This document shows, piece after piece, positions 1 through 64,000 of a stretch of 64,000 bases of DNA. A program made the position numbers and the translations under genes. The stretch lies in the IMG/VR virus record IMGVR_UViG_3300027708_001637, one strand, 5' to 3'. The notes beneath the pieces are model-generated. The model was not told the origin of the DNA. It made no database searches and saw only the letters and a program-made list of their open reading frames with translations. Positions within the stretch are counted from its first letter, which is position 1. Each line of letters begins with the position of its first letter. The DNA comes from a virus.

Positions 1-33
1 AAACACATAACTTCTTACTAATTGCTTTGCCAT
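1..33 (-). CDS. 5' end of a virion structural gene (MAKQLVRSYVF...), runs off the window
   Basis: ATG at 33-31 preceded by AGGA right after the stop of the 1591-aa gene. The frame is open to the window edge. Only 11 codons are visible. Confidence 0.55.
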   Translation of the reverse strand, partial: MAKQLVRSYVF

Positions 34-48
34 TTTATTCTTTATCCT

Positions 49-3000
49 TTACATAGCCATTGCTACAGCCATTGCTGTAGCGTAACTTTTAACATTTACA
101 CCGCTTACTTGCAAATTGCCGGTGACATTTAATGTTCCATTTATTGTGCCACCACTACTACTTATCGCGTTGGCAATGCTCACTGAATTAAAACTAACCA
201 CACCAATTACAGTTCCATTACTTGGAATACTGCCAAATATAATGCTTGTTCCATTGGTAGCACTATATGTAGTTGGCATTTGTAGTATGCCGTTTTGAAA
301 TACCTGTACTGTTGCTGTATTATAATTGGTGGCAAATGTTGTGGTCGTTCCGTTACTAGTATACTGATTGAATATATAAGCCCGTTGGGCACTTACTGCG
401 TATCCCTGTTGACTTACCACCTGCACAACGTCGCCACTGTTTCTAGGAGTTGATAACACAATAGTACTACCATTAGCGGTATAATCGCCCGCGGTGGCAC
501 TTAAACTAATACCGTTAACAAATACTTGTTGCTGGCCAACTACATATCCGCCACTAATAGCAAATGTTGTCGAATTTGCTGAAGATATGAATGTTTGAAT
601 AGTAGTTGGCAACAGTTGAGAACCGTTGGTATAAATGTTGGCGGCATACAAATTACCGCCAATTCCTACGCCGCCTGCTACAGTAAGTGCACCAGTGAGA
701 GTACTGGTACTGCTGGCAGTGCTGGTTAAAATTATTCCGCCAGTTTTGAATGTACCATAGCTACCTTTAATAGTGCTGGTTGAATCTTCAATGCCACTGC
801 CATACCACTCTAAATATTTTGAATCATTGGCCAGCACAAGTGCAGCATTTTGATCACCGGCACTATAGTAATGGAATCGTAGACCTATATCTTTGCCATC
901 ATCTACAGTCCAAACGGTGCCAGTACTGGGATAGTGCAGTTCAAGAATGTTGTCAGTATATACAGTATTGGTTGATAATACATACGTGGTTGTGCCACTG
1001 AATGTGACACTGTTGTTGAACACTGCTGGGCCTGTTACATATAAGGACTGGCCAATTCCTACACCACCAGCCACATAAAGCGCATTGTTTTGAACACTAC
1101 CTGTGCTGGCCAATGTGCTTAATACGGTGGCGGTACCTTGAGCTTGTAAGTTTTGTACAGTTACTACTTGTGTGCCAGGATTGACCAAAAATGTACTGGT
1201 TGTGTACTCAGGCATATATACGCCAGTGGCATTATTTGCACTTACAAATACTGGGTAATATGAACCTGCAGAAATTTGTTGTGTGGTCAACACATTATTA
1301 GCATTGGTAGAAGTGCCTGCACTTAATCCACTTACTGCTTGCCAAGTTGCAGTGTTTATACCCGCAGTTAATACATAACCATTTGTACCCAAAGGAATAA
1401 ACGCCGTAGCACCAGCAGCAGTTTGCATTAGTATGCTACCTGTGGCGCCACCTGCAATGTTAGTAGCAGTTGTTGCAGTACCAGTCAATGCTCCAACAAA
1501 TGCTGTAGCTGTTACAATGCCGCCAACAAATAAACCACCGTTAATGCCAGCACCGCCTATAACTTGTAACGCACCTGAGTTAGTAGATGAGGCATTAGCA
1601 CTTCCAGTAACAATATGATTAGTTGATGTAACTGTGCCACCAACAAACAAACTGCCGCCAATACCAACACCACCAACAACTTGTAGGGCACCTGAATTGG
1701 TGCTTTGGGAATCAGTCGTATTAGTGGAGGTAAAAATACCACTTATTGTTTGACCGCCGTTGACTGCTAATTTTTCACCGTAATTGAACACGGTTGTGTT
1801 AATTCCCACACTACCAGAGAAATAGTTAGGTGCAGTACCAGACGAGTAAATGTTCCATTTGTTTACACCAGATGTAGCGGGAATTTGACTTGCAAATCCG
1901 TATACGTTTGTAGCAGTGATTGAACTTGGATCAGATGCTCTAAACCCAAAGTGGTTGGTAAAGCGTACATCAGCGGCAGCATTTCTACCAGGATTTTCGC
2001 TACTGAATCCATACCAAGATGTTACTGTGCCACTAGTTGCAGCAGCACTCATATCAATACGTGCAAACGCTCCATACATAGTTCCATATGTTGCAGTATT
2101 GGTTAGTGTTGGTAAGAACAACTGACCATAATAATTGGCAATAGTTGCAGTACTAACTGGTGCTAGAGTGTGTTGGTAATTGAACGCATAGATATTATTG
2201 GTAGTTGTTGTTCCAACCAATGTGCCAGTAGCCACAATAAATCCAGGTGTTGACTGAGTGTAGTTACCACTCATCAATATAGGATTATTTGACGTGCTGC
2301 CTAATGTTATTCCATTGTTAACTGTTGTGGTTCCTGAACCAAGCACCGGGCCGATGTTTATGTTGGTAGTGGATCCAGTAGTGCCATTAGTGCCAATGTT
2401 GACTGTTTTGGTAGAGGCTGAGGCAGTAGCACCACTAGCAATGCCCACTGCTTGAGCAGCAGTTGACTGGCCAATTGTTATGTTACCAGTGGCTGCTGTA
2501 CCACCTACACTTAACGCTCCTGATGATTGACCAGTATAGAAACTCAATGCACCAGTGCTGAGTCCCGTAAATAATGACGCAGCAGCACCACTCTGACCCA
2601 CGTTAATAGTATTGTTATATGTTGTGATATTTCTGCCAGCATAGATATCATAGTCAGTGTATAAGATATTGGTAGCACCTTTGACTCTAACTAAGCCATT
2701 TAAAATAATGTTGCTTGCAGATGTTTCTGGATTAACAAATGAGGCTTGAGTGTTGGTAGAATAACGATATATGGCTGTACTACCAACCATAAATGCATAA
2801 TTGGTTGCAGTATTGTTAATATATAGGCCCAGCATGGATCCATTTTGTAGCCCAACAAAAAATTTATCGTAGTATACTGCTGTAGTTACATCCCACGGGG
2901 TACTTAATCTATATTCTGATACGGAATCGTTAGTTGCGCCAAGAATATACATTCTTGTACCATTATTGTTAAAACTTAAACCTTGCGGACTAGTATCTTC

Positions 3001-4824
3001 AGCTGTAATATATTGTCTAGAATATACCACGGTACTGGTATTAACAACGTATGGTGTGGATAAGGTATATTGATATACCCTACGTACCGTAGTACCTATC
3101 ACATAAAAATTTCCACCAGTATTATCATAAGCACAGGCAGTAGGAGTGGCTTCAGCTGCTGGAATTCCTTGATCGCCAATGGCAAATCTTATTGAACTTA
3201 CTAGAGTGGCACTAGAAGGATCCCAAGGTGTTGCCAATGTAAAATAATAAGCCCTATCTTCACTAGCGGCGCTGCCAACAGTGGCATTGGCTACAGCAGT
3301 ATTACCAACAGTGACCATGCTGGTGCCGTCTGGGCTAAATGTAATTCCAGCAACGGCTGTATCAACTGCGGCCAGTGAGTAGGTTGTACCTGATGTAACT
3401 GATCCAGTTAATGTCCAAGGTGTGCCTAACGTCCATTGAAAAATAGCATTAGTTGATATACCAAACATTTTGGTACCATCTGGCTTAAAGAAAATGTCTT
3501 GATTAGTGACAGTTGATGTATAGGTTGACGTACTATCATATACCCAAGCTGCTACTGTATCTGAACTGGCAGAAATATTAGTTCGTTGAATATAGTGATT
3601 ACCGCTATATAAATCTCCCCCAATACCAACACCACCTACAACTTGTAACGCACCTGAGTTGGTTGAAGTTGCCGAAGTTGTCCCTGATAATGTTAATGTG
3701 TTATTATAAGTAGGAGCATTTATACCGTTACTTACTAATATATTGCCAGCAGTGCCTGTACTTACAAATGATGTTATACCTGGAGAACTTTGATAATGTA
3801 GTTGTCCAGGAGTTCCACTTGCAATATTTGATGCTGTTGTAATGCTACCAGAAAATGTTCCAGATATTGTACCACCAACAGTTAAATTACCGCCAATGCC
3901 TGCGCCGCCCGTAACAGTTAATGCACCTGTAGTAGTGCTACCAGAATTTGTGCTGGCAGCAATATTTAAAGAATTGGCAAAATAACTGTTACCAGTTACA
4001 CCAATACCGCCTTGTTGTATTACTAAAGCAGCATTTCCAGCACTGGTTGGGGCAAAGTAATTATTGACGACAGTGCCTTGATTAACTGCCGCGCTACTAT
4101 TTTGATTTAACGTTACTGTTGGAAAGAATAATAAATTTTGAGTCTGTGTATTTGCCGCAATTGCACTACTTAAAGTAACTGTTGGCACAAATGTTAATGC
4201 TGTGCCAGTTGATACGTTAGTGCTTGTATTGCTGATAGTTACTGATATGTTTGCAGTAATACCAGTAACATAAGTACCAGTAACAACTCCTGAACCTATA
4301 ACAATTTGATTAACTGCAACGTTTGTAGTTGTGCCTATGTACAAAGTATTAGTACCAATAGACGAGCCAGTAGAATTATAAGTTACTGGCAGGCCCGTAT
4401 TACTGATACTAGATACCAAAGTACCATAGGTAATACCAGTGCCACCAACACCAAAACTTGTTGACAGTCCATAAGTTGAAGTTAATGCAACTAAAGTTGA
4501 TGCTGTTGTGGCGGTATATGTTGGTTGATAAGTTGAAAATCCTGCAACAAAACTGGTTACAGTAGTGTTGGCAGCAATATTGGATCCAATGATCAAACCA
4601 CCAGTGCTTAGGTTAGCAGGAACTTGTGTCAAATATAATACTGTGCCAGCAGAGGATTGTGAATAACCAATAGTTAATGGCGCAACTAGACCTGCGATAC
4701 TGGCGGTATTGCCAACGTTTATAAGTCCAATATTAATGCCATCAGAATTTTGATAGGCCATTGTGCCCAAATCAGCGTTGCTGGGCAATTGATAAGGTTC
4801 TTGGCCTACTAACTTATATGTCAT
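49..4824 (-). CDS. Mosaic tail fibre/appendage protein (1591 aa) with an internal beta-propeller
   Basis: T/G/S/N-rich with six GALxVxGGxGIG repeats. Propeller-type blades (DIFFKPDGTKMF, GITFSPDGTSM, GLSFNNNGTRMYILG). Two C-terminal TTF...VFxNG repeats and a hydrophobic AMAVAMAM end. Confidence 0.75.
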   Translation of the reverse strand: MTYKLVGQEPYQLPSNADLGTMAYQNSDGINIGLINVGNTASIAGLVAPLTIGYSQSSAGTVLYLTQVPANLSTGGLIIGSNIAANTTVTSFVAGFSTYQPTYTATTASTLVALTSTYGLSTSFGVGGTGITYGTLVSSISNTGLPVTYNSTGSSIGTNTLYIGTTTNVAVNQIVIGSGVVTGTYVTGITANISVTISNTSTNVSTGTALTFVPTVTLSSAIAANTQTQNLLFFPTVTLNQNSSAAVNQGTVVNNYFAPTSAGNAALVIQQGGIGVTGNSYFANSLNIAASTNSGSTTTGALTVTGGAGIGGNLTVGGTISGTFSGSITTASNIASGTPGQLHYQSSPGITSFVSTGTAGNILVSNGINAPTYNNTLTLSGTTSATSTNSGALQVVGGVGIGGDLYSGNHYIQRTNISASSDTVAAWVYDSTSTYTSTVTNQDIFFKPDGTKMFGISTNAIFQWTLGTPWTLTGSVTSGTTYSLAAVDTAVAGITFSPDGTSMVTVGNTAVANATVGSAASEDRAYYFTLATPWDPSSATLVSSIRFAIGDQGIPAAEATPTACAYDNTGGNFYVIGTTVRRVYQYTLSTPYVVNTSTVVYSRQYITAEDTSPQGLSFNNNGTRMYILGATNDSVSEYRLSTPWDVTTAVYYDKFFVGLQNGSMLGLYINNTATNYAFMVGSTAIYRYSTNTQASFVNPETSASNIILNGLVRVKGATNILYTDYDIYAGRNITTYNNTINVGQSGAAASLFTGLSTGALSFYTGQSSGALSVGGTAATGNITIGQSTAAQAVGIASGATASASTKTVNIGTNGTTGSTTNINIGPVLGSGTTTVNNGITLGSTSNNPILMSGNYTQSTPGFIVATGTLVGTTTTNNIYAFNYQHTLAPVSTATIANYYGQLFLPTLTNTATYGTMYGAFARIDMSAAATSGTVTSWYGFSSENPGRNAAADVRFTNHFGFRASDPSSITATNVYGFASQIPATSGVNKWNIYSSGTAPNYFSGSVGINTTVFNYGEKLAVNGGQTISGIFTSTNTTDSQSTNSGALQVVGGVGIGGSLFVGGTVTSTNHIVTGSANASSTNSGALQVIGGAGINGGLFVGGIVTATAFVGALTGTATTATNIAGGATGSILMQTAAGATAFIPLGTNGYVLTAGINTATWQAVSGLSAGTSTNANNVLTTQQISAGSYYPVFVSANNATGVYMPEYTTSTFLVNPGTQVVTVQNLQAQGTATVLSTLASTGSVQNNALYVAGGVGIGQSLYVTGPAVFNNSVTFSGTTTYVLSTNTVYTDNILELHYPSTGTVWTVDDGKDIGLRFHYYSAGDQNAALVLANDSKYLEWYGSGIEDSTSTIKGSYGTFKTGGIILTSTASSTSTLTGALTVAGGVGIGGNLYAANIYTNGSQLLPTTIQTFISSANSTTFAISGGYVVGQQQVFVNGISLSATAGDYTANGSTIVLSTPRNSGDVVQVVSQQGYAVSAQRAYIFNQYTSNGTTTTFATNYNTATVQVFQNGILQMPTTYSATNGTSIIFGSIPSNGTVIGVVSFNSVSIANAISSSGGTINGTLNVTGNLQVSGVNVKSYATAMAVAMAM

Positions 4825-4837
4825 ATCCTATTCTCTA

Positions 4838-5152
4838 TTATGCCCAAACTCTATGTGGCGTTGCTGGAGCACTAATTAATGGTAATGCTGCCTGTTGTTG
4901 TTCTGTTAAATTACCACGTATATTGGCGTGAAAGCCTTCTATTGGATGATACTCAGGAAATGAAAATCCATTGTTGTCTAAGGTCATATTTCCTGTAGGT
5001 TTATAAATTGTACCAATGATATCCAACGCAATACCTTTTGGAACATTGAAAGTACTATTGTCAGGATTATTTACGGTCATTGCTAGATCCAAATTTAACA
5101 ATAATTCCCATAGTGTTTTTTCATCTGTTGTTTTTAAATAATAATCGTTCAT
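4838..5152 (-). CDS. Small hypothetical protein (104 aa), possible fibre assembly partner
   Basis: Clean ORF tightly packed (3-nt gap) behind the lectin-module gene, ending PATPHRVWA. Function inferred from position only. Confidence 0.6.
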   Translation of the reverse strand: MNDYYLKTTDEKTLWELLLNLDLAMTVNNPDNSTFNVPKGIALDIIGTIYKPTGNMTLDNNGFSFPEYHPIEGFHANIRGNLTEQQQAALPLISAPATPHRVWA

Positions 5153-5155
5153 ATT

Positions 5156-6463
5156 TTAACTCGTTATAGTTTGTAATTGTGCGTCTGCCAACTTTTGTGG
5201 CCAGTAGATAAATCTTTTTATGTGGCCATTAATGCCACCGTTTCCGTTGGGTAATGCACCGAGGCCCAATCTATCTAATGTAGGAAGTCCTGGAATTGAA
5301 CCACTTTGACTTACGCTTCCGTTAAATGATCCAGATATTGCAGTTTGATTATAACCAAAGGCCGCTTTAACAAGTGCTCCGCTAGCAACGTTGGCATTTA
5401 CTGCGTTTAAGTAAGCTGCGCCTCTCCATACCGCCACCTGTGTGCCGCCAGAGGCCGTGACGTATATGTACTGGATTGTGTTATTTTGATTGCTGTTAGC
5501 ATCGCAAAACGCTAGAACACGCGGATAATCTGTCTTAGCGGTGCTATAGGTGTTGTCTGCTTCAATATAAAAACTTCCCTGTGTGCCATTAAAGAAATTA
5601 TTATAACTTTGTCCAATTATTGCACAAGTTTCGTTCAGCCTAGATGCTTGCGCTGAACCAGTAGGAATGAGTGTTGTTGGAAAATAGCCAGCTTCAAATT
5701 GGGCGCCCCAAAGATACACACTGCCAGTGCCAGCACCGTAAGTTCCTATATAAAATGTTCCACCATTTGATGCTGTTGAAAATGTTCGCGTAACACTGCA
5801 TCTATACCATCCATTAGGGTATGGAGTAATGACTGAAGTGTTACCTGTAGCATTGGCAGTAATTTGTCCAGTTGCTAGATTAAATGTAGTTTGAAAATAC
5901 GAAGGACTAGTAATATAATCAGGTATTTCAAAAACCAAAGTGCTTGTGGTGCCTGCTTTACCAAATATGCTTTTTGTGTAAGTTGTTCCAGATGAAGCAA
6001 CGGCAAACGTACCATTTAAATAAGAATTTGTTGTTCCATTTGCATTGACATAAGATGCTGTTTGGTATCCGTCAGGAGATATTGCTGCATTATCGATCAC
6101 AGTATCCAACCCCCCAGATTTTCCCCAAAGGGAAAATGCCGATGAATTAGTATAAAGATTAGTACGAAATTCTTCTATTAATAATCCCTTGCATTGCCCA
6201 GTTATAGGATCATAATCAAACCTAGGTTGATTAGATGGGGAATAAGAAATATAACCATTTGCACCAACAAATGTGGCGCTACTTGCACGGGAAAAAGATA
6301 TTCTAGAATCTAATGATGTAGATCTAGTGAAGTTTAAATCAAGGGAAGGTTTGGCAGTTGTACGTGCTACACTAGTTGTCACTAAATTACTAGCCAAAGA
6401 TATGGTTGCGGTACTTTGTACCACAATGCCATTCTTGACTATAAAGTCATTCTGGTTTGCCAT
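5156..6463 (-). CDS. Virion protein with one ConA/LamG-like lectin-type module (435 aa)
   Basis: Contains FSRASSATFVG...PRFDYDP...GLLIEE.RTNL and WGAQFEAG.F.T..IPT. Paralogous to both halves of the next gene. Confidence 0.7.
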   Translation of the reverse strand: MANQNDFIVKNGIVVQSTATISLASNLVTTSVARTTAKPSLDLNFTRSTSLDSRISFSRASSATFVGANGYISYSPSNQPRFDYDPITGQCKGLLIEEFRTNLYTNSSAFSLWGKSGGLDTVIDNAAISPDGYQTASYVNANGTTNSYLNGTFAVASSGTTYTKSIFGKAGTTSTLVFEIPDYITSPSYFQTTFNLATGQITANATGNTSVITPYPNGWYRCSVTRTFSTASNGGTFYIGTYGAGTGSVYLWGAQFEAGYFPTTLIPTGSAQASRLNETCAIIGQSYNNFFNGTQGSFYIEADNTYSTAKTDYPRVLAFCDANSNQNNTIQYIYVTASGGTQVAVWRGAAYLNAVNANVASGALVKAAFGYNQTAISGSFNGSVSQSGSIPGLPTLDRLGLGALPNGNGGINGHIKRFIYWPQKLADAQLQTITS

Positions 6464-6505
6464 CTCGCTTCCCTTTCCACGTAACGGCCGTTACATTGTA
6501 TTGTT

Positions 6506-6513
6506 TATTTATA
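6506..6513 (-). promoter_or_regulatory. T4-type late promoter TATAAATA
   Basis: Exact T4 late consensus in the intergenic gap upstream of 6463. Confidence 0.75.
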
Positions 6514-9276
6514 TTAAATTACGGTAAGCGATTGTGTTACAGTGTTTGCCAACTGTTCAGGATAATATACAATTCGTCTAATGTGGCCGCACCAAGCAGC
6601 ATCGCCATTGCCTATTCTTAAGTTATCGACAAGTTTTGGCAGTATTGTGGCTGTGCCAGTTGCTGAATTTGTATAATTTAAGGACGACATTTGGTTGCCA
6701 CTACTATAAGATAGTGCAAATTTAAATGTAGTATTGGTAGTAATATTTCCAACTAGAGGTTCAAATCTTGAAACATAAGAGTCATCTGCAATTTTAGGAT
6801 ACGCAGAATTTCCTACTCGGTAAAATCCAATTTTTTGACCATATGCTTGTGATATAGACACTGGCCATCTATAAAGAACTGGGGTTTCAGATACGACCGA
6901 GGCTGCATCTGCTTCTAGGTATAATGTTCCTTGATTAATATTAACCCAACTATTAAAGTTTGGTCCACTCATTGTTGCTAGATCTAATATCCTTGTTGCG
7001 GTAGCAGATCCTGTAGGGATATAACTTGTTACAAAATTTCCTTGCTCAATTTGTGCGCCCCAAACATGAATAGTGGAAGTATTAGTTTGATCCGCTATAA
7101 AATATGCACTATAAGTACCACCCAATACGTTAGTAAATGTTGTGCTGAATCTTTGCCAATTAGAAGTCAAATTTCCAGTATAATTTATTACTGACCTTAC
7201 TGTTGTGGTTGTTGTAGAAGTATTAGAATATGCAATAGATAATATAGTTCCAGACGGCGGAACTGTTCCTGAGTCTAATCTTGCCCAAACACTGGCTGTA
7301 TAAACTGTGCTAGAAGAATAAGTAATACTCCTTGCCAGATATTCGTTGCCGCCGCTGCCATTTCCAGTGACGCTGGCAGCAGTAGAGGATCCGTCTGGTG
7401 CAATTGCTGTTCCTATGTATGTGCTGTTAACCCCATAACTCCATAAACTTGGTGTCATTTGACCAGAATAAATTGCTAAATTAGTTCGTTGTTCTTCCAT
7501 CAACAATCCCAAACAAGTACCTGTGCTGGTAGTACTGTAATCAAATCTTGGAACGTTGTTGCCGACATATTTTATATAACCATCAGGTCCAATTAATGTT
7601 GCTCCGCTGGCACGATTAAATTGTATTCTTGGATCTAATACACCACGTAAGAAATTCAAATTAAGACTAGGCTGCTGTGTTGGTCGAGTTAAGTTAGTAA
7701 TATATAATTTATCTACATCAGGCACTTCTAAATTATTACCAATAACTACACCTTGTTTAACAACAAAGTTAGCTGTAGATGCCGCACTTGTTTTAATAAT
7801 AGAAGAACTTGCAAAATCTCGATCAGCAAAAGTAGTTGTAGTAGTCAACGCTTGTATTTGGCTAGGAGACAAAGTAGCAGGCCACCATTTGATTTTTCTC
7901 ACCCAACCGTCCAAATAATAGTTGGGACCACCACCACAATTCTGATTTCCAATTAATAAAGTATTACAAGGCTGTAAAAAATTATTGTAAACTATGGTAT
8001 TGCTAGATGTTGAAATTGCGCCTGTGGTGCCAGGGACAAGGAGTCCATCAGTCATACCGTAAGTAAAATTTGAGTCCCAGGCAATAACTGACCTATAAAT
8101 TTGCCCTGCGGTTATGTAGGTGCCATTATAGGGCCAAGAATTAACGTTGGAATAGTTGCTTTGATTTCGGCCAAGGTCGGGTACAGCAGCCGCGTTAGAT
8201 GAGGCAGCATTGATGCCAATGCCATAACCATTATAGCCAGCAGCAGCAGGATTAGTGAATCCAGTAACTCCTAATAATCCAGCAAGTGTTGTAGCAGATC
8301 CTTGAATTCCCTCCATCCATTCTGCAAATAATGTTCCGTTATTTTGATTCCAAACACTAGTTATGGACTGTCCCGCTATCTTAGCATCGTCATTACTTCT
8401 AGTTACTTGAGAAGCAAAAGTTGGAATATAACTAGTACCATAATTTGCTTGCCAAGTTGTAAACTGTGCAGTTTCCACTTGAGCACCCCACGAATAAATT
8501 CCGCTAACCCCGTCACCTGCAAATACAGTATTATTACTGTTATCTACTGGCTGAAAGGCAAACACATAGCTACCTGTTGTACTACTTGACAATGCAGTAA
8601 CTGCTATTCTATACCAATTATTTGCGTAAGGCACTATTGAAATAGTAGAACTATTAAGAACGCTTATTACAGACCCTGTAGATAGATCAATAACTGCACC
8701 ATAGTTAGTATTAGAAAATGCAGTATTTCCAAAATTCACCTGTGCCCGTGAATACCCCCCAGATTTTAACCAAATTGAACCTATATAATAAGTGCTAGTT
8801 GTCCCGCTCCAGTTTTTATAAACAATCGAACTACCCAAAGTTGTTGGTTTTAAAATAAAAGTTGCAGATTGAGTGCCATCTGGAGCGACAGCAGCATTGG
8901 CAGTTGGCAAATAATTGTTAGGTGCGGCGTTCATTGCCCACTGTGTTTGATCCTGACTGTAGGAAATAAGATTTGTTCTTTGTTCTTCTATCAACAAACC
9001 TCTAATTGTTCCTGTATTAGAGGGACTGTAATCAAATCTAGGTTGATTATTACTAACATATTTTATAAAACCATCTGACCCAACATAGGTAGCACCACTT
9101 GCTCGAGTAAATGATATTCTAGAATCTAATTGACCGTTTAAGAAATTTAAATTTAAAGTAGGTTGGCTGGCATTATCGTAAGATATTGTTTGAATATTTT
9201 CCAATGTACTAATAGTCGCAGTGTTTCTCACCACAATACTGTTTTTGACTTTGAAGTCCGTTTGATATGTTGTCAT
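6514..9276 (-). CDS. Virion protein with two tandem ConA/LamG-like modules (920 aa)
   Basis: Two copies of the F.VK...V / P.LNLNFL.G.LD.RI.F.RASGAT / PRFDYS / GLL.EEQRTNL / WGAQ.E module. Confidence 0.7.
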   Translation of the reverse strand: MTTYQTDFKVKNSIVVRNTATISTLENIQTISYDNASQPTLNLNFLNGQLDSRISFTRASGATYVGSDGFIKYVSNNQPRFDYSPSNTGTIRGLLIEEQRTNLISYSQDQTQWAMNAAPNNYLPTANAAVAPDGTQSATFILKPTTLGSSIVYKNWSGTTSTYYIGSIWLKSGGYSRAQVNFGNTAFSNTNYGAVIDLSTGSVISVLNSSTISIVPYANNWYRIAVTALSSSTTGSYVFAFQPVDNSNNTVFAGDGVSGIYSWGAQVETAQFTTWQANYGTSYIPTFASQVTRSNDDAKIAGQSITSVWNQNNGTLFAEWMEGIQGSATTLAGLLGVTGFTNPAAAGYNGYGIGINAASSNAAAVPDLGRNQSNYSNVNSWPYNGTYITAGQIYRSVIAWDSNFTYGMTDGLLVPGTTGAISTSSNTIVYNNFLQPCNTLLIGNQNCGGGPNYYLDGWVRKIKWWPATLSPSQIQALTTTTTFADRDFASSSIIKTSAASTANFVVKQGVVIGNNLEVPDVDKLYITNLTRPTQQPSLNLNFLRGVLDPRIQFNRASGATLIGPDGYIKYVGNNVPRFDYSTTSTGTCLGLLMEEQRTNLAIYSGQMTPSLWSYGVNSTYIGTAIAPDGSSTAASVTGNGSGGNEYLARSITYSSSTVYTASVWARLDSGTVPPSGTILSIAYSNTSTTTTTVRSVINYTGNLTSNWQRFSTTFTNVLGGTYSAYFIADQTNTSTIHVWGAQIEQGNFVTSYIPTGSATATRILDLATMSGPNFNSWVNINQGTLYLEADAASVVSETPVLYRWPVSISQAYGQKIGFYRVGNSAYPKIADDSYVSRFEPLVGNITTNTTFKFALSYSSGNQMSSLNYTNSATGTATILPKLVDNLRIGNGDAAWCGHIRRIVYYPEQLANTVTQSLTVI

Positions 9277-9303
9277 TGGATATTATTTGTTTTACCTGTT
9301 GAA

Positions 9304-9311
9304 TATTTATT
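9304..9311 (-). promoter_or_regulatory. Late promoter AATAAATA
   Basis: TAAATA box between the terminator and the ATG at 9276. Confidence 0.65.
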
Positions 9312-9329
9312 CGTTTAAAAGACACCGTT

Positions 9330-9355
9330 AAAAAAGGGGCACCTAGCCCCTTTTT
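9330..9355 (-). terminator. Intrinsic terminator
   Basis: GGGGC-TAGGT-GCCCC stem followed by T6 on the minus strand, just after the 1250-aa gene. A-tract on the other side, so possibly bidirectional. Confidence 0.85.
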
Positions 9356-9371
9356 GTTGAATAACTTTACG

Positions 9372-12300
9372 TTATGTAGTGATACCTAAACGCGACACTT
9401 TAATAGTCATTGCAGTTGCAGCAGGACTTGGAGTAAATGTCAGTGTTACTGTGCCAACTGTGCTGGTGTTGTTGGCATCAAATGCACCTAATTCGCCTTG
9501 GTTAGTACTAATACCATATTGGTTCATATATACGTTTGTCCAATCAGTAAACACTGTCATTTCTGTAACGTGAACTTTTCCACTGTCAACAATTTGTATA
9601 ACATATCTAGCAGTTCTATAACTACTGGTTGTCCAGCTATCCAAAGTAACTGTGCTAGATCCTGCTAGTACGGGACTAGTATAAGTAGCAAACGCAGTAT
9701 TTCCGCCTGAGAACGTATAAATTGGTGTGCCAGTAGCTGCACTTTGTAATCCAGCATAAACAGTTCCACCAACGTTTACTGCTCCAGTTATGCCTGCACC
9801 ACCAGCAACAATTAATGCACCAGATCCAGTTCCGTTAGATACTGCACCACTATTAGCAACTAATTGACCGCTGGAAGTTGTAATACCAGAAACAAGTAAG
9901 TTGTTAGCGCTTAATTGATTATTGTTTAAGTTATATGTTAATCCAGAAGTTGCAGTTGTAATACCTGGAGTAAATTGGAATAGAACCTGTTGCGCGGAGA
10001 AACCACCAATGTTGGTTGCAGTTGTAGCATTTCCTGCTGTTATGCTACTTGAAGCTGCCCAGGTTGCAGTAGTTGCCCCAGCAGTCAATACATAACCGCT
10101 TGTTCCCAATGGGATAAATCCAGTAACACCAGGACTTACTTGAATTGGAATACTACCTGTAGCGCCGCCTGCAACGTTAGTAGCAGTTGTGGCACTGAAT
10201 GCAAAAGTTGCAGTAGTAGCAACACCAGTTAAGGCACCGTAGAATGTTGTAGCAGTTACCAAACCGCCAACATATAAACTACCAGCAATACCAGCACCGC
10301 CAGAAACTTGTAGTGCGCCAGAATTAGTTGAACTTGCATTAATTGTGCTTGGAACGGAAACTACGCCAGTTGCATTTAACACCAAAGTGCTAGTAGTTCC
10401 TATACCGCCAGTGTAGAATGTTAAATTACTACCTGTATTAACACTAATACGGCCGTTGTTAGCAGCATAATCAACTACAATACCACTGGTAAGCGCAGTG
10501 ACATATGTACCACTTGCATAAAATCCGGCACCAGCAGTAACTGAACCGCCGGCGTTTACGTTAAGACCAATACCAACACCGCCTGCAACTTGCAATGCAC
10601 CGCTAGTTGTGTTGGTTGCGTTTGTTGTTCCAGTTAAGACTTGATTGGTAGCAGTAACTGTCCCGCCAACAACTAATCCCAATCCAATACCAGCACCACC
10701 AAAAACTTGCAATGCGCCAGTATTAGTTGAGCTTGCGTTAGTAGTTCCATTAATAATATGACTTGTTGAAGTTACAATACCTCCAACATACATACTACCA
10801 GCAATACCAGCACCGCCATAAACAACCAGTACACCTGTATTTGTTGAACTTGCTATAGTGTTAGCTGGATTGATAGTCATTGCCAACTGGTTAAGCAATA
10901 CAGTGGCACTTGTAGCCGCAACTACAAACTTGATGTTGGTTCCAGTAGTTGTTGTTCCAAATGCCAAATCACCGTTACCAGCAACAGCATTTGGTCCAAC
11001 CATGATATAACCATCATTTGGACTTAATATTTGCCCTAAGCTATATGGTTGAGTGCCGTCCCAATTGCTATTGGTAATGCCCATGTCAATGTAGCCGTTG
11101 TTAGTACCAACGTTATCTGCACTTACTACAACATCAGCACTAGACTTTGTACCAGTGTTTACGTTTTGAACGTTGACTTCCATGTAACCATTAAAGTTAC
11201 CTGTAAATTGTGCCATTGTTTGTGCAAATGGTGTATATCCCAATACACCTGCATACAATGCGCCATTACCAGTTGCATCGCCATAGAACTGAGCATTTGT
11301 ACCAGTAAGGTTATTAATAACAACGTTAGTACCAGTAATGTTACCTTGTACGTTTAAGTTACCAGTGATCCACGTATCACCGGATACCTTTAATGATTTG
11401 TCAACACCAACACCACCCTGTACATATAGCGCATTTGCTGAATTAGAGCTTGTACTTGCATTTAAACTTGTAATAACTGCGGTGGTAGCTGTTAAGTTTT
11501 GTCCAATAGTAACACTACCATTTGGCACGGTTAGTGCAACACCAGTACCAGTAACACTAACGTTAACAAATGTACCAGTTGTACCTTGAATTGTATCTAA
11601 ACCAATTCCGTCCAAATAAATGTTGCCAGCAACGTTAAGGTTTCCGCCAACCCACATATCTTTAGTTACAGTTGCTCCACCAACAACTGTTAGTGCGCCG
11701 CCGCCAGTACTTGTAAAGTTTATAGCATTATTGTTACTATTTGCTACAATGTTTGTAGCGGTAAATGTAGTACCATTAAAAGTTAAACCAGCACTGAATG
11801 TTGTTTGACCAGGATTTGTTTGATACGGAATTTGATCTTTTAAACCAGCAGCAATATTACTTGCTGTACTAGCATTACCTGCACTCAATCCACTTGGTGA
11901 TGTCCAAACAGGTATACCGCCAACCAAATATAACAATTGACCGTTTGTGCCAGACGATACAAATGCCGTCACATTGGCATTAGATTGGTAAACAAGTTGG
12001 CCAAGGCCGTTTGTTGTACCACCATATAAATTAGCACCAGTCCCAATTGCGCCTGCACCTGGGCCACCCAAGTATCCAATGAAATTACTTGCAGTTACTG
12101 CGCCGCCGACAAAAGCTCCGCCAGCAACACCAATGCTACCTGCTACTTGCAAGGCGCCTGTATTAGTAGAACTTGCAGCGGTTGTGGCATTAATTTTTAA
12201 ACCGTTGGCAGTATACCAGTAGCCCGGAGTTGTTCCGCCATCATATAAGAATGTAGCATAGGCCTGTGATGTTACTGTATTACCAATTTGTAAACCAGAT

Positions 12301-13124
12301 CCGGACGCTAGTGCGGCACTAGTAGTACCAGACGACAGTGTTAATACATTATCAACAGTGGCAATATCGTGTTTATTAACAATAAACTGTGTACCGTCGA
12401 CATATAAGTCTCCTGCCAAAAAGGTATTTCCGCCAACCCATAATTGACCAGCAATGGCAGCACCACCGCTGTTAGTTACTTGTAAAGCACCTGTTCCATT
12501 CGCAGCGCCGGTGGGATTAGAACCTTGACTTATTGTTACAATACCGCCTATACCAGCAGAGCCTGTAACTGTTAAACTAGTTGCAGAGAATAAAGTAGCA
12601 GTTACCGCAGCAAGTGTACTTTGACCAGTAACATTTAGTGAACCGCCAATTGTTTCATTGCCTGTTACAGTTATACTGGTAGCAGAGAATAAAGTAGCAG
12701 TTACCGCAGCAAGTGTACTTTGACCAGTAACATTTAGTGAACCAGTAATACTTTCATTACCATTAACTGTTACGCTAGTAGCGGTGAATAGTGTAGCAGT
12801 TACTGTAGAAAATATACTTTGACCAGTAACAGTAACACTGGTAGCTGATAATAAAGTAGCAGTTACCGCAGCAAGTGTACTTTGACCAGTAACATTTAAT
12901 GTACTATTTACAGTAACTGGTTGATTGACCGTTAACGAGCCATATAGTGTAGTAGGACCATATATACTTGCAGTTGTACCAACAATCAAGTTGGCTGCAA
13001 TAGCCGCTCCGCTATTTACTTGCAGAGCACCAGATTGCGCGGTACTCGAGGTAACCGCACTCGTACCTTTTATAACCACGCCTGCTTGCGTTATAAAATC
13101 TTTGCCAATTGATGTTAGTGCCAT
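9372..13124 (-). CDS. Long tail fibre/appendage-like protein (1250 aa)
   Basis: About ten GALxVxGGxGI repeats and low-charge T/G/A/S composition. The C-terminal LDSW...YRTARYVIQI domain is shared with the 353-aa neighbour. Confidence 0.75.
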   Translation of the reverse strand: MALTSIGKDFITQAGVVIKGTSAVTSSTAQSGALQVNSGAAIAANLIVGTTASIYGPTTLYGSLTVNQPVTVNSTLNVTGQSTLAAVTATLLSATSVTVTGQSIFSTVTATLFTATSVTVNGNESITGSLNVTGQSTLAAVTATLFSATSITVTGNETIGGSLNVTGQSTLAAVTATLFSATSLTVTGSAGIGGIVTISQGSNPTGAANGTGALQVTNSGGAAIAGQLWVGGNTFLAGDLYVDGTQFIVNKHDIATVDNVLTLSSGTTSAALASGSGLQIGNTVTSQAYATFLYDGGTTPGYWYTANGLKINATTAASSTNTGALQVAGSIGVAGGAFVGGAVTASNFIGYLGGPGAGAIGTGANLYGGTTNGLGQLVYQSNANVTAFVSSGTNGQLLYLVGGIPVWTSPSGLSAGNASTASNIAAGLKDQIPYQTNPGQTTFSAGLTFNGTTFTATNIVANSNNNAINFTSTGGGALTVVGGATVTKDMWVGGNLNVAGNIYLDGIGLDTIQGTTGTFVNVSVTGTGVALTVPNGSVTIGQNLTATTAVITSLNASTSSNSANALYVQGGVGVDKSLKVSGDTWITGNLNVQGNITGTNVVINNLTGTNAQFYGDATGNGALYAGVLGYTPFAQTMAQFTGNFNGYMEVNVQNVNTGTKSSADVVVSADNVGTNNGYIDMGITNSNWDGTQPYSLGQILSPNDGYIMVGPNAVAGNGDLAFGTTTTGTNIKFVVAATSATVLLNQLAMTINPANTIASSTNTGVLVVYGGAGIAGSMYVGGIVTSTSHIINGTTNASSTNTGALQVFGGAGIGLGLVVGGTVTATNQVLTGTTNATNTTSGALQVAGGVGIGLNVNAGGSVTAGAGFYASGTYVTALTSGIVVDYAANNGRISVNTGSNLTFYTGGIGTTSTLVLNATGVVSVPSTINASSTNSGALQVSGGAGIAGSLYVGGLVTATTFYGALTGVATTATFAFSATTATNVAGGATGSIPIQVSPGVTGFIPLGTSGYVLTAGATTATWAASSSITAGNATTATNIGGFSAQQVLFQFTPGITTATSGLTYNLNNNQLSANNLLVSGITTSSGQLVANSGAVSNGTGSGALIVAGGAGITGAVNVGGTVYAGLQSAATGTPIYTFSGGNTAFATYTSPVLAGSSTVTLDSWTTSSYRTARYVIQIVDSGKVHVTEMTVFTDWTNVYMNQYGISTNQGELGAFDANNTSTVGTVTLTFTPSPAATAMTIKVSRLGITT
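12583..12898. repeat. In-frame direct repeats inside the 1250-aa fibre gene
   Basis: 62 nt identical at 12583-12644 and 12682-12743 (99-nt period). A 48-nt core recurs at 12851-12898, with one degenerate copy in between. Encodes LNVTGQSTLAAVTATL. Confidence 0.9.
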
Positions 13125-13142
13125 TTCAACTTCCTTGTTTTA

Positions 13143-14204
13143 TTAAGAACTTAGTCCCGTTCTTAGTATTTTTAAAATCTTTTCTGAGTCTTCATAAGGC
13201 GTAAAATACAAATTTACATTATTTGTTATAATATCCAATGACGCAGAAAATTCCCCTAATTCTTTCACTGATGATAATACAGCATATTCAGTTGCATATA
13301 TTGTACCCATATTATCTATCAATAATAATATCTCAATTACTTGGAATTGTGCACTAGGACCAGTACCACTATCAATCTGTATCAAATATTTTGCAGATCT
13401 AAAAGTGCTATAAGGGTAATAATCCACAACTACCGTTGCTGTATTATTTACCATAATTGACATAGAATCAAAGATTGCATCTGCAATCTGAACACTTTCT
13501 GAGTTTATTCGACCTGCCACCCCTAAGCCGCCAGCAATTGTTACGGCCCCTGTAGTACTTGATGTGGATTGAGTGGTATTAGAAAACGATATCTGCTGGT
13601 CAGACGTTGCGCCACGCTCTGTTACGCTTTGTAATGTACTAATGTCACTAAAATATACTACCCCTGTATCAGTTGCGGTAATTAAAATATCAGTACCGGC
13701 TCCAATTTGGCCCGCAAACGTTGAAGTGGTTAAAACCGTGTGTCCTTGGACAAAAAAATCGCCGCCAATCCAAAGATCGCCGCCAATACCAACACTGCCA
13801 GTAACAACTAATGCACCAGTTGTTGTTCCCGTAGACCCGCTATTATTACTAATAGCAATTGGGTTATTTGTTGTTGAACCTCGATTTGTAACTGATTGCA
13901 GAGTACTAGTATTCCATACAGTAACAACACCAACGTTTGCACTTACAGCAGTATCTGTACCAGCATATAGTGCAGTAACAGCTCTAGTTATTAAGGTGCT
14001 AGACGTTATAACCACAGATCCATTAACGGTGATTGTACCACTACCAACTGATATAGTAGAAGTTCCGGTACCCACAGTAATTGATTTGGGATTTTGTGCT
14101 GCTTGAACCTGTATGGCCCAAGCATTTCCATTCCAAATATAAGTTTGGGTACCTAATGTGTATGTATCGCCTAGGGCAGGGTTTGAGGGAAATCCTAATG
14201 ACAT
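13143..14204 (-). CDS. Virion structural/fibre-associated protein (353 aa)
   Basis: N-terminal FPSNP..GDTY.....Y.WNG..W motif, internal TLQSVT.RG.T repeats and a C-terminal FRSAKYLIQI domain. Confidence 0.7.
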   Translation of the reverse strand: MSLGFPSNPALGDTYTLGTQTYIWNGNAWAIQVQAAQNPKSITVGTGTSTISVGSGTITVNGSVVITSSTLITRAVTALYAGTDTAVSANVGVVTVWNTSTLQSVTNRGSTTNNPIAISNNSGSTGTTTGALVVTGSVGIGGDLWIGGDFFVQGHTVLTTSTFAGQIGAGTDILITATDTGVVYFSDISTLQSVTERGATSDQQISFSNTTQSTSSTTGAVTIAGGLGVAGRINSESVQIADAIFDSMSIMVNNTATVVVDYYPYSTFRSAKYLIQIDSGTGPSAQFQVIEILLLIDNMGTIYATEYAVLSSVKELGEFSASLDIITNNVNLYFTPYEDSEKILKILRTGLSS

Positions 14205-14217
14205 AGTTTAAACTCTT

Positions 14218-16284
14218 TTATAATATTGTTATTTGTAACCAAAACTTATTTCCACCATCGTTAATCCATTGATAATAAGCAAGGCTATTTAAATCAATCC
14301 AAATGTCTCCAACGTGATTGGTAGCAGTAGTAGGGGGTGTGGGGGATACGCTCACTTTTGGAGAATATAGTAGATAATTTTCTTGATTATTACCATCACG
14401 ACTACGAACATTACCTTTTACTCCGATGCCGCCGGCAACTGTCAATGCTCCAGTAGTAGTACTAGTACTTGCAAGGGTTGATGTAATTGTTGCTTTGGTA
14501 ACAGATAGTTTGCTGTCAGAGGTATCGTAACTAAGATTGCTATCCCCGTCAATTAGACTAAAATCACCAATTACTTCTGCTAGTGCTGGATAATATAATG
14601 TGCTTGGCAATACATTTTGAACAAAAATATTGTACGTATTAGTTGACGTAGATGCAGTATGTGCATTAATTCCGCCAGATGCACCTTGATTGTAACTAAC
14701 TTCATTAGTAATAGTATTATAAAACAACACATAATTAGTTGCAATTGAAGGTAATCCGCCAATATACATATTACCTTGAATGCCAACGCCGCCAACGACT
14801 GTTAGTGCACCAGTGATACTACTGATACTAGTAGTACTTGACAAAATTTCTAAAGTTTGAGATTGTAAATCTAAGAAATGCCCATCCCTAGGTTGGGTAG
14901 ATCCAATAAACATATTATCTATATTTCCAGGGTGCAAAGATTGTGGATAGATAGTAACTGTACCGCCAGCTTGTGGTTCAATATTTACACTGCCGTCGAT
15001 GGGGCTTAATGTTACTGTACCCGGTCCCTGGACAGATAAATTTTTACCAATATATAAACTCTTGCTAATTCCAACACCGCCATAAACATTTAATGCGCCA
15101 GTGCTAGTTGCGTCAGTGGCTTCATCACCTAAGCCAAGGCCCACATTTGTGTCTAGTTCTAAATATCCACCACCATTGTAATAAATGGCTGAGCCAATGC
15201 TAATTTGACTATCTAACCCGTCAACTAATCTGTTTCCACCAAGAGAAATATTAAAATTACCGCGGGTCATATTGCCCACATCTTGATTTCCTATGAAAAA
15301 GTTATAACTACCAGTTGTAAATTGATTAGATACTTGATGTCCTATAAAGAAATTACTGACGCCTTCATAAAATTTTGAAGCTGCTCCAGTACCAATAGCA
15401 ATATTGTTTTCAGTAGTCCACGTTCTTGACACAGTACCACTATTAACATATGAGTGGGTAGTACGAATTGGTGTTACTAAATTTGGATCATAGATTGAGA
15501 ATAATTCAAGCGTATTATTATTAACAATATTTACAAGATAATGGTTTCCATTTAACTCCGTAGTCCCAACTACATTATTAATAACTACTTCAGTTCCAGT
15601 AGATAATCCGTGGCCCGCAACGGTGACTAATGTAGTAGTACCTGTTGCAATAGCAGAAATATTTCCTATTAATACCGATTTAATTGTACCAGCTGATTGT
15701 AAACTGTTGTTACCAATAGCAATAGTATTAACAAGATTAGTCCCTGTTCCCAATGCATAACTGCCAAGAGCAATTGTGTTTAAAGATTTGTTGATACCAG
15801 CTAGTGTATTATAACCAATGGCAATGCTATTTTCCCCGTCAGCTATTGTTTGACCCTGCGTACTAGCAACTCCACGCATTACAATATTGTTATATCCTTG
15901 ATACCCTTGTCCAATTTGTAACCCATTGACATAAATGTCTTTACCAGTGTACAAACCGTCTGCAATACCAATACCGCCCTGAACAACTAATACTCCAGTA
16001 TTGGTACTGGTGTTAGCTTGCGAGCCAGAAACAATAACTGTACTAGTTCCTGTACCTAATAATTGAATACTATGAGAAGGAACATTGCTATATATGGTAC
16101 TTGAAGTAAATTGTAGATCACCTAAACTACTAACAAAGGTGGCTTTTGAATTTGAATCAGTAATTAATGTATAACCAGTACTTGTCGTTGGGGTTGGGCC
16201 AAGTTTGTATTGAAGAGTACCTACATTTGCATAGTCTGTTGGCGAACTTTTGTTAAGTTTTGATCCGCTTAATAATGATGGCAT
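14218..16284 (-). CDS. Fibre-like virion protein (688 aa) with YadA-head-like repeats
   Basis: NSIAIGYNTL / NTIALGSYAL / NTIAIGNNSL / NNIAIGTGA repeats, an HGLSTG..V.I..V.G small beta domain and GALxVxGG repeats. Confidence 0.7.
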   Translation of the reverse strand: MPSLLSGSKLNKSSPTDYANVGTLQYKLGPTPTTSTGYTLITDSNSKATFVSSLGDLQFTSSTIYSNVPSHSIQLLGTGTSTVIVSGSQANTSTNTGVLVVQGGIGIADGLYTGKDIYVNGLQIGQGYQGYNNIVMRGVASTQGQTIADGENSIAIGYNTLAGINKSLNTIALGSYALGTGTNLVNTIAIGNNSLQSAGTIKSVLIGNISAIATGTTTLVTVAGHGLSTGTEVVINNVVGTTELNGNHYLVNIVNNNTLELFSIYDPNLVTPIRTTHSYVNSGTVSRTWTTENNIAIGTGAASKFYEGVSNFFIGHQVSNQFTTGSYNFFIGNQDVGNMTRGNFNISLGGNRLVDGLDSQISIGSAIYYNGGGYLELDTNVGLGLGDEATDATSTGALNVYGGVGISKSLYIGKNLSVQGPGTVTLSPIDGSVNIEPQAGGTVTIYPQSLHPGNIDNMFIGSTQPRDGHFLDLQSQTLEILSSTTSISSITGALTVVGGVGIQGNMYIGGLPSIATNYVLFYNTITNEVSYNQGASGGINAHTASTSTNTYNIFVQNVLPSTLYYPALAEVIGDFSLIDGDSNLSYDTSDSKLSVTKATITSTLASTSTTTGALTVAGGIGVKGNVRSRDGNNQENYLLYSPKVSVSPTPPTTATNHVGDIWIDLNSLAYYQWINDGGNKFWLQITIL

Positions 16285-16296
16285 TGTGTTATCCTA

Positions 16297-16692
16297 TTAT
16301 GCGTTGGCAGTTTCTAATATACTCAATACCAACTGTAATTGTCCATTAACATCGGCGTAGGCTTGAATACTGTCCAACTGTTCAACAATCAATTTACCAG
16401 TTAATGGACTACCAGCATCAGCAGATGGAATAGCATAGTTCAATACTAAGGTACTGGTAGTTTGTGCTGTTTGACCACCATTACCTTGTGCGTCAGCCAA
16501 AATTGGACGATTTCTAAAATGACTAAAACTAACGTAATGGGTCGCAGTATCCAAATTTGATACTTGTGCCATCAAAATAATTGCCGTAGTTCCAATAGGC
16601 GCAGTATAAACAGTGGCCGTTGAGCCACTTTTCCAAGTACTTTGCAGTTTTGCAGTTTTAGTTTTAAATGTGTTTAATGGTAATTGTGCCAT
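16297..16692 (-). CDS. Conserved small virion protein (131 aa)
   Basis: Clean ORF in the structural operon with a beta-rich VYTAP...AIILMAQVSN...LVLSILET pattern. Confidence 0.65.
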   Translation of the reverse strand: MAQLPLNTFKTKTAKLQSTWKSGSTATVYTAPIGTTAIILMAQVSNLDTATHYVSFSHFRNRPILADAQGNGGQTAQTTSTLVLNYAIPSADAGSPLTGKLIVEQLDSIQAYADVNGQLQLVLSILETANA

Positions 16693-16702
16693 TTTTTATC
16701 CT

Positions 16703-19700
16703 TTATAGAGCTTCAATAGCCAATATGAACGGTGTCATATTGGCAAATAGTGATTGTGTAAATGTTCTTCCTGATATAACACCAGTAGCTTGACTAATAA
16801 CTAGATTTGGACCAATTCTAAAATCACCGTTTTGATCAGTGCTGGTAAAAAATACCTTTCCGCTGTTCAACTGAACAGTTTCACGTTTCTGAACTGGGTC
16901 AGACTGTCCTACCTGAGGCAATGCTCCGTAGTTACTGCCGGCTCCAACATATTCAAACACATAACCACTTGCACTGATATAACTTCTTTGATAGAAATTA
17001 ACAGTGGAGCCGTCTTTGAATAGTTCAGTATCTGTAACTGCCTCTCCTAATTCAACAATGTGATATGTCCCAGGTCGACTCCAGTAACTTAACCCAGAGT
17101 AAATCATGTTATAATTACCGCCAGTTTCTAAATCATAGATCAACTGTTGGCAAATTAGTTCTACATCTCGCTGACATTTTAACTTTTGACCAGTACTATT
17201 ACTTCCGTCTAAAAGTCCAGGGTATGTGGCCTGTGTGTATGCGTATACTTCAGCACCAATTAGAAGTATATTTTCCCTAATCAATGTAATAGCATCAGCT
17301 GCACCGTTTGGAATTACGCCATTTTGTGTAATTGCATTAGATGGAACTACACTTAGTGCTGCATTGATATTAGTAGCTGTGATAATTGCTGTCAAATATC
17401 CAAATCTCAAATCAATAAAATCTTTTGCTAACGCACCTGTTGATCCAAAGTTAGATTCAAATGTTTGAGTAACAGTATTACCAGCACTTCTGTCAATTGC
17501 AGTATTATTAATAATACTATCAATTGTTAAATTCATACGGCGCAATGCATCTGCGTGTTGAGTAATTTGGCTTACTGCTGGACCTTGATATTTTGGATCA
17601 TTATTTGCTGTTAAAATATTAGTGCCTAACTTGTACGGATTATCAGCCACTGTGCTAGTTTGTACTGTATAATAGGCGTTTCCACAGAAATACAAAGTAA
17701 AATATCCGTTGTTGAACGAAAAATTAGCACCGCTAGTCAATGGGTGATTTAAAGAAATACTATTAAAATTAATATCAGTTACATAAGTACCTGTAGCACA
17801 ATACCAAATGCCTTGTGCAGGATTTGTATAGTAAGTGGACGTGGAATTTCCGTGCGTATCAACAGGATTTCCAAAATCATCGTGCAAATAACTAAAGTGA
17901 TCGTAAGGATATCCAAATTGATCCACTATATAGAGTTTGTTATTGATATAAACGTCTGTCGTATCAATGTCCACAAGATTAATAGTACCTGCAACTAATG
18001 TTCCTGTATTAGGTTTGGCATTTAAAAATCCTTCTAATACAACACCATTGGCTGCTAGTTCAGGACTGTTATACTCACTTAAATAATGATCAGGGGGCAC
18101 AACTTCCATGACCAAACTAATATGAGGCCTATTAGCAGTATCAGGTACAAATACTTCAACAGTGCCTCTATTCGGCCAATATCCATTTGGATAATATTGA
18201 TCCAAACCGCTATTAGTATCCCCTGCAACTAATGGATTAAACGGATAAGCTCTAAACAGAGGATTATAAACAGTTCCACTAAATGCTCGTTTACCATAAC
18301 CTTTAGCAACTAAACATAAATCTCCAAAGTTGGCATTACTGTTAACAATACTAGCAATGCCACCGTTGTCAACTTGTACACCCACTGATGAGAAAATTGT
18401 GAACACAGAAACTAACTGTGCATAGCCATTGTTGGTAATATGAATGCCAACGCCGCCTTGTGTTAATTGTGTAAACGCATCATAAACAAACGACTGGATA
18501 GGACTACGGTCGCTGATAACAGCACCGTCTACTAATGATCCGCCCATACCACCAATTGGATCAACTTTACGCTGATCCCAAGATGACTCACTACCAGTTT
18601 GCTGTAAACTCAATTTGTTAACTTGTAAATCTTGTAATGGGTACACATGAGTATCGCCAAAGTATAAACTTGCGTTATTTCCAAAACCTATTGTAGGTTG
18701 ATTTAAGCCTATTAGGTACTGTGTACTACTCAACGTTCCAATATAAGTAACAACCGGACTAAATTTGACATCGAGTCCGTTTATGCCAGTCAAAGCATAC
18801 AATCCGCTTCCAGCATATACTGGGGGTGCGGCAGATACACCATTGTTGATGATATTACTAATAATTCCATAATTTCGAGCTACGGCTTGTTGTGGCATAT
18901 AATTGCCGCCATAGCTGAAGAAAGTGTTAATAGTCTGAGTTGAAATTGTTCCAATTTGAGGAGTAACTGGCGTATTTGCAATAATTTGTTGACTAATTGC
19001 ACTAATATATGATATAGCCGCAGTAGTAGTTGTTAATTCGTCAGCAATATAATTATAGCCTTGATTCCAATAGGCCAAACCTGCTTCAATACTCTTCTGA
19101 TTTCCGCCCAATAAAATATCTTGACTAACAGCATCCACCATTAATCCAACATCTCGATAGCAATAACCTTGATCATAATAGAATGTACCAGTATTATAGG
19201 TATTATTAATATATGCCAAAGTCTCTGCAACTAAAAATGATTTGTTAGCTTCAATAATATTGTATGCATTAATAACATTGATATTGGTATCTGCGGTCAA
19301 ATTAATTGGAGTATAAACATATCCATCTGGACCATTAAGCAGGATATTAGTTAGTGTAGATATACCTTTATTGATTAAAGGAACTACACTTGAATTTGCC
19401 AAAGGTAAATTTGTTATTGGCGATACTTTTGCTTGCAAAGGAACATAGGAATAGACATTAGATGTTACGATAGTATTAATAACTGTATTTAAGAAACTAA
19501 ATGCAGCCACAGTGGCTGGAGTTTCGCCAGGAATATAACTACTACCAGGATCTTGTGAATAATAACTTAAACCACTTTGAATTGCTTGACGATTTCCGCC
19601 GTGTAATAAGTCAAATGCTACACTATTAACAACATAACCTAGATCTCTACGATAAGTTGTTCTAGCGTTGTTTTCATCTAAGAAACTGGGATTTAACGAA

Positions 19701-22555
19701 TCAATATATGCAATAACTTCATCTTGCATATATCCCACATTTGCTAATAATGAACTGTACGCATCTTTTACATTATACAAATTGCTTGGTTTTCCGTTAG
19801 GTATAATATGATCAGTCCAACCAGTAGTATTTCCACTCAAAATGCTTGTAATAATACTAAACTCGCTATTTAGAATTGCAACTTCAGCAACAGTAGCAGA
19901 TTGATTTCCAGTATTTTGCACAGAATTAGAGTAACGTGGGAATCCTAAAAGTGCATCAGTAGCAGAAGTAACATTTTGTATTATTTTAACAGCAATCTTT
20001 TGCAAATATGAAACCGCAGCAGTAGCTGTAGTAAGTCCACTGCTGTAGGCAGGAGACACATATCCGCCCTTGGTAAAATATTGTTTACCTGCAAATGTCA
20101 TTTGACTATACGTTGATGTTGAATATAGTAAATCAGAAGCAATACTATCAACGATAATACCCGTGTCTCTTGCACATTTAATTTGGTTGTATGGGAGATA
20201 ACCTGGTCCGCCACTAATTAAATTTTGATTTATATAATTAATAGTATTTTCTTGAATAAATGTTCGATTAGCTTGCAATAATATTTCAGCACTAACATAA
20301 GCTGCATCAGGACCTTGACTATTATAAATTGCAGGGGCAGCAGATGGCCCATTATTAATAATGGTAGTAATAATATTAAACAAATTATCAATGCTAGGTA
20401 CTGCAACTGCACCGCCTATCATTACAGTATTTCTAACTTGATTAATAGATGGTAAATTTTCAACTGGTAATAATACTGTACAGGTAGTATTGACAACTAC
20501 TTTTTGAAGTAATGAATTTAAATAGTTGATAGCATTGGTTGTTTGAATTTCTCGACCAGCAATTAAACTAACAACACCGTCAAAATATGACTTTCCTACT
20601 TCAATGCTTTTTTCGTTTCCGCCAAATGCAACATCATATGAAACATTTTCAACTAAAATTCCAACATCTCTATAGAATAATGCTTGATCATAAACTAATG
20701 TTGGATAAGTTTGATTCAAATAAGAAACAACTTGCCATTGCAAGAATGGCTTGTTGGCTAACATTAATGTACGAGCATTAAAGAATCCAGGATTTTGATG
20801 CCCACTATCAATACTTTGTCCTAACTGTATACCAGTGGCATTAGTATATACCCAACGATCTTGAGTATCATCCATAATGTATGTATCATACAAGTTAGGA
20901 TTTGTTATTCCTAACAGTTCAGAAGATGTTGCAAGCACAGTTATATAATTTGTTAATGTTTGCAATGAACCAGTATATTGAGTACTACTACTATTTGTAC
21001 GTCCTGTATTAATAAACCCATTAATTGGTAAATTATTAAAGTTTACAACAATTGAAGTTGTATTTGCAACCCAAGTCCCTGTTCCTACCGCAAAAGGAAC
21101 TTGCACAGTTTCATCAGGCACAAACATTGTGCCATCATTTAACCAAGGACCAGATACGTTTGTACAGTTTTGAATATAAGGACTGTGGAATAAATCAATC
21201 CGTTGTCCTTCTGGCAATGGAGGGAACGCCGTAGCATAAGCACCTCTATTAAATCCATTAGCATATTGTCCTGGTAGTAAACCGCTACGACCATTTAAGA
21301 ATTGCATAAATGCCAAATAACATCCGCTATTCATATGGAACAAGTCTTGTGTTTTGTTGATAGGTTCAACTCCAGTTGTACGTAGATCAGAACCTACGAT
21401 ACTTGTGTATGGCTTTAATTGAATTGGATTATTTTCTAAATAGTGACCTGGTGCAACACGAATTTGTGTGCCTGATTGATAGTAAGGACTGTTAATTGCA
21501 CCTGTAATAGTACGGCAAGCACGGCTAGCATCTTGTGCTCGGCCATCATTAGTGTCGTCGCCGTCCATTGTAACGTATAGGATGTTTGTAACAACTGGCG
21601 CAGTACCAATTGGATTAGAACCGCGAGCACGAATCTCACCAAAAATATCAAGGACGCCACCATTGCCTGTATCAGGATAAGCGATACCGTTGTTAGGTGA
21701 TACGTTGATATTTCCTGAACTATTGCCAAGGAATTGAGTGTAAATTTTATTTAGATAGCTGGTCGCCCAAGTAGCACTAGAACTACCAATTGTTCCAGTA
21801 GCTGTATTGCCTGGATATACGCCGCCGCCTACGTAAACATCTTTGGCAATTCCAACACCGCCATCAATAATTACTGATCCGCTGTTTGTCGCAGTAGTTG
21901 TTGCCGTAGATGTAATATGTAAGTTATTAAGAGTTAATCTTCCTAAACTAGGATTATATGTAATATGTGTACGTGCATCTAGCGGTACATCAGTTACGCC
22001 AATAGCATCTCCGTAAAGATAATTAAATCCTAAATCTTGTAAATTTTGTGCCCCAGTGCTGCCGTTATGGGGAATTAATTTATTTGTAAATGCTGGATAA
22101 AATTCATCATTTACATCAGTGGATAATACCAATAATTGCGAACTAGTTGTGGCAGTGGATGCTTGACTAATTCTGCCGTAAATAATTCCACCTACAGACA
22201 AATCTTGTTCAATTCCAACTCCACCAGCAAAATATGTAGAAGCTTCTTGCCTCTCAACAGTTGTACTAAACAGAGCCGTACCGCCTGGTGGCAAACCATA
22301 ACCATCAATAACTGATACTACAGTGCCGCCAACTGTTAATGACCCGTTGACATAACTTTTTGCATATGGATTACAAATAGATCCAACGTTTTGACCATTT
22401 GGAAAACTAGTATAGCCGTTGATAACAGTTTGCCCAGTAATAAAAATACTGGTGTTAACAATATTAATAGACCCTGGATTATTTCCCGGCTGCGGAGCTG
22501 GCAATGGACCGCTACTTGGTGGTCTTTGGGTTGTACCTGATGTTCTTCCTGCCAT
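16703..22555 (-). CDS. Large virion structural protein (1950 aa) with a beta-helix-type start motif and helical repeats
   Basis: LYVTMDGDDTNDG...ACRTI..A...I.VAPGHY.E (pectate-lyase-like beta-helix start) and five RD.G..V..V..D...GGN helical repeats. AAGGA SD and a late promoter upstream. Confidence 0.7.
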   Translation of the reverse strand: MAGRTSGTTQRPPSSGPLPAPQPGNNPGSINIVNTSIFITGQTVINGYTSFPNGQNVGSICNPYAKSYVNGSLTVGGTVVSVIDGYGLPPGGTALFSTTVERQEASTYFAGGVGIEQDLSVGGIIYGRISQASTATTSSQLLVLSTDVNDEFYPAFTNKLIPHNGSTGAQNLQDLGFNYLYGDAIGVTDVPLDARTHITYNPSLGRLTLNNLHITSTATTTATNSGSVIIDGGVGIAKDVYVGGGVYPGNTATGTIGSSSATWATSYLNKIYTQFLGNSSGNINVSPNNGIAYPDTGNGGVLDIFGEIRARGSNPIGTAPVVTNILYVTMDGDDTNDGRAQDASRACRTITGAINSPYYQSGTQIRVAPGHYLENNPIQLKPYTSIVGSDLRTTGVEPINKTQDLFHMNSGCYLAFMQFLNGRSGLLPGQYANGFNRGAYATAFPPLPEGQRIDLFHSPYIQNCTNVSGPWLNDGTMFVPDETVQVPFAVGTGTWVANTTSIVVNFNNLPINGFINTGRTNSSSTQYTGSLQTLTNYITVLATSSELLGITNPNLYDTYIMDDTQDRWVYTNATGIQLGQSIDSGHQNPGFFNARTLMLANKPFLQWQVVSYLNQTYPTLVYDQALFYRDVGILVENVSYDVAFGGNEKSIEVGKSYFDGVVSLIAGREIQTTNAINYLNSLLQKVVVNTTCTVLLPVENLPSINQVRNTVMIGGAVAVPSIDNLFNIITTIINNGPSAAPAIYNSQGPDAAYVSAEILLQANRTFIQENTINYINQNLISGGPGYLPYNQIKCARDTGIIVDSIASDLLYSTSTYSQMTFAGKQYFTKGGYVSPAYSSGLTTATAAVSYLQKIAVKIIQNVTSATDALLGFPRYSNSVQNTGNQSATVAEVAILNSEFSIITSILSGNTTGWTDHIIPNGKPSNLYNVKDAYSSLLANVGYMQDEVIAYIDSLNPSFLDENNARTTYRRDLGYVVNSVAFDLLHGGNRQAIQSGLSYYSQDPGSSYIPGETPATVAAFSFLNTVINTIVTSNVYSYVPLQAKVSPITNLPLANSSVVPLINKGISTLTNILLNGPDGYVYTPINLTADTNINVINAYNIIEANKSFLVAETLAYINNTYNTGTFYYDQGYCYRDVGLMVDAVSQDILLGGNQKSIEAGLAYWNQGYNYIADELTTTTAAISYISAISQQIIANTPVTPQIGTISTQTINTFFSYGGNYMPQQAVARNYGIISNIINNGVSAAPPVYAGSGLYALTGINGLDVKFSPVVTYIGTLSSTQYLIGLNQPTIGFGNNASLYFGDTHVYPLQDLQVNKLSLQQTGSESSWDQRKVDPIGGMGGSLVDGAVISDRSPIQSFVYDAFTQLTQGGVGIHITNNGYAQLVSVFTIFSSVGVQVDNGGIASIVNSNANFGDLCLVAKGYGKRAFSGTVYNPLFRAYPFNPLVAGDTNSGLDQYYPNGYWPNRGTVEVFVPDTANRPHISLVMEVVPPDHYLSEYNSPELAANGVVLEGFLNAKPNTGTLVAGTINLVDIDTTDVYINNKLYIVDQFGYPYDHFSYLHDDFGNPVDTHGNSTSTYYTNPAQGIWYCATGTYVTDINFNSISLNHPLTSGANFSFNNGYFTLYFCGNAYYTVQTSTVADNPYKLGTNILTANNDPKYQGPAVSQITQHADALRRMNLTIDSIINNTAIDRSAGNTVTQTFESNFGSTGALAKDFIDLRFGYLTAIITATNINAALSVVPSNAITQNGVIPNGAADAITLIRENILLIGAEVYAYTQATYPGLLDGSNSTGQKLKCQRDVELICQQLIYDLETGGNYNMIYSGLSYWSRPGTYHIVELGEAVTDTELFKDGSTVNFYQRSYISASGYVFEYVGAGSNYGALPQVGQSDPVQKRETVQLNSGKVFFTSTDQNGDFRIGPNLVISQATGVISGRTFTQSLFANMTPFILAIEAL

Positions 22556-22572
22556 TTTATATTCCTTTAGAG

Positions 22573-22580
22573 TATTTATT
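22573..22580 (-). promoter_or_regulatory. Late promoter AATAAATA
   Basis: TAAATA box 17 nt upstream of the ATG at 22555, followed by an AAGGA SD. Confidence 0.7.
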
Positions 22581-22583
22581 GGA

Positions 22584-23126
22584 TTATGTGATCTGAAGTT
22601 GAATTGACTTCAAAGAGGGCACAGTTTTATGTGGCCAATGAGGATGACTTTGATACCTCACTGTAATTCCAAAACTTGGATCACTAATCGTCTCTCTTGT
22701 TAAATTTTTAACACCCCAATTGTCGGATACTCCGCCATAATTAGTAATTGGTGCTAATAAACTTGCTCCTGATCTAGGATCTATAATGCCTGCTGGTTTA
22801 TTGTTACCAATCAACTCCCCTTGATACGTAAGTTGAATAGTATCATCTACAATTCTGCCACCGCGGTCCATAATAATTATTGCTGATATACCTGTTATAA
22901 CATCAGGCAAATTATTAAAATTAAAACCGGTACATTCTAAATACCAAGTCTTATAAGTTAGGTCAAGTTTTGGACTACGTGCAATATGATATAACGGTGC
23001 CACTGTTTCTATATTAGCCAACGGATCAGAAGAAAGATATGCAAAATTTACATCTTGCCAAGCAATATTTTGTTCTGCTTCGGCATATTGTCTGATAGTG
23101 GAAGGACGGGACAACGTAGTAGTCAT
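22584..23126 (-). CDS. Hypothetical protein (180 aa), probably virion-associated
   Basis: Clean ORF with its own late promoter 4 nt before the ATG. Confidence 0.6.
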   Translation of the reverse strand: MTTTLSRPSTIRQYAEAEQNIAWQDVNFAYLSSDPLANIETVAPLYHIARSPKLDLTYKTWYLECTGFNFNNLPDVITGISAIIIMDRGGRIVDDTIQLTYQGELIGNNKPAGIIDPRSGASLLAPITNYGGVSDNWGVKNLTRETISDPSFGITVRYQSHPHWPHKTVPSLKSIQLQIT

Positions 23127-23130
23127 CCTG

Positions 23131-23138
23131 TATTTACC
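23131..23138 (-). promoter_or_regulatory. Late promoter GGTAAATA (second TAAATA at 23144-23149)
   Basis: TAAATA ends 4 nt before the ATG at 23126, downstream of a terminator. Confidence 0.6.
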
Positions 23139-23163
23139 TAAATTATTTACTATGCATTAAATG

Positions 23164-23188
23164 AAAAAAGGCTCCGAAGAGCCTTTTT
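23164..23188 (-). terminator. Intrinsic terminator with a C(UUCG)G tetraloop
   Basis: AAAAAGGCTC-TTCG-GAGCCTTTTTT on the minus strand after the 475-aa gene. Confidence 0.9.
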
Positions 23189-23203
23189 ATAATCGTCAAA
23201 CTA

Positions 23204-24631
23204 TTAAGCGTTTTGGATTTTTACAGTGCCAAGTACGCCGGTAGATGGAGCAGTGGCAGTGCCAAATGTCCAACCAACGTGCTGCGGTTCGTTGCCCAAT
23301 GGACCGCCTAATGGGAAATCAGGAGTACCATCACCTTTTGGATAAACTGTTGCACGGTGTGTAGTTAGTTTAGTAACCCAATAGTTTGCAGTAGTAGTAT
23401 GGTCAGTAGCAGTAATATATGCTTCGCCAACAGCTGGACTATTACTAGCGACTAATTTAACTGTAGCAATACCGTCTGCGGTACGAACTTGATAACGGCT
23501 GCTACCTTTTTGCTTGATAATATCACCAATCTTTGCGCCAGCACCAGTTGTATTGGCATAGATGATAATAGCATTTTCTTGATTAGTTGCAGCATTTTGA
23601 TCAGTACCTACATTATTACCAGAACCTAAGAAGCCGCCACTGTCAGTTGTTAATACTGCGGCGCCTGTTGCGCGAACTTCGCTACCAGACACTGTTGAGA
23701 ATGTTGGAAGTGCGTCTGCTACAGTAGTATAACCAGAACCTTTTTGTGCAATTTCAACAGTCTTAACACCGTAGTATACATCCATCTGAGCAGCAACACT
23801 TGGAGTTGCACCAGATACTCTAGTTACTGATACGTGTGCTGGACTAACTGCTGTGTAGTCACCTGCTGTTACTAGTTCAATGTCACCAATGCCCCATACA
23901 ACATTAATACGAGCGCCGGAACCGTTTGTATCACCAGAACCTTGTCCGTATGCTGGATAACCATTGTGCTGACCGTCAGCACCTGCTGTACTACGTGTGT
24001 TATCACTTGTTAGGTCAAAGTATGCTGGAGGAGTGCCTGTACCTGTCCAACGTCCGCTAGCGGCCACTGTTCCACTAATAAACGAATGATCATTGCCTGC
24101 GGTTGTGCCTGTTGTTGCTGGGAAAATTCTAAATGGGCTTGCCCAGTTTGTGCTGTTACCACCGTTGCTATTGTAACTATCAAGTACAATAGATTCTGTG
24201 CCATCGTAGTTGTTATTACCTTCACCTTCGGTATCTTTTGAAGGGTCAACTAAGAATGATTGAACACGTAAACTTGTTACGCGGAAAGTTGCCGTGGTGC
24301 CTGTGCCTGCGATACTAAAAATATCGCCAACTTGATATCCTTGACCTGCTGCCCACACTGTTGCTGTTGTTGCTTGAACATGAGTTACTGAACCTGTGGC
24401 TTGTACTCCGCCCGGAATATCAGGTGTAGAAAATGTAACTGCTGGAATACGTGCTAAGTAAGAACCAATATTACCGCTGCCAAAGTCGACGTTAGCAACA
24501 CCTTCGCCGCCGATGCCGTCATCTCCGCCGCGTCTGGTAATATTGCCGTTTCCGTCTTTAGTAACGCCTTGGGCACCACCGGTACCAATGTTGCGATTAC
24601 CAAAATATTTTTTATTTAAAGGACGTCCCAT
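23204..24631 (-). CDS. Virion structural protein downstream of MCP (475 aa), possible head decoration protein
   Basis: MGRPLNKKYFG start, V...GQGY / I..KGSGYT repeats, AAGGAG SD, own late promoter and terminator. Confidence 0.65.
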   Translation of the reverse strand: MGRPLNKKYFGNRNIGTGGAQGVTKDGNGNITRRGGDDGIGGEGVANVDFGSGNIGSYLARIPAVTFSTPDIPGGVQATGSVTHVQATTATVWAAGQGYQVGDIFSIAGTGTTATFRVTSLRVQSFLVDPSKDTEGEGNNNYDGTESIVLDSYNSNGGNSTNWASPFRIFPATTGTTAGNDHSFISGTVAASGRWTGTGTPPAYFDLTSDNTRSTAGADGQHNGYPAYGQGSGDTNGSGARINVVWGIGDIELVTAGDYTAVSPAHVSVTRVSGATPSVAAQMDVYYGVKTVEIAQKGSGYTTVADALPTFSTVSGSEVRATGAAVLTTDSGGFLGSGNNVGTDQNAATNQENAIIIYANTTGAGAKIGDIIKQKGSSRYQVRTADGIATVKLVASNSPAVGEAYITATDHTTTANYWVTKLTTHRATVYPKGDGTPDFPLGGPLGNEPQHVGWTFGTATAPSTGVLGTVKIQNA

Positions 24632-24715
24632 TTTATTTTCTCCTTAAGAAATTATGACGTTTTAGGTCATACGCGGTTGGATTTCCGCATAAGATTTACC
24701 CAATGTAAATCGTAC
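24632..24715 (-). promoter_or_regulatory. Structured 5' leader (three tandem hairpins) of the 475-aa gene
   Basis: Stems GATTTAC/GTAAATC, TATGCGG/CCGCGTA and TATGAC/GTCATA lie between the late promoter and the SD. Confidence 0.6.
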
Positions 24716-24719
24716 TCTA

Positions 24720-24727
24720 TATTTATG
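24720..24727 (-). promoter_or_regulatory. Late promoter CATAAATA
   Basis: TAAATA box just downstream of the MCP terminator. Confidence 0.65.
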
Positions 24728-24745
24728 TTGTATATTATTTTAGTC

Positions 24746-24776
24746 AACAAAAAACCCTCCGAAGAGGGTTTTTGTT
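24746..24776 (-). terminator. Intrinsic terminator of the head operon, C(UUCG)G loop
   Basis: AAAAACCCTC-TTCG-GAGGGTTTTTT on the minus strand just after the MCP stop. Confidence 0.9.
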
Positions 24777-24798
24777 TTTAGTAAGTCTAATTAATAGA

Positions 24799-25977
24799 TT
24801 ACTGGAAGCTAACTGTAGCAGAGTTAATTTGAACTTTGCTTAGGTAGTCAGCAGCGTTACCTAAAGAACTAGCAGTATTATTGAGTTCCACATATCCATA
24901 ACGGGTTAGGAAGCCAACAACTGGTTCGAAGGTAGCTGGGTCAAGAACAACACCGGAACTCATCAACGGAATGTATGGGCAATAGAACGCAGCAGCATCT
25001 GCTTCGCTAGTACCTTTGTATCCAACCAATACTTGGTTGCTGTCGTTGCCTAGGTCGTTCAAGTAAGCGTCAACATAAATCTTCATAGCGCCATTCAATG
25101 TACCAACAAACTTGGTGTTAGTTGGAGCTTCGAATGTACCTTCTGTAGTACGAGCAAAAGCGCTAGTAGTAGCAGATTGTAGAATTGTCAATGCTTGGTT
25201 AGAAACAACAGCCCAGTTACCAGCACCACGACGTGTACGCTGAGCAATTAAGTTAGCAACACGGTTGATTTGGATAGCTAGAGCAGCGTGCTCGTCACCG
25301 ACGAATGTAGCAGTACCGCTAACTAAAGATTGATCATAAGTTTGATCAACTGTAGCCAAGCTACGTAGACTGTACAAGATTTCTTGGTCGATTTCAGCAG
25401 TAATTTCTTGTGCTAAAGCAGCCATGATTTCTGCTTCGATGTCAATACCTTGTTGGGCTTGTGCATCTTGAGCAGCTTCAAAAGTCCAGCGAGCGCTTAG
25501 TTTACGAGACTTAGCTTCAACTGGTGCTTTCAAGATTTGGATGCTCATTCTGTTACCAGGAGTTCCTTCAAGTGCACTTGTAGAAGCAGCACCTGGATTG
25601 CCATCATTGGCGTTACCAGAATATGCTTGAGCAATCTTGAATGGGCTCAATGCTTCTTCACCAGCTACAACGTTAGCTGCGGTATCAGCGTAGCGAACAC
25701 GTAGAGTGTGAATTTGACCAACTGGACCAGTCATTGGCTGAACGCCGATGATTTCGTTGGCGATAACTGTTGGCATAACACGACGGATAACAGGAAGAAT
25801 AACACGGTTAAGTGTTGCAATGTTACCAGCGGAAGTACCACCAGAGGTTGCGCTTTCAGCCAAATACTTACGTGTGTTTTCTAAGCATACATTCATGCTT
25901 GCACGACGAGTACCAGATAGGCCTTCAAGCAGAGCGTCTTTGGTCTCTGACCATCTTTCATTTAATAGTTGTGACAT
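24799..25977 (-). CDS. gp23: Major capsid protein, T4 gp23-like (392 aa, short form)
   Basis: LPVIRRVMPTVIANEIIGVQPMTGPVGQI, SRKLSARWTFEAAQD, EITAEIDQEI, FYCPYIPL, FLTRYG. AAGGAG SD. Likely gp21 cleavage at L39-A40-E41. Confidence 0.97.
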   Translation of the reverse strand: MSQLLNERWSETKDALLEGLSGTRRASMNVCLENTRKYLAESATSGGTSAGNIATLNRVILPVIRRVMPTVIANEIIGVQPMTGPVGQIHTLRVRYADTAANVVAGEEALSPFKIAQAYSGNANDGNPGAASTSALEGTPGNRMSIQILKAPVEAKSRKLSARWTFEAAQDAQAQQGIDIEAEIMAALAQEITAEIDQEILYSLRSLATVDQTYDQSLVSGTATFVGDEHAALAIQINRVANLIAQRTRRGAGNWAVVSNQALTILQSATTSAFARTTEGTFEAPTNTKFVGTLNGAMKIYVDAYLNDLGNDSNQVLVGYKGTSEADAAAFYCPYIPLMSSGVVLDPATFEPVVGFLTRYGYVELNNTASSLGNAADYLSKVQINSATVSFQ

Positions 25978-26001
25978 TTTATTTGTCTCCTTGAATATAA
26001 A

Positions 26002-27099
26002 TTATTTTAAACCCGCCAATTTGCGGATATCTAAAATGTTGTCTACTGAGCCTACCTCGGCTTTATTTGATTCACGATTTCCAGTTACGGCAGCACCTTC
26101 ACTTAGCATAGTCTTTTTAGGGCTAGTTCTATGTGATTGTCCTTCCATCACTGCTGGTAGGTATTTGTCGAAAGATTCATTAAGTTTTTGTGTCTGTACA
26201 GACTCCAAAAGTTCTTTCATAATCTCTCTCTTATCGGCACCTAATGGAGCCAACAACTCGCTCATAACAGCTTTGCGTTCCATCAAATCTTTAGTAACGC
26301 GAAGATCACGTTTTACTGATTCAACAAGGTTTGCTTTTTCTGCTACGACCTGTTTTGCTTCTGCTAATTCTTGTTCCTTACGTTTGATAATCTGTAACAA
26401 TTTACTTGTTTCAGATTTTTCATTTAAGTAAGAACCAGCAAATTCTTGTGCAAATGCTTCATAAATCTTACGACCAAAGTCATTATTACGTGCGCCGTCG
26501 ATGTCTTCTTTCAATTGCTTGATTTCAGTTGTCAACTTCTTAGTAACCGTGCTTTCAACAACCTTAGCGGCACGTTGAATGAAACTCTGCTTAATTTCAC
26601 CAAACTTGCTTTTAGCTTCGCGGACTAACTTAACTTTCGTTTCAGCTAGATCACGTTTGTCTGTGGCAAATTCACTGATCTCTTTAGCTAGAGCGTGAAC
26701 TACGAATTGCTCTAACTTGCCAAAATTCTCGCTGACTTTTTGACGGTCACTTTGAAATTCAACTAATTCTTTTCCTAACTGCTTGATAACAAAACCTTCT
26801 AACTTTTTAGCATCTTCAGCAATACGTTGTTTGTATGCTTGCTTTGCTTCAGCTAGTGCTTTTTTGTCTTCATGCAATTCTCCCATCTCAGCGGTCAAGC
26901 GGTCACTTAACATCTTGTCGATTGCTTCTACCATCATGGTTTTATCATGATTGTATTTTTGTGCAAACTCTTCACGAAGTTCAGCTGTTACTTGGTCGCG
27001 TGTTTCTTGAATTTTAGTCGCAAATGCAGCTTCAACAACTTGAGTTGTCTCTTCTGTCATTACGCCTGACTCAACTAATTGTTTGAATGCGTCCAACAT
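26002..27099 (-). CDS. gp22: Prohead core scaffolding protein, gp22-like (365 aa)
   Basis: Long coiled-coil E/K/A-rich protein between the protease and MCP, in T4 gene order. Confidence 0.85.
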   Translation of the reverse strand: MLDAFKQLVESGVMTEETTQVVEAAFATKIQETRDQVTAELREEFAQKYNHDKTMMVEAIDKMLSDRLTAEMGELHEDKKALAEAKQAYKQRIAEDAKKLEGFVIKQLGKELVEFQSDRQKVSENFGKLEQFVVHALAKEISEFATDKRDLAETKVKLVREAKSKFGEIKQSFIQRAAKVVESTVTKKLTTEIKQLKEDIDGARNNDFGRKIYEAFAQEFAGSYLNEKSETSKLLQIIKRKEQELAEAKQVVAEKANLVESVKRDLRVTKDLMERKAVMSELLAPLGADKREIMKELLESVQTQKLNESFDKYLPAVMEGQSHRTSPKKTMLSEGAAVTGNRESNKAEVGSVDNILDIRKLAGLK

Positions 27100-27115
27100 T
27101 GTTTTCTCCTCGGGC

Positions 27116-27745
27116 TTAATTTAGACCTTTAATAATATTCAAGAGACTCTCTTGAAGATATTTCTGGGCCTTTGGATCTTCTTTTACTTCTTGTGCTACA
27201 CGGAAAGCCCTAGCACCGCCACGAGCATTCATTAAATGTTCGTAAACTGGTGTAGGGTATGCTCCGGGTGCGCTTGGTTGAGCAACTACGTCTACTGTGA
27301 TAATCTCGAAATCGGATACATGGCCGTTCATGTCGTTAACATTGCCACTACCACGAGAACTTACGCCAAGTTTTACACCTGCTTCGAGCATAGTACGTAC
27401 TAAGTTACCCATTGGAGTAGGAAGGATTTTCATCTTTCCATATCCATTAGGACCTTCCATCCACATTTGAGTAATCATATGGGATACGCGGTCCAAATTC
27501 ACCTTTAAATCATCAGGATGATCCACTTCACCTAATACACTATAACCATTTTTAATTTGGTCCATTAGTGTACTAACTGCACGATCAATTTCATCTACTG
27601 GGTAGATTCTTTGATTTGCATTACGTATGCCACCTTGAATGGCAATACCTTTTAGATAAAGATTTTTGCCATCTTTGTCATCCGACTCCATAACGATGCC
27701 AGATTGATCAAAGCTAAGATGTTCACGTAAGTAAGAATATTTCAT
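27116..27745 (-). CDS. gp21: Prohead protease, gp21-like (209 aa)
   Basis: LKGIAIQGGIRNAN.R.YP, LGEVDHP (catalytic His), LGVSSRGSG (catalytic Ser), DVVAQPSAPGAY. Confidence 0.95.
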   Translation of the reverse strand: MKYSYLREHLSFDQSGIVMESDDKDGKNLYLKGIAIQGGIRNANQRIYPVDEIDRAVSTLMDQIKNGYSVLGEVDHPDDLKVNLDRVSHMITQMWMEGPNGYGKMKILPTPMGNLVRTMLEAGVKLGVSSRGSGNVNDMNGHVSDFEIITVDVVAQPSAPGAYPTPVYEHLMNARGGARAFRVAQEVKEDPKAQKYLQESLLNIIKGLN

Positions 27746-27758
27746 CCTGTTTCTCTAA

Positions 27759-28772
27759 TTATTTTGTGTGCTGTGGTAAAAACTGACGCTTGGTAGCTGG
27801 ATCAATACTTGTCTGTCCAGCTTTGTCACCTGTACCAGAACCTACTGGGCCGGCAGTCTTTCCACCTTGTGGCCAGCCTGTTTCTTTCTTAGCATAACCT
27901 TTAGTATGAGCACCTGGCTTGCTGTTAGCTTCCCACTCTTTACCAGTAAACTGCTCACCCTTTTCTGGGTTAATGCCTTTGCTTACTTTTGGAGGAGTTG
28001 TTCCAGTGTTAGTACCTTCAGCAGTACCTTTTCCACCTAGGATGTTACCAGCATTGGCGCCTGTTGTAGGCTTGCCTTTACCAGAACTAACTGGGCTCTT
28101 ACCTGCGGATGGCTTGCTTTGGCGTTCGCCAGTTCCGGCACCTGCGTCATCACCGTCAGTCTTTTGAGCAGTACCATAGTTATGGCCAACTTTCTCAACG
28201 TACTCACGTGTCATACGACGACCTTCCATGAAGCCCATTCCTTCGTCTTCATCTTCTTCGTCGCCAAATTCTTCTTCGCCGTGTTCTTCACCATCCATAC
28301 CCATTTCAGCTTCTTCGCCGCCTTGAGCACGTTCTAATTCAGCAAACGCAGCTTCTAGTTCTTCAATAGCATTCTTAATGTCCATGATCGCAGTGTCTTC
28401 TTGACCTTCATGATCGTGTTCATCATCCATACCATCGTGTTCTGGAGCATCAAAGTTGTCGCCGTCGGCGGAAATTTCTCCACCAAAGTCATCTGTGGCA
28501 TCACCTGTTTCATCAGCATCCATCATATATGAATCTTCTAGATCCATACTTTCGTCTTGTTGATCTTCGTCGTCTTCTTCTTTAGACTCATCCATTTCTC
28601 TTTCTTCGTCATCCATGGACTCGTCCATGTCCTCATCTGCTTCTTCTTCAGCGATAAGGTTTTCATAAATCTCTCTAGACTTCTCTACAACGATTTCGTG
28701 GAAAAGTTCATTTGCTTTTTCATGATCTTCGTTGACTAGAAAGTCTAACAATTGTTCAAATTTTGTTGACAT
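27759..28772 (-). CDS. Highly acidic prohead core protein (gp67/gp68-like position, 337 aa)
   Basis: D/E-rich N-terminal half and G/K/T-rich C-terminal half. Located upstream of gp21 with a GGAGA SD. Confidence 0.65.
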   Translation of the reverse strand: MSTKFEQLLDFLVNEDHEKANELFHEIVVEKSREIYENLIAEEEADEDMDESMDDEEREMDESKEEDDEDQQDESMDLEDSYMMDADETGDATDDFGGEISADGDNFDAPEHDGMDDEHDHEGQEDTAIMDIKNAIEELEAAFAELERAQGGEEAEMGMDGEEHGEEEFGDEEDEDEGMGFMEGRRMTREYVEKVGHNYGTAQKTDGDDAGAGTGERQSKPSAGKSPVSSGKGKPTTGANAGNILGGKGTAEGTNTGTTPPKVSKGINPEKGEQFTGKEWEANSKPGAHTKGYAKKETGWPQGGKTAGPVGSGTGDKAGQTSIDPATKRQFLPQHTK

Positions 28773-28814
28773 AATATTAATTTCTCCTATAAGGGTAGCG
28801 GCAAGGCTGTGTTG

Positions 28815-28822
28815 TATTTACA
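28815..28822 (-). promoter_or_regulatory. Late promoter TGTAAATA for the head operon
   Basis: TAAATA box about 40 nt upstream of 28772. A second TAAATA lies at 28921-28926. Confidence 0.6.
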
Positions 28823-28955
28823 CGGTAGAAGAATTCCGTGTGCGTAATAGGCTGAAAACCGGGGGTTTTGGCCTTAAAGTGACAGAGTTTAACTCTATAT
28901 TGACTGTTTTTTGTTAAAAATATTTAGTTTTATAAAGTACGAGTAATAGTATACG

Positions 28956-29564
28956 TTATTTACGACAAATGTATTGTCTATCATAATGAAGTTGATCAAC
29001 TAATTGATCGCCATTTAAATAGACCGAATACCCTACTTGAACTATTAATTTATATACTTCTATCAAATCAATTGGATGATGTGTTTCTAAAGATATTAAA
29101 ATATTATTATTTTTTAAAGTTTCTTGAGCACCTTCTAATACATATTGTTCAGCAGTTTCTACATCAATTTTCATTCCAGTAATATTTGTTATATTATGGA
29201 TAGCACAATATTCGTCTATTGTGATTGTATCAACTTCTTCATAATTTTCAGATTCGTGAGTTGTACTTACATTAACAAGACCTAAATTTATAGTAAATCC
29301 TCCCCAATCTGATCCTACTTCATATTTTGGACCGTATAACTTTACTTTACTATTGCTGTTTGATACTGCAATTTTTTCTGTAACAACATTATCTAAACCA
29401 GTTACGGCATTTACTAAAGTTCCGTAAGTCAGCTTGGAAGGTTCAAATGCATAAACTTTTGTAGCTTTTGTTGCCATGCGGGGAGTATAATAACCTACAC
29501 TTGCGCCAATATCAAAAAATACTCCAGGTAGAGCAGTGTCAATCATATATTGATTAGTATCCAT
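28956..29564 (-). CDS. FkbM-family SAM-dependent methyltransferase (202 aa)
   Basis: VFFDIGASVGYYT (motif I), VYAFEP, TIDEY, MKIDVETAEQYVLEGA, ISLE.H. Confidence 0.88.
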   Translation of the reverse strand: MDTNQYMIDTALPGVFFDIGASVGYYTPRMATKATKVYAFEPSKLTYGTLVNAVTGLDNVVTEKIAVSNSNSKVKLYGPKYEVGSDWGGFTINLGLVNVSTTHESENYEEVDTITIDEYCAIHNITNITGMKIDVETAEQYVLEGAQETLKNNNILISLETHHPIDLIEVYKLIVQVGYSVYLNGDQLVDQLHYDRQYICRK

Positions 29565-29575
29565 AATTATCCTTA

Positions 29576-29821
29576 TTACATTTGTGCTGCTTCAGGAGGA
29601 GGAGCAGCATACATTTTTCTAACTAAACCAAGTTCTTCCCTATGTTCTTTATCATGAGCCTCACTAGCCTTACGAATATCGTTAATCATTTTTAAAGTCA
29701 AACGAGTCTTTCTTAAATCTTTTTGTTTAAGAATACTGGTATCGTGTTGGCTTTGATAGCGATTATCTTCTTCTGGACCTGCTTGATCTCTGTCAAAATA
29801 AAGGAATTCTCTTAGTATCAT
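29576..29821 (-). CDS. Small hypothetical protein downstream of portal (81 aa)
   Basis: Clean ORF (RKTRLTL..IN..RK) with a late promoter 5 nt before the ATG. Confidence 0.7.
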   Translation of the reverse strand: MILREFLYFDRDQAGPEEDNRYQSQHDTSILKQKDLRKTRLTLKMINDIRKASEAHDKEHREELGLVRKMYAAPPPEAAQM

Positions 29822-29826
29822 ACGAG

Positions 29827-29834
29827 TATTTATG
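29827..29834 (-). promoter_or_regulatory. Late promoter CATAAATA overlapping the portal stop codon
   Basis: The TAA stop of the portal is part of the TAAATA box. Confidence 0.6.
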
Positions 29835-31587
29835 CAGGAGCGCCTTCGCCGCCAGGTGCAGCACCTGGGCTTCCGCCAGCAGTTGGCACCGGGCTTGCAC
29901 CTTCATCTCCCTCGTCCCCTGCCATATTTTCTTCTGGAGTGGGTGCACTTAATCCGCCAATATCTCCAGCCATATTGTTGGCAGTGATACCTGCACTACG
30001 AAGTTCACTTGAAGCACTTAGATATTGATCTTCGTCAACATTTTCTTCTTTCCACTGTGTTTCGTTTTGTGCAATTTCTTCTCTTGTTAATCCCAAGAAT
30101 CGTTCCAAAGCAAAACGTTTACTGACGAAAGGTACAGCAACCATAGTGTTAAAAGTATTAACACGAGCGGTATCCATTTCCGCTTGTCTATAGGATGCAA
30201 AGTTTTGCGGAGGATTAAACTTGATATCAAATATGTTGCTGTCAACGTTGATTCCTTTGCTATGAATGTACAATTTGAATTCAGTGTCAAAGGGCTCGTT
30301 AATTAATGATTGTAGTCGCTCGCAATATTTGTTGAAACGTAATTCCTGAATAAAGGCTGTTCCAACTCGTCCGTCATTAAAGTTGCTTCCTCCATCGTCG
30401 CTGCCAGTTGGTAAGTAACTACTAGGGATACGAAGAGCCCTAAATAACTTATTAGTAAAATAACGAAGGTCATCAATTTCTCCTAAGTTTTGTCCACCTT
30501 GTAGCAATGTAACATCACTACCTCGGCCTTCAGCAGTACGTGGGAAGAAATAATCTTCGTTGATACTTAATGGATTATAACTAGCGTCAATTAAACTTTG
30601 ACCGCCGCCGCCCATACTGGGAATACGGCGTTGGTTAATTTCATTTTTTACACGCTCAACAAAGCTCATTGCCAAGTGACTGGGCATATTGCCCACATCA
30701 ATATGGAAAATTCTACGCTCTGGCGCACGTTGTATACGATAGATTAGAATAGCATCTTCTAACAATTCTTTTTGTTTGAATACTTTGAAGATACTTTCCA
30801 TCAAACTATTACCAAATGGATAGTTGTTGTCCAAGCCTTCACTCATAGAGATATGAATAACGTGGCGTGCATCAATAGCATATTGATTTTGATTTTCAGC
30901 AAATCTGCCACCAGCAGCAGTTGTTGGAAATGAACCAGTCATTCCTCTGCCGCCGCCTGCGCCGCCTTGGCCACTGCTATATGCGCCTCCGAACTGACTA
31001 CCGCCACCACTTTGATTACTAGGTTGAATAGCAGTTGTACTCAATGCTTCAAAGTTAGGATTAAAATCACGAATCATATATTGTTCAGGCTTTTTGCCTT
31101 CTGATTCGTTTACAATAATTTTATCTACTTTAGCCGGATCTACATACATCCAAGCCTGTGTTTCTGGGTCACGGACAAAGAAACTATCACCAAACTTAAA
31201 TGCATTTCGTACGATTTTAAACATACGAATAGGGAATTTGTTTAACTTACACCACTGTTGTAGATACTTTTTAATGATCTTAATTTCAGTTGTAGTGGCT
31301 TGTTCTTTAAATTTAATTTGAAATGGAGTTCCGTTTTCTTCATTTAATTGGCAGCAAAACTCTGCTAAAATATCAAATGCAGCATTAACTTCACTGTCGC
31401 TATCCATAGTATCGTACTGACCATAACGTTCTAATCTGTTGGGATGTCCAGCATAAACGTCAGGCAAGTAACTGCTATAATTCGAACGGCTTGGATTATT
31501 GCCACTCATATTCATACTGGCAGAGCCACTGATAGGGCTCATTTTGCCTGCTAAATTAACAGGCGTGAAATATTTTTTCCAACTCAA
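29830..31587 (-). CDS. gp20: Portal protein, T4 gp20-like (585 aa), TTG start
   Basis: YDTMDSDSEVNAAFD, KQKELLEDAILIYRIQRAPERRIFHIDVGNMP, EDYFFPRTAEGRGS, YF.NKLFRALRIPSSYL. GGAG SD 8 nt before the TTG. Confidence 0.96.
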   Translation of the reverse strand: MSWKKYFTPVNLAGKMSPISGSASMNMSGNNPSRSNYSSYLPDVYAGHPNRLERYGQYDTMDSDSEVNAAFDILAEFCCQLNEENGTPFQIKFKEQATTTEIKIIKKYLQQWCKLNKFPIRMFKIVRNAFKFGDSFFVRDPETQAWMYVDPAKVDKIIVNESEGKKPEQYMIRDFNPNFEALSTTAIQPSNQSGGGSQFGGAYSSGQGGAGGGRGMTGSFPTTAAGGRFAENQNQYAIDARHVIHISMSEGLDNNYPFGNSLMESIFKVFKQKELLEDAILIYRIQRAPERRIFHIDVGNMPSHLAMSFVERVKNEINQRRIPSMGGGGQSLIDASYNPLSINEDYFFPRTAEGRGSDVTLLQGGQNLGEIDDLRYFTNKLFRALRIPSSYLPTGSDDGGSNFNDGRVGTAFIQELRFNKYCERLQSLINEPFDTEFKLYIHSKGINVDSNIFDIKFNPPQNFASYRQAEMDTARVNTFNTMVAVPFVSKRFALERFLGLTREEIAQNETQWKEENVDEDQYLSASSELRSAGITANNMAGDIGGLSAPTPEENMAGDEGDEGASPVPTAGGSPGAAPGGEGAPA

Positions 31588-31610
31588 AGTAGATTCTCCG
31601 ACTTATACGT

Positions 31611-31618
31611 TATTTATA
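31611..31618 (-). promoter_or_regulatory. Late promoter TATAAATA for portal
   Basis: Exact T4 consensus 23 nt upstream of the start. Confidence 0.75.
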
Positions 31619-31645
31619 GACTTAGTACAGTGGCAGCATATTTCA

Positions 31646-33874
31646 TCAACGGCTACCTAATCCGTTAGGGTAAGCAGATCTGCCAGTCCCTTGAGGAGTG
31701 TTAATTATTACAGGCTGCTGCGGATTATTTTTACTCTCTTCGTAGTGTTCTTGTGCTTGTTTTAATCGACGATCGGCAATTGCATTTGCAATTTGCTGTT
31801 CCGCGTGCAGTTTCTGCAAAAGTTCTGCTTCAGGAGTTAATTCTTTTTTCTTCTTGTTGCTATCACTTTTTAGTGATGCGCCAATTGCATCCCAATTTTG
31901 AAATAATCCTACCCCAGCACCTAATGCGCCGCCCACCGCTGCGCCAACTAGATTTCCAATTACAGGAAAAACAGTTCCCAATTCTGCACCCAACGCTGCA
32001 CCAGTTAATGCACTTGATGCGACATCTGTGTATGCTCCTGCTGTTGGGTGATCGTTTTCTTTCAAATAATTAGCACCCATACCGAGTCCTAAACCAGCTA
32101 TTCCAGCACCAGCAATAACCCCTGGAGTTATTTTAGAATTATATCGTCTTCCGCCAGCGGCCTTTGCTTCTGCTTCAAGTCTTGCCGCACGTTCAGCGGC
32201 ATTTTCTGGATATCGGCCATTTGCTGTTTCTCGTGAAAGACTGTTGCCCCCTGTTCCACTAAGACTACGTAGAACAATCACATACATAGGATTATTAATA
32301 CTTCCCAAACTTGAAAATTTATTTAAAAAACTTGTTGCGCCAGCACTTAATGCTGAATCTGCTTTTCCGCGTAATTGTAAGTATTTCAAAGTGCCATAAA
32401 AAGCCAGCAATGCTCCACCTATTAGGTAAAATCTATCAGCAACTGTTTTTAAGACAAGAGAAATTCCCTGCATAGGATAATACAATGCGCTCAGCAATGT
32501 ATTGCCTATCTTCTTAAATTCCAATTCAGTATCAGCAGCAGTTTTAGCCTGTGAATTATTTTGTGCAATTTGTTTACGAACAGTTGCTTCTAACTGTTTT
32601 GCACTGCCTTCGGCAGTGTCGGCACCTTGTTTTTGCAATTGTATAGCACGCAATCCGGCGCCGCTAACAGTTTGATTAGTATATGATAACACATCGCCAG
32701 CAGTGCCTATTCGATTGACCCCATCTACTACGCCTTCATTAAAATTTCCAAGTCCCCGTTCTACGCCTGCCAAAGTACCTGTAGCACTTCTTGCTTGATC
32801 CGCCATTTGGTATACACCGTTAGCGGCTTGTCCAAATATTCCAACAAATTGCCTAGCATCTTTAGTTATTGGAGGGAGCCCTGCTATCCTTGACATATAT
32901 GCATCTTGGGCACCTGCAATACCAGACATTGCCGCTGCCTGCCTACCTACTTCAGCGCGAACTTTTTGTTCTTCTGTCATATTAGACAGTACTCGTTGAT
33001 AAGCAGCGTTTGCAGCCGCTTTCTTTTGTTCTTCTTCTTGTTGTTTTCTACTGATACCACTAAGTTGGGTTAGTTTATCAAGTTCAGTAAGATATTCACC
33101 TGTTGCTGCGGTAATGCCATTAGTGTTTAATAATTCTTCTTTTGATCTCCCACCAGTAGCATTTATAAATGATAACATCCCTTTGCTGACATCTTCAGTA
33201 GAATATCCCAGAGATAAAAGTTTTGAACCAACTTCACTAGTAATCAATGAATTATTCAAAATTGCAAATGAGCGAACTCCGTCATCAACTGTACCGCCCA
33301 TCTTTGCAAATGTAGTGCCATTATTTCTTACAATTTCAGTAAATTCTTTTAGCGACAAGTATGAATTTGAAGCAGCCAATCGCATATCATAAAGACTTCC
33401 GCTAAAATTTGCACCCACAGAAGTTAATTCTCGATACGATGCTATGCTTGTTTCTTGAAATTTGGCAAGGGCTGAAAATGCGTTAAGAACATACTCAATT
33501 CTTTGAGGAAACAAACTGGCCATGGATCCTAGAACACTGCTAAGGCCTGCAGATCCTTCAATCAATTTTCCAGTAACACTCATCAAAGACATGAAAGTAA
33601 CTTTCAATTCTTTTGTTTGTTCTTTGGCATTAGATAATTCATCCCCGGCCTGTTTACTGTTGGTTGTTACAGAGGTTAATCCCTGACCAACTTGTGCCAC
33701 AGTAGCAGGATCAAGTCCTGCTTTGGAGGCCAACGACATGGCACTTTTTATACCTTCTTCAGTTTTAGCAGTGGCTGCTAACAAAGCTCGAAGAGTTGCT
33801 TCCGTAGCAGCATTGTTAAGGGACACATCCTTAATTCCATCTGCTCCAACTATTTGTCCAGTAACTGTTGCCAT
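31646..33874 (-). CDS. Tape-measure-like protein (gp29-like, 742 aa)
   Basis: Long A/G/S-rich helical protein with a glycine-zipper C-terminal region (GAAVGGALGAGVG), divergent from the gp26-like gene. Confidence 0.7.
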   Translation of the reverse strand: MATVTGQIVGADGIKDVSLNNAATEATLRALLAATAKTEEGIKSAMSLASKAGLDPATVAQVGQGLTSVTTNSKQAGDELSNAKEQTKELKVTFMSLMSVTGKLIEGSAGLSSVLGSMASLFPQRIEYVLNAFSALAKFQETSIASYRELTSVGANFSGSLYDMRLAASNSYLSLKEFTEIVRNNGTTFAKMGGTVDDGVRSFAILNNSLITSEVGSKLLSLGYSTEDVSKGMLSFINATGGRSKEELLNTNGITAATGEYLTELDKLTQLSGISRKQQEEEQKKAAANAAYQRVLSNMTEEQKVRAEVGRQAAAMSGIAGAQDAYMSRIAGLPPITKDARQFVGIFGQAANGVYQMADQARSATGTLAGVERGLGNFNEGVVDGVNRIGTAGDVLSYTNQTVSGAGLRAIQLQKQGADTAEGSAKQLEATVRKQIAQNNSQAKTAADTELEFKKIGNTLLSALYYPMQGISLVLKTVADRFYLIGGALLAFYGTLKYLQLRGKADSALSAGATSFLNKFSSLGSINNPMYVIVLRSLSGTGGNSLSRETANGRYPENAAERAARLEAEAKAAGGRRYNSKITPGVIAGAGIAGLGLGMGANYLKENDHPTAGAYTDVASSALTGAALGAELGTVFPVIGNLVGAAVGGALGAGVGLFQNWDAIGASLKSDSNKKKKELTPEAELLQKLHAEQQIANAIADRRLKQAQEHYEESKNNPQQPVIINTPQGTGRSAYPNGLGSR

Positions 33875-33898
33875 TGTTTTTCCCGAGTTTTCTGCGTA

Positions 33899-33906
33899 TA
33901 TAAATA
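33899..33906 (+). promoter_or_regulatory. Late promoter TATAAATA for the gp26-like gene
   Basis: Exact consensus, with a GGAGA SD before the GTG at 33961. Confidence 0.7.
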
Positions 33907-33940
33907 CTGTATAAGATAAAGATTATTCTTATCTACTAGT

Positions 33941-33948
33941 TATTTATT
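33941..33948 (-). promoter_or_regulatory. Late promoter AATAAATA for the tape-measure gene
   Basis: Only TAAATA box on the minus strand upstream of 33874. Confidence 0.6.
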
Positions 33949-33960
33949 CGGAGAAATTCT

Positions 33961-34857
33961 GTGCAACCAACCAATGTTCAATTCCCATCGTCTGCCGCAT
34001 CATTGCCTATTTCAAATCCGCTGGCCATGTATATGCGTCAGCCTAAGATTTACTTTAGATTACCCAGCAGTGGAAATTTTTGGCCCAAAGGCAGCATTGA
34101 AATTCCAGAGACTGGACAGTTACCGGTATATTCAATGACTGCCAAAGATGAATTATTATTGAATGTACCAGATGCATTAATGAATGGGCAAGCTGTTGTT
34201 GATGTAATACAAAACTGTATTCCCAGCATAAAAAATGCTTGGCAGGCTCCCAGTATTGACATTGATGCCATGCTTATTGCCATTAGAATTGCAACATATG
34301 GAGAAATGATGGATACACCCGTGACATTTAAAAATGATATTGTAATGGATTATCAAATTGATCTGCGCACTGTATTAGATAATTTGATTCAATCCATATC
34401 CTGGGATAATGCAATAGAAATTAGTAGCGAACTTACTGTATTTGTCAAACCCCTCAACTATAAACAACTAACTGAATCGGCATTACAAAGTTTTGAAACT
34501 CAAAAAATTATGCAGTTGAGTAACAATGATTCAATAAGTGAAGATGAAAAAGTCAAAATGTTTAAAGAAAGTTTTGCTAAACTGACTAATTCTACAGTGG
34601 GTATGGTATCAGCTAGTATTAGTCATATTGACACATTACAGGGTAGTACAGATAATCCCACTTTTATTAAAGATTTTATTGACAATGTGGACAAAGATGT
34701 TTTTAATAAAATTCAAAAACATTTAGATAAGTTAAAAGATATAAATTCTATCAAACCAATGACTGTACCTGTAACTGATGAAATGCGAGAAAAAGGCATT
34801 TCAGGCGACTCAGTTGAAATTCCATTAGTTTTTGACGCATCAACTTTTTTCGTATGA
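33961..34857 (+). CDS. gp26: Baseplate hub assembly protein, gp26-like (298 aa), GTG start
   Basis: RQPKIY..LPS.G..W, PVYSMTAKDELLL..PDALMNGQAVVDVIQNC.P, D.DAMLIAIRIATYGE. Confidence 0.8.
   Translation: MQPTNVQFPSSAASLPISNPLAMYMRQPKIYFRLPSSGNFWPKGSIEIPETGQLPVYSMTAKDELLLNVPDALMNGQAVVDVIQNCIPSIKNAWQAPSIDIDAMLIAIRIATYGEMMDTPVTFKNDIVMDYQIDLRTVLDNLIQSISWDNAIEISSELTVFVKPLNYKQLTESALQSFETQKIMQLSNNDSISEDEKVKMFKESFAKLTNSTVGMVSASISHIDTLQGSTDNPTFIKDFIDNVDKDVFNKIQKHLDKLKDINSIKPMTVPVTDEMREKGISGDSVEIPLVFDASTFFV
34845..34851 (+). other. Candidate -1 ribosomal frameshift heptamer T TTT TTC
   Basis: In-frame X XXY YYZ site two codons before the gp26-like stop. The -1 frame is open straight into the next ORF. 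Confidence 0.55.
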
Positions 34858-35081
34858 GGCTTTTGTATCTTGATGCTGCTGGTATTGAACGCATAGTAAA
34901 AGAATACGACAGCAATACAAGAGCCTTAAAAGAAGAATTATTAAGAATTTGCTGGTTTATGCGTGGCGGGATTGGTTACAACGACAGTCATATGCTGACC
35001 GTTGAAGAAAGAACTTTGATCAGCAAAATTGTAGAAAAGAATTTGGAAACCACAAAGGAAAGTGGTTTGCCTTTCTTTTAA
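34854..35081 (+). CDS. gp51: Small baseplate hub assembly/tail chaperone, gp51-like (75 aa)
   Basis: W.MRGG..Y.....LT.EER..I.K follows gp26 as in T4 gene order. ATGA overlap, no SD. Confidence 0.65.
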   Translation: MRLLYLDAAGIERIVKEYDSNTRALKEELLRICWFMRGGIGYNDSHMLTVEERTLISKIVEKNLETTKESGLPFF

Positions 35082-35935
35082 AGAACAATTCCTAAGAAAC
35101 GACTGAACCCTACATTTTCCATAGTTTTCTTTTCAGTATCCACTGCCTTTGCTTCATTGTCTGCACGATCCAATCCGTCACGAATTGATTGACGTAGTGC
35201 AGGACCATTTTTTTCATCGTTGTATGTTGCTTTATAATATTCAACTATTGTTTCTGCATTAATTACAGGAGCATTTCCAGTAGATACCGATTGTGCCCCT
35301 GTATCAAATGAGGGGATGCCTTGGTTTGAAGGCTGACCACTTACACTATTTGATGCTGTTTGATTGCCCATAGTCGAAGGCTGTCCAGCAGGTTGAGAAG
35401 TTTGTTGTTGTGATTGAGCAACTGCTGAAAAGATATCATTAAGTTGTTGTTTGTTTAATGGGGAATTTTCTTGTATTTTTGAGAGTTTGTCTTCATTCAT
35501 GCCAGGAATACCTCTAGATCCAAATTTCTGAGGCACAGGTTCCTCTTTTGGAGGTTTAGGCGTCATACCTGCTTGAGCAGTTTGTGCAGCCTTTTTAAAT
35601 TTTTGTTGTTGTGTTTGCGAAGCTGCTGATGATGTTGTAGTATCTACTTCTGTAGGTAATTTGGAACGAGCAGCATCAATAGCACGAGATCCGTATCCCA
35701 GTTGTTTAAGAAATTCAATAACAGAATCACTATCTGATGTCTTATTGTGTTGTTTTAACCAATATGTAAATTTAGTTAGCATTTGAGACACAGTACTACT
35801 TTGTTGATAAACATTTTTCGCACCCTGCACGGAGCCTTTGACGTTTCCAACAACTTTTCCTATTCCTTGGCTAACACCTGCAAGGCTTATTTCATCTAGA
35901 GATAGATCTTCGAGTATAATGTCATTAAGTTTCAT
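35078..35935 (-). CDS. Hypothetical protein (285 aa), possible internal head protein
   Basis: Late promoter upstream, MKLNDIILE start, several L/I/M-x-E motifs and Q/S/T-rich linkers. Confidence 0.65.
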   Translation of the reverse strand: MKLNDIILEDLSLDEISLAGVSQGIGKVVGNVKGSVQGAKNVYQQSSTVSQMLTKFTYWLKQHNKTSDSDSVIEFLKQLGYGSRAIDAARSKLPTEVDTTTSSAASQTQQQKFKKAAQTAQAGMTPKPPKEEPVPQKFGSRGIPGMNEDKLSKIQENSPLNKQQLNDIFSAVAQSQQQTSQPAGQPSTMGNQTASNSVSGQPSNQGIPSFDTGAQSVSTGNAPVINAETIVEYYKATYNDEKNGPALRQSIRDGLDRADNEAKAVDTEKKTMENVGFSRFLGIVL

Positions 35936-35957
35936 GGGTATTCCAAATTTGATATTT

Positions 35958-35965
35958 TATTTATG
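35958..35965 (-). promoter_or_regulatory. Late promoter CATAAATA
   Basis: TAAATA box just after the last hairpin of the structured element and 22 nt before the ATG at 35935. Confidence 0.65.
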
Positions 35966-35970
35966 TAAGG

Positions 35971-36391
35971 AAATGAGCATTCGCTCATTTGTTCTATCGC
36001 TCACGCTCAGAACATTTTAAGTCGAAGACTAATAATATTATCCAGATTAATCGCTCACACTTTGCCCAGACAAGGGCAAAGAAACATTATCCGAGTTGAA
36101 CCATGTCACTTAGTGTTACTGCATTACAGAGGCGGTCATCCGGTACCTCGAGCAGCGTCTTTATACGACGGCGGCTTATGTATATACACTAACATATACA
36201 TAAACGTAGGGAATACTATCCCTTCATTTTGCTTATTCTTTATCTTCAAACATCTAAACCGCAAGCATTTGCGATCTTCGTCCTGTTAAGGATAGTAGAT
36301 GAGTGCTCACTTCAGCGGTGAGTCTTCCGTCCCCGTTATTATCCGGTTGTCACTAGGCACCCGTGCTAAGCCGGTGCGAGCCAATCCTGAA
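35971..36391 (-). ncRNA. Candidate large structured ncRNA (about 420 nt), family unassigned
   Basis: Largest gene-free gap in the window. About 46% GC over 36061-36390 (hand count), whereas the other intergenic gaps are visibly AT-rich. Two long-range helices and about 10 local stems are visible by eye. Confidence 0.7.
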
Positions 36392-36814
36392 TTACTTTTT
36401 TAAAATGTGGGAGCCATGAACGCGGACCGAGATTTGTCCATTGTAGTAGTCTGTAGATTCAAGTACTTTGCGGTCGAATTGTTCACGGGCCTCAATGTAA
36501 CTACATTCACTTTTACTTTTGCAGTAATATAATATCTCTCTTTTGAAATTTTCTTTGCCTATTTTTGCTATATCTGCTGTTAACTCTAGACTGGACCCGT
36601 AATATTCCTGCCAGTCAGATTCGATTTTGCTTCGAATTTTCTTCTTTTTCTTTGTGCCATTCTTTAATGTTACAGTCTTATATGTGGTCTTCGCAAACTT
36701 TGCGAGTTTCTTTCCTATATATTTTCTGCCATTTGTCAAATTTGTAATCAAATAGACAAACCCCGCGCAATCATCGGGAAGTTCGTTTACTATTTGATCC
36801 TGGTACGTCCACAT
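36392..36814 (-). CDS. Compact GIY-YIG endonuclease (SegE-like/EndoII-sized, 140 aa)
   Basis: GFVYLITN...GRKYIGKK, YYGSS, F.REIL, catalytic-type Glu in YIEAREQF, YYNG.I. No C-terminal DNA-binding domain. Confidence 0.9.
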   Translation of the reverse strand: MWTYQDQIVNELPDDCAGFVYLITNLTNGRKYIGKKLAKFAKTTYKTVTLKNGTKKKKKIRSKIESDWQEYYGSSLELTADIAKIGKENFKREILYYCKSKSECSYIEAREQFDRKVLESTDYYNGQISVRVHGSHILKK

Positions 36815-37085
36815 TCTGTTTTACTGGTTTTGGTTTTTTCTCACCAGGTGGCCTACCTAACGGAGCCGGAGATATAATATGTTGTGTCTCTTCGGCCAGT
36901 TTTGACAAACGAATCATTTCATATTGTATGGAACGCATTCTTCTCATATGTCTACGTAATAAACCACCAGGGTTATTTCTTATCTTTTTAAAAGACAAGA
37001 ACGTTGTATGGTAGTTATGCAATTCAATCATTAGGCCTAAAAATTCTGAGTATAATTTCTTATACTGTTCCAATTCTTCATTCAC
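36771..37085 (-). CDS. Small basic helical protein, weakly Hc1 histone-like (104 aa from GTG)
   Basis: GTG overlaps the end of gp46 (GTGAATGA). Two amphipathic helices with LLRRHMRRMRSI and a basic P/K tail. Overlaps the GIY-YIG start by 44 nt. Confidence 0.5.
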   Translation of the reverse strand: MNEELEQYKKLYSEFLGLMIELHNYHTTFLSFKKIRNNPGGLLRRHMRRMRSIQYEMIRLSKLAEETQHIISPAPLGRPPGEKKPKPVKQNVDVPGSNSKRTSR

Positions 37086-38844
37086 TTGTGGAGTATGAGG
37101 TGAAACCATTTTCTTTTACTACCCTAAGTACATTGTTAACACGACCTACCAACTCGTCCTTGTGGGAGATTAGGTAAATGTTCTTGTTTCGTTCGCGAGC
37201 CATTTTCTTTAATACTGCCAGTGCACTTTCTACACCAGCACTATCCATACCAGCATCAACCAATTCATCAATAAACAGCAAGTTAATACTTTGATACAGG
37301 CCTTCCCATACATCACGGAATGCAAAACTCATACTCAAAATCAATCGATTACGTTCACCACGTGACAAATTATCAAAGTCTAAGTCTTGTCCCAACTGTG
37401 TAATCTCTACATTCAAATCGTTTTGGAATATAACACGATGTGGTAGACCCAACTTGTCAATATAGTAGCCCAGTCGCTTGTTCAAGTAACTTAAATTCTG
37501 ATCAATAATCTTTTTACGGACAAAACTATCTTTGTTAGTCAACAGTTTCAACAAGAATTCTTGATGATCCTTAAGACTTGTTAGATTATTAATTGTGTCC
37601 CAAATGATTTCTTGTATTGCAGACTTTTTAAGTTCGTCAACTTGTTCAGCATATGGGTTTACATCATCTGCTCTCTCAGTTAACTTGCGTTCTAAACTGT
37701 CTAAATTATTTTTGTGTCCCAGTGCTTCTGCTTCTGTGTCGTAGAATGTTATGGGTCTGCGAGGTTGATCACCTGTACCCAGTTCTTCTACAACTTTAAG
37801 ATAATCTCCACTGACTTTATCAAAGTAAGTTAATGCATCAGCCAAGTGTTGATTGGCAGTTGCAGTCATTTCTTCGTGTTTATGATCGTGCAGTTCCTGT
37901 TCACAAGCGTGACAAGTCTTATTACCTAAACTGGCCAGTTCCTTTTGATACTTCTTAACAGTTTTGTCAGCCTGACTAACTGCGGACTCTAGCGTAGATT
38001 TTTGTTTATTAAGATTATTAATCTTAGTATTGTTTTCTTCCCACACCTTTAACTGAGCGTGTGCTGCCAATTCTTGTTCAATGTCAACTGTAACTAGGGT
38101 TTGTATACTGTTTACAAGTGACGTCAAGTCAGTTTCCTTCTTGCTTTCCCACGCTTTACTCTTTAATTCAAGTGAATTAATGCTGATTTGAATGTTATCA
38201 TTGGCACGTTTGGTAGCATCGATCCTAGCAGTTTCTTCTACAATACTATCTTTTGTAGTTTTAACAGATGCTTTTAGTATCTCTGCCTTTTCACTCAGCA
38301 ATGTAATACCCAGCAGTTGCTCGATAACTTCACGCTGATCAGCAGCCCGCATACTTAGGAACGGCTCGGTATAAGTGTTTAATGCCACAAGATGTTTGAA
38401 CATTGTATGTGACATTTCCAACATCTGTTCAATGGCCTTTTGTGTTTCACGGCTATCTCCCTGACTGTCGTCCTCCGAATCTTCAGTTTTTAGTTGGTTA
38501 TCGTTTACAAACAGTTTAAGTACATTGGGTTTACGCCCGCGCTCAATACGATATTTGTTACCATTCTTTTCAAACTCCACTGTGACTAACATATTTTTAC
38601 CGTTAGTCTTGTTAATCAAGTTTTCTTTCTTGATATTAGTCAGTGCTTGTCCATACAATGCATAACTTAGTGCATTGATAATTGTAGTTTTACCTGTTCC
38701 ATTACGTGATCCAGTATCGTCGCCACCTAAATCCAAGTTGGCGCCCAGTACTAAAGTTAGTTGTTCTTGTTTAAAATCCACGGCTTGGGTTTGCGCACCC
38801 ACGCTCATAAAATTCTTTACGGTTAAATTATTGATATCAAACAT
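37078..38844 (-). CDS. gp46: Recombination endonuclease ATPase subunit, gp46/Rad50-like (588 aa)
   Basis: Walker A NGTGKTT, zinc hook CHAC, signature LSRGE, Walker B FIDE, ISH. Start placed at the ATG 1 nt after the gp47 stop. Confidence 0.95.
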   Translation of the reverse strand: MFDINNLTVKNFMSVGAQTQAVDFKQEQLTLVLGANLDLGGDDTGSRNGTGKTTIINALSYALYGQALTNIKKENLINKTNGKNMLVTVEFEKNGNKYRIERGRKPNVLKLFVNDNQLKTEDSEDDSQGDSRETQKAIEQMLEMSHTMFKHLVALNTYTEPFLSMRAADQREVIEQLLGITLLSEKAEILKASVKTTKDSIVEETARIDATKRANDNIQISINSLELKSKAWESKKETDLTSLVNSIQTLVTVDIEQELAAHAQLKVWEENNTKINNLNKQKSTLESAVSQADKTVKKYQKELASLGNKTCHACEQELHDHKHEEMTATANQHLADALTYFDKVSGDYLKVVEELGTGDQPRRPITFYDTEAEALGHKNNLDSLERKLTERADDVNPYAEQVDELKKSAIQEIIWDTINNLTSLKDHQEFLLKLLTNKDSFVRKKIIDQNLSYLNKRLGYYIDKLGLPHRVIFQNDLNVEITQLGQDLDFDNLSRGERNRLILSMSFAFRDVWEGLYQSINLLFIDELVDAGMDSAGVESALAVLKKMARERNKNIYLISHKDELVGRVNNVLRVVKENGFTSYSTSE

Positions 38845-38845
38845 C

Positions 38846-39859
38846 TTATAGGTCGTTGTAAATTTGTAAAAGTGTGTTTTTGTCAAATTGGCCATTCTCT
38901 AAGTTAACTAAACTGTCAGTGACAATTTGATCAACGCTTTCAAATAGGCTGTCGGGGTTTTCATCTACAGTACCATCCAAGTTAACTTTATCTTGGATTA
39001 GACTAATCTCTCTAATATCATAGTCTTGCACAAACTTTTCTTTTAGGAAGTTGGCTTCTTCAAAGGTAATATCAATGTCCAGATTTACCTTTAAGTGCAT
39101 CTTACCCTTCATAATATTGTCTGTATCATCGAGTAGTTGGCTTAATTTAAGTGTACGGAACTTGGGACAGTTGGGCCAATTAACAAATTGTGGCTCGCCT
39201 CCCCATTCTAAAATCATCATACCACGGTCATCGTCCCACGAATCTGCAAAATTATGCGGGAAGGCATTGCCAATATACCAAATTCGTTCTTTGTTTTGAC
39301 GTTTGTGGAAGTGTCCACTAAACACATAGTCCTGATGTACAAAGTGTCCCGGGCTTAGTTCGCCGTGATCGGGCATTTGCACCATAGCATTCATATAGAA
39401 TAAGGGCAATTCAAAATGCCCAAACATATATTTGCTTTTGATTTTACCTAAATTCTTCCATTCCTCGCCCACTAGCCAAGGTACAAGGGTGACATCATCA
39501 AGTGTTGTAACACTATCTACGATTGTGACACCTGGAATGTGCCGACCAAAGGCACTGGAATGAATGTCACGCTTGTCTTTGTAGAACAGATCGTGGTTAC
39601 CTGGGAACCAAAAGAACTGTTCAAATGCTGCGCCTAATTTTTCTAATAGGCTAATTGATGTATTGAGGGTGAATAAGTTGAGACTATTTCTATTGTGCGA
39701 CCAGTCGCCCATAAAAATACAAGTTTCGCAATTGGCTTTTTTAGCCTCGCTGATAAACCAGTCTACAAATTCTTCACAATCTCTTAAATGTGTTGTTGAA
39801 TTGGATTTAAGTCCAACGTGAAGGTCGGTAAAAACCGCTACCTTTTTAAATAGGCTCAT
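38846..39859 (-). CDS. gp47: Recombination endonuclease subunit, gp47/Mre11-like (337 aa)
   Basis: Phosphoesterase motifs TDLH, GDW.H, GNHD, GHF, SGHFH. AGGAG SD. Confidence 0.95.
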   Translation of the reverse strand: MSLFKKVAVFTDLHVGLKSNSTTHLRDCEEFVDWFISEAKKANCETCIFMGDWSHNRNSLNLFTLNTSISLLEKLGAAFEQFFWFPGNHDLFYKDKRDIHSSAFGRHIPGVTIVDSVTTLDDVTLVPWLVGEEWKNLGKIKSKYMFGHFELPLFYMNAMVQMPDHGELSPGHFVHQDYVFSGHFHKRQNKERIWYIGNAFPHNFADSWDDDRGMMILEWGGEPQFVNWPNCPKFRTLKLSQLLDDTDNIMKGKMHLKVNLDIDITFEEANFLKEKFVQDYDIREISLIQDKVNLDGTVDENPDSLFESVDQIVTDSLVNLENGQFDKNTLLQIYNDL

Positions 39860-39879
39860 TAATAAATTCTCCTATTTTA

Positions 39880-39908
39880 AGTATAGCGGTCTGTATTACA
39901 GAAGTCAA
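39880..39908 (-). promoter_or_regulatory. Sigma70-type promoter TTGACT-N17-TATACT for gp47-gp46
   Basis: Near-consensus -35/-10 with 17-nt spacing. The spacer contains the palindrome TCTGTA-T-TACAGA. Confidence 0.75.
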
Positions 39909-39909
39909 A

Positions 39910-40827
39910 TTAAATATCTTCGTTTTCTATTTCTTCTTCTTCAGATACTGTTTCGCTCTTAGGTCTACGCATATTTTTATATAGTTCTGCCTGTCGAGCA
40001 ATTTCTTCTGCGTACCCTTGACTGTTTTGACGAGTTAAACTTGGAGTCAAGCCTGCTTCTTCTAACAAGTCATCACGGATATTTTGACTCTTTTTCTCAA
40101 TATTAAGAATACGAGTAAAGGAGTTGGTCACTGCCGCTGTGTAATATGCAAATGGATTTTCTGATTTGGATTCATCAAACTGTAATCCAATGTGGCTTAG
40201 TTGTAGGATAGCCTGTCCTTTCATTTCATCAACATAAGTATAACCGCGCCAGTTACTACGTTGGGCATATCGTTCACTTAGTTTGATAAACATCTTGCCA
40301 AGATTTTCTGTAATGCGTCCGTGATCCTTGCTAAAGTGCCCTTTGTCTACTGAACCTTTCCAATGACTCTTGCCCACGCATATCAATTCGTCCTGATCAT
40401 TAAACTTCCAATGTTGGAAAGGAGGAAAGTTTACTTTGTCGTGACTGTCGGCAGTATTTTTAACAGTTTTCTTACGCCCTGGAGCAAGTGGTATATGGTC
40501 AAATGTCATAATACGGATCACTATATCCGTTTTGGCAATTGTTTTATAGTCTGCTGTACATTCTGCAAGTTTGATTTTCTTGTCACCACTTGCTCTTGCT
40601 GCTGCAAATGCCAGTAGGCCTAATCTTTTGGCTTGAGCCCTTTTAGCATCTGCTATTGTTCTAATGTTAATCTTATCTAAACTGGATAAAATAATATCGT
40701 GTTGTTGATATTCTGGCTGAGTAAAACTTGAGAATGAACATTTGCTACGATGTATTTCTGCTAACAAGTCTTTATTGTTTAAGTATTTTACCTTTCTACC
40801 AGATGGTGCGATGGATATTGTAGTCAT
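39910..40827 (-). CDS. gp55: Late transcription sigma factor, gp55-like (305 aa)
   Basis: YLNNKDLLAEI, MFIKLSERYAQRSNWRGYTY.DEM, FDESKSENPFAYYT, RILNIEKK. Confidence 0.9.
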   Translation of the reverse strand: MTTISIAPSGRKVKYLNNKDLLAEIHRSKCSFSSFTQPEYQQHDIILSSLDKINIRTIADAKRAQAKRLGLLAFAAARASGDKKIKLAECTADYKTIAKTDIVIRIMTFDHIPLAPGRKKTVKNTADSHDKVNFPPFQHWKFNDQDELICVGKSHWKGSVDKGHFSKDHGRITENLGKMFIKLSERYAQRSNWRGYTYVDEMKGQAILQLSHIGLQFDESKSENPFAYYTAAVTNSFTRILNIEKKSQNIRDDLLEEAGLTPSLTRQNSQGYAEEIARQAELYKNMRRPKSETVSEEEEIENEDI

Positions 40828-40857
40828 ATTGTTGTTTTTATTTTCCCTATGTCTTTA

Positions 40858-40885
40858 AGTATAGCACAGAATTGGCAAGTGTCAA
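40858..40885 (-). promoter_or_regulatory. Sigma70-type promoter TTGACA-N16-TATACT (extended -10 TGn) for gp55
   Basis: Perfect -35 and TGC-TATACT -10. Confidence 0.75.
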
Positions 40886-40909
40886 CCAAATCTTATTATC
40901 TTAGCACAT

Positions 40910-40917
40910 TATTTATA
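40910..40917 (-). promoter_or_regulatory. Late promoter TATAAATA pointing into gp55
   Basis: Exact T4 consensus on the minus strand, 82 nt upstream of the gp55 ATG. Confidence 0.55.
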
Positions 40918-40918
40918 G

Positions 40919-40926
40919 GTTAAATA
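40919..40926 (+). promoter_or_regulatory. Late promoter GTTAAATA for the baseplate operon
   Basis: TAAATA box 22 nt upstream of the ATG at 40949, back-to-back with the minus-strand box. Confidence 0.6.
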
Positions 40927-40948
40927 GTGTATCAAGGAATAATTATTT

Positions 40949-41791
40949 ATGGCTCTCAAACCCAGTGCATATCAAGAATATATTGCCAAACAATATGAAA
41001 ACGCTCCAGTAGTGGGTGCATATGCGGACAATTTTGCCAATTCAGTATTGGGAGATGCAGCAGCGTTGAATTTTTCGCAATCTGCTAGTACTAATAATAG
41101 TATTGTGGGCGGTGGGGGAACCGCTGATGGGAAAGTATCCGCAGGGGCCAATCCCGCAAAAAATCTCGATACTAATTTTATAATATCAAATCGAAAAAAA
41201 GATTTACGAGTTAGAATAAAAGTTCCAACGTCTTATCAACATTCTGATACCAATGCTGGTAAGGCACAACGGGGAATTATATTTCCTTATACACCACAAA
41301 TTAGCATTGAATACAAGGCTGAATATTCTTCTCAAAATCCCTTGCACAGTAATTATACATTTAATTTTTACAAAAACAGTTCAATCAGTGATATTGGTAT
41401 CCAAGGTGTTTTTACAGTACAGAACGATCGAGATGCATTGGCATTGCTATCCACCATACATTTATTACGGGCTTTGACTAAAGGAAGATTTGGTTTTAGT
41501 GATGAATTGAGAGGTGCTCCGCCGCCAATTTGCAGATTATTAGCTTATGGTGATTATATGTTGGATAATGTTCCTGTTTCTATTGCAAGTTTCAGGCATG
41601 ATTTACCAACTGATGTGGATTACTACCCCTTATCAAAAAATGCTCAAGATAATGTTTTTGGTGAGGCTTTAGTTCCTATCAAAAGCACTATCATTGTAAA
41701 TTGTAAAATAATGTATAGTAGGGAAGAGATGCTTAGTGCCACCGTTCCCAAATGGTTCGGCGGCGAAACCCGCAAACGAGGTCTTCTATAA
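40949..41791 (+). CDS. Tail tube initiator/baseplate protein (gp48/gp54-like, 280 aa)
   Basis: GIIFPYTPQI, LHSNY.F.FYKNS, GAPPPICRL.AYG, NVPV.I.SF...LP.DVDY. Precedes gp53. Confidence 0.7.
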   Translation: MALKPSAYQEYIAKQYENAPVVGAYADNFANSVLGDAAALNFSQSASTNNSIVGGGGTADGKVSAGANPAKNLDTNFIISNRKKDLRVRIKVPTSYQHSDTNAGKAQRGIIFPYTPQISIEYKAEYSSQNPLHSNYTFNFYKNSSISDIGIQGVFTVQNDRDALALLSTIHLLRALTKGRFGFSDELRGAPPPICRLLAYGDYMLDNVPVSIASFRHDLPTDVDYYPLSKNAQDNVFGEALVPIKSTIIVNCKIMYSREEMLSATVPKWFGGETRKRGLL

Positions 41792-42090
41792 TGGCTCAAT
41801 ACAGTTCAAAAAGTCCATATTATTCCACATCAGCAGGTCTAGGATATCTTGATGTTATAAATTATCGACCTGTGCCTACTTCAACTGATGATATACTATA
41901 CACAATTCCTAAAATTTATGAATTTAGACCCGACTTATTGGCCTATCACCTATACAATGATGTTGAATTATGGTGGGTATTTTCGGCCAGGAATCCAACA
42001 ATACTACAAGATCCTGTATTTGATATGATTGTGGGCGTTCAGATTTACTTGCCTCAGTTGACACTAATGAAAACAAGTTTAGGAATATAA
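41791..42090 (+). CDS. gp53: Baseplate wedge protein, gp53-like with LysM-like fold (99 aa)
   Basis: YEFRPDLLAY.LY....LWWVF..RNP. The start overlaps the previous stop (TAATG). Confidence 0.85.
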   Translation: MAQYSSKSPYYSTSAGLGYLDVINYRPVPTSTDDILYTIPKIYEFRPDLLAYHLYNDVELWWVFSARNPTILQDPVFDMIVGVQIYLPQLTLMKTSLGI

Positions 42091-42091
42091 G

Positions 42092-44935
42092 ATGGCTGGT
42101 CCTAATTTATCCGTAAGTACCGATTCATCTGGTAAGATACATTATTATAATACTCCACCAGGTACTTCAACACCTCTCGAAATATCCAAAATGTCTTATG
42201 ACGCAGCACAACAAGCAGTTGCCAACACCAATTTGAATAAAAGGGATAGTGTCCAGCAGCGCCAACTTCTTGCAAAAACTTTGCCACAGGGTCCTGAAGA
42301 ACAAAAAAGAATTGAAGATGAAAAGGCTGCACAGGCACTTGCAATTGGTAATAGAGACAAGTTTTTACAAGAAAATTCGGCACCATCGGGAGCTGGCCCA
42401 GCTAAACTTGGCACAAATGTATTGAACAAATATAGATCATTTAATTATAATTTTACAATTGCATCTCTAACTTTTGATCAATTTAATAATTTTGCAAATT
42501 ACAAAATTGAAAACACTGACGATTTAAAATATGTAGTGTTGTCTTCCAAAGGAAAAAATAGGCCCGAAGCAAACAATGTAGTTCAAGACTCTGAAAATAA
42601 GGTGCTTAATGCGCCAACAAGTGCAGATATAACTGCTTTTGATGCAGTCTTACAATCACAAAGAGCTGCCCAAGCAGCCGCTATTGCAGATAACAACCCC
42701 AAGTTGGCCAAAGCCATTGGTGAATCTATTAATCAAATTGTAATAGATCAATCAAAAGCAGTATACGCAGCCCAACAGGCCGTAGAAAAAGAAACTGGGA
42801 CGTCTTATGTACCTGTTACCACTAGTGAAGTCATACAGGAATATAATAAAAATAGTTCTGGCAGATTTGATATGTTCATTGACGATGTTGAAATCAAAGC
42901 AGTAATTGCTAGTAATCAACAAACTACCACTGCCATTGGTTACGAAATTAATTTTACTGTTATTGAGCCCTATAGTTCATTTGGTTTTTTTGAGGCGTTA
43001 CAGGCATCGGCCCTAGCGGCGGGTTATTACAGTTATTTAGATTGCAACTTTGTGTTAGCAGTAGATTTTATAGGATATAAAGATGATGATACGGGAGGTA
43101 AACCTGTACCAATTATAGATCCTTCAGTCAATCAACCAGCAATTCGGTTTTTTCCTATTACTATTTTTGACGTACAAACAACAATTACTCACGAGGGAAC
43201 CAAATATATTTGCAAATCAGTTCCCAGCGCATATGGTGCAATTACTGAGGAGGAAACTGCTAAAACATCTATGAGCCCAGAGGGCAGTAACGTTAAGGCA
43301 CAATTAACAGATTTAATGCAAAAAATGACCCTAGCGGCCAAAAACGCTGCTATACAAATTGGTAATCCAAATTGGGATACTTATAAAGTAGAATTTCCAA
43401 CTATTGCAGAAAATGGTACAGTTTCTGAAAATGTTGACAATGAAATTGCAGCCTATGAATTTGACCCCACATTTAGTACTGATAGCATGAAACCACAGGA
43501 AATTGAACAACTGGCTGCAACAGACCCTCGTCGCCTGTTTGTTTCACCATCTGATCCATCAATTCCCACTAAAGAAAAAATTGAAGCTATAATTTTTAAA
43601 AGCAAATATATAACCGATTTAATTAAAGCATCATACGATGGAGGAAACATTGACAGTTTTGTCAATGCCGCCCGCCAAGCCAAACTGTTTAGAGTAGTAT
43701 TGAAAAAAACAGTGGATAAGGATAAAATAAATTGGTTAACTGGACGTCATTCAGTCATTTGGACTTATCAAGTTATTCCTACTCGAACTGCTTACCATAG
43801 AGTACCAGGCCAATATAATAATATTACAAGTATAGATGATATTAAACCACTTGTATTAAGAAAATACGATTATATCTATACAGGTTTGAATACTGATGTA
43901 TTAGATTTTAAAATTAATCTTAATTTTGCATATTATTCTGTAATAAATCCAACACTTGGCGCTGATCAACAACCTGGTTCTCAGCAGGGCGATGCTGCAA
44001 CTGGCAACACTAATCCAAAATTACCTTTTAGCAAAGCTCCAACTAAAGCTGGCCTTCGTGCAATTCCATTTGCACCCTGGAGAAGCCCGCCATATGTATT
44101 GGAGGAAAATCCAAAAGCAGCGCCCACACCAGGTGATGCTATACTAGCAAACGTGAATATATTTCATCAAAATTTAATGGATTCGCCTACATCATTAGTT
44201 GAGGGAGAAATAACTATTTTAGGAGATCCTTATTTTCTTATTAGTGGGGGATCTAATAATTACATATTGCCCAATAGTATACAAGGACAATATGCAGGCA
44301 ACGGCGAAGCCGCAGCACTAGCTGGCGATGTGTATGTTCAATTGAATTTTTACAATCCTGGGGATATTGGGGCTAAGGGAGTAATTGATAAACAACTGAC
44401 TGGTTTTAGTGGTATATTTCAAATCATTGAAGTAAACAACGTATTTAAAAACGGAGCATTTACTCAAGTACTACAATATGTTCGTGTACCTACTCCAATT
44501 GACGACTACATCAAATCTGGATCTAAAGTTGGCCTAAGTAGTACTGTTGCTCCGTTAAATGTACGTGGAGATGATTCATCTCCGCCTGCTGCACATCCAG
44601 CAACCTCATCAGATGGTGTTGTAATCACGCCTACTTCCTCTGAGAATAAACCACCTCAGGCACCACAAGATAAAACAGCATTATATCAAGGATTTACAGC
44701 AGGCGGCAATCCAATATCTAAAGCAACTATTGATTATGCTAATTTGGCAGCTGGCCTTAAAAATCCATTTGCTCAAGTGCAAGCAGCCGTAACAGATTTA
44801 CAAACAACAGTCAATTCTGCAGGAAATCAAATAACTGGTGCAATACGTTCTGCAGAAAATCAAGTAACGGGCGCAATTTCCGCCAAGGTGGCTACAGTTA
44901 CTGGCCCGTTATCTAATATTATACAAAAAGGTTAA
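42092..44935 (+). CDS. Baseplate hub protein (gp27-like position, 947 aa)
   Basis: N.L..YRS.NY.FT, F.VIEPYS..F.E.LQ, YDYIYTG.N.DVLDF, ITILGDPYF, FSG.FQIIEV...F..G.FTQ.L. Lies between gp53 and gp5. Confidence 0.7.
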   Translation: MAGPNLSVSTDSSGKIHYYNTPPGTSTPLEISKMSYDAAQQAVANTNLNKRDSVQQRQLLAKTLPQGPEEQKRIEDEKAAQALAIGNRDKFLQENSAPSGAGPAKLGTNVLNKYRSFNYNFTIASLTFDQFNNFANYKIENTDDLKYVVLSSKGKNRPEANNVVQDSENKVLNAPTSADITAFDAVLQSQRAAQAAAIADNNPKLAKAIGESINQIVIDQSKAVYAAQQAVEKETGTSYVPVTTSEVIQEYNKNSSGRFDMFIDDVEIKAVIASNQQTTTAIGYEINFTVIEPYSSFGFFEALQASALAAGYYSYLDCNFVLAVDFIGYKDDDTGGKPVPIIDPSVNQPAIRFFPITIFDVQTTITHEGTKYICKSVPSAYGAITEEETAKTSMSPEGSNVKAQLTDLMQKMTLAAKNAAIQIGNPNWDTYKVEFPTIAENGTVSENVDNEIAAYEFDPTFSTDSMKPQEIEQLAATDPRRLFVSPSDPSIPTKEKIEAIIFKSKYITDLIKASYDGGNIDSFVNAARQAKLFRVVLKKTVDKDKINWLTGRHSVIWTYQVIPTRTAYHRVPGQYNNITSIDDIKPLVLRKYDYIYTGLNTDVLDFKINLNFAYYSVINPTLGADQQPGSQQGDAATGNTNPKLPFSKAPTKAGLRAIPFAPWRSPPYVLEENPKAAPTPGDAILANVNIFHQNLMDSPTSLVEGEITILGDPYFLISGGSNNYILPNSIQGQYAGNGEAAALAGDVYVQLNFYNPGDIGAKGVIDKQLTGFSGIFQIIEVNNVFKNGAFTQVLQYVRVPTPIDDYIKSGSKVGLSSTVAPLNVRGDDSSPPAAHPATSSDGVVITPTSSENKPPQAPQDKTALYQGFTAGGNPISKATIDYANLAAGLKNPFAQVQAAVTDLQTTVNSAGNQITGAIRSAENQVTGAISAKVATVTGPLSNIIQKG

Positions 44936-44947
44936 AGGTAATCAAAT

Positions 44948-47107
44948 ATGGCAATTGGAAAAATTCCTTCTAGTTTAATAGCAGGCAGTCCAACTAGTAA
45001 ACAAAGTACTGGACCATATCTTGCAGAAGTGGTCAATGTAATTGACAACACACATATGGGAAGCCTCGAAGTAGTATTGCTCCGAGGCACAACACCTGAT
45101 ATCAATGATCCTGGTGCAAGAATTGTAGCACACTACTTGAGTCCTTTTTACGGTTCAACATCTGTAAGATATGAAGGCAATAATGCCAAAGATTATAATG
45201 ATGTTCAGAAGAGTTATGGTATGTGGTTTGTGCCGCCAGATGTTGGCACAACCGTTATGGTTATATTTGTTGCAAACAACTACAATCAATGTTATTGGAT
45301 AGGTTGCGTGCCTGATCGAAATCAAAATCATATGGTACCAGGCATTGCTGCATCTGAACTTACCAATATGACATCAGAGCAGGTCAACAAATACGGCACA
45401 AAAATTTTACCAGTTGCGGAATATAACAAGAAAACGGAAAAACTTAAAAATACAGATGTTGATAAAATTCTTAGACCAATTCATCCATTTGCAGATAGAT
45501 TATTGGCACAGGGCCTGTTACTAGATAACATTCGTGGTGTTACATCAAGTAGCGCTCGTCGACCTATACCAAAAGATGTTTTTTATGCAAATTCAGCATT
45601 CGGTATTAGCACACCTGGCCCAGTTGATCTAAATGGCAGAAAAGGAATTGTTGGATCTGGCAAGGGTAGGGAGATACCAATTAGTAGATTGGGTGGTAGC
45701 ACATTTGTCATGGATGACGGTGATGAAAACGGTAATAACGAATTAGTTAGAATAAGAACTAGAACTGGCCATCAAATTTTATTACATAATAGTCAAGATT
45801 TAATCTATATCGCCAACGCGGCCGGCACTGCCTGGTTAGAAATGACTAGCAGTGGGAAAATTGACATATATGCGGCTGATAGTGTTAGTATACATAGTGA
45901 AGCAGATTTTAATTTTCGCGCCGAACGAGATATTAATTTAGAAGCCGGTAGGAACATTAATATTGCTGCTGGCGGTGACTGGCAAGTTGACGTCACTAAT
46001 AATTTTATTGTAAATGCCGGTCGAGACGGCACACTAACATTTAGTGGTGACACTGATATACATTCAGAAGGCACTTTAATAATGGATTCGGCTAGTCCTG
46101 TTCATTTGTCAGGTACTAGTTTATATATAACATCTCAACAAGATTTAAATTTGGTAGCAGGAACTACAATGTATCAAACTGCGTCAACTGACATCAATGT
46201 GCTTGCTACTGAAAACATTATTCAAAATGCAGTAATTATAAGTGTTAATTCTGCTCCAGGCACTGAGGGTACCAAAGCCTCTTCTGCTGCTATTGCTTCT
46301 GCAATACCTACACAAGAATTGCCAGGAACATCTGTGGACTATCCTTGGACTAACAGTAATTTTTACAAGGGTAAAAATATTGATTCTATAATGAATCGTG
46401 TACCAATGCACGAGCCTTGGAGCCAGCATGAAAATATTAACCCTGTTCAGTTTAGTGCTGCTGCAACTGATGTGACCAATCGTAGTGGATTTGGTACAAC
46501 TTCTAGACCGGGCGTCGCATCATCTATAGATTACTCAAAAGCGCCCAATGTTCAAGGTAATCCACCAACGTCAACTGGAGATACCAAAATTGATAATTTG
46601 TCAGCATTTTTGTGGATGATTCGTAGTTGTGAAGGCACTAGTGGCCCACTAGGATATAGGACAATGTGGACTGGGGCAACTTTTGATCCTGAAAGTCCGA
46701 CATATGTATCAACAAACAAATATGATAAATCTTTTGATGGACAACCTAACAAGGCATATCAATGGAAAGATCATCCAAACCTTCCTATAGTTGCACCAAT
46801 TAGTGGTAAGCCAGTCATATCAACTGCCGCAGGTGCGTATGCGTTCTTATATTCAACTTGGAAAGAATGCCAAGCAGCATTAAATCTCCCAGACTTCACC
46901 CCATTGAGTCAAGACAAAGCCTGTTTATATTTGCTGAAGCGTCGCCGTGCAATTGATGATATTGAAACTGGAAATTTTACGAGTGCTGTCAATAAATGTA
47001 ATAGAATATGGGCAAGTTTACCAGGTAGTCCGTATAATCAGCATCCAAAAGATATTGGAACAGCATTAGCGTTATATAAACAGGCCGGCGGAATCGCGCT
47101 TGCATAA
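44948..47107 (+). CDS. gp5: Central spike gp5/VgrG-like protein with a C-terminal lambda-R-type lysozyme domain (719 aa)
   Basis: OB-fold (GPYLAEV...D....G.L.V, SYGMWFVPPDVG..V.V.F, YWIGC), RIRTRTGHQILL, beta-helix repeats, HEPW..HE, then AFL.MIR.CEGT...TAAGAY.FL..TW...WASLPG. Confidence 0.88.
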   Translation: MAIGKIPSSLIAGSPTSKQSTGPYLAEVVNVIDNTHMGSLEVVLLRGTTPDINDPGARIVAHYLSPFYGSTSVRYEGNNAKDYNDVQKSYGMWFVPPDVGTTVMVIFVANNYNQCYWIGCVPDRNQNHMVPGIAASELTNMTSEQVNKYGTKILPVAEYNKKTEKLKNTDVDKILRPIHPFADRLLAQGLLLDNIRGVTSSSARRPIPKDVFYANSAFGISTPGPVDLNGRKGIVGSGKGREIPISRLGGSTFVMDDGDENGNNELVRIRTRTGHQILLHNSQDLIYIANAAGTAWLEMTSSGKIDIYAADSVSIHSEADFNFRAERDINLEAGRNINIAAGGDWQVDVTNNFIVNAGRDGTLTFSGDTDIHSEGTLIMDSASPVHLSGTSLYITSQQDLNLVAGTTMYQTASTDINVLATENIIQNAVIISVNSAPGTEGTKASSAAIASAIPTQELPGTSVDYPWTNSNFYKGKNIDSIMNRVPMHEPWSQHENINPVQFSAAATDVTNRSGFGTTSRPGVASSIDYSKAPNVQGNPPTSTGDTKIDNLSAFLWMIRSCEGTSGPLGYRTMWTGATFDPESPTYVSTNKYDKSFDGQPNKAYQWKDHPNLPIVAPISGKPVISTAAGAYAFLYSTWKECQAALNLPDFTPLSQDKACLYLLKRRRAIDDIETGNFTSAVNKCNRIWASLPGSPYNQHPKDIGTALALYKQAGGIALA

Positions 47108-47110
47108 CCT

Positions 47111-47118
47111 AATAAATA
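47111..47118 (+). promoter_or_regulatory. Late promoter AATAAATA for gp25
   Basis: Box ends 4 nt before the ATG. Confidence 0.65.
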
Positions 47119-47122
47119 CATT

Positions 47123-47560
47123 ATGGCATACAAATCAATCGAAATTACCAACGCCCGTGCAGTATACAAACAACCTCCTAAAACTGGTCATTTTTATGTA
47201 GGTTTTAGCAGTGTGGATATCGCCAACACCAATTCCAAATTATATGATTTAGATTTGATCAAACAAGATCTAATCAATCAATTTAATACTCGCAAGGGCG
47301 AACGATTAATGAATCCTGCATTTGGTTCAATAATTTGGGATATTATAATGGAGCCGTTAACTGACGAGATTCATGATATTATTGAACAAGACCTAACGAC
47401 AATTTGTAATAGTGATCCTAGAATAGTCCCAACCCTAATCAAAGTTACTGATTTCACTGCTGGATTTTTAATTGAATTAACCATACAACTAGTTGGAAGC
47501 GATCAATCCACAAATATGTCATTGACTTTTGATCAGCAAGTTGGCCTTTCAGTACAATAA
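47123..47560 (+). CDS. gp25: Baseplate wedge subunit, gp25-like (145 aa)
   Basis: LIKQDL.N.FNTRKGERLMNP.FG..IWD...EP, DPR. Confidence 0.92.
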   Translation: MAYKSIEITNARAVYKQPPKTGHFYVGFSSVDIANTNSKLYDLDLIKQDLINQFNTRKGERLMNPAFGSIIWDIIMEPLTDEIHDIIEQDLTTICNSDPRIVPTLIKVTDFTAGFLIELTIQLVGSDQSTNMSLTFDQQVGLSVQ

Positions 47561-47580
47561 TGTACACGGTTTATAGCCGT

Positions 47581-47588
47581 AATAAATA
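47581..47588 (+). promoter_or_regulatory. Late promoter AATAAATA for gp6 and the giant gene
   Basis: Box 18 nt upstream of the ATG at 47607. Confidence 0.65.
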
Positions 47589-47606
47589 CGGTATAGATAA
47601 AATAAT

Positions 47607-50600
47607 ATGACTATTCCAGCAACAAATTCAAAACTACTTATAACTCAAGACTGGGTAAAAATTTATCAGTCTTTCCCTTACGCAGAACTTCAGAGTTATG
47701 ACTTTAATACAATTCGTCGTGTATTAATTTCTTATCTAAAAGAAAACTATCCCGAAGATTTCAATGACTTTATTGAAAGTAGTGAGTATATTGCACTAGT
47801 TGAATTGATTGCATACATTGGACAGAATTTAAGTTTCCGTATTGATTTAAATGCCCGTGAAAATTTTATATCAACTGCACAACGTCGTGATAGCATACTA
47901 AATCTAGCAAACTTAATTAGTTACAAACCCAAGAGAAATATACCAGCTAGTGGTTTATTAAAGGTATCCTCTATTTCAACTACTGCTAATGTATTTGATT
48001 CCACAGGTGTTAACTTATCTAATACCACTATTTCTTGGAATGATGCTACAAATCCCAATTGGTATCAACAATTTTTATCAATTATCAATTCTGCAATGCC
48101 AGGCGGTATGACCTATGGAACACCGTCAGCATCTGCGGTTATTGGCGGCATTGTTACTCAGCAGTATGTTGTTAACAGTTCTAATACAGACGTTCCAATT
48201 TACAGTTTTTCAAAGAATATTAATGGAACCAGTATGAACTTTGAAATAGTTCCTGCTACGTTCCAGGGACAAAATTATGTCTATGAAGATACGCCAATTC
48301 CTGGCACTAATTTTAAAATGCTGTATCAGGATGATAATCAAGGTGCAGGCAGTGCTAACACTGGATTTTTTGCGTTATTCAAACAGGGGTCAATGTCGGC
48401 CAGCGGATTTAACATAACCAATCCTGTACCTAACGAAGTTGTTGGCATCAATGTTGACGGTATTAATAACACTGATACTTGGTTGTGGCAGTTGTCTTCT
48501 AATTTTAGATATACTTCTCTATGGTCTCAAGCACCAAGTATTGCTGGAAATAATGTTATCTATAATAGTTTAAATCAAAATTTGCGTAATGTATATAGTG
48601 TTACTACACGGGCCAATGATCAAGTTGATTTAAACTTTGCAGATGGTAGTTTTGGTAATTTGCCCAATGGTAGGTTCCAGTTTTTCTATCGCCAAAGTAA
48701 TGGATTAACTTATACCATTAAACCCAATCAAATGGCCAGTGTAGTTGTATCTATACCATATGTTGACAAATCTGGATTGAATCAATCTTTAACATTAATA
48801 TTAAGTTTAGAATATACCGTCAGTAATAGTGCTGGCACCGAATCAATTGCCAGCATTAGACAAAATGCACCTCAGCAATATTATACGCAAAATCGTATGA
48901 TTACCGCTGAAGATTATAATATTGCTCCGCTAACTTATACCAGTAACGTGGTTAAAATTAAAAGTGTTAATAGAATCAGTAGCGGTATTAGCAAATATTT
49001 TGATTTAAGTGATGTCAGCGGAAAATATTCTAGTACAAACATTTTTTGTGACGATGGTATTTTAGCAAAGAATACAACTACACACGGATTTACATTTAGA
49101 TTTAATACAATAAATGATATTTGGGCCGCAGTTAAAACTAAATTAGAACCATATATTAGCAGTCCTGAATTAAAATCATACTATTTGGATATTTTTAGAA
49201 AATACGCCCCAGTTACATCTGATTTAAATTTTATTTGGACAACTGTTAAAACTATTTCTAGCCAAAGTCAAGGATATTTTGTTAACCTAGCTGGCGCGCC
49301 AAGTGCAGTGGGGACAGAATATTCTTCATTGCCTAATTCTTTATATTATATTGGCCCTGGGACATTAATCAAATTTACTGCTCCAAAAACAGTAAACGGA
49401 GCAACTCAGTACTTCTTACCAGACGGTACTATTACTACAGTCCCTGCATATAATACTATAAGTTATATTTGGTCCACTGTCCAACAGGTAATTGGTTCTG
49501 GTTCTAATAACGGCCTTGGGGCATTAAACGACGGCTCTGGCCCCATTGTACTCACCAATTCAGTTCCTAATGGCGCAGTACCTGTAGAAATTATTCCACC
49601 TTTTAGCAACATTTTAAATTATAATTTTGAATCTAGCATAGTTAACCTATGTGCTAATCAACAGACTTTTGGGCTGAGATTTGATTCAACACTACGTTCT
49701 TGGATTATAATTCAAAATTCAAATCTTAATAGTCAAGCAGTTGCTGGTAATATTTTTACCTACGAGGGCGACGGTACAAATAAACAATTAGACGCCAGTT
49801 GGTTAGTATTGTTTACGTGGGAACCATCAAATCAATCCTATTCTGTATCTGTGAAAAATACTCAATATATTTTTCAAAGTGCCAATGAGACTGGATTTTA
49901 TGTAGACACTTCCAATACAAATTTTGATTATGTTAACAATGTGGTAGTCAAAGATAAAATTACGGTATTATCAGTAAATTCAAACCCTAGTAGTTTGTAT
50001 CCTAATAATGGGCCTATGGGCATTGACTACACTTGGCAAATTGATTCTGCTGATGTTGAAGCAGATGGGTATGTGGATCCTTCCATTGTGTTTGTGAGCC
50101 CTTATAATCATTTGGATAGTAGTAAGTTTAGCCAAATTGCTCATCCAGATGCATTTAATAATATTGTTGGCACTGGCAGTACTGTTGTTATTAACGGTAA
50201 TACATATCCAGGCCGCAGTGGATTAAAATTCCAATATCAACACAATCCAAGTAAAGAAGTTAGAATTGATCCTGCCAAGAGCAATATTATTGATGTTTAT
50301 ATGTTAACAACAGATTATGATAATGCATTTAGAACTTGGCTACTAACTGGGGTTGGATCTAAACCAATACCACCAACTAGTTTTGCTCTTGAAAGTAATT
50401 ACGCAGCAGATTTGGAACCTATCAAAGCAGTAAGTGATCAAATTATATATCAACCTGCTCAGTATAAAATTTTATTTGGCCCCACTGCTGACAAGAATTT
50501 ACAAGCAACTTTTAAAGCAGTTGTAAGTAACAACACCATTTTAAGTAACACTGATATTACCAATCAAATATTAAACGGTATTAATAATTTCTTTATATTG

Positions 50601-50837
50601 AGTAATTGGGATTTTGGAAAAAGTTTCTATTTTAGCGAGCTGTCAACATACATAATGAATTTACTAACGCCCAATATTACTAACTTTGTAATTGTTCCAG
50701 CCAGCAGTGGATTTGGTAATTTGTACGAAGTAACTTGCCAAAGCAATGAAATTTTCATAAGTGGTGCTACGGCAGATAACATACAAGTTATTTCTGCTGC
50801 AACTGCCGCACAATTAAATATTAGTGCTGGAAAATAA
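47607..50837 (+). CDS. gp6: Baseplate wedge protein, gp6-like (1076 aa)
   Basis: DF..IR..L..YL...YPEDFNDFIESSEY.AL.ELIAY, ARENF..TA.RRDS, FADG.FG.LP, ESI.SIR.NAP..YYTQNRMIT.EDY. Confidence 0.9.
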   Translation: MTIPATNSKLLITQDWVKIYQSFPYAELQSYDFNTIRRVLISYLKENYPEDFNDFIESSEYIALVELIAYIGQNLSFRIDLNARENFISTAQRRDSILNLANLISYKPKRNIPASGLLKVSSISTTANVFDSTGVNLSNTTISWNDATNPNWYQQFLSIINSAMPGGMTYGTPSASAVIGGIVTQQYVVNSSNTDVPIYSFSKNINGTSMNFEIVPATFQGQNYVYEDTPIPGTNFKMLYQDDNQGAGSANTGFFALFKQGSMSASGFNITNPVPNEVVGINVDGINNTDTWLWQLSSNFRYTSLWSQAPSIAGNNVIYNSLNQNLRNVYSVTTRANDQVDLNFADGSFGNLPNGRFQFFYRQSNGLTYTIKPNQMASVVVSIPYVDKSGLNQSLTLILSLEYTVSNSAGTESIASIRQNAPQQYYTQNRMITAEDYNIAPLTYTSNVVKIKSVNRISSGISKYFDLSDVSGKYSSTNIFCDDGILAKNTTTHGFTFRFNTINDIWAAVKTKLEPYISSPELKSYYLDIFRKYAPVTSDLNFIWTTVKTISSQSQGYFVNLAGAPSAVGTEYSSLPNSLYYIGPGTLIKFTAPKTVNGATQYFLPDGTITTVPAYNTISYIWSTVQQVIGSGSNNGLGALNDGSGPIVLTNSVPNGAVPVEIIPPFSNILNYNFESSIVNLCANQQTFGLRFDSTLRSWIIIQNSNLNSQAVAGNIFTYEGDGTNKQLDASWLVLFTWEPSNQSYSVSVKNTQYIFQSANETGFYVDTSNTNFDYVNNVVVKDKITVLSVNSNPSSLYPNNGPMGIDYTWQIDSADVEADGYVDPSIVFVSPYNHLDSSKFSQIAHPDAFNNIVGTGSTVVINGNTYPGRSGLKFQYQHNPSKEVRIDPAKSNIIDVYMLTTDYDNAFRTWLLTGVGSKPIPPTSFALESNYAADLEPIKAVSDQIIYQPAQYKILFGPTADKNLQATFKAVVSNNTILSNTDITNQILNGINNFFILSNWDFGKSFYFSELSTYIMNLLTPNITNFVIVPASSGFGNLYEVTCQSNEIFISGATADNIQVISAATAAQLNISAGK

Positions 50838-50839
50838 TA

Positions 50840-53800
50840 ATGTCAACTGCTACAATTCAAACAGTAAATTTACTACCCTCATATCTTCAAACTAGTAAAA
50901 ACTCTAAGTTTTTAGCAAGTACGATTGATCAATTGATTCAACCTCCACAATTGGAGAAATTGAATTCTTATATTGGATACGAGCCGCCTGTAATATCTGT
51001 TGTTACTACTCAAACTGTTACGACTTCTTCGTATGAATTAGTTGCATTGCTTAAACCAGCAGATATTGCTGGAACTTATTTTTCAACAGAATTAGTTGCA
51101 CCTAGAAAAGAGGGGCAATTTTCACAAATTGCACAATTTAATGCTGACGATGCTTTCCAAGGACCATATAATTTGGGGTTTGATTGGAATATGTTTGGTA
51201 CAATATATAATCAAGTATATATTGGTACTAACGGGTATTTGACATTTGGAGGTGGCGACGTAAAGTATACACCTTTAACAGTTGGAGCACTAAAGTATCC
51301 TGCTATATATGTAGAATATACTGATTTATGGGAAGGTTACGGTCCGTCTGGTCAGCCATTATCGACTGGCGAAACTCCAGGAATTAGGTATGCTACTGGG
51401 TCTATTGGAAATTTTAAATATTTTAGAATGCGTTTTCAAGGATCGCATTATATCCAGAGAAATCAAACTCCCGTTATTCCTGCATATGATTACGAATGTA
51501 CATTGTACTCTGACGGTGTTAACCAATATGTAGAAAACATTTACGAGATGATCCCAAGTACTGTTCACGGATTGGGCACTAATGATATTGGGGCAGTGTT
51601 TGGAATTGCTAACCCACAAAACAGCATACCACCCACTACTCCTCTTATTCTTCCTTCCCAGAGTGTTCCAAATAATACTAGTCACGTGTTTTATAGCACA
51701 CAAAATGGGGGCAAATGGTATTATTCTGGACCAGGAAGTTTTGACCCGTTTGCAAAACAAGGTATTTTAATTTCCAATACTCAAACGTATATTCTTACTA
51801 CTAAAAATAATTATATTACTAGTACTTCTACCTATGTTGATATTTCAAAATTACCAACTTGGAAATTGGGCGATACTTATATAAAAGAATCCAGCGATTT
51901 AAGGCAAGCGTATCAATTGGAACCTGCATTAATTGCATACGACAAAAATTTAAATGTGACTACTGTTGTATCAATTGATGATTTAGCAAACGAAATTACA
52001 ATTAAGGGCGGCATTGCTGATAATTTTGACAGACTATTTAGAAGTGATGTTTATTCTTTTGATCCTAAAATTGATTGGGATAAATTAACCAACTATCAAA
52101 ATTACTATTGGTTGCCAACTGGTCCGGCATTAATTGATATCTCCTCTGATAACATTGATGTTGATAATGATATTATTGGGAATACATCTTATACATTTAC
52201 TGTTACTAACTCTACTGCTACATTTTCTTTGTTAAATGGTATGTTGATTAGTTTTAGTGGACATAATGTATCACCTGCATACAAATATCAAGAATTTATT
52301 GTAGAAGGTACTGGCACGTCAATTACATTGTTGCCACTAAATTCTTTAATCACTCCCGAATCAGTAGCAGCCCCTGCAGATGAAACTTTTGATACATATG
52401 GATTTAGTATATGGCCTGGCCGACTTCCGTTTGTGCCTGAGTATGTAACAATTAATAGATCTAGCAAAGATTCAAATCCTTGGTCAAGGTATAATCGCTG
52501 GTTCAGTTCTAATGTAATTGAATCTAGCGAGTTAGCAAATGGTCGACCAATTACATATCCTACTAAGCACCGTGCAAAATCCCCCATTGTTGAATTCAAC
52601 GCAGATATTCAATTGTTTAACTTTGGGTCTATATCTATTGGCTCTGTTGATATAATTGATACAACAACAGTTGATGCATTTACAACAATTGAAGGATCTA
52701 CTTCATTTGCAACTATTAATGAATCTTCTATACAAATTGATGGCATTGCATTAGAATACGGTCAACGCATCATATTTTCTGCTGACAAAAATCCAGTAGT
52801 AAGTAGTACAATTTATTCTGTAGATATTGTAAACATTAATGGAACGCCTACATTAATATTGGTGCCTTCATCTAATCAAATCGCCGCTGGTTCATCTGTG
52901 GTAGTTACCAAGGGCACAGTTAATGCAGGCACTAGTTGGTACTTTAACGGTACTGCTTGGGTATATTCTCAACAGCGCACTCATTTAAATGAGGCACCAC
53001 TGTTTGATTTATTTGATGATTTGGGGCAAAGTTATTCAAACAAAAATTATTATACCAGTAATTGGGGTGGTAATAAAATATTTGGATATAAGACAGGCAT
53101 CACCAATTCATTGTTTTACAATTATTTTGCCAATGGCTCTATTGTTGTAACAGAGCCAAATCAAACTATTAGATCTATCCCAACAAGTGCAACCTATTTT
53201 AAAGTTGGCAATGAATATTTTAATACTTGGGGATCAAGAACTGCGCCCCCTATTGAAATTACAAGTGCGGGCTATTACGATGTTCCATTAAGTTTAACTA
53301 ATAATCCATTAAACAGTGGACTATCAAATTTAACATTATCAGATTTAACTGAACACGCCGCTGCTAAGAATAGATTAATTGCTAGTTACAATCCCGTTGC
53401 ATTTGCTATGATGTTTGAAGGCAAAATTGAAAATAGTGTCATAGATGCTATTACAAAATCTGCAGATGCATACAATCAATTTAAATTCTCATTGCTAACA
53501 CAGGCTGCTAACATCAACAGTCTAACTGATCCTGTATCTGCATTAGATGAAATTTTAACTATAATCAACTCCAGTAAAACTTCAACAAGTCCTTATTATT
53601 TGTCAGATATGTTGGCATTTGGCGTTGATAAAAAAGTTATTACTTATACTGTAAACAACTTAACACGAACTAGTTATTCCATATCTTCAACGTTTGACTT
53701 ATCTGCTCCTAATACTCGTAGTGTGTTAGTTTACCTAAATGAAAAACAATTAACATTCGGCGTTGATTATATATTTGACGTAATTGACAATATGGTAGTT

Positions 53801-56800
53801 ATGTTAACTGCGTTATCTTTGGGCGATGTTTTAACCATTAACGAGTACAACAACACCAATGGAAGTTTTGTCCCTCCTACGCCTAGCAAGTTGGGATTGT
53901 ATCCTGTATCTGTCCCGTCAATGTATGTAGATTACACATATGTAACACCAACAAAAGTTATACAAGGTCACGATGGTAGTATTATGGTTGCATTTAACGA
54001 TTACCGTGATGCAATTATTTTAGAGTATGAGCTACGTGTTTACAATAATATTAAAGTAAAGTATCGTCCTGAACTATTTGATATTAATAGCGTTACTCCA
54101 GGTGCATTTAGAAATACTGATTATAGTCTTGATGAAATTACTAAAATTGTAGAACAAGATTTTATTCGTTGGAGCGGCATATATGGAATTGATTACGTTA
54201 GCAATCCTACGTTTAACAATGCTGAACCACGTACTTGGAACTATACAGGATCTCTCAACACATTATTAAATGTGTCAGTAAACGGATCTTGGCGCTCAAT
54301 TTTTAAATATTTTTATGATACTGATCGTCCCGCAACACATCCTTGGGAAATGTTAGGATTAGTATCTGAACCTACTTGGTGGACAGATTTGTATGGACCT
54401 GCTCCCTATACATCTGGTAACACACTCATGTGGGGTGACATTGAAGCAGGTCGAATTAATGGAGTTGTGAATCAATTCTATGCTCGTCCTGGATTGAGTT
54501 CCATACTACCCGTAGATTCAAACGGTAATCAATTAGACCCTACCACAGTTCCATTAATTGTTAATACTACCCCGTATAACATTAGACAAAGCTGGATTAT
54601 TGGAGATCAAGGTCCTGCTGAAACGGTATGGCGTCGTAGTAGTTTTTGGCCATTTGTTGTCCAACGATTATTAGCATTAACTCGTCCTGCAAATTACTGC
54701 ACCCTAATGTATGATCCATTCAATATGAATGTTGATCTCGCTGGTCAATGGAGTTATGGTGCTAACCATACTTTGCCACAATTGGCATCTATGCCAATTC
54801 ACGGTGAGAATGGAATTGCAACAACTGGCTATAGTGTTTTTGTTAGTGAAATTGGTCAACAGCGTACAAAAAATTATATTGCAGATTTACGTCAAGATTT
54901 GACATACGTTAATTTTCAATTATTTCACAAAGTTGGTGGATTTGTAAATCCAGATACCCTACAAATTATACTTGATGCATACGAGCCAACTACTATGGAT
55001 GCCGGTGCCATATTACCTAAACAAAATTATAAATTAATTTTGAATACCAGCAATCCTATTCGAAGCATTGGCATTAGCGGATTGATTATTCAACGTATTA
55101 ACGGCGCATTTGTAGTTACTGGATACGATCGACAAGATCCATATTTTACATACTATACTCCTATAAGAAATGCTAATACACCTACTATTACTGTTGGTGG
55201 CGTTAGTGCAGAATATGTTAATTGGGCACCTGCTGCCACAGTTGGCTCACGTGGATTAACTTCTGCTGACATAACATCCGCTGTGTCTGCTCCAACAACT
55301 GTATTTTACCAACAAGGGCAAATTGTTCGTTATGGTAACAATTACTATAGAGTACAAGTAAGCCATCAAGCAGAAACTGCATTTAATTCAAGCCTGTATC
55401 AATTACTAACCGTATTACCAACAACTGGCGGTGCAACTGTGCAAACTGCATCTAAATTTAACTCAACACCAAGTTATGCACCTTATGGCCAAACATACAA
55501 CACCATACAAGAAGTTTATGATCTTATTATAGGGTACGGGGCTTGGTTAGCAGATCAAGGATTTGTTTTTAACGAATTCAATACTACATTAAACTCAGTA
55601 GTGGATTGGAATTTAAGTGCTCGCGAATTCTTGTACTGGAGCACACAAAATTGGATCAACAACAGTATTATTTCCATCAGTCCATTTGCTGATCAGTTGA
55701 CTTATCAATACAGTGATTCAGTTGTTGACAATGTTTTTGATAGTTTTTATGATTACAGCATATATCGTTCAGATGGTACACCGTTTCCTAAAAAGAATTT
55801 GTTCATTGCTAGAGAAAGTGGCCAGTTCACAATTAATACTATTAATACTGGTGACGGAATTTACTATGCGCGATTGAATTCAGTACAAAAAGAACACGGA
55901 ATGATATTTGACAACACTACAGCATATAGTGATGTGATTTATGATATTGAAACAGGTCAGCGCCAACACCGTATGAAATTAGTGGGATTTAGAACTGCTA
56001 ACTGGAACGGTGACTTTTTTGCACCAGGCTTTGTTTATGACCAAGCTAAAATTGTAACTTGGGCCCCTAATACCTATTACACGGCTAGTGATGTTGTACA
56101 GTTTAATGGTCAATTCTATAGTGCCAAGATGAGTTTAGAAGGTAGTAAGATATTTGATCATACCAAATGGACTTTGTTGGGATCAAAGCCTGTTGCAGGA
56201 TTAATTCCTAACTTTGATTATAAAATTCGTGCATTTAACGATTTCTATAGTTTAGACATTGACAGTTTTGATGCTGCTCAACAACGTACTGCCCAACAGT
56301 TAACTGGTTATGTTCCTCGCGACTACTTAAACAATATCTTTACTGATCCTATTAGTCAATATAAATTCTATCAAGGATACATTAAAGAGAAAGGCACTAA
56401 AAATCCTATCAATAAATTATCCAAGGCTAGCATTAATAATTTAAACAGTAAAATTGATTTTAATGAAGAATGGGCGTTCCGTGTTGGACAATACGGGTCA
56501 TTCACTACTTATAAAGAATTTGAAACTCCTCTAGTTGAAGGTAAGTTTGCAGAAAATCCTCAGATTATCAGTTTCGTTAACACCGTACCTGAATTATTTA
56601 AAGATTTAGTTTATTATGTAACACCTGACAAATTGACTATTGGAAAAGGTACATTGCCAAGTTTTGTCACCACAAGTTCCAGTGCTAGTTCGTTTAAATT
56701 ATTAAATGCAGGATATGCACAATTGGATGACGTTACTAATACAGCATTCAATACCAATAGTTTAATTACATTGGCCAATAATACTGCATTGAATGTTGGC

Positions 56801-59800
56801 GATACAGTTTGGGTAAGTTCTACTAATACAGGTGATTGGGATATATATAGATATGCATTTGTCCCTGCTGGAATTACCAATGTGGCCGTTGAAGTTGCAT
56901 ACAGTTCTATCATCTTTACTACTGCTGGGTCTCACGGATTAAAAGCAACTGATCTAGTATCCATAACTAATATTGATAGTTCAGTTAATGGCATATATCA
57001 AGTTGTATCAGTTATTGGTAACACTCAATTTACAGTGTCTAGTTCATTATCGTCTGTCAATTTTATATTTCCAACAACTCCAGGAACATTGTTTACATTT
57101 AAAAGTTCTAGATTTTCATCATATGATAATATGCCCTCAGATCAAGAATTATTCCAGTATCCTCCAGGAACAACTATTTGGATTGATTCTGGTAATCTAA
57201 CAGATAACAACGGATGGGCAGTTTACGAAAAAGTAAATAATTATTATAAAACCAAAGTCAATAGTTTTGGAACTACTTCTGCATTATCTTCTAACCAAGC
57301 ATTGGGATATAGTATAAGCAAACGAAAAGGAAATAATGTAGTAGTGGCAGGACTTCCTACTTACAACGATACTTCTGGAAATTCTGGTAGGGTATCATTG
57401 TACACTAAAAATGGTAACAATCTACAATTCCTATTAAACTATCCATTATCAAATACACCGTTACCCAATACAGAATTTGGATACAGTGTAATTTATGACG
57501 ATATTGAATTTAATCTCACTACCTATGGATTAATATTTGCTGGAGCACCAGGTGCTTACAATTCTAGTGGTACTATTAAAATTAGTAGTATTAATGCCAA
57601 TTCTTTACAACAACAACCAGAAATTACTATTGACAATCCTAGTAATACATATGGCAGGTTTGGATCTAGTATATTTGTTCAAAGAAATACCAGTACCAAG
57701 CTAGTATTAATTGGTGCTCCAGAAAATGGAGGAAGCGTATATTCATATACAATTACTGCCACTAATACGATACAAATTAATCAACCAAAAACTGTAACCG
57801 CTTCAACTTCGGGTACACTTTGGTTATCAACATCTACCCGATGGGGGCATTCTATCGTTGGTTCTGACAATGCTAGTATCTATGCAATTGGTGCTCCTGG
57901 ATTTGACAACAATAGTGGCACTGTTTGGACATCAAATTATGAACTAATCACAAGTCCATTTGGTTCTGGTAGTGGGTTTGGTCATTCAATGGCAATGAGT
58001 ACTAGTGGCAATTATTTGGCTATTAGTGCTCCAAATTATATCAATGCTAATAATAGTTTAGGTGCGGTTGCAGTATATACATTGACTAATAGTACATATA
58101 TATTAGATCAGATTTTATATAATCCAGTTAATACAAACATATATGGTGGCAGTTTGCATTTTGGATATGCAATGGATTTCAATGCTGAAACTGATATTTT
58201 AATAATTAGTTCATTGGGCACCGCATCAACAACTCTAACTACATTTGATAAAGGTAGTACCACATTTGATAAGAAGACTACTTATTTTACTGCCGATGAA
58301 CCAGGATCTGGTTCAGTTTATCTATATGAAAGGCGAGCCCATCGTTACGTGTATGCAAATGAATTGACATCTAGTGATATTACTACTGTTCAAGGAACTG
58401 ATTATGGAACAAGCGTGGCCGTTGATACTGGGGTGGTATTAGTTGGTGCACCAGCAATTACTAGTAACGGGTCTAGTAGTGTTCATCAATTTAATCAAAT
58501 TAATTCTACGTATACAGGATGGAATCCGTTAAGAGTACAAGATGATTTAGTAGTACTGGATACTATTAGAGAAATTAAATTAATTGATACTATTACTGAT
58601 AGTATAGTTAATTATTATGATTATCATGATCCACTAAAAGGTAAAATACTTGGTATTGCTGAAGAAGAATTAACTTATAAAACAGCCACTGATCCTGCAA
58701 TCTATAGTACTGGCACTAGTACCGTTAATGTGAACGTCAATACTAGTTGGTTGGATGACCACGTGGGAGAATTATGGTGGGATTTAAGTACTGCTAAATT
58801 TATCTGGTATGAGCAAGGCGATTTAGAATATCGTAGAAATAAATGGGGTAAATTATTCCCAGGTGCTAGTATTGATGTATATGAATGGGTGGGATCACAG
58901 TTATTGCCTAGCGAGTGGGCAGCTCAAGCAGATACTAATTCTGGCTTAACATCTGGAATTAGCGGACAGCCAAAATTTGTTGATAATAGCACCGTGAGTG
59001 TTAGTCAAGTTTACGACACTGTAACTGGATCATTTACCAATTATTATTACTATTGGGTCCTTAATAAAGTTGTAGTGCCCAATGTTAAAAATCGAAGAAT
59101 TAGTGCACAATCTGTGGCTAATATAATTTTTAATCCAGCAGCAGCAGGAGTTCAATACGCAGCAATTATAAGTTCAAATGCTTTGATGCTTGGCAATGTT
59201 GCAACACAATTAGTATCTGATAATATCAGTTTAAATATTTCTCTTGATACTGCTAACAGTAAAATCCCCCGCCATACTGAATGGGTATTAATGCAAGAAG
59301 GATCTCACGATTCCGTCCCGCCACCCATTTTAGAAAGAAAAATGATAGAAAGTCTTTTAGGACATACCATTAGCACTTCTACCAATGCTGGTGCACCTGT
59401 TCCAGATCCTACACTATCTTCTAGAGAAAAATTTGGCATTGGTTTTAGGCCACAACAAACATTGTTTAATGATCGGTTGCAGGCCGTGAGAACAATAGTT
59501 GAATTTGCCAATAGTGTATTAATTAATCTTCAAATAACAGGAAATTACAATTTTGATCGATTAAATTCTCAACAATTGGCTCCCACATCATATAACGTAG
59601 TTGAAGATAACAATGCATTGGATATGATTATTCCTACAGATGGAATGATTGTTACTGTTTTATCAGATAACACTTACGATGGTAGTTGGACAGTATTCAA
59701 ATATAATTCTAATATACAACAATGGGTTAGATATCAAACTCAAACTTTTAATACTACATTGTATTGGAATTACACAGATTGGGTAAGTTCTGATTATGAT

Positions 59801-62800
59801 CAATATAAAATTTTGTCTGCCACAGTGGCCAATACATATGAATTATCGTTGCTATCGTTAGTTGCTGGCCAATATGTCAAAGTTAACAATAGGGGAGATG
59901 GAAATTATATCATTGTTGAAAAAGTTAATACGATTGGAAATTTTAATAATGATTTTGATTTAGTTTATATTCAAAACGGAACTATTCAGTTATCTAAAGA
60001 CTTATGGGATTCCCCATATGGCTGGGATGAGACATATTCATTTGATCAAACAGCTTGGAATAGGACTCCTGATTACGAACTTCAGCAAATCCTGCAGGCA
60101 TTAAAAGATGATATATTCATTAATGATTTAAAATCTAATTGGAATTTGTTATTCTTTAAAGCAATAAAATATGCGTTTACTGAAACCCAAACTATTGATT
60201 GGGCATTTAAAACCTCCTTTATTAGTGCAATAAACTATGCAGGCGAATTAAACCAACCAGCTGTTTATAAATTACAAGACAATGCGTTTTACGAAAATTA
60301 CTTAAATGAAGTCAAACCTTATCATACGCAAATAAGAGAATTCACAACTGAGTATTCTTCCACCGATACTATTAATACATCATTAACTGATTTTGAAGGT
60401 ATTTACACTGGTACTGATCAAATAATTGTACCGTTCCGTGCAGTTACTGGCAGTATTTTGTTTGATCGTGTATCCACTATGCCCACTATTGGTACATTAC
60501 CTGTAACTGACACGTTTATTGGTGATGGTGGTACCAGGGAATTCGTATTGAGCTGGGTAGCACATCCTAATAAATCACAACTAACTGTAACTATTGATGA
60601 CACGTATGTTTTACAATCTGATTATACAGTAAGATATTATAGTGCTAAATCTAATGGTTACCAAAAACAATTCAGTAATTTAAAATTTTTAAATCAATCG
60701 CCATCTCAAAATTCTCGAATTATGATAACTTATAATAAGAGTATTGAGTTAATGGATGCAACGGATCGCATTATTAATTTTTACGACCCAACACCAGGAA
60801 TGCCTGGTAATGATTTAAATTTATTAATGGACGGCGTTACTGATCCTAGAAAATCCATTGGCGGTCAATATGAGGGAACTAATTTTGGAAATAGATTTGG
60901 TGGTACAGTTGCAGATACATCTATTGATGCTGGTCTTTTTTATAATGGAAAATTAATCAATGCTTTGGGTATTAATCCTACTGATTTAACAATCAATGGC
61001 GAATACGGATTTGTAACAACCAGTTCTGCATATGGCCCTGAAGAACTTATCCCAGGTTTTACTATTGATACATTGGGCATAGATGTTTATACCAAATCCA
61101 ACAAATTAGTATCACCTACAATAATAAGTGGGTCGTTCAATGTTAATGCATCAAAATCCACATCTACTATTAAAACTACTGTTATTCAACCTACTACCAA
61201 AACTGGCAGTACTCAAACTGTTGTTACTGAAATTATCAATTCTACCACATATGGTTTAAGTATATTACCAACAACAATTGATAGTATATTTGTAAATTTC
61301 AATGGTATTGAATTTGATTACACTGATTCGCCTTTTACAAATAGTGCACAATTTTCTATTGATTGGTATAAGTCCACTATTTCTATCCCTGCACAATTTT
61401 CAAATGGATTGTTAGGTTATACGATTATTGGTGTTGGCGACAGTTCAACAAATGGAAATGGTTTAATTGATAACGGAATTGCATATGCTGCTAACACTCA
61501 AACTAAGAGTATTGTAAGTTTGGCAAATATTCATGATATCACACATTCATATGTCACTGTCAATGGTGCGCCAATTACACAGATAGATTCTGGAAATAAC
61601 ATTTATTATTCTTTAAATTCTGCAAGTACTACCAGTAACCGAGCTGCCGCAACTGTAAAAAATCTTCAGCTTGATAAACAATACGCTGTTCAAGCCTGGT
61701 TCTTTGCATCATCACAAGATAAATTTAATGTGATTCAAGAACAAGTATTCCCTGTAGTATCTTCCGTATATACATTAACTAATTTTGTATCTAATAGTAC
61801 TTCTGGATCGCCCAGTACTCAAGTTATTGTAGAATACATCTATAGTAACGGTATTAAAAGAAGATTGCTCCCACCTGATGTTTCATATTACACAGTAATT
61901 GATCCAAGCATTAAATCATACCGTGTAGTATTAGCGGCATCTGGTGTAACATTTAATACATCAAATACCAATACAAATGTATATTTGAATGGCAGTATAT
62001 TAACAACATCCTCATATACATTTAGTGGTAACCAGATAGTAATTTCTAACAGTGTTACGCTTAATGTTGGTGATACAGTTTCTGTTGAAGCATTTAATAA
62101 CTCTGATATTACTAGAGCATCTTCCAATAATTATACATATGATTATGTTATTGATAATTCAGGAAAATTATATCTAACATCTAATATAACACAACCGCAT
62201 CCTTTAGATAAATTAAAAGTTATAACATTTTCAAATCAAGATAGTTTATTATTAGAAACTCAAAAGTTTTTAGGTAACCCTGCTGGAACTTATAAAATGT
62301 CACGCCCAGTTTTAAATGTCAATTATGTATGGGTAACTATTGCAACTTCCTCAACTGTAACTGCACTGACTAGCGGAATTGATTATCAAGTATTAGATGA
62401 TAATATCACTGTTAAACTTAGCGATCAATACCCGGTGACTTCAAATCAAACTGTAATTATAATGAGTTTTGGAAATAATAAATCGGCAAGCAACGTGTTA
62501 GCATATAGACAATTTAAAGATTTATTAGGTGGATCTTCTTTTACTAGATTATCTGATAGAAATTCAACATATCTAACAAAACCTCTAGCATTTACTCATA
62601 CTGAAATTTGTGTAGCCGATGCATCAGTACTGACACCGCCAGATGTAAATCAAAATATTCCAGGTGTGATACTTGTTGACGGCGAGCGTATTGAGTTTTT
62701 TACTATATCCGATAGTAACACGCTAACACACCTGCGCCGCGCAACATTGGGAACTAGCCCATCTGATCATTTAATAGCGGGCACAATTGTTATTGATCAA

Positions 62801-63685
62801 GGAAGTTATCAAACTATTTCATATTCTGATTCAGTATTAGTACAAAATACTTTTACCAATGTTTCAACTAATACATATTCAATTAATACAGTAAGTAGCC
62901 TCATCACGTATCCAAATACATCTACAACAATAACAAGTGATGGTATTATATTAATGACAACTCCGGGTAAATTTCCAATTGATATTACAACGGGCAAAAT
63001 TAAATATTCTACATCCGGATCTTCAATAGTGTATACTGTTTCCACATCTAGCATTTTACCAAAAGATCAATTAGAAATATATTATGGTGGTCAATTATTA
63101 AAGAAAAATGGACACTATTATCATGATACTACTGTAAATTATGATAGCATTTTAGAAAATCAAATTGTTGGCACTACTGCTACTGTCGCTCAACTTCCAA
63201 CAACTAGTACTATTGCTCTTGGCACTGCTTATTTGATTACTGCAACTAATCAAGTTTGGGTCTATGTAGGCAACCGTTCAGAAATAGCAATAAATGGCAC
63301 AACATCGACCATTACTGGATTGGACAATTCAACTACTGGTACTACTTATCTTGATACGACACAAAATATAGTATATTGGTCAACTGGGACTGGATATGTT
63401 GCAACGGCTACATTTGGATATGTGGATTCTGGACTGAGATATGTAGCACCAGATTTTACTATTATTGGTACTAGCCCCCAATACTCGGTAAAATTAAACG
63501 TGCCTATTCAAGATAATGTTCAATTGACATTAGTCAAAAAACAGTATTCTATGTCACAAAGTTGGAATGATGTTATATCAAATACTAGTACTGTTTCTTT
63601 ATTAAATAGTACGGGAACTATTGCTACATTCCTACAAGATTCACCTGGCAAATTGCCAAATAGCTACTTCTACGGAGGAAAATAA
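50840..63685 (+). CDS. Giant baseplate/virion structural protein (4281 aa, gp7-like position)
   Basis: Uninterrupted 12.8-kb ORF starting 2 nt after gp6. Contains a NIDO-like insert, FG-GAP-like blades and repeated VY.NG...DY beta domains. Confidence 0.8.
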   Translation: MSTATIQTVNLLPSYLQTSKNSKFLASTIDQLIQPPQLEKLNSYIGYEPPVISVVTTQTVTTSSYELVALLKPADIAGTYFSTELVAPRKEGQFSQIAQFNADDAFQGPYNLGFDWNMFGTIYNQVYIGTNGYLTFGGGDVKYTPLTVGALKYPAIYVEYTDLWEGYGPSGQPLSTGETPGIRYATGSIGNFKYFRMRFQGSHYIQRNQTPVIPAYDYECTLYSDGVNQYVENIYEMIPSTVHGLGTNDIGAVFGIANPQNSIPPTTPLILPSQSVPNNTSHVFYSTQNGGKWYYSGPGSFDPFAKQGILISNTQTYILTTKNNYITSTSTYVDISKLPTWKLGDTYIKESSDLRQAYQLEPALIAYDKNLNVTTVVSIDDLANEITIKGGIADNFDRLFRSDVYSFDPKIDWDKLTNYQNYYWLPTGPALIDISSDNIDVDNDIIGNTSYTFTVTNSTATFSLLNGMLISFSGHNVSPAYKYQEFIVEGTGTSITLLPLNSLITPESVAAPADETFDTYGFSIWPGRLPFVPEYVTINRSSKDSNPWSRYNRWFSSNVIESSELANGRPITYPTKHRAKSPIVEFNADIQLFNFGSISIGSVDIIDTTTVDAFTTIEGSTSFATINESSIQIDGIALEYGQRIIFSADKNPVVSSTIYSVDIVNINGTPTLILVPSSNQIAAGSSVVVTKGTVNAGTSWYFNGTAWVYSQQRTHLNEAPLFDLFDDLGQSYSNKNYYTSNWGGNKIFGYKTGITNSLFYNYFANGSIVVTEPNQTIRSIPTSATYFKVGNEYFNTWGSRTAPPIEITSAGYYDVPLSLTNNPLNSGLSNLTLSDLTEHAAAKNRLIASYNPVAFAMMFEGKIENSVIDAITKSADAYNQFKFSLLTQAANINSLTDPVSALDEILTIINSSKTSTSPYYLSDMLAFGVDKKVITYTVNNLTRTSYSISSTFDLSAPNTRSVLVYLNEKQLTFGVDYIFDVIDNMVVMLTALSLGDVLTINEYNNTNGSFVPPTPSKLGLYPVSVPSMYVDYTYVTPTKVIQGHDGSIMVAFNDYRDAIILEYELRVYNNIKVKYRPELFDINSVTPGAFRNTDYSLDEITKIVEQDFIRWSGIYGIDYVSNPTFNNAEPRTWNYTGSLNTLLNVSVNGSWRSIFKYFYDTDRPATHPWEMLGLVSEPTWWTDLYGPAPYTSGNTLMWGDIEAGRINGVVNQFYARPGLSSILPVDSNGNQLDPTTVPLIVNTTPYNIRQSWIIGDQGPAETVWRRSSFWPFVVQRLLALTRPANYCTLMYDPFNMNVDLAGQWSYGANHTLPQLASMPIHGENGIATTGYSVFVSEIGQQRTKNYIADLRQDLTYVNFQLFHKVGGFVNPDTLQIILDAYEPTTMDAGAILPKQNYKLILNTSNPIRSIGISGLIIQRINGAFVVTGYDRQDPYFTYYTPIRNANTPTITVGGVSAEYVNWAPAATVGSRGLTSADITSAVSAPTTVFYQQGQIVRYGNNYYRVQVSHQAETAFNSSLYQLLTVLPTTGGATVQTASKFNSTPSYAPYGQTYNTIQEVYDLIIGYGAWLADQGFVFNEFNTTLNSVVDWNLSAREFLYWSTQNWINNSIISISPFADQLTYQYSDSVVDNVFDSFYDYSIYRSDGTPFPKKNLFIARESGQFTINTINTGDGIYYARLNSVQKEHGMIFDNTTAYSDVIYDIETGQRQHRMKLVGFRTANWNGDFFAPGFVYDQAKIVTWAPNTYYTASDVVQFNGQFYSAKMSLEGSKIFDHTKWTLLGSKPVAGLIPNFDYKIRAFNDFYSLDIDSFDAAQQRTAQQLTGYVPRDYLNNIFTDPISQYKFYQGYIKEKGTKNPINKLSKASINNLNSKIDFNEEWAFRVGQYGSFTTYKEFETPLVEGKFAENPQIISFVNTVPELFKDLVYYVTPDKLTIGKGTLPSFVTTSSSASSFKLLNAGYAQLDDVTNTAFNTNSLITLANNTALNVGDTVWVSSTNTGDWDIYRYAFVPAGITNVAVEVAYSSIIFTTAGSHGLKATDLVSITNIDSSVNGIYQVVSVIGNTQFTVSSSLSSVNFIFPTTPGTLFTFKSSRFSSYDNMPSDQELFQYPPGTTIWIDSGNLTDNNGWAVYEKVNNYYKTKVNSFGTTSALSSNQALGYSISKRKGNNVVVAGLPTYNDTSGNSGRVSLYTKNGNNLQFLLNYPLSNTPLPNTEFGYSVIYDDIEFNLTTYGLIFAGAPGAYNSSGTIKISSINANSLQQQPEITIDNPSNTYGRFGSSIFVQRNTSTKLVLIGAPENGGSVYSYTITATNTIQINQPKTVTASTSGTLWLSTSTRWGHSIVGSDNASIYAIGAPGFDNNSGTVWTSNYELITSPFGSGSGFGHSMAMSTSGNYLAISAPNYINANNSLGAVAVYTLTNSTYILDQILYNPVNTNIYGGSLHFGYAMDFNAETDILIISSLGTASTTLTTFDKGSTTFDKKTTYFTADEPGSGSVYLYERRAHRYVYANELTSSDITTVQGTDYGTSVAVDTGVVLVGAPAITSNGSSSVHQFNQINSTYTGWNPLRVQDDLVVLDTIREIKLIDTITDSIVNYYDYHDPLKGKILGIAEEELTYKTATDPAIYSTGTSTVNVNVNTSWLDDHVGELWWDLSTAKFIWYEQGDLEYRRNKWGKLFPGASIDVYEWVGSQLLPSEWAAQADTNSGLTSGISGQPKFVDNSTVSVSQVYDTVTGSFTNYYYYWVLNKVVVPNVKNRRISAQSVANIIFNPAAAGVQYAAIISSNALMLGNVATQLVSDNISLNISLDTANSKIPRHTEWVLMQEGSHDSVPPPILERKMIESLLGHTISTSTNAGAPVPDPTLSSREKFGIGFRPQQTLFNDRLQAVRTIVEFANSVLINLQITGNYNFDRLNSQQLAPTSYNVVEDNNALDMIIPTDGMIVTVLSDNTYDGSWTVFKYNSNIQQWVRYQTQTFNTTLYWNYTDWVSSDYDQYKILSATVANTYELSLLSLVAGQYVKVNNRGDGNYIIVEKVNTIGNFNNDFDLVYIQNGTIQLSKDLWDSPYGWDETYSFDQTAWNRTPDYELQQILQALKDDIFINDLKSNWNLLFFKAIKYAFTETQTIDWAFKTSFISAINYAGELNQPAVYKLQDNAFYENYLNEVKPYHTQIREFTTEYSSTDTINTSLTDFEGIYTGTDQIIVPFRAVTGSILFDRVSTMPTIGTLPVTDTFIGDGGTREFVLSWVAHPNKSQLTVTIDDTYVLQSDYTVRYYSAKSNGYQKQFSNLKFLNQSPSQNSRIMITYNKSIELMDATDRIINFYDPTPGMPGNDLNLLMDGVTDPRKSIGGQYEGTNFGNRFGGTVADTSIDAGLFYNGKLINALGINPTDLTINGEYGFVTTSSAYGPEELIPGFTIDTLGIDVYTKSNKLVSPTIISGSFNVNASKSTSTIKTTVIQPTTKTGSTQTVVTEIINSTTYGLSILPTTIDSIFVNFNGIEFDYTDSPFTNSAQFSIDWYKSTISIPAQFSNGLLGYTIIGVGDSSTNGNGLIDNGIAYAANTQTKSIVSLANIHDITHSYVTVNGAPITQIDSGNNIYYSLNSASTTSNRAAATVKNLQLDKQYAVQAWFFASSQDKFNVIQEQVFPVVSSVYTLTNFVSNSTSGSPSTQVIVEYIYSNGIKRRLLPPDVSYYTVIDPSIKSYRVVLAASGVTFNTSNTNTNVYLNGSILTTSSYTFSGNQIVISNSVTLNVGDTVSVEAFNNSDITRASSNNYTYDYVIDNSGKLYLTSNITQPHPLDKLKVITFSNQDSLLLETQKFLGNPAGTYKMSRPVLNVNYVWVTIATSSTVTALTSGIDYQVLDDNITVKLSDQYPVTSNQTVIIMSFGNNKSASNVLAYRQFKDLLGGSSFTRLSDRNSTYLTKPLAFTHTEICVADASVLTPPDVNQNIPGVILVDGERIEFFTISDSNTLTHLRRATLGTSPSDHLIAGTIVIDQGSYQTISYSDSVLVQNTFTNVSTNTYSINTVSSLITYPNTSTTITSDGIILMTTPGKFPIDITTGKIKYSTSGSSIVYTVSTSSILPKDQLEIYYGGQLLKKNGHYYHDTTVNYDSILENQIVGTTATVAQLPTTSTIALGTAYLITATNQVWVYVGNRSEIAINGTTSTITGLDNSTTGTTYLDTTQNIVYWSTGTGYVATATFGYVDSGLRYVAPDFTIIGTSPQYSVKLNVPIQDNVQLTLVKKQYSMSQSWNDVISNTSTVSLLNSTGTIATFLQDSPGKLPNSYFYGGK

Positions 63686-63715
63686 ACTGTAGAATAGATC
63701 CTAATCTTTTAACAG

Positions 63716-63723
63716 CATAAATA
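63716..63723 (+). promoter_or_regulatory. Late promoter CATAAATA
   Basis: Box ends 5 nt before the ATG at 63729. Confidence 0.6.
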
Positions 63724-63728
63724 TCGTT

Positions 63729-64000
63729 ATGAAACCAACAGACAACAAACCCAATGAACAAGGCAATATCCTACTTAAAGGACACATTAAGATCTCTGAT
63801 CCCACTACCGGTGAAATTTTTATTGACAAGGATAATGCTATCAATTATGAAAATTTTAGTTTGAGCCTTGCCCAGGGTGTAAGTAATCAAGGCCGCGGAA
63901 TGATTGAAAATATGTCATTTGGTAATGGCGGGACTAGAGTTGATAATACGGGTATTATTACGTATTTGACACCAAATGTCATTGGCGCCACCGCAGCACT
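63729..64000 (+). CDS. 5' part of a conserved virion/baseplate protein (MKPTDNKPNEQGNILLKGHIKI...), truncated by the window end
   Basis: Open frame to the edge: GHIKI.DP.TGEI..DKDNAI.YEN.S..LA, FGNGGT.VD.TGIITYL.PN. Confidence 0.75.
   Translation, partial: MKPTDNKPNEQGNILLKGHIKISDPTTGEIFIDKDNAINYENFSLSLAQGVSNQGRGMIENMSFGNGGTRVDNTGIITYLTPNVIGATAA

What the first reader, a model, noticed from the sequence alone, without database searches (positions are those of the whole stretch)
35971..36391. Approximately 420-nt multi-domain structured non-coding element (candidate new large phage ncRNA)
Read on the minus strand from the base after the GIY-YIG stop, the sequence folds into a nested architecture. 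Closing helix P1 pairs GCTCGCAC (36381-36374) with GTGTGAGC (36060-36053), extendable by GGATT/AATCT. Directly adjacent, P2 pairs CGGCTTA (36373-36367) with TAAGCCG (36178-36172) perfectly. A three-way junction is closed by CATCTA/TAGATG (36301-36296/36256-36251) and holds TCCT-TAAC-AGGA and ATCGCAA/TTGCGGT hairpins. Further stems are CTCAC/GTGAG, AGGGA/TCCCT, TTATGTATAT/ATATACATAA (its outer 3 bp compete with P2), CGTC/GACG, GAGG/CCTC and CTTTGCCC/GGGCAAAG. 3' tail hairpins are TGTTCT/AGAACA and AAATGAGC/GCTCATTT. Other gaps in this compact genome are under about 180 nt and AT-rich; this one is over 450 nt and about 46% GC in its core. It matches no tRNA, tmRNA, RNase P or intron core motif I recognise. 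That it is an expressed RNA is inference.
Basis: partly seen in the sequence, partly recalled or inferred. Interest (0 to 1): 0.9.

Follow-up and report, generated by a model that had tools for sequence, protein, structure and literature searches.

The report
Knotted twin-repeat RNA of jumbo phages
The gene-free gap in this giant lake phage encodes a real, heavily knotted RNA of about 360 bases whose first third is the catalogued Polynucleobacter-1 motif; it ends in two short repeats that must stay identical to each other, and its best-supported but untested job is to re-pair with its own DNA and start genome copying, a trick that small bacterial islands appear to have borrowed.

Summary
Real structured RNA on the minus strand (about 36391-36037), but not wholly new. 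Positions 36382-36248 match Rfam Polynucleobacter-1 (91.9 bits, E 2e-19), noted in 2010 downstream of a conserved phage gene, here the GIY-YIG gene. Covariation in 84 phage homologs supports most local stems and four pseudoknots, but not the proposed closing helices P1 and P2. The 3' end carries two 7-nt boxes around a hairpin. They are identical in 208 of 212 copies (14% by chance), and their sequence can change freely. No internal complement or nuclease residue tracks them, and paralogs in one genome differ, so identity is imposed in cis. The same 3' core ends other RNA bodies. These include 4-5 evenly spaced, co-oriented copies in cultured Rak2-like phages (weak statistical homology) and copies under a phage late promoter in integrase islands with no recognisable Rep. 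The last two hairpins look like single-stranded DNA signals, as downstream of the ColE1 origin. Best reading (about 45%): an RNA-primed, R-loop replication origin. It is not a GIY-YIG guide. Expression is untested. Earlier scan notes found this RNA and, separately, proposed an origin for the enterobacterial copies.

The parts
36392..36814 (-). 140-aa stand-alone SegE-type GIY-YIG gene; syntenic neighbour, not an obligate partner
   Evidence: PF19835 E 1.6e-34; phrog_447; RNA also found without it and the gene without the RNA
36248..36391 (-). 5' domain = Rfam Polynucleobacter-1 (36382-36248): 5' pseudoknot (36381-80 with 36371-70; 36377-73 with 36361-57), hairpins, three-way junction, plus a pseudoknot between 36391-36387 and loop 36315-36311
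   Evidence: cmscan 91.9 bits, E 2e-19; covariation
36110..36222 (-). Middle core: two hairpins; 7-bp pseudoknot 36192-36186 with 36116-36110; 5-bp helix 36169-36165 with 36139-36135; stems 36155-52 with 36122-19 and 36149-46 with 36132-29. Shared with other RNA bodies and weakly like Rfam cow-rumen-2
   Evidence: 7-bp pseudoknot 96% paired, 7/7 covarying; 3 variable pairs of the 5-bp helix 99%, 3/3; cow-rumen-2 23 bits, below threshold; shared helix in other types
36086..36110 (-). Arm 1 of the twin module: GTGAC, variable spacer, ACTC, box 1 (GGATAAT, 36092-36086)
36060..36081 (-). RNA hairpin between the two boxes
   Evidence: 92% paired; internal mismatches G-U 16, A-C 0
36037..36059 (-). 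Arm 2 of the twin module: ATCT, box 2 (GGATAAT, 36043-36037), identical to box 1
   Evidence: identical in 208/212 copies; joint changes on the tree
36018..36033 (-). Small UUCG hairpin, probable 3' end region of the RNA (inference)
   Evidence: covariation z 16-22; 76% paired
35971..36015 (-). Two tail hairpins (tandem G-A stem-loop; C-GNA-G-type hairpin), probably single-stranded DNA signals such as a priming or primosome site (inference)
   Evidence: no G-U excess (34 G-U, 54 A-C); C-GNA-G triloops in 93 of 152; the same pattern lies about 140 nt downstream of the ColE1 origin
35958..35966 (-). T4-like late promoter TAAATA of the next gene; marks the 3' limit of the element
   Evidence: TAAATA precedes 10 of 31 long window ORFs, 2.5% expected

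Best explanation
A cis-acting, RNA-primed (R-loop) replication origin of a PA5oct/RaK2-like jumbo phage, working like ColE1 RNA II but unrelated to it in sequence. Shown: a covarying, four-pseudoknot RNA body ending in twin identical boxes around a hairpin, followed by two DNA-like hairpins. Inferred: (1) the transcript, here probably read through from the gp47-gp46-GIY-YIG operon, folds as it is made; (2) the folded core presents one box, which base-pairs with the template DNA strand of the other box, so the two must be identical while their sequence is free; (3) this anchors a persistent RNA-DNA hybrid whose 3' end is processed to a primer; (4) the displaced strand folds into the tail hairpins, which recruit primase or helicase. 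Small integrase islands carry the element under the phage late promoter so that they are copied during infection (inferred).
For: Box identity is 208/212 against 14% by chance. On the nuclease tree the two boxes change together (43/43, 18/18, 27/27 steps; 12 of 12 independent pairs). No complementary covarying column exists inside the RNA, no nuclease residue tracks the box (at most 0.31 against 1.0), and no extra copies lie nearby. Paralogs in one genome carry different boxes, each matched within its copy (T5 variable positions 23/23 and 21/23). Polynucleobacter islands keep the ACTC/ATCT frame with wholly different boxes. Together these point to a homology-dependent step in cis. In ColE1 the only two G6 runs lie at about -265 and -18, and the same tail-type hairpin lies about 140 nt downstream on the same strand; ColE1 opens its origin by a persistent RNA II hybrid (PMC5043065); that the G-run re-pairs with the template is from memory. 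The tail lacks G-U bias and favours C-GNA-G triloops. Enterobacterial relatives carry 4-5 co-oriented copies 43-100 kb apart (P 0.002-0.023 per genome, genomes not independent). 17 of 17 island loci share an integrase, a small recombinase and two unknown proteins; most have a gp44-like clamp-loader ATPase; none has a recognised Rep, primase or helicase. A TAAATA promoter lies 345-400 nt upstream of box 1 in 23 of 26 island copies.
Against: GC skew does not turn at the element and follows gene direction. Most complete aquatic genomes have one detectable copy, not several. No promoter was found for the window copy. Island copies are late-driven while enterobacterial phage copies have sigma70-type promoters. 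T1 has no G-run like ColE1's. Homology of the window RNA to the enterobacterial copies rests on a shared covarying 5-bp helix and layout; the covariance model hit only 1 of 19 such loci (E 0.004). The two unknown island proteins could be novel initiators. In the enterobacterial copies a strand just 5' of box 1 can pair with it, so an RNA-only strand swap could also explain identity there.
Confidence: 0.45

Rival explanations
1. A free, trans-acting ornate RNA or RNP (GOLLD/ROOL-like). The twin boxes are two halves of a two-fold symmetric RNA motif, for example parallel homo-base pairs or alternate pairing to one strand. Islands express it late as a decoy or anti-phage RNA.
For: Size, dense pseudoknots and modular 5' bodies; stand-alone promoters in enterobacterial copies; large phage RNAs form RNA-only multimers (PMC12286853); the arms are pseudo-symmetric.
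Against: It does not explain the DNA-like tail, the even genome-wide spacing, or the consistent presence in islands without a recognisable Rep. Box sequence is nearly arbitrary, which is hard for a fixed tertiary motif.
Confidence: 0.25
2. Another homology-dependent cis reaction: the boxes are template-jump points for a polymerase or reverse transcriptase (as in DRT2 or telomerase, from memory), or recombination or processing sites that excise or circularise the hairpin.
For: Perfect short direct repeats with a programmed 1-nt register shift flank a hairpin; islands always carry a small tyrosine recombinase.
Against: No reverse transcriptase among the neighbours examined. No copy with the hairpin deleted was noticed, although the search pattern required the hairpin. 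The phage slot has no adjacent recombinase.
Confidence: 0.12
3. A packaging, DNA-entry or genome-organising signal that islands copy in order to be packaged.
For: Late-promoter control in islands; even, co-oriented spacing; location beside the head and baseplate genes.
Against: These phages have fixed long terminal repeats (PMC13070987) and the copies lie far from the ends; five internal copies fit a pac site poorly.
Confidence: 0.1
4. Guide or scaffold RNA for the adjacent GIY-YIG nuclease (omegaRNA/HEARO-like).
For: Box 1 lies within 500 nt of the gene in 177 of 197 informative copies.
Against: The gene occurs without the RNA in about 15 of 80 loci and matches 464 cultured phage records, none of which gave a blastn match to this RNA. 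The RNA occurs without the gene in a free-standing paralog, in islands and in the same slot of enterobacterial phages. Genes are inserted between the two in many loci. No residue covaries with the boxes, and no variable guide segment was seen.
Confidence: 0.05

Closest known systems
Polynucleobacter-1 RNA motif (Rfam RF01718; Weinberg et al. 2010, PMC2864571)
   Same: The 5' 135 nt match the full model at 91.9 bits (gathering 37). Same position downstream of a conserved phage gene. The 2010 supplementary alignment already showed a tail with a 7-bp pseudoknot.
   Different: Rfam models only 141 nt, and no function was proposed. The twin-box module, the DNA-like tail, the extra pseudoknots, the interchangeable 5' bodies and the late-promoter islands are not in the passages read.
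cow-rumen-2 RNA motif (Rfam RF02947)
   Same: Aligns over the whole model to the middle core, including the helix-forming segments.
   Different: 23 bits against a gathering score of 66, E 0.67: at most a distant relative.
ColE1/pMB1 RNA II pre-primer and origin (PMC5043065)
   Same: Long structured RNA, a direct repeat within the transcribed region, a similar hairpin downstream on the same strand, and no Rep protein.
   Different: No homology detected (no Rfam hit to its RNAs). No antisense RNA I seen. The repeat is a variable 7-13-nt twin rather than a G-run. Found in lytic jumbo phages, often in several copies.
GOLLD and ROOL large ornate phage RNAs (PMC12286853)
   Same: Large, multiply pseudoknotted, phage-borne, function unknown.
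   Different: No Rfam match to either family; smaller; ends in a cis-constrained direct repeat and DNA-like hairpins.
HEARO/omegaRNA (nuclease-associated guide RNAs)
   Same: About 350-nt structured RNA next to a small endonuclease gene.
   Different: Gene and RNA occur independently; GIY-YIG rather than RuvC/HNH; no guide segment.

Membership tests
Polynucleobacter-1 (RF01718) | Covariance-model score above the gathering threshold over the full model | tested here: met
   91.9 bits against 37, model 1-141
Polynucleobacter-1 (RF01718) | Usually downstream of a conserved phage gene (GOS11034, like P-SSM2 locus 218) | tested here: inconclusive
   Lies downstream of a SegE-type GIY-YIG with cyanophage homologs; identity of this gene with GOS11034 not checked directly
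cow-rumen-2 (RF02947) | Score above gathering threshold 66 | tested here: not met
   23 bits, E 0.67
ColE1-type RNA-primed origin | Sequence or structure homology to RNA II / RNA I | tested here: not met
   No such Rfam hit
ColE1-type RNA-primed origin | Direct repeat allowing the RNA to re-pair with template DNA | tested here: met
   Twin boxes; ColE1 G6 runs at 928 and 1175. Layout only; pairing to DNA not shown
ColE1-type RNA-primed origin | Single-strand priming hairpin downstream on the displaced strand | tested here: inconclusive
   Same pattern as at ColE1 position 1332; function not shown
ColE1-type RNA-primed origin | Persistent RNA-DNA hybrid, RNase H processing, autonomous replication | not testable with these tools
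   needs experiments
GOLLD / ROOL | Rfam model match | tested here: not met
GOLLD / ROOL | Abundant RNA forming RNA-only multimers | not testable with these tools
RNA-guided nuclease system (OMEGA/HEARO-like) | Obligate linkage of RNA and nuclease gene | tested here: not met
tRNA, tmRNA, RNase P, group I/II intron | ARAGORN or Rfam match | tested here: not met

The most novel reading that the evidence does not exclude
Polynucleobacter-1, a cow-rumen-2-like core and the uncatalogued five-copy RNAs of cultured RaK2-like phages are one superfamily of modular, pseudoknotted primer RNAs. They open replication origins by pairing one of two identical boxes with their own template DNA. A widespread class of integrase islands without a recognisable Rep has captured them under the phage late promoter to replicate as jumbo-phage satellites.
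Probability: 0.35. Interest if true: 0.9.

Novelty: new variant of a known kind. Interest (0 to 1): 0.68.

Why it matters
No account of where or how RaK2/PA5oct-like jumbo phages start DNA replication turned up in the papers searched, and Polynucleobacter-1 has had no function since 2010. If correct, this gives a 15-year orphan RNA motif a mechanism, extends structured-RNA priming from small plasmids to 350-kb phages, and identifies candidate satellites of jumbo phages. The rule that the two boxes may be any sequence but must match gives a sharp genetic test (single against double box mutants). Cultured relatives on laboratory E. coli (121Q, PBECO4, EJP2) make the test feasible. Even if the origin idea fails, a direct repeat that covaries in parallel register is an unusual constraint that needs explaining.

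Tried and rejected
Closure of the middle domain by AGC/GCC: not supported. An internal complement for the boxes: none among the top covarying pairs. Boxes as binding sites of the GIY-YIG: no residue covaries. Boxes as genome-wide operator or promoter sites: no enrichment nearby. Box C/D K-turn, CsrA sites and Xer dif-like sites: considered by eye and rejected because box variants break each consensus. GC skew as an origin test: uninformative, as it follows gene direction. blastn of the element against cultured phages, and of the Rhodobacterales type against plasmids: no match. No genome is held for this window. PA5oct: its slot region shares blocks with the RNA-seq-detected ncRNA004, but the model did not hit PA5oct, Phosso or Atu_ph07, so it is not counted as expression evidence. 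Folds of the two unknown island proteins matched nothing in the PDB. Literature searches found no paper on the extended family; the cow-rumen-2 supplement is not held.

Full report
Setting. The window is part of a jumbo myophage genome. Its portal is closest to PA5oct, Phosso, Atu_ph07 and fHe-Yen9-03 (44-50% identity). The element lies between the late sigma-gp47-gp46-GIY-YIG genes and the baseplate/portal block. Complete IMG/VR relatives are 320-355 kb. No whole genome is held for the window.

Observation. The 456-nt gap is the largest in the window and its core is 46.4% GC. It folds better than shuffles (z -3.5). Rfam gives a strong hit to Polynucleobacter-1 at 36382-36248 (91.9 bits, E 2e-19) and a sub-threshold hit to cow-rumen-2 at 36205-36110. 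Weinberg et al. 2010 described the motif downstream of a conserved phage-like gene, noted that the 3' half is not always detected, and included a tail with a 7-bp pseudoknot in their alignment (PMC2864571). The element is therefore partly known.

Structure. Searches by the nuclease and by motif gave about 119 full-length homologs, 84 of them non-redundant at 60% mean identity. Mutual information and pair counts support most local stems. They do not support P1 (second pair 3%) or P2 (60%). There are four pseudoknots instead: a 5' knot (GCACC with 36361-36357, 100% paired, 5/5 covarying, crossed by a 2-bp stem); 36391-36387 with the loop at 36315-36311; the 7-bp helix 36192-36186 with 36116-36110 (96%, 7/7); and the helix 36169-36165 with 36139-36135. 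Body helices hold 178 G-U and 13 A-C cells, so the minus strand is an RNA. These helices were chosen on the same alignment, so the counts lean towards them.

The twin boxes. The strongest non-pairing signal is identity in parallel register between 36092-36086 and 36043-36037. Each box follows a fixed four-letter lead (ACTC, then ATCT), and a hairpin lies between them. Across 212 distinct copies the boxes are identical in 208 (14% expected), with about 14 different sequences. They change together on the nuclease tree (43, 18 and 27 joint steps; 12 of 12 independent pairs). Nothing in the RNA is complementary to them, no nuclease residue tracks them, and they are not repeated nearby. One complete genome has two copies with different boxes, each matched internally. 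Chromosomal copies keep the frame with quite different boxes. The constraint is identity in cis with free sequence. That is what base-pairing of one RNA box to the template strand of the other would impose (inference).

The tail. The last two hairpins are well conserved but show no G-U excess (34 G-U, 54 A-C; the tail aligns less well). They are nearly mismatch-free per sequence and end in C-GNA-G triloops in 93 of 152 cases. Such loops are extra-stable in DNA (established knowledge). The pattern for the first hairpin also matches ColE1 about 140 nt past its origin, on the RNA II strand.

The wider family. Other RNA bodies fill the same slot and end in the same module. A covariance model of the 3' half hits one such type at E 1e-10 to 1e-13, a Rhodobacterales island type at E 1e-3 and one enterobacterial-phage copy at E 4e-3. 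Cultured RaK2-like phages have a 0.8-kb gap in the same slot, with no GIY-YIG beside it. It holds an approximately 500-nt element, not in Rfam, with the same covarying 5-bp helix (22/22 paired), a hairpin flanked by matched repeats, and a similar tail. These phages carry 4-5 co-oriented copies, each with a sigma70-type promoter, spread evenly round the genome. I rate their homology to the window RNA as likely but not proven.

Islands. 17 of 151 Polynucleobacter genomes searched carry the Polynucleobacter-1 domain. Their copies and those in Rhodobacterales lie in one kind of 6-9-kb island: large tyrosine integrase, 188-aa recombinase and two unknown proteins in 17 of 17 loci, a gp44-like clamp-loader ATPase in most, and no recognised Rep, primase or helicase. 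A TAAATA motif stands at the RNA's 5' end in 23 of 26 copies; this is the window phage's own late promoter (10 of 31 long ORFs, 2.5% expected). An E. coli island at ffs carries the enterobacterial type. These look like satellites wired to jumbo-phage infection (inference).

The nuclease. The RNA follows the GIY-YIG gene in 177 of 197 informative copies, but each occurs without the other and genes are often inserted between them. This is synteny, not partnership.

Mechanism. One model accounts for the cis identity rule, the DNA-like tail, the even co-oriented spacing and the islands without a recognisable Rep: an RNA-primed origin that works like ColE1 RNA II, which opens its origin through a persistent RNA-DNA hybrid (PMC5043065). 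Folding and covariation are shown; hybrid formation, priming and satellite replication are inferred. Against it: no skew signal, mostly single copies in aquatic genomes, no promoter found for this copy and no expression data. I give it 0.45, a trans-acting ornate RNA 0.25, another homology-dependent reaction 0.12, a packaging signal 0.10 and a nuclease guide 0.05.

Novelty. By Rfam score it is a member of Polynucleobacter-1; it is not a member of the ColE1, GOLLD, ROOL or OMEGA families. The extended 3' module and the link to islands and to cultured phages were not found in the papers searched. Earlier AI notes of this scan had described this RNA, and had proposed an origin for the enterobacterial copies. 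I reached the origin idea before reading them (notes), and they are not independent support.

Noticed in passing
L477-L493 (Polynucleobacter and Rhodobacterales chromosomes); L454 4968-15312 (E. coli, at ffs): An apparently undescribed family of 6-9-kb integrase islands with a small second tyrosine recombinase, a phage-type clamp-loader ATPase, DUF6641, two unknown ~260-aa proteins and a T4-like late promoter driving the RNA: candidate satellites of jumbo phages. The E. coli island has a different gene set.
   Followed up: partly
L379 690-1170; L359 10010-10700; L375-L378; L398-L417: Uncatalogued ~500-nt structured RNA in 4-5 evenly spaced, co-oriented copies in cultured RaK2-like phages (71 records matched).
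   Followed up: partly
L345 6455-7969 (PA5oct record about 76-77 kb), and record 12.9 kb and 246.1-246.7 kb: PA5oct has three related non-coding elements. One is the RNA-seq-detected ncRNA004, whose annotated 3' end falls at the second copy of a 6-nt repeat flanking a GC hairpin. Homology to the window RNA not shown.
   Followed up: partly
L343 6126-7141 (Sinorhizobium phage Phosso): 1-kb unannotated, hairpin-rich gap in the same slot, directly upstream of an RNase HI gene.
   Followed up: no
L009 4430-4860; L029 4425-4800; L257; L300: At least two further RNA body types with unrelated 5' domains occupy the slot after the GIY-YIG gene and end in the same twin-box module; no Rfam match.
   Followed up: partly
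L428 1290-1700: Free-standing second copy of the window-type RNA, 143 kb from the slot copy, with no GIY-YIG; it lies downstream of a vWA/TROVE-like ORF (my reading of the sequence, not tested).
   Followed up: partly
window 36392-36814: PHROG 447 labels this family 'NAD synthetase', and many GenBank phage records repeat it; Pfam shows a SegE-type GIY-YIG, so the label looks like a propagated misannotation.
   Followed up: yes
window 36339-36345: A third GGATAAT sits in the loop of a 5'-domain hairpin, but close homologs with a different box keep it unchanged, so it is probably chance.
   Followed up: yes
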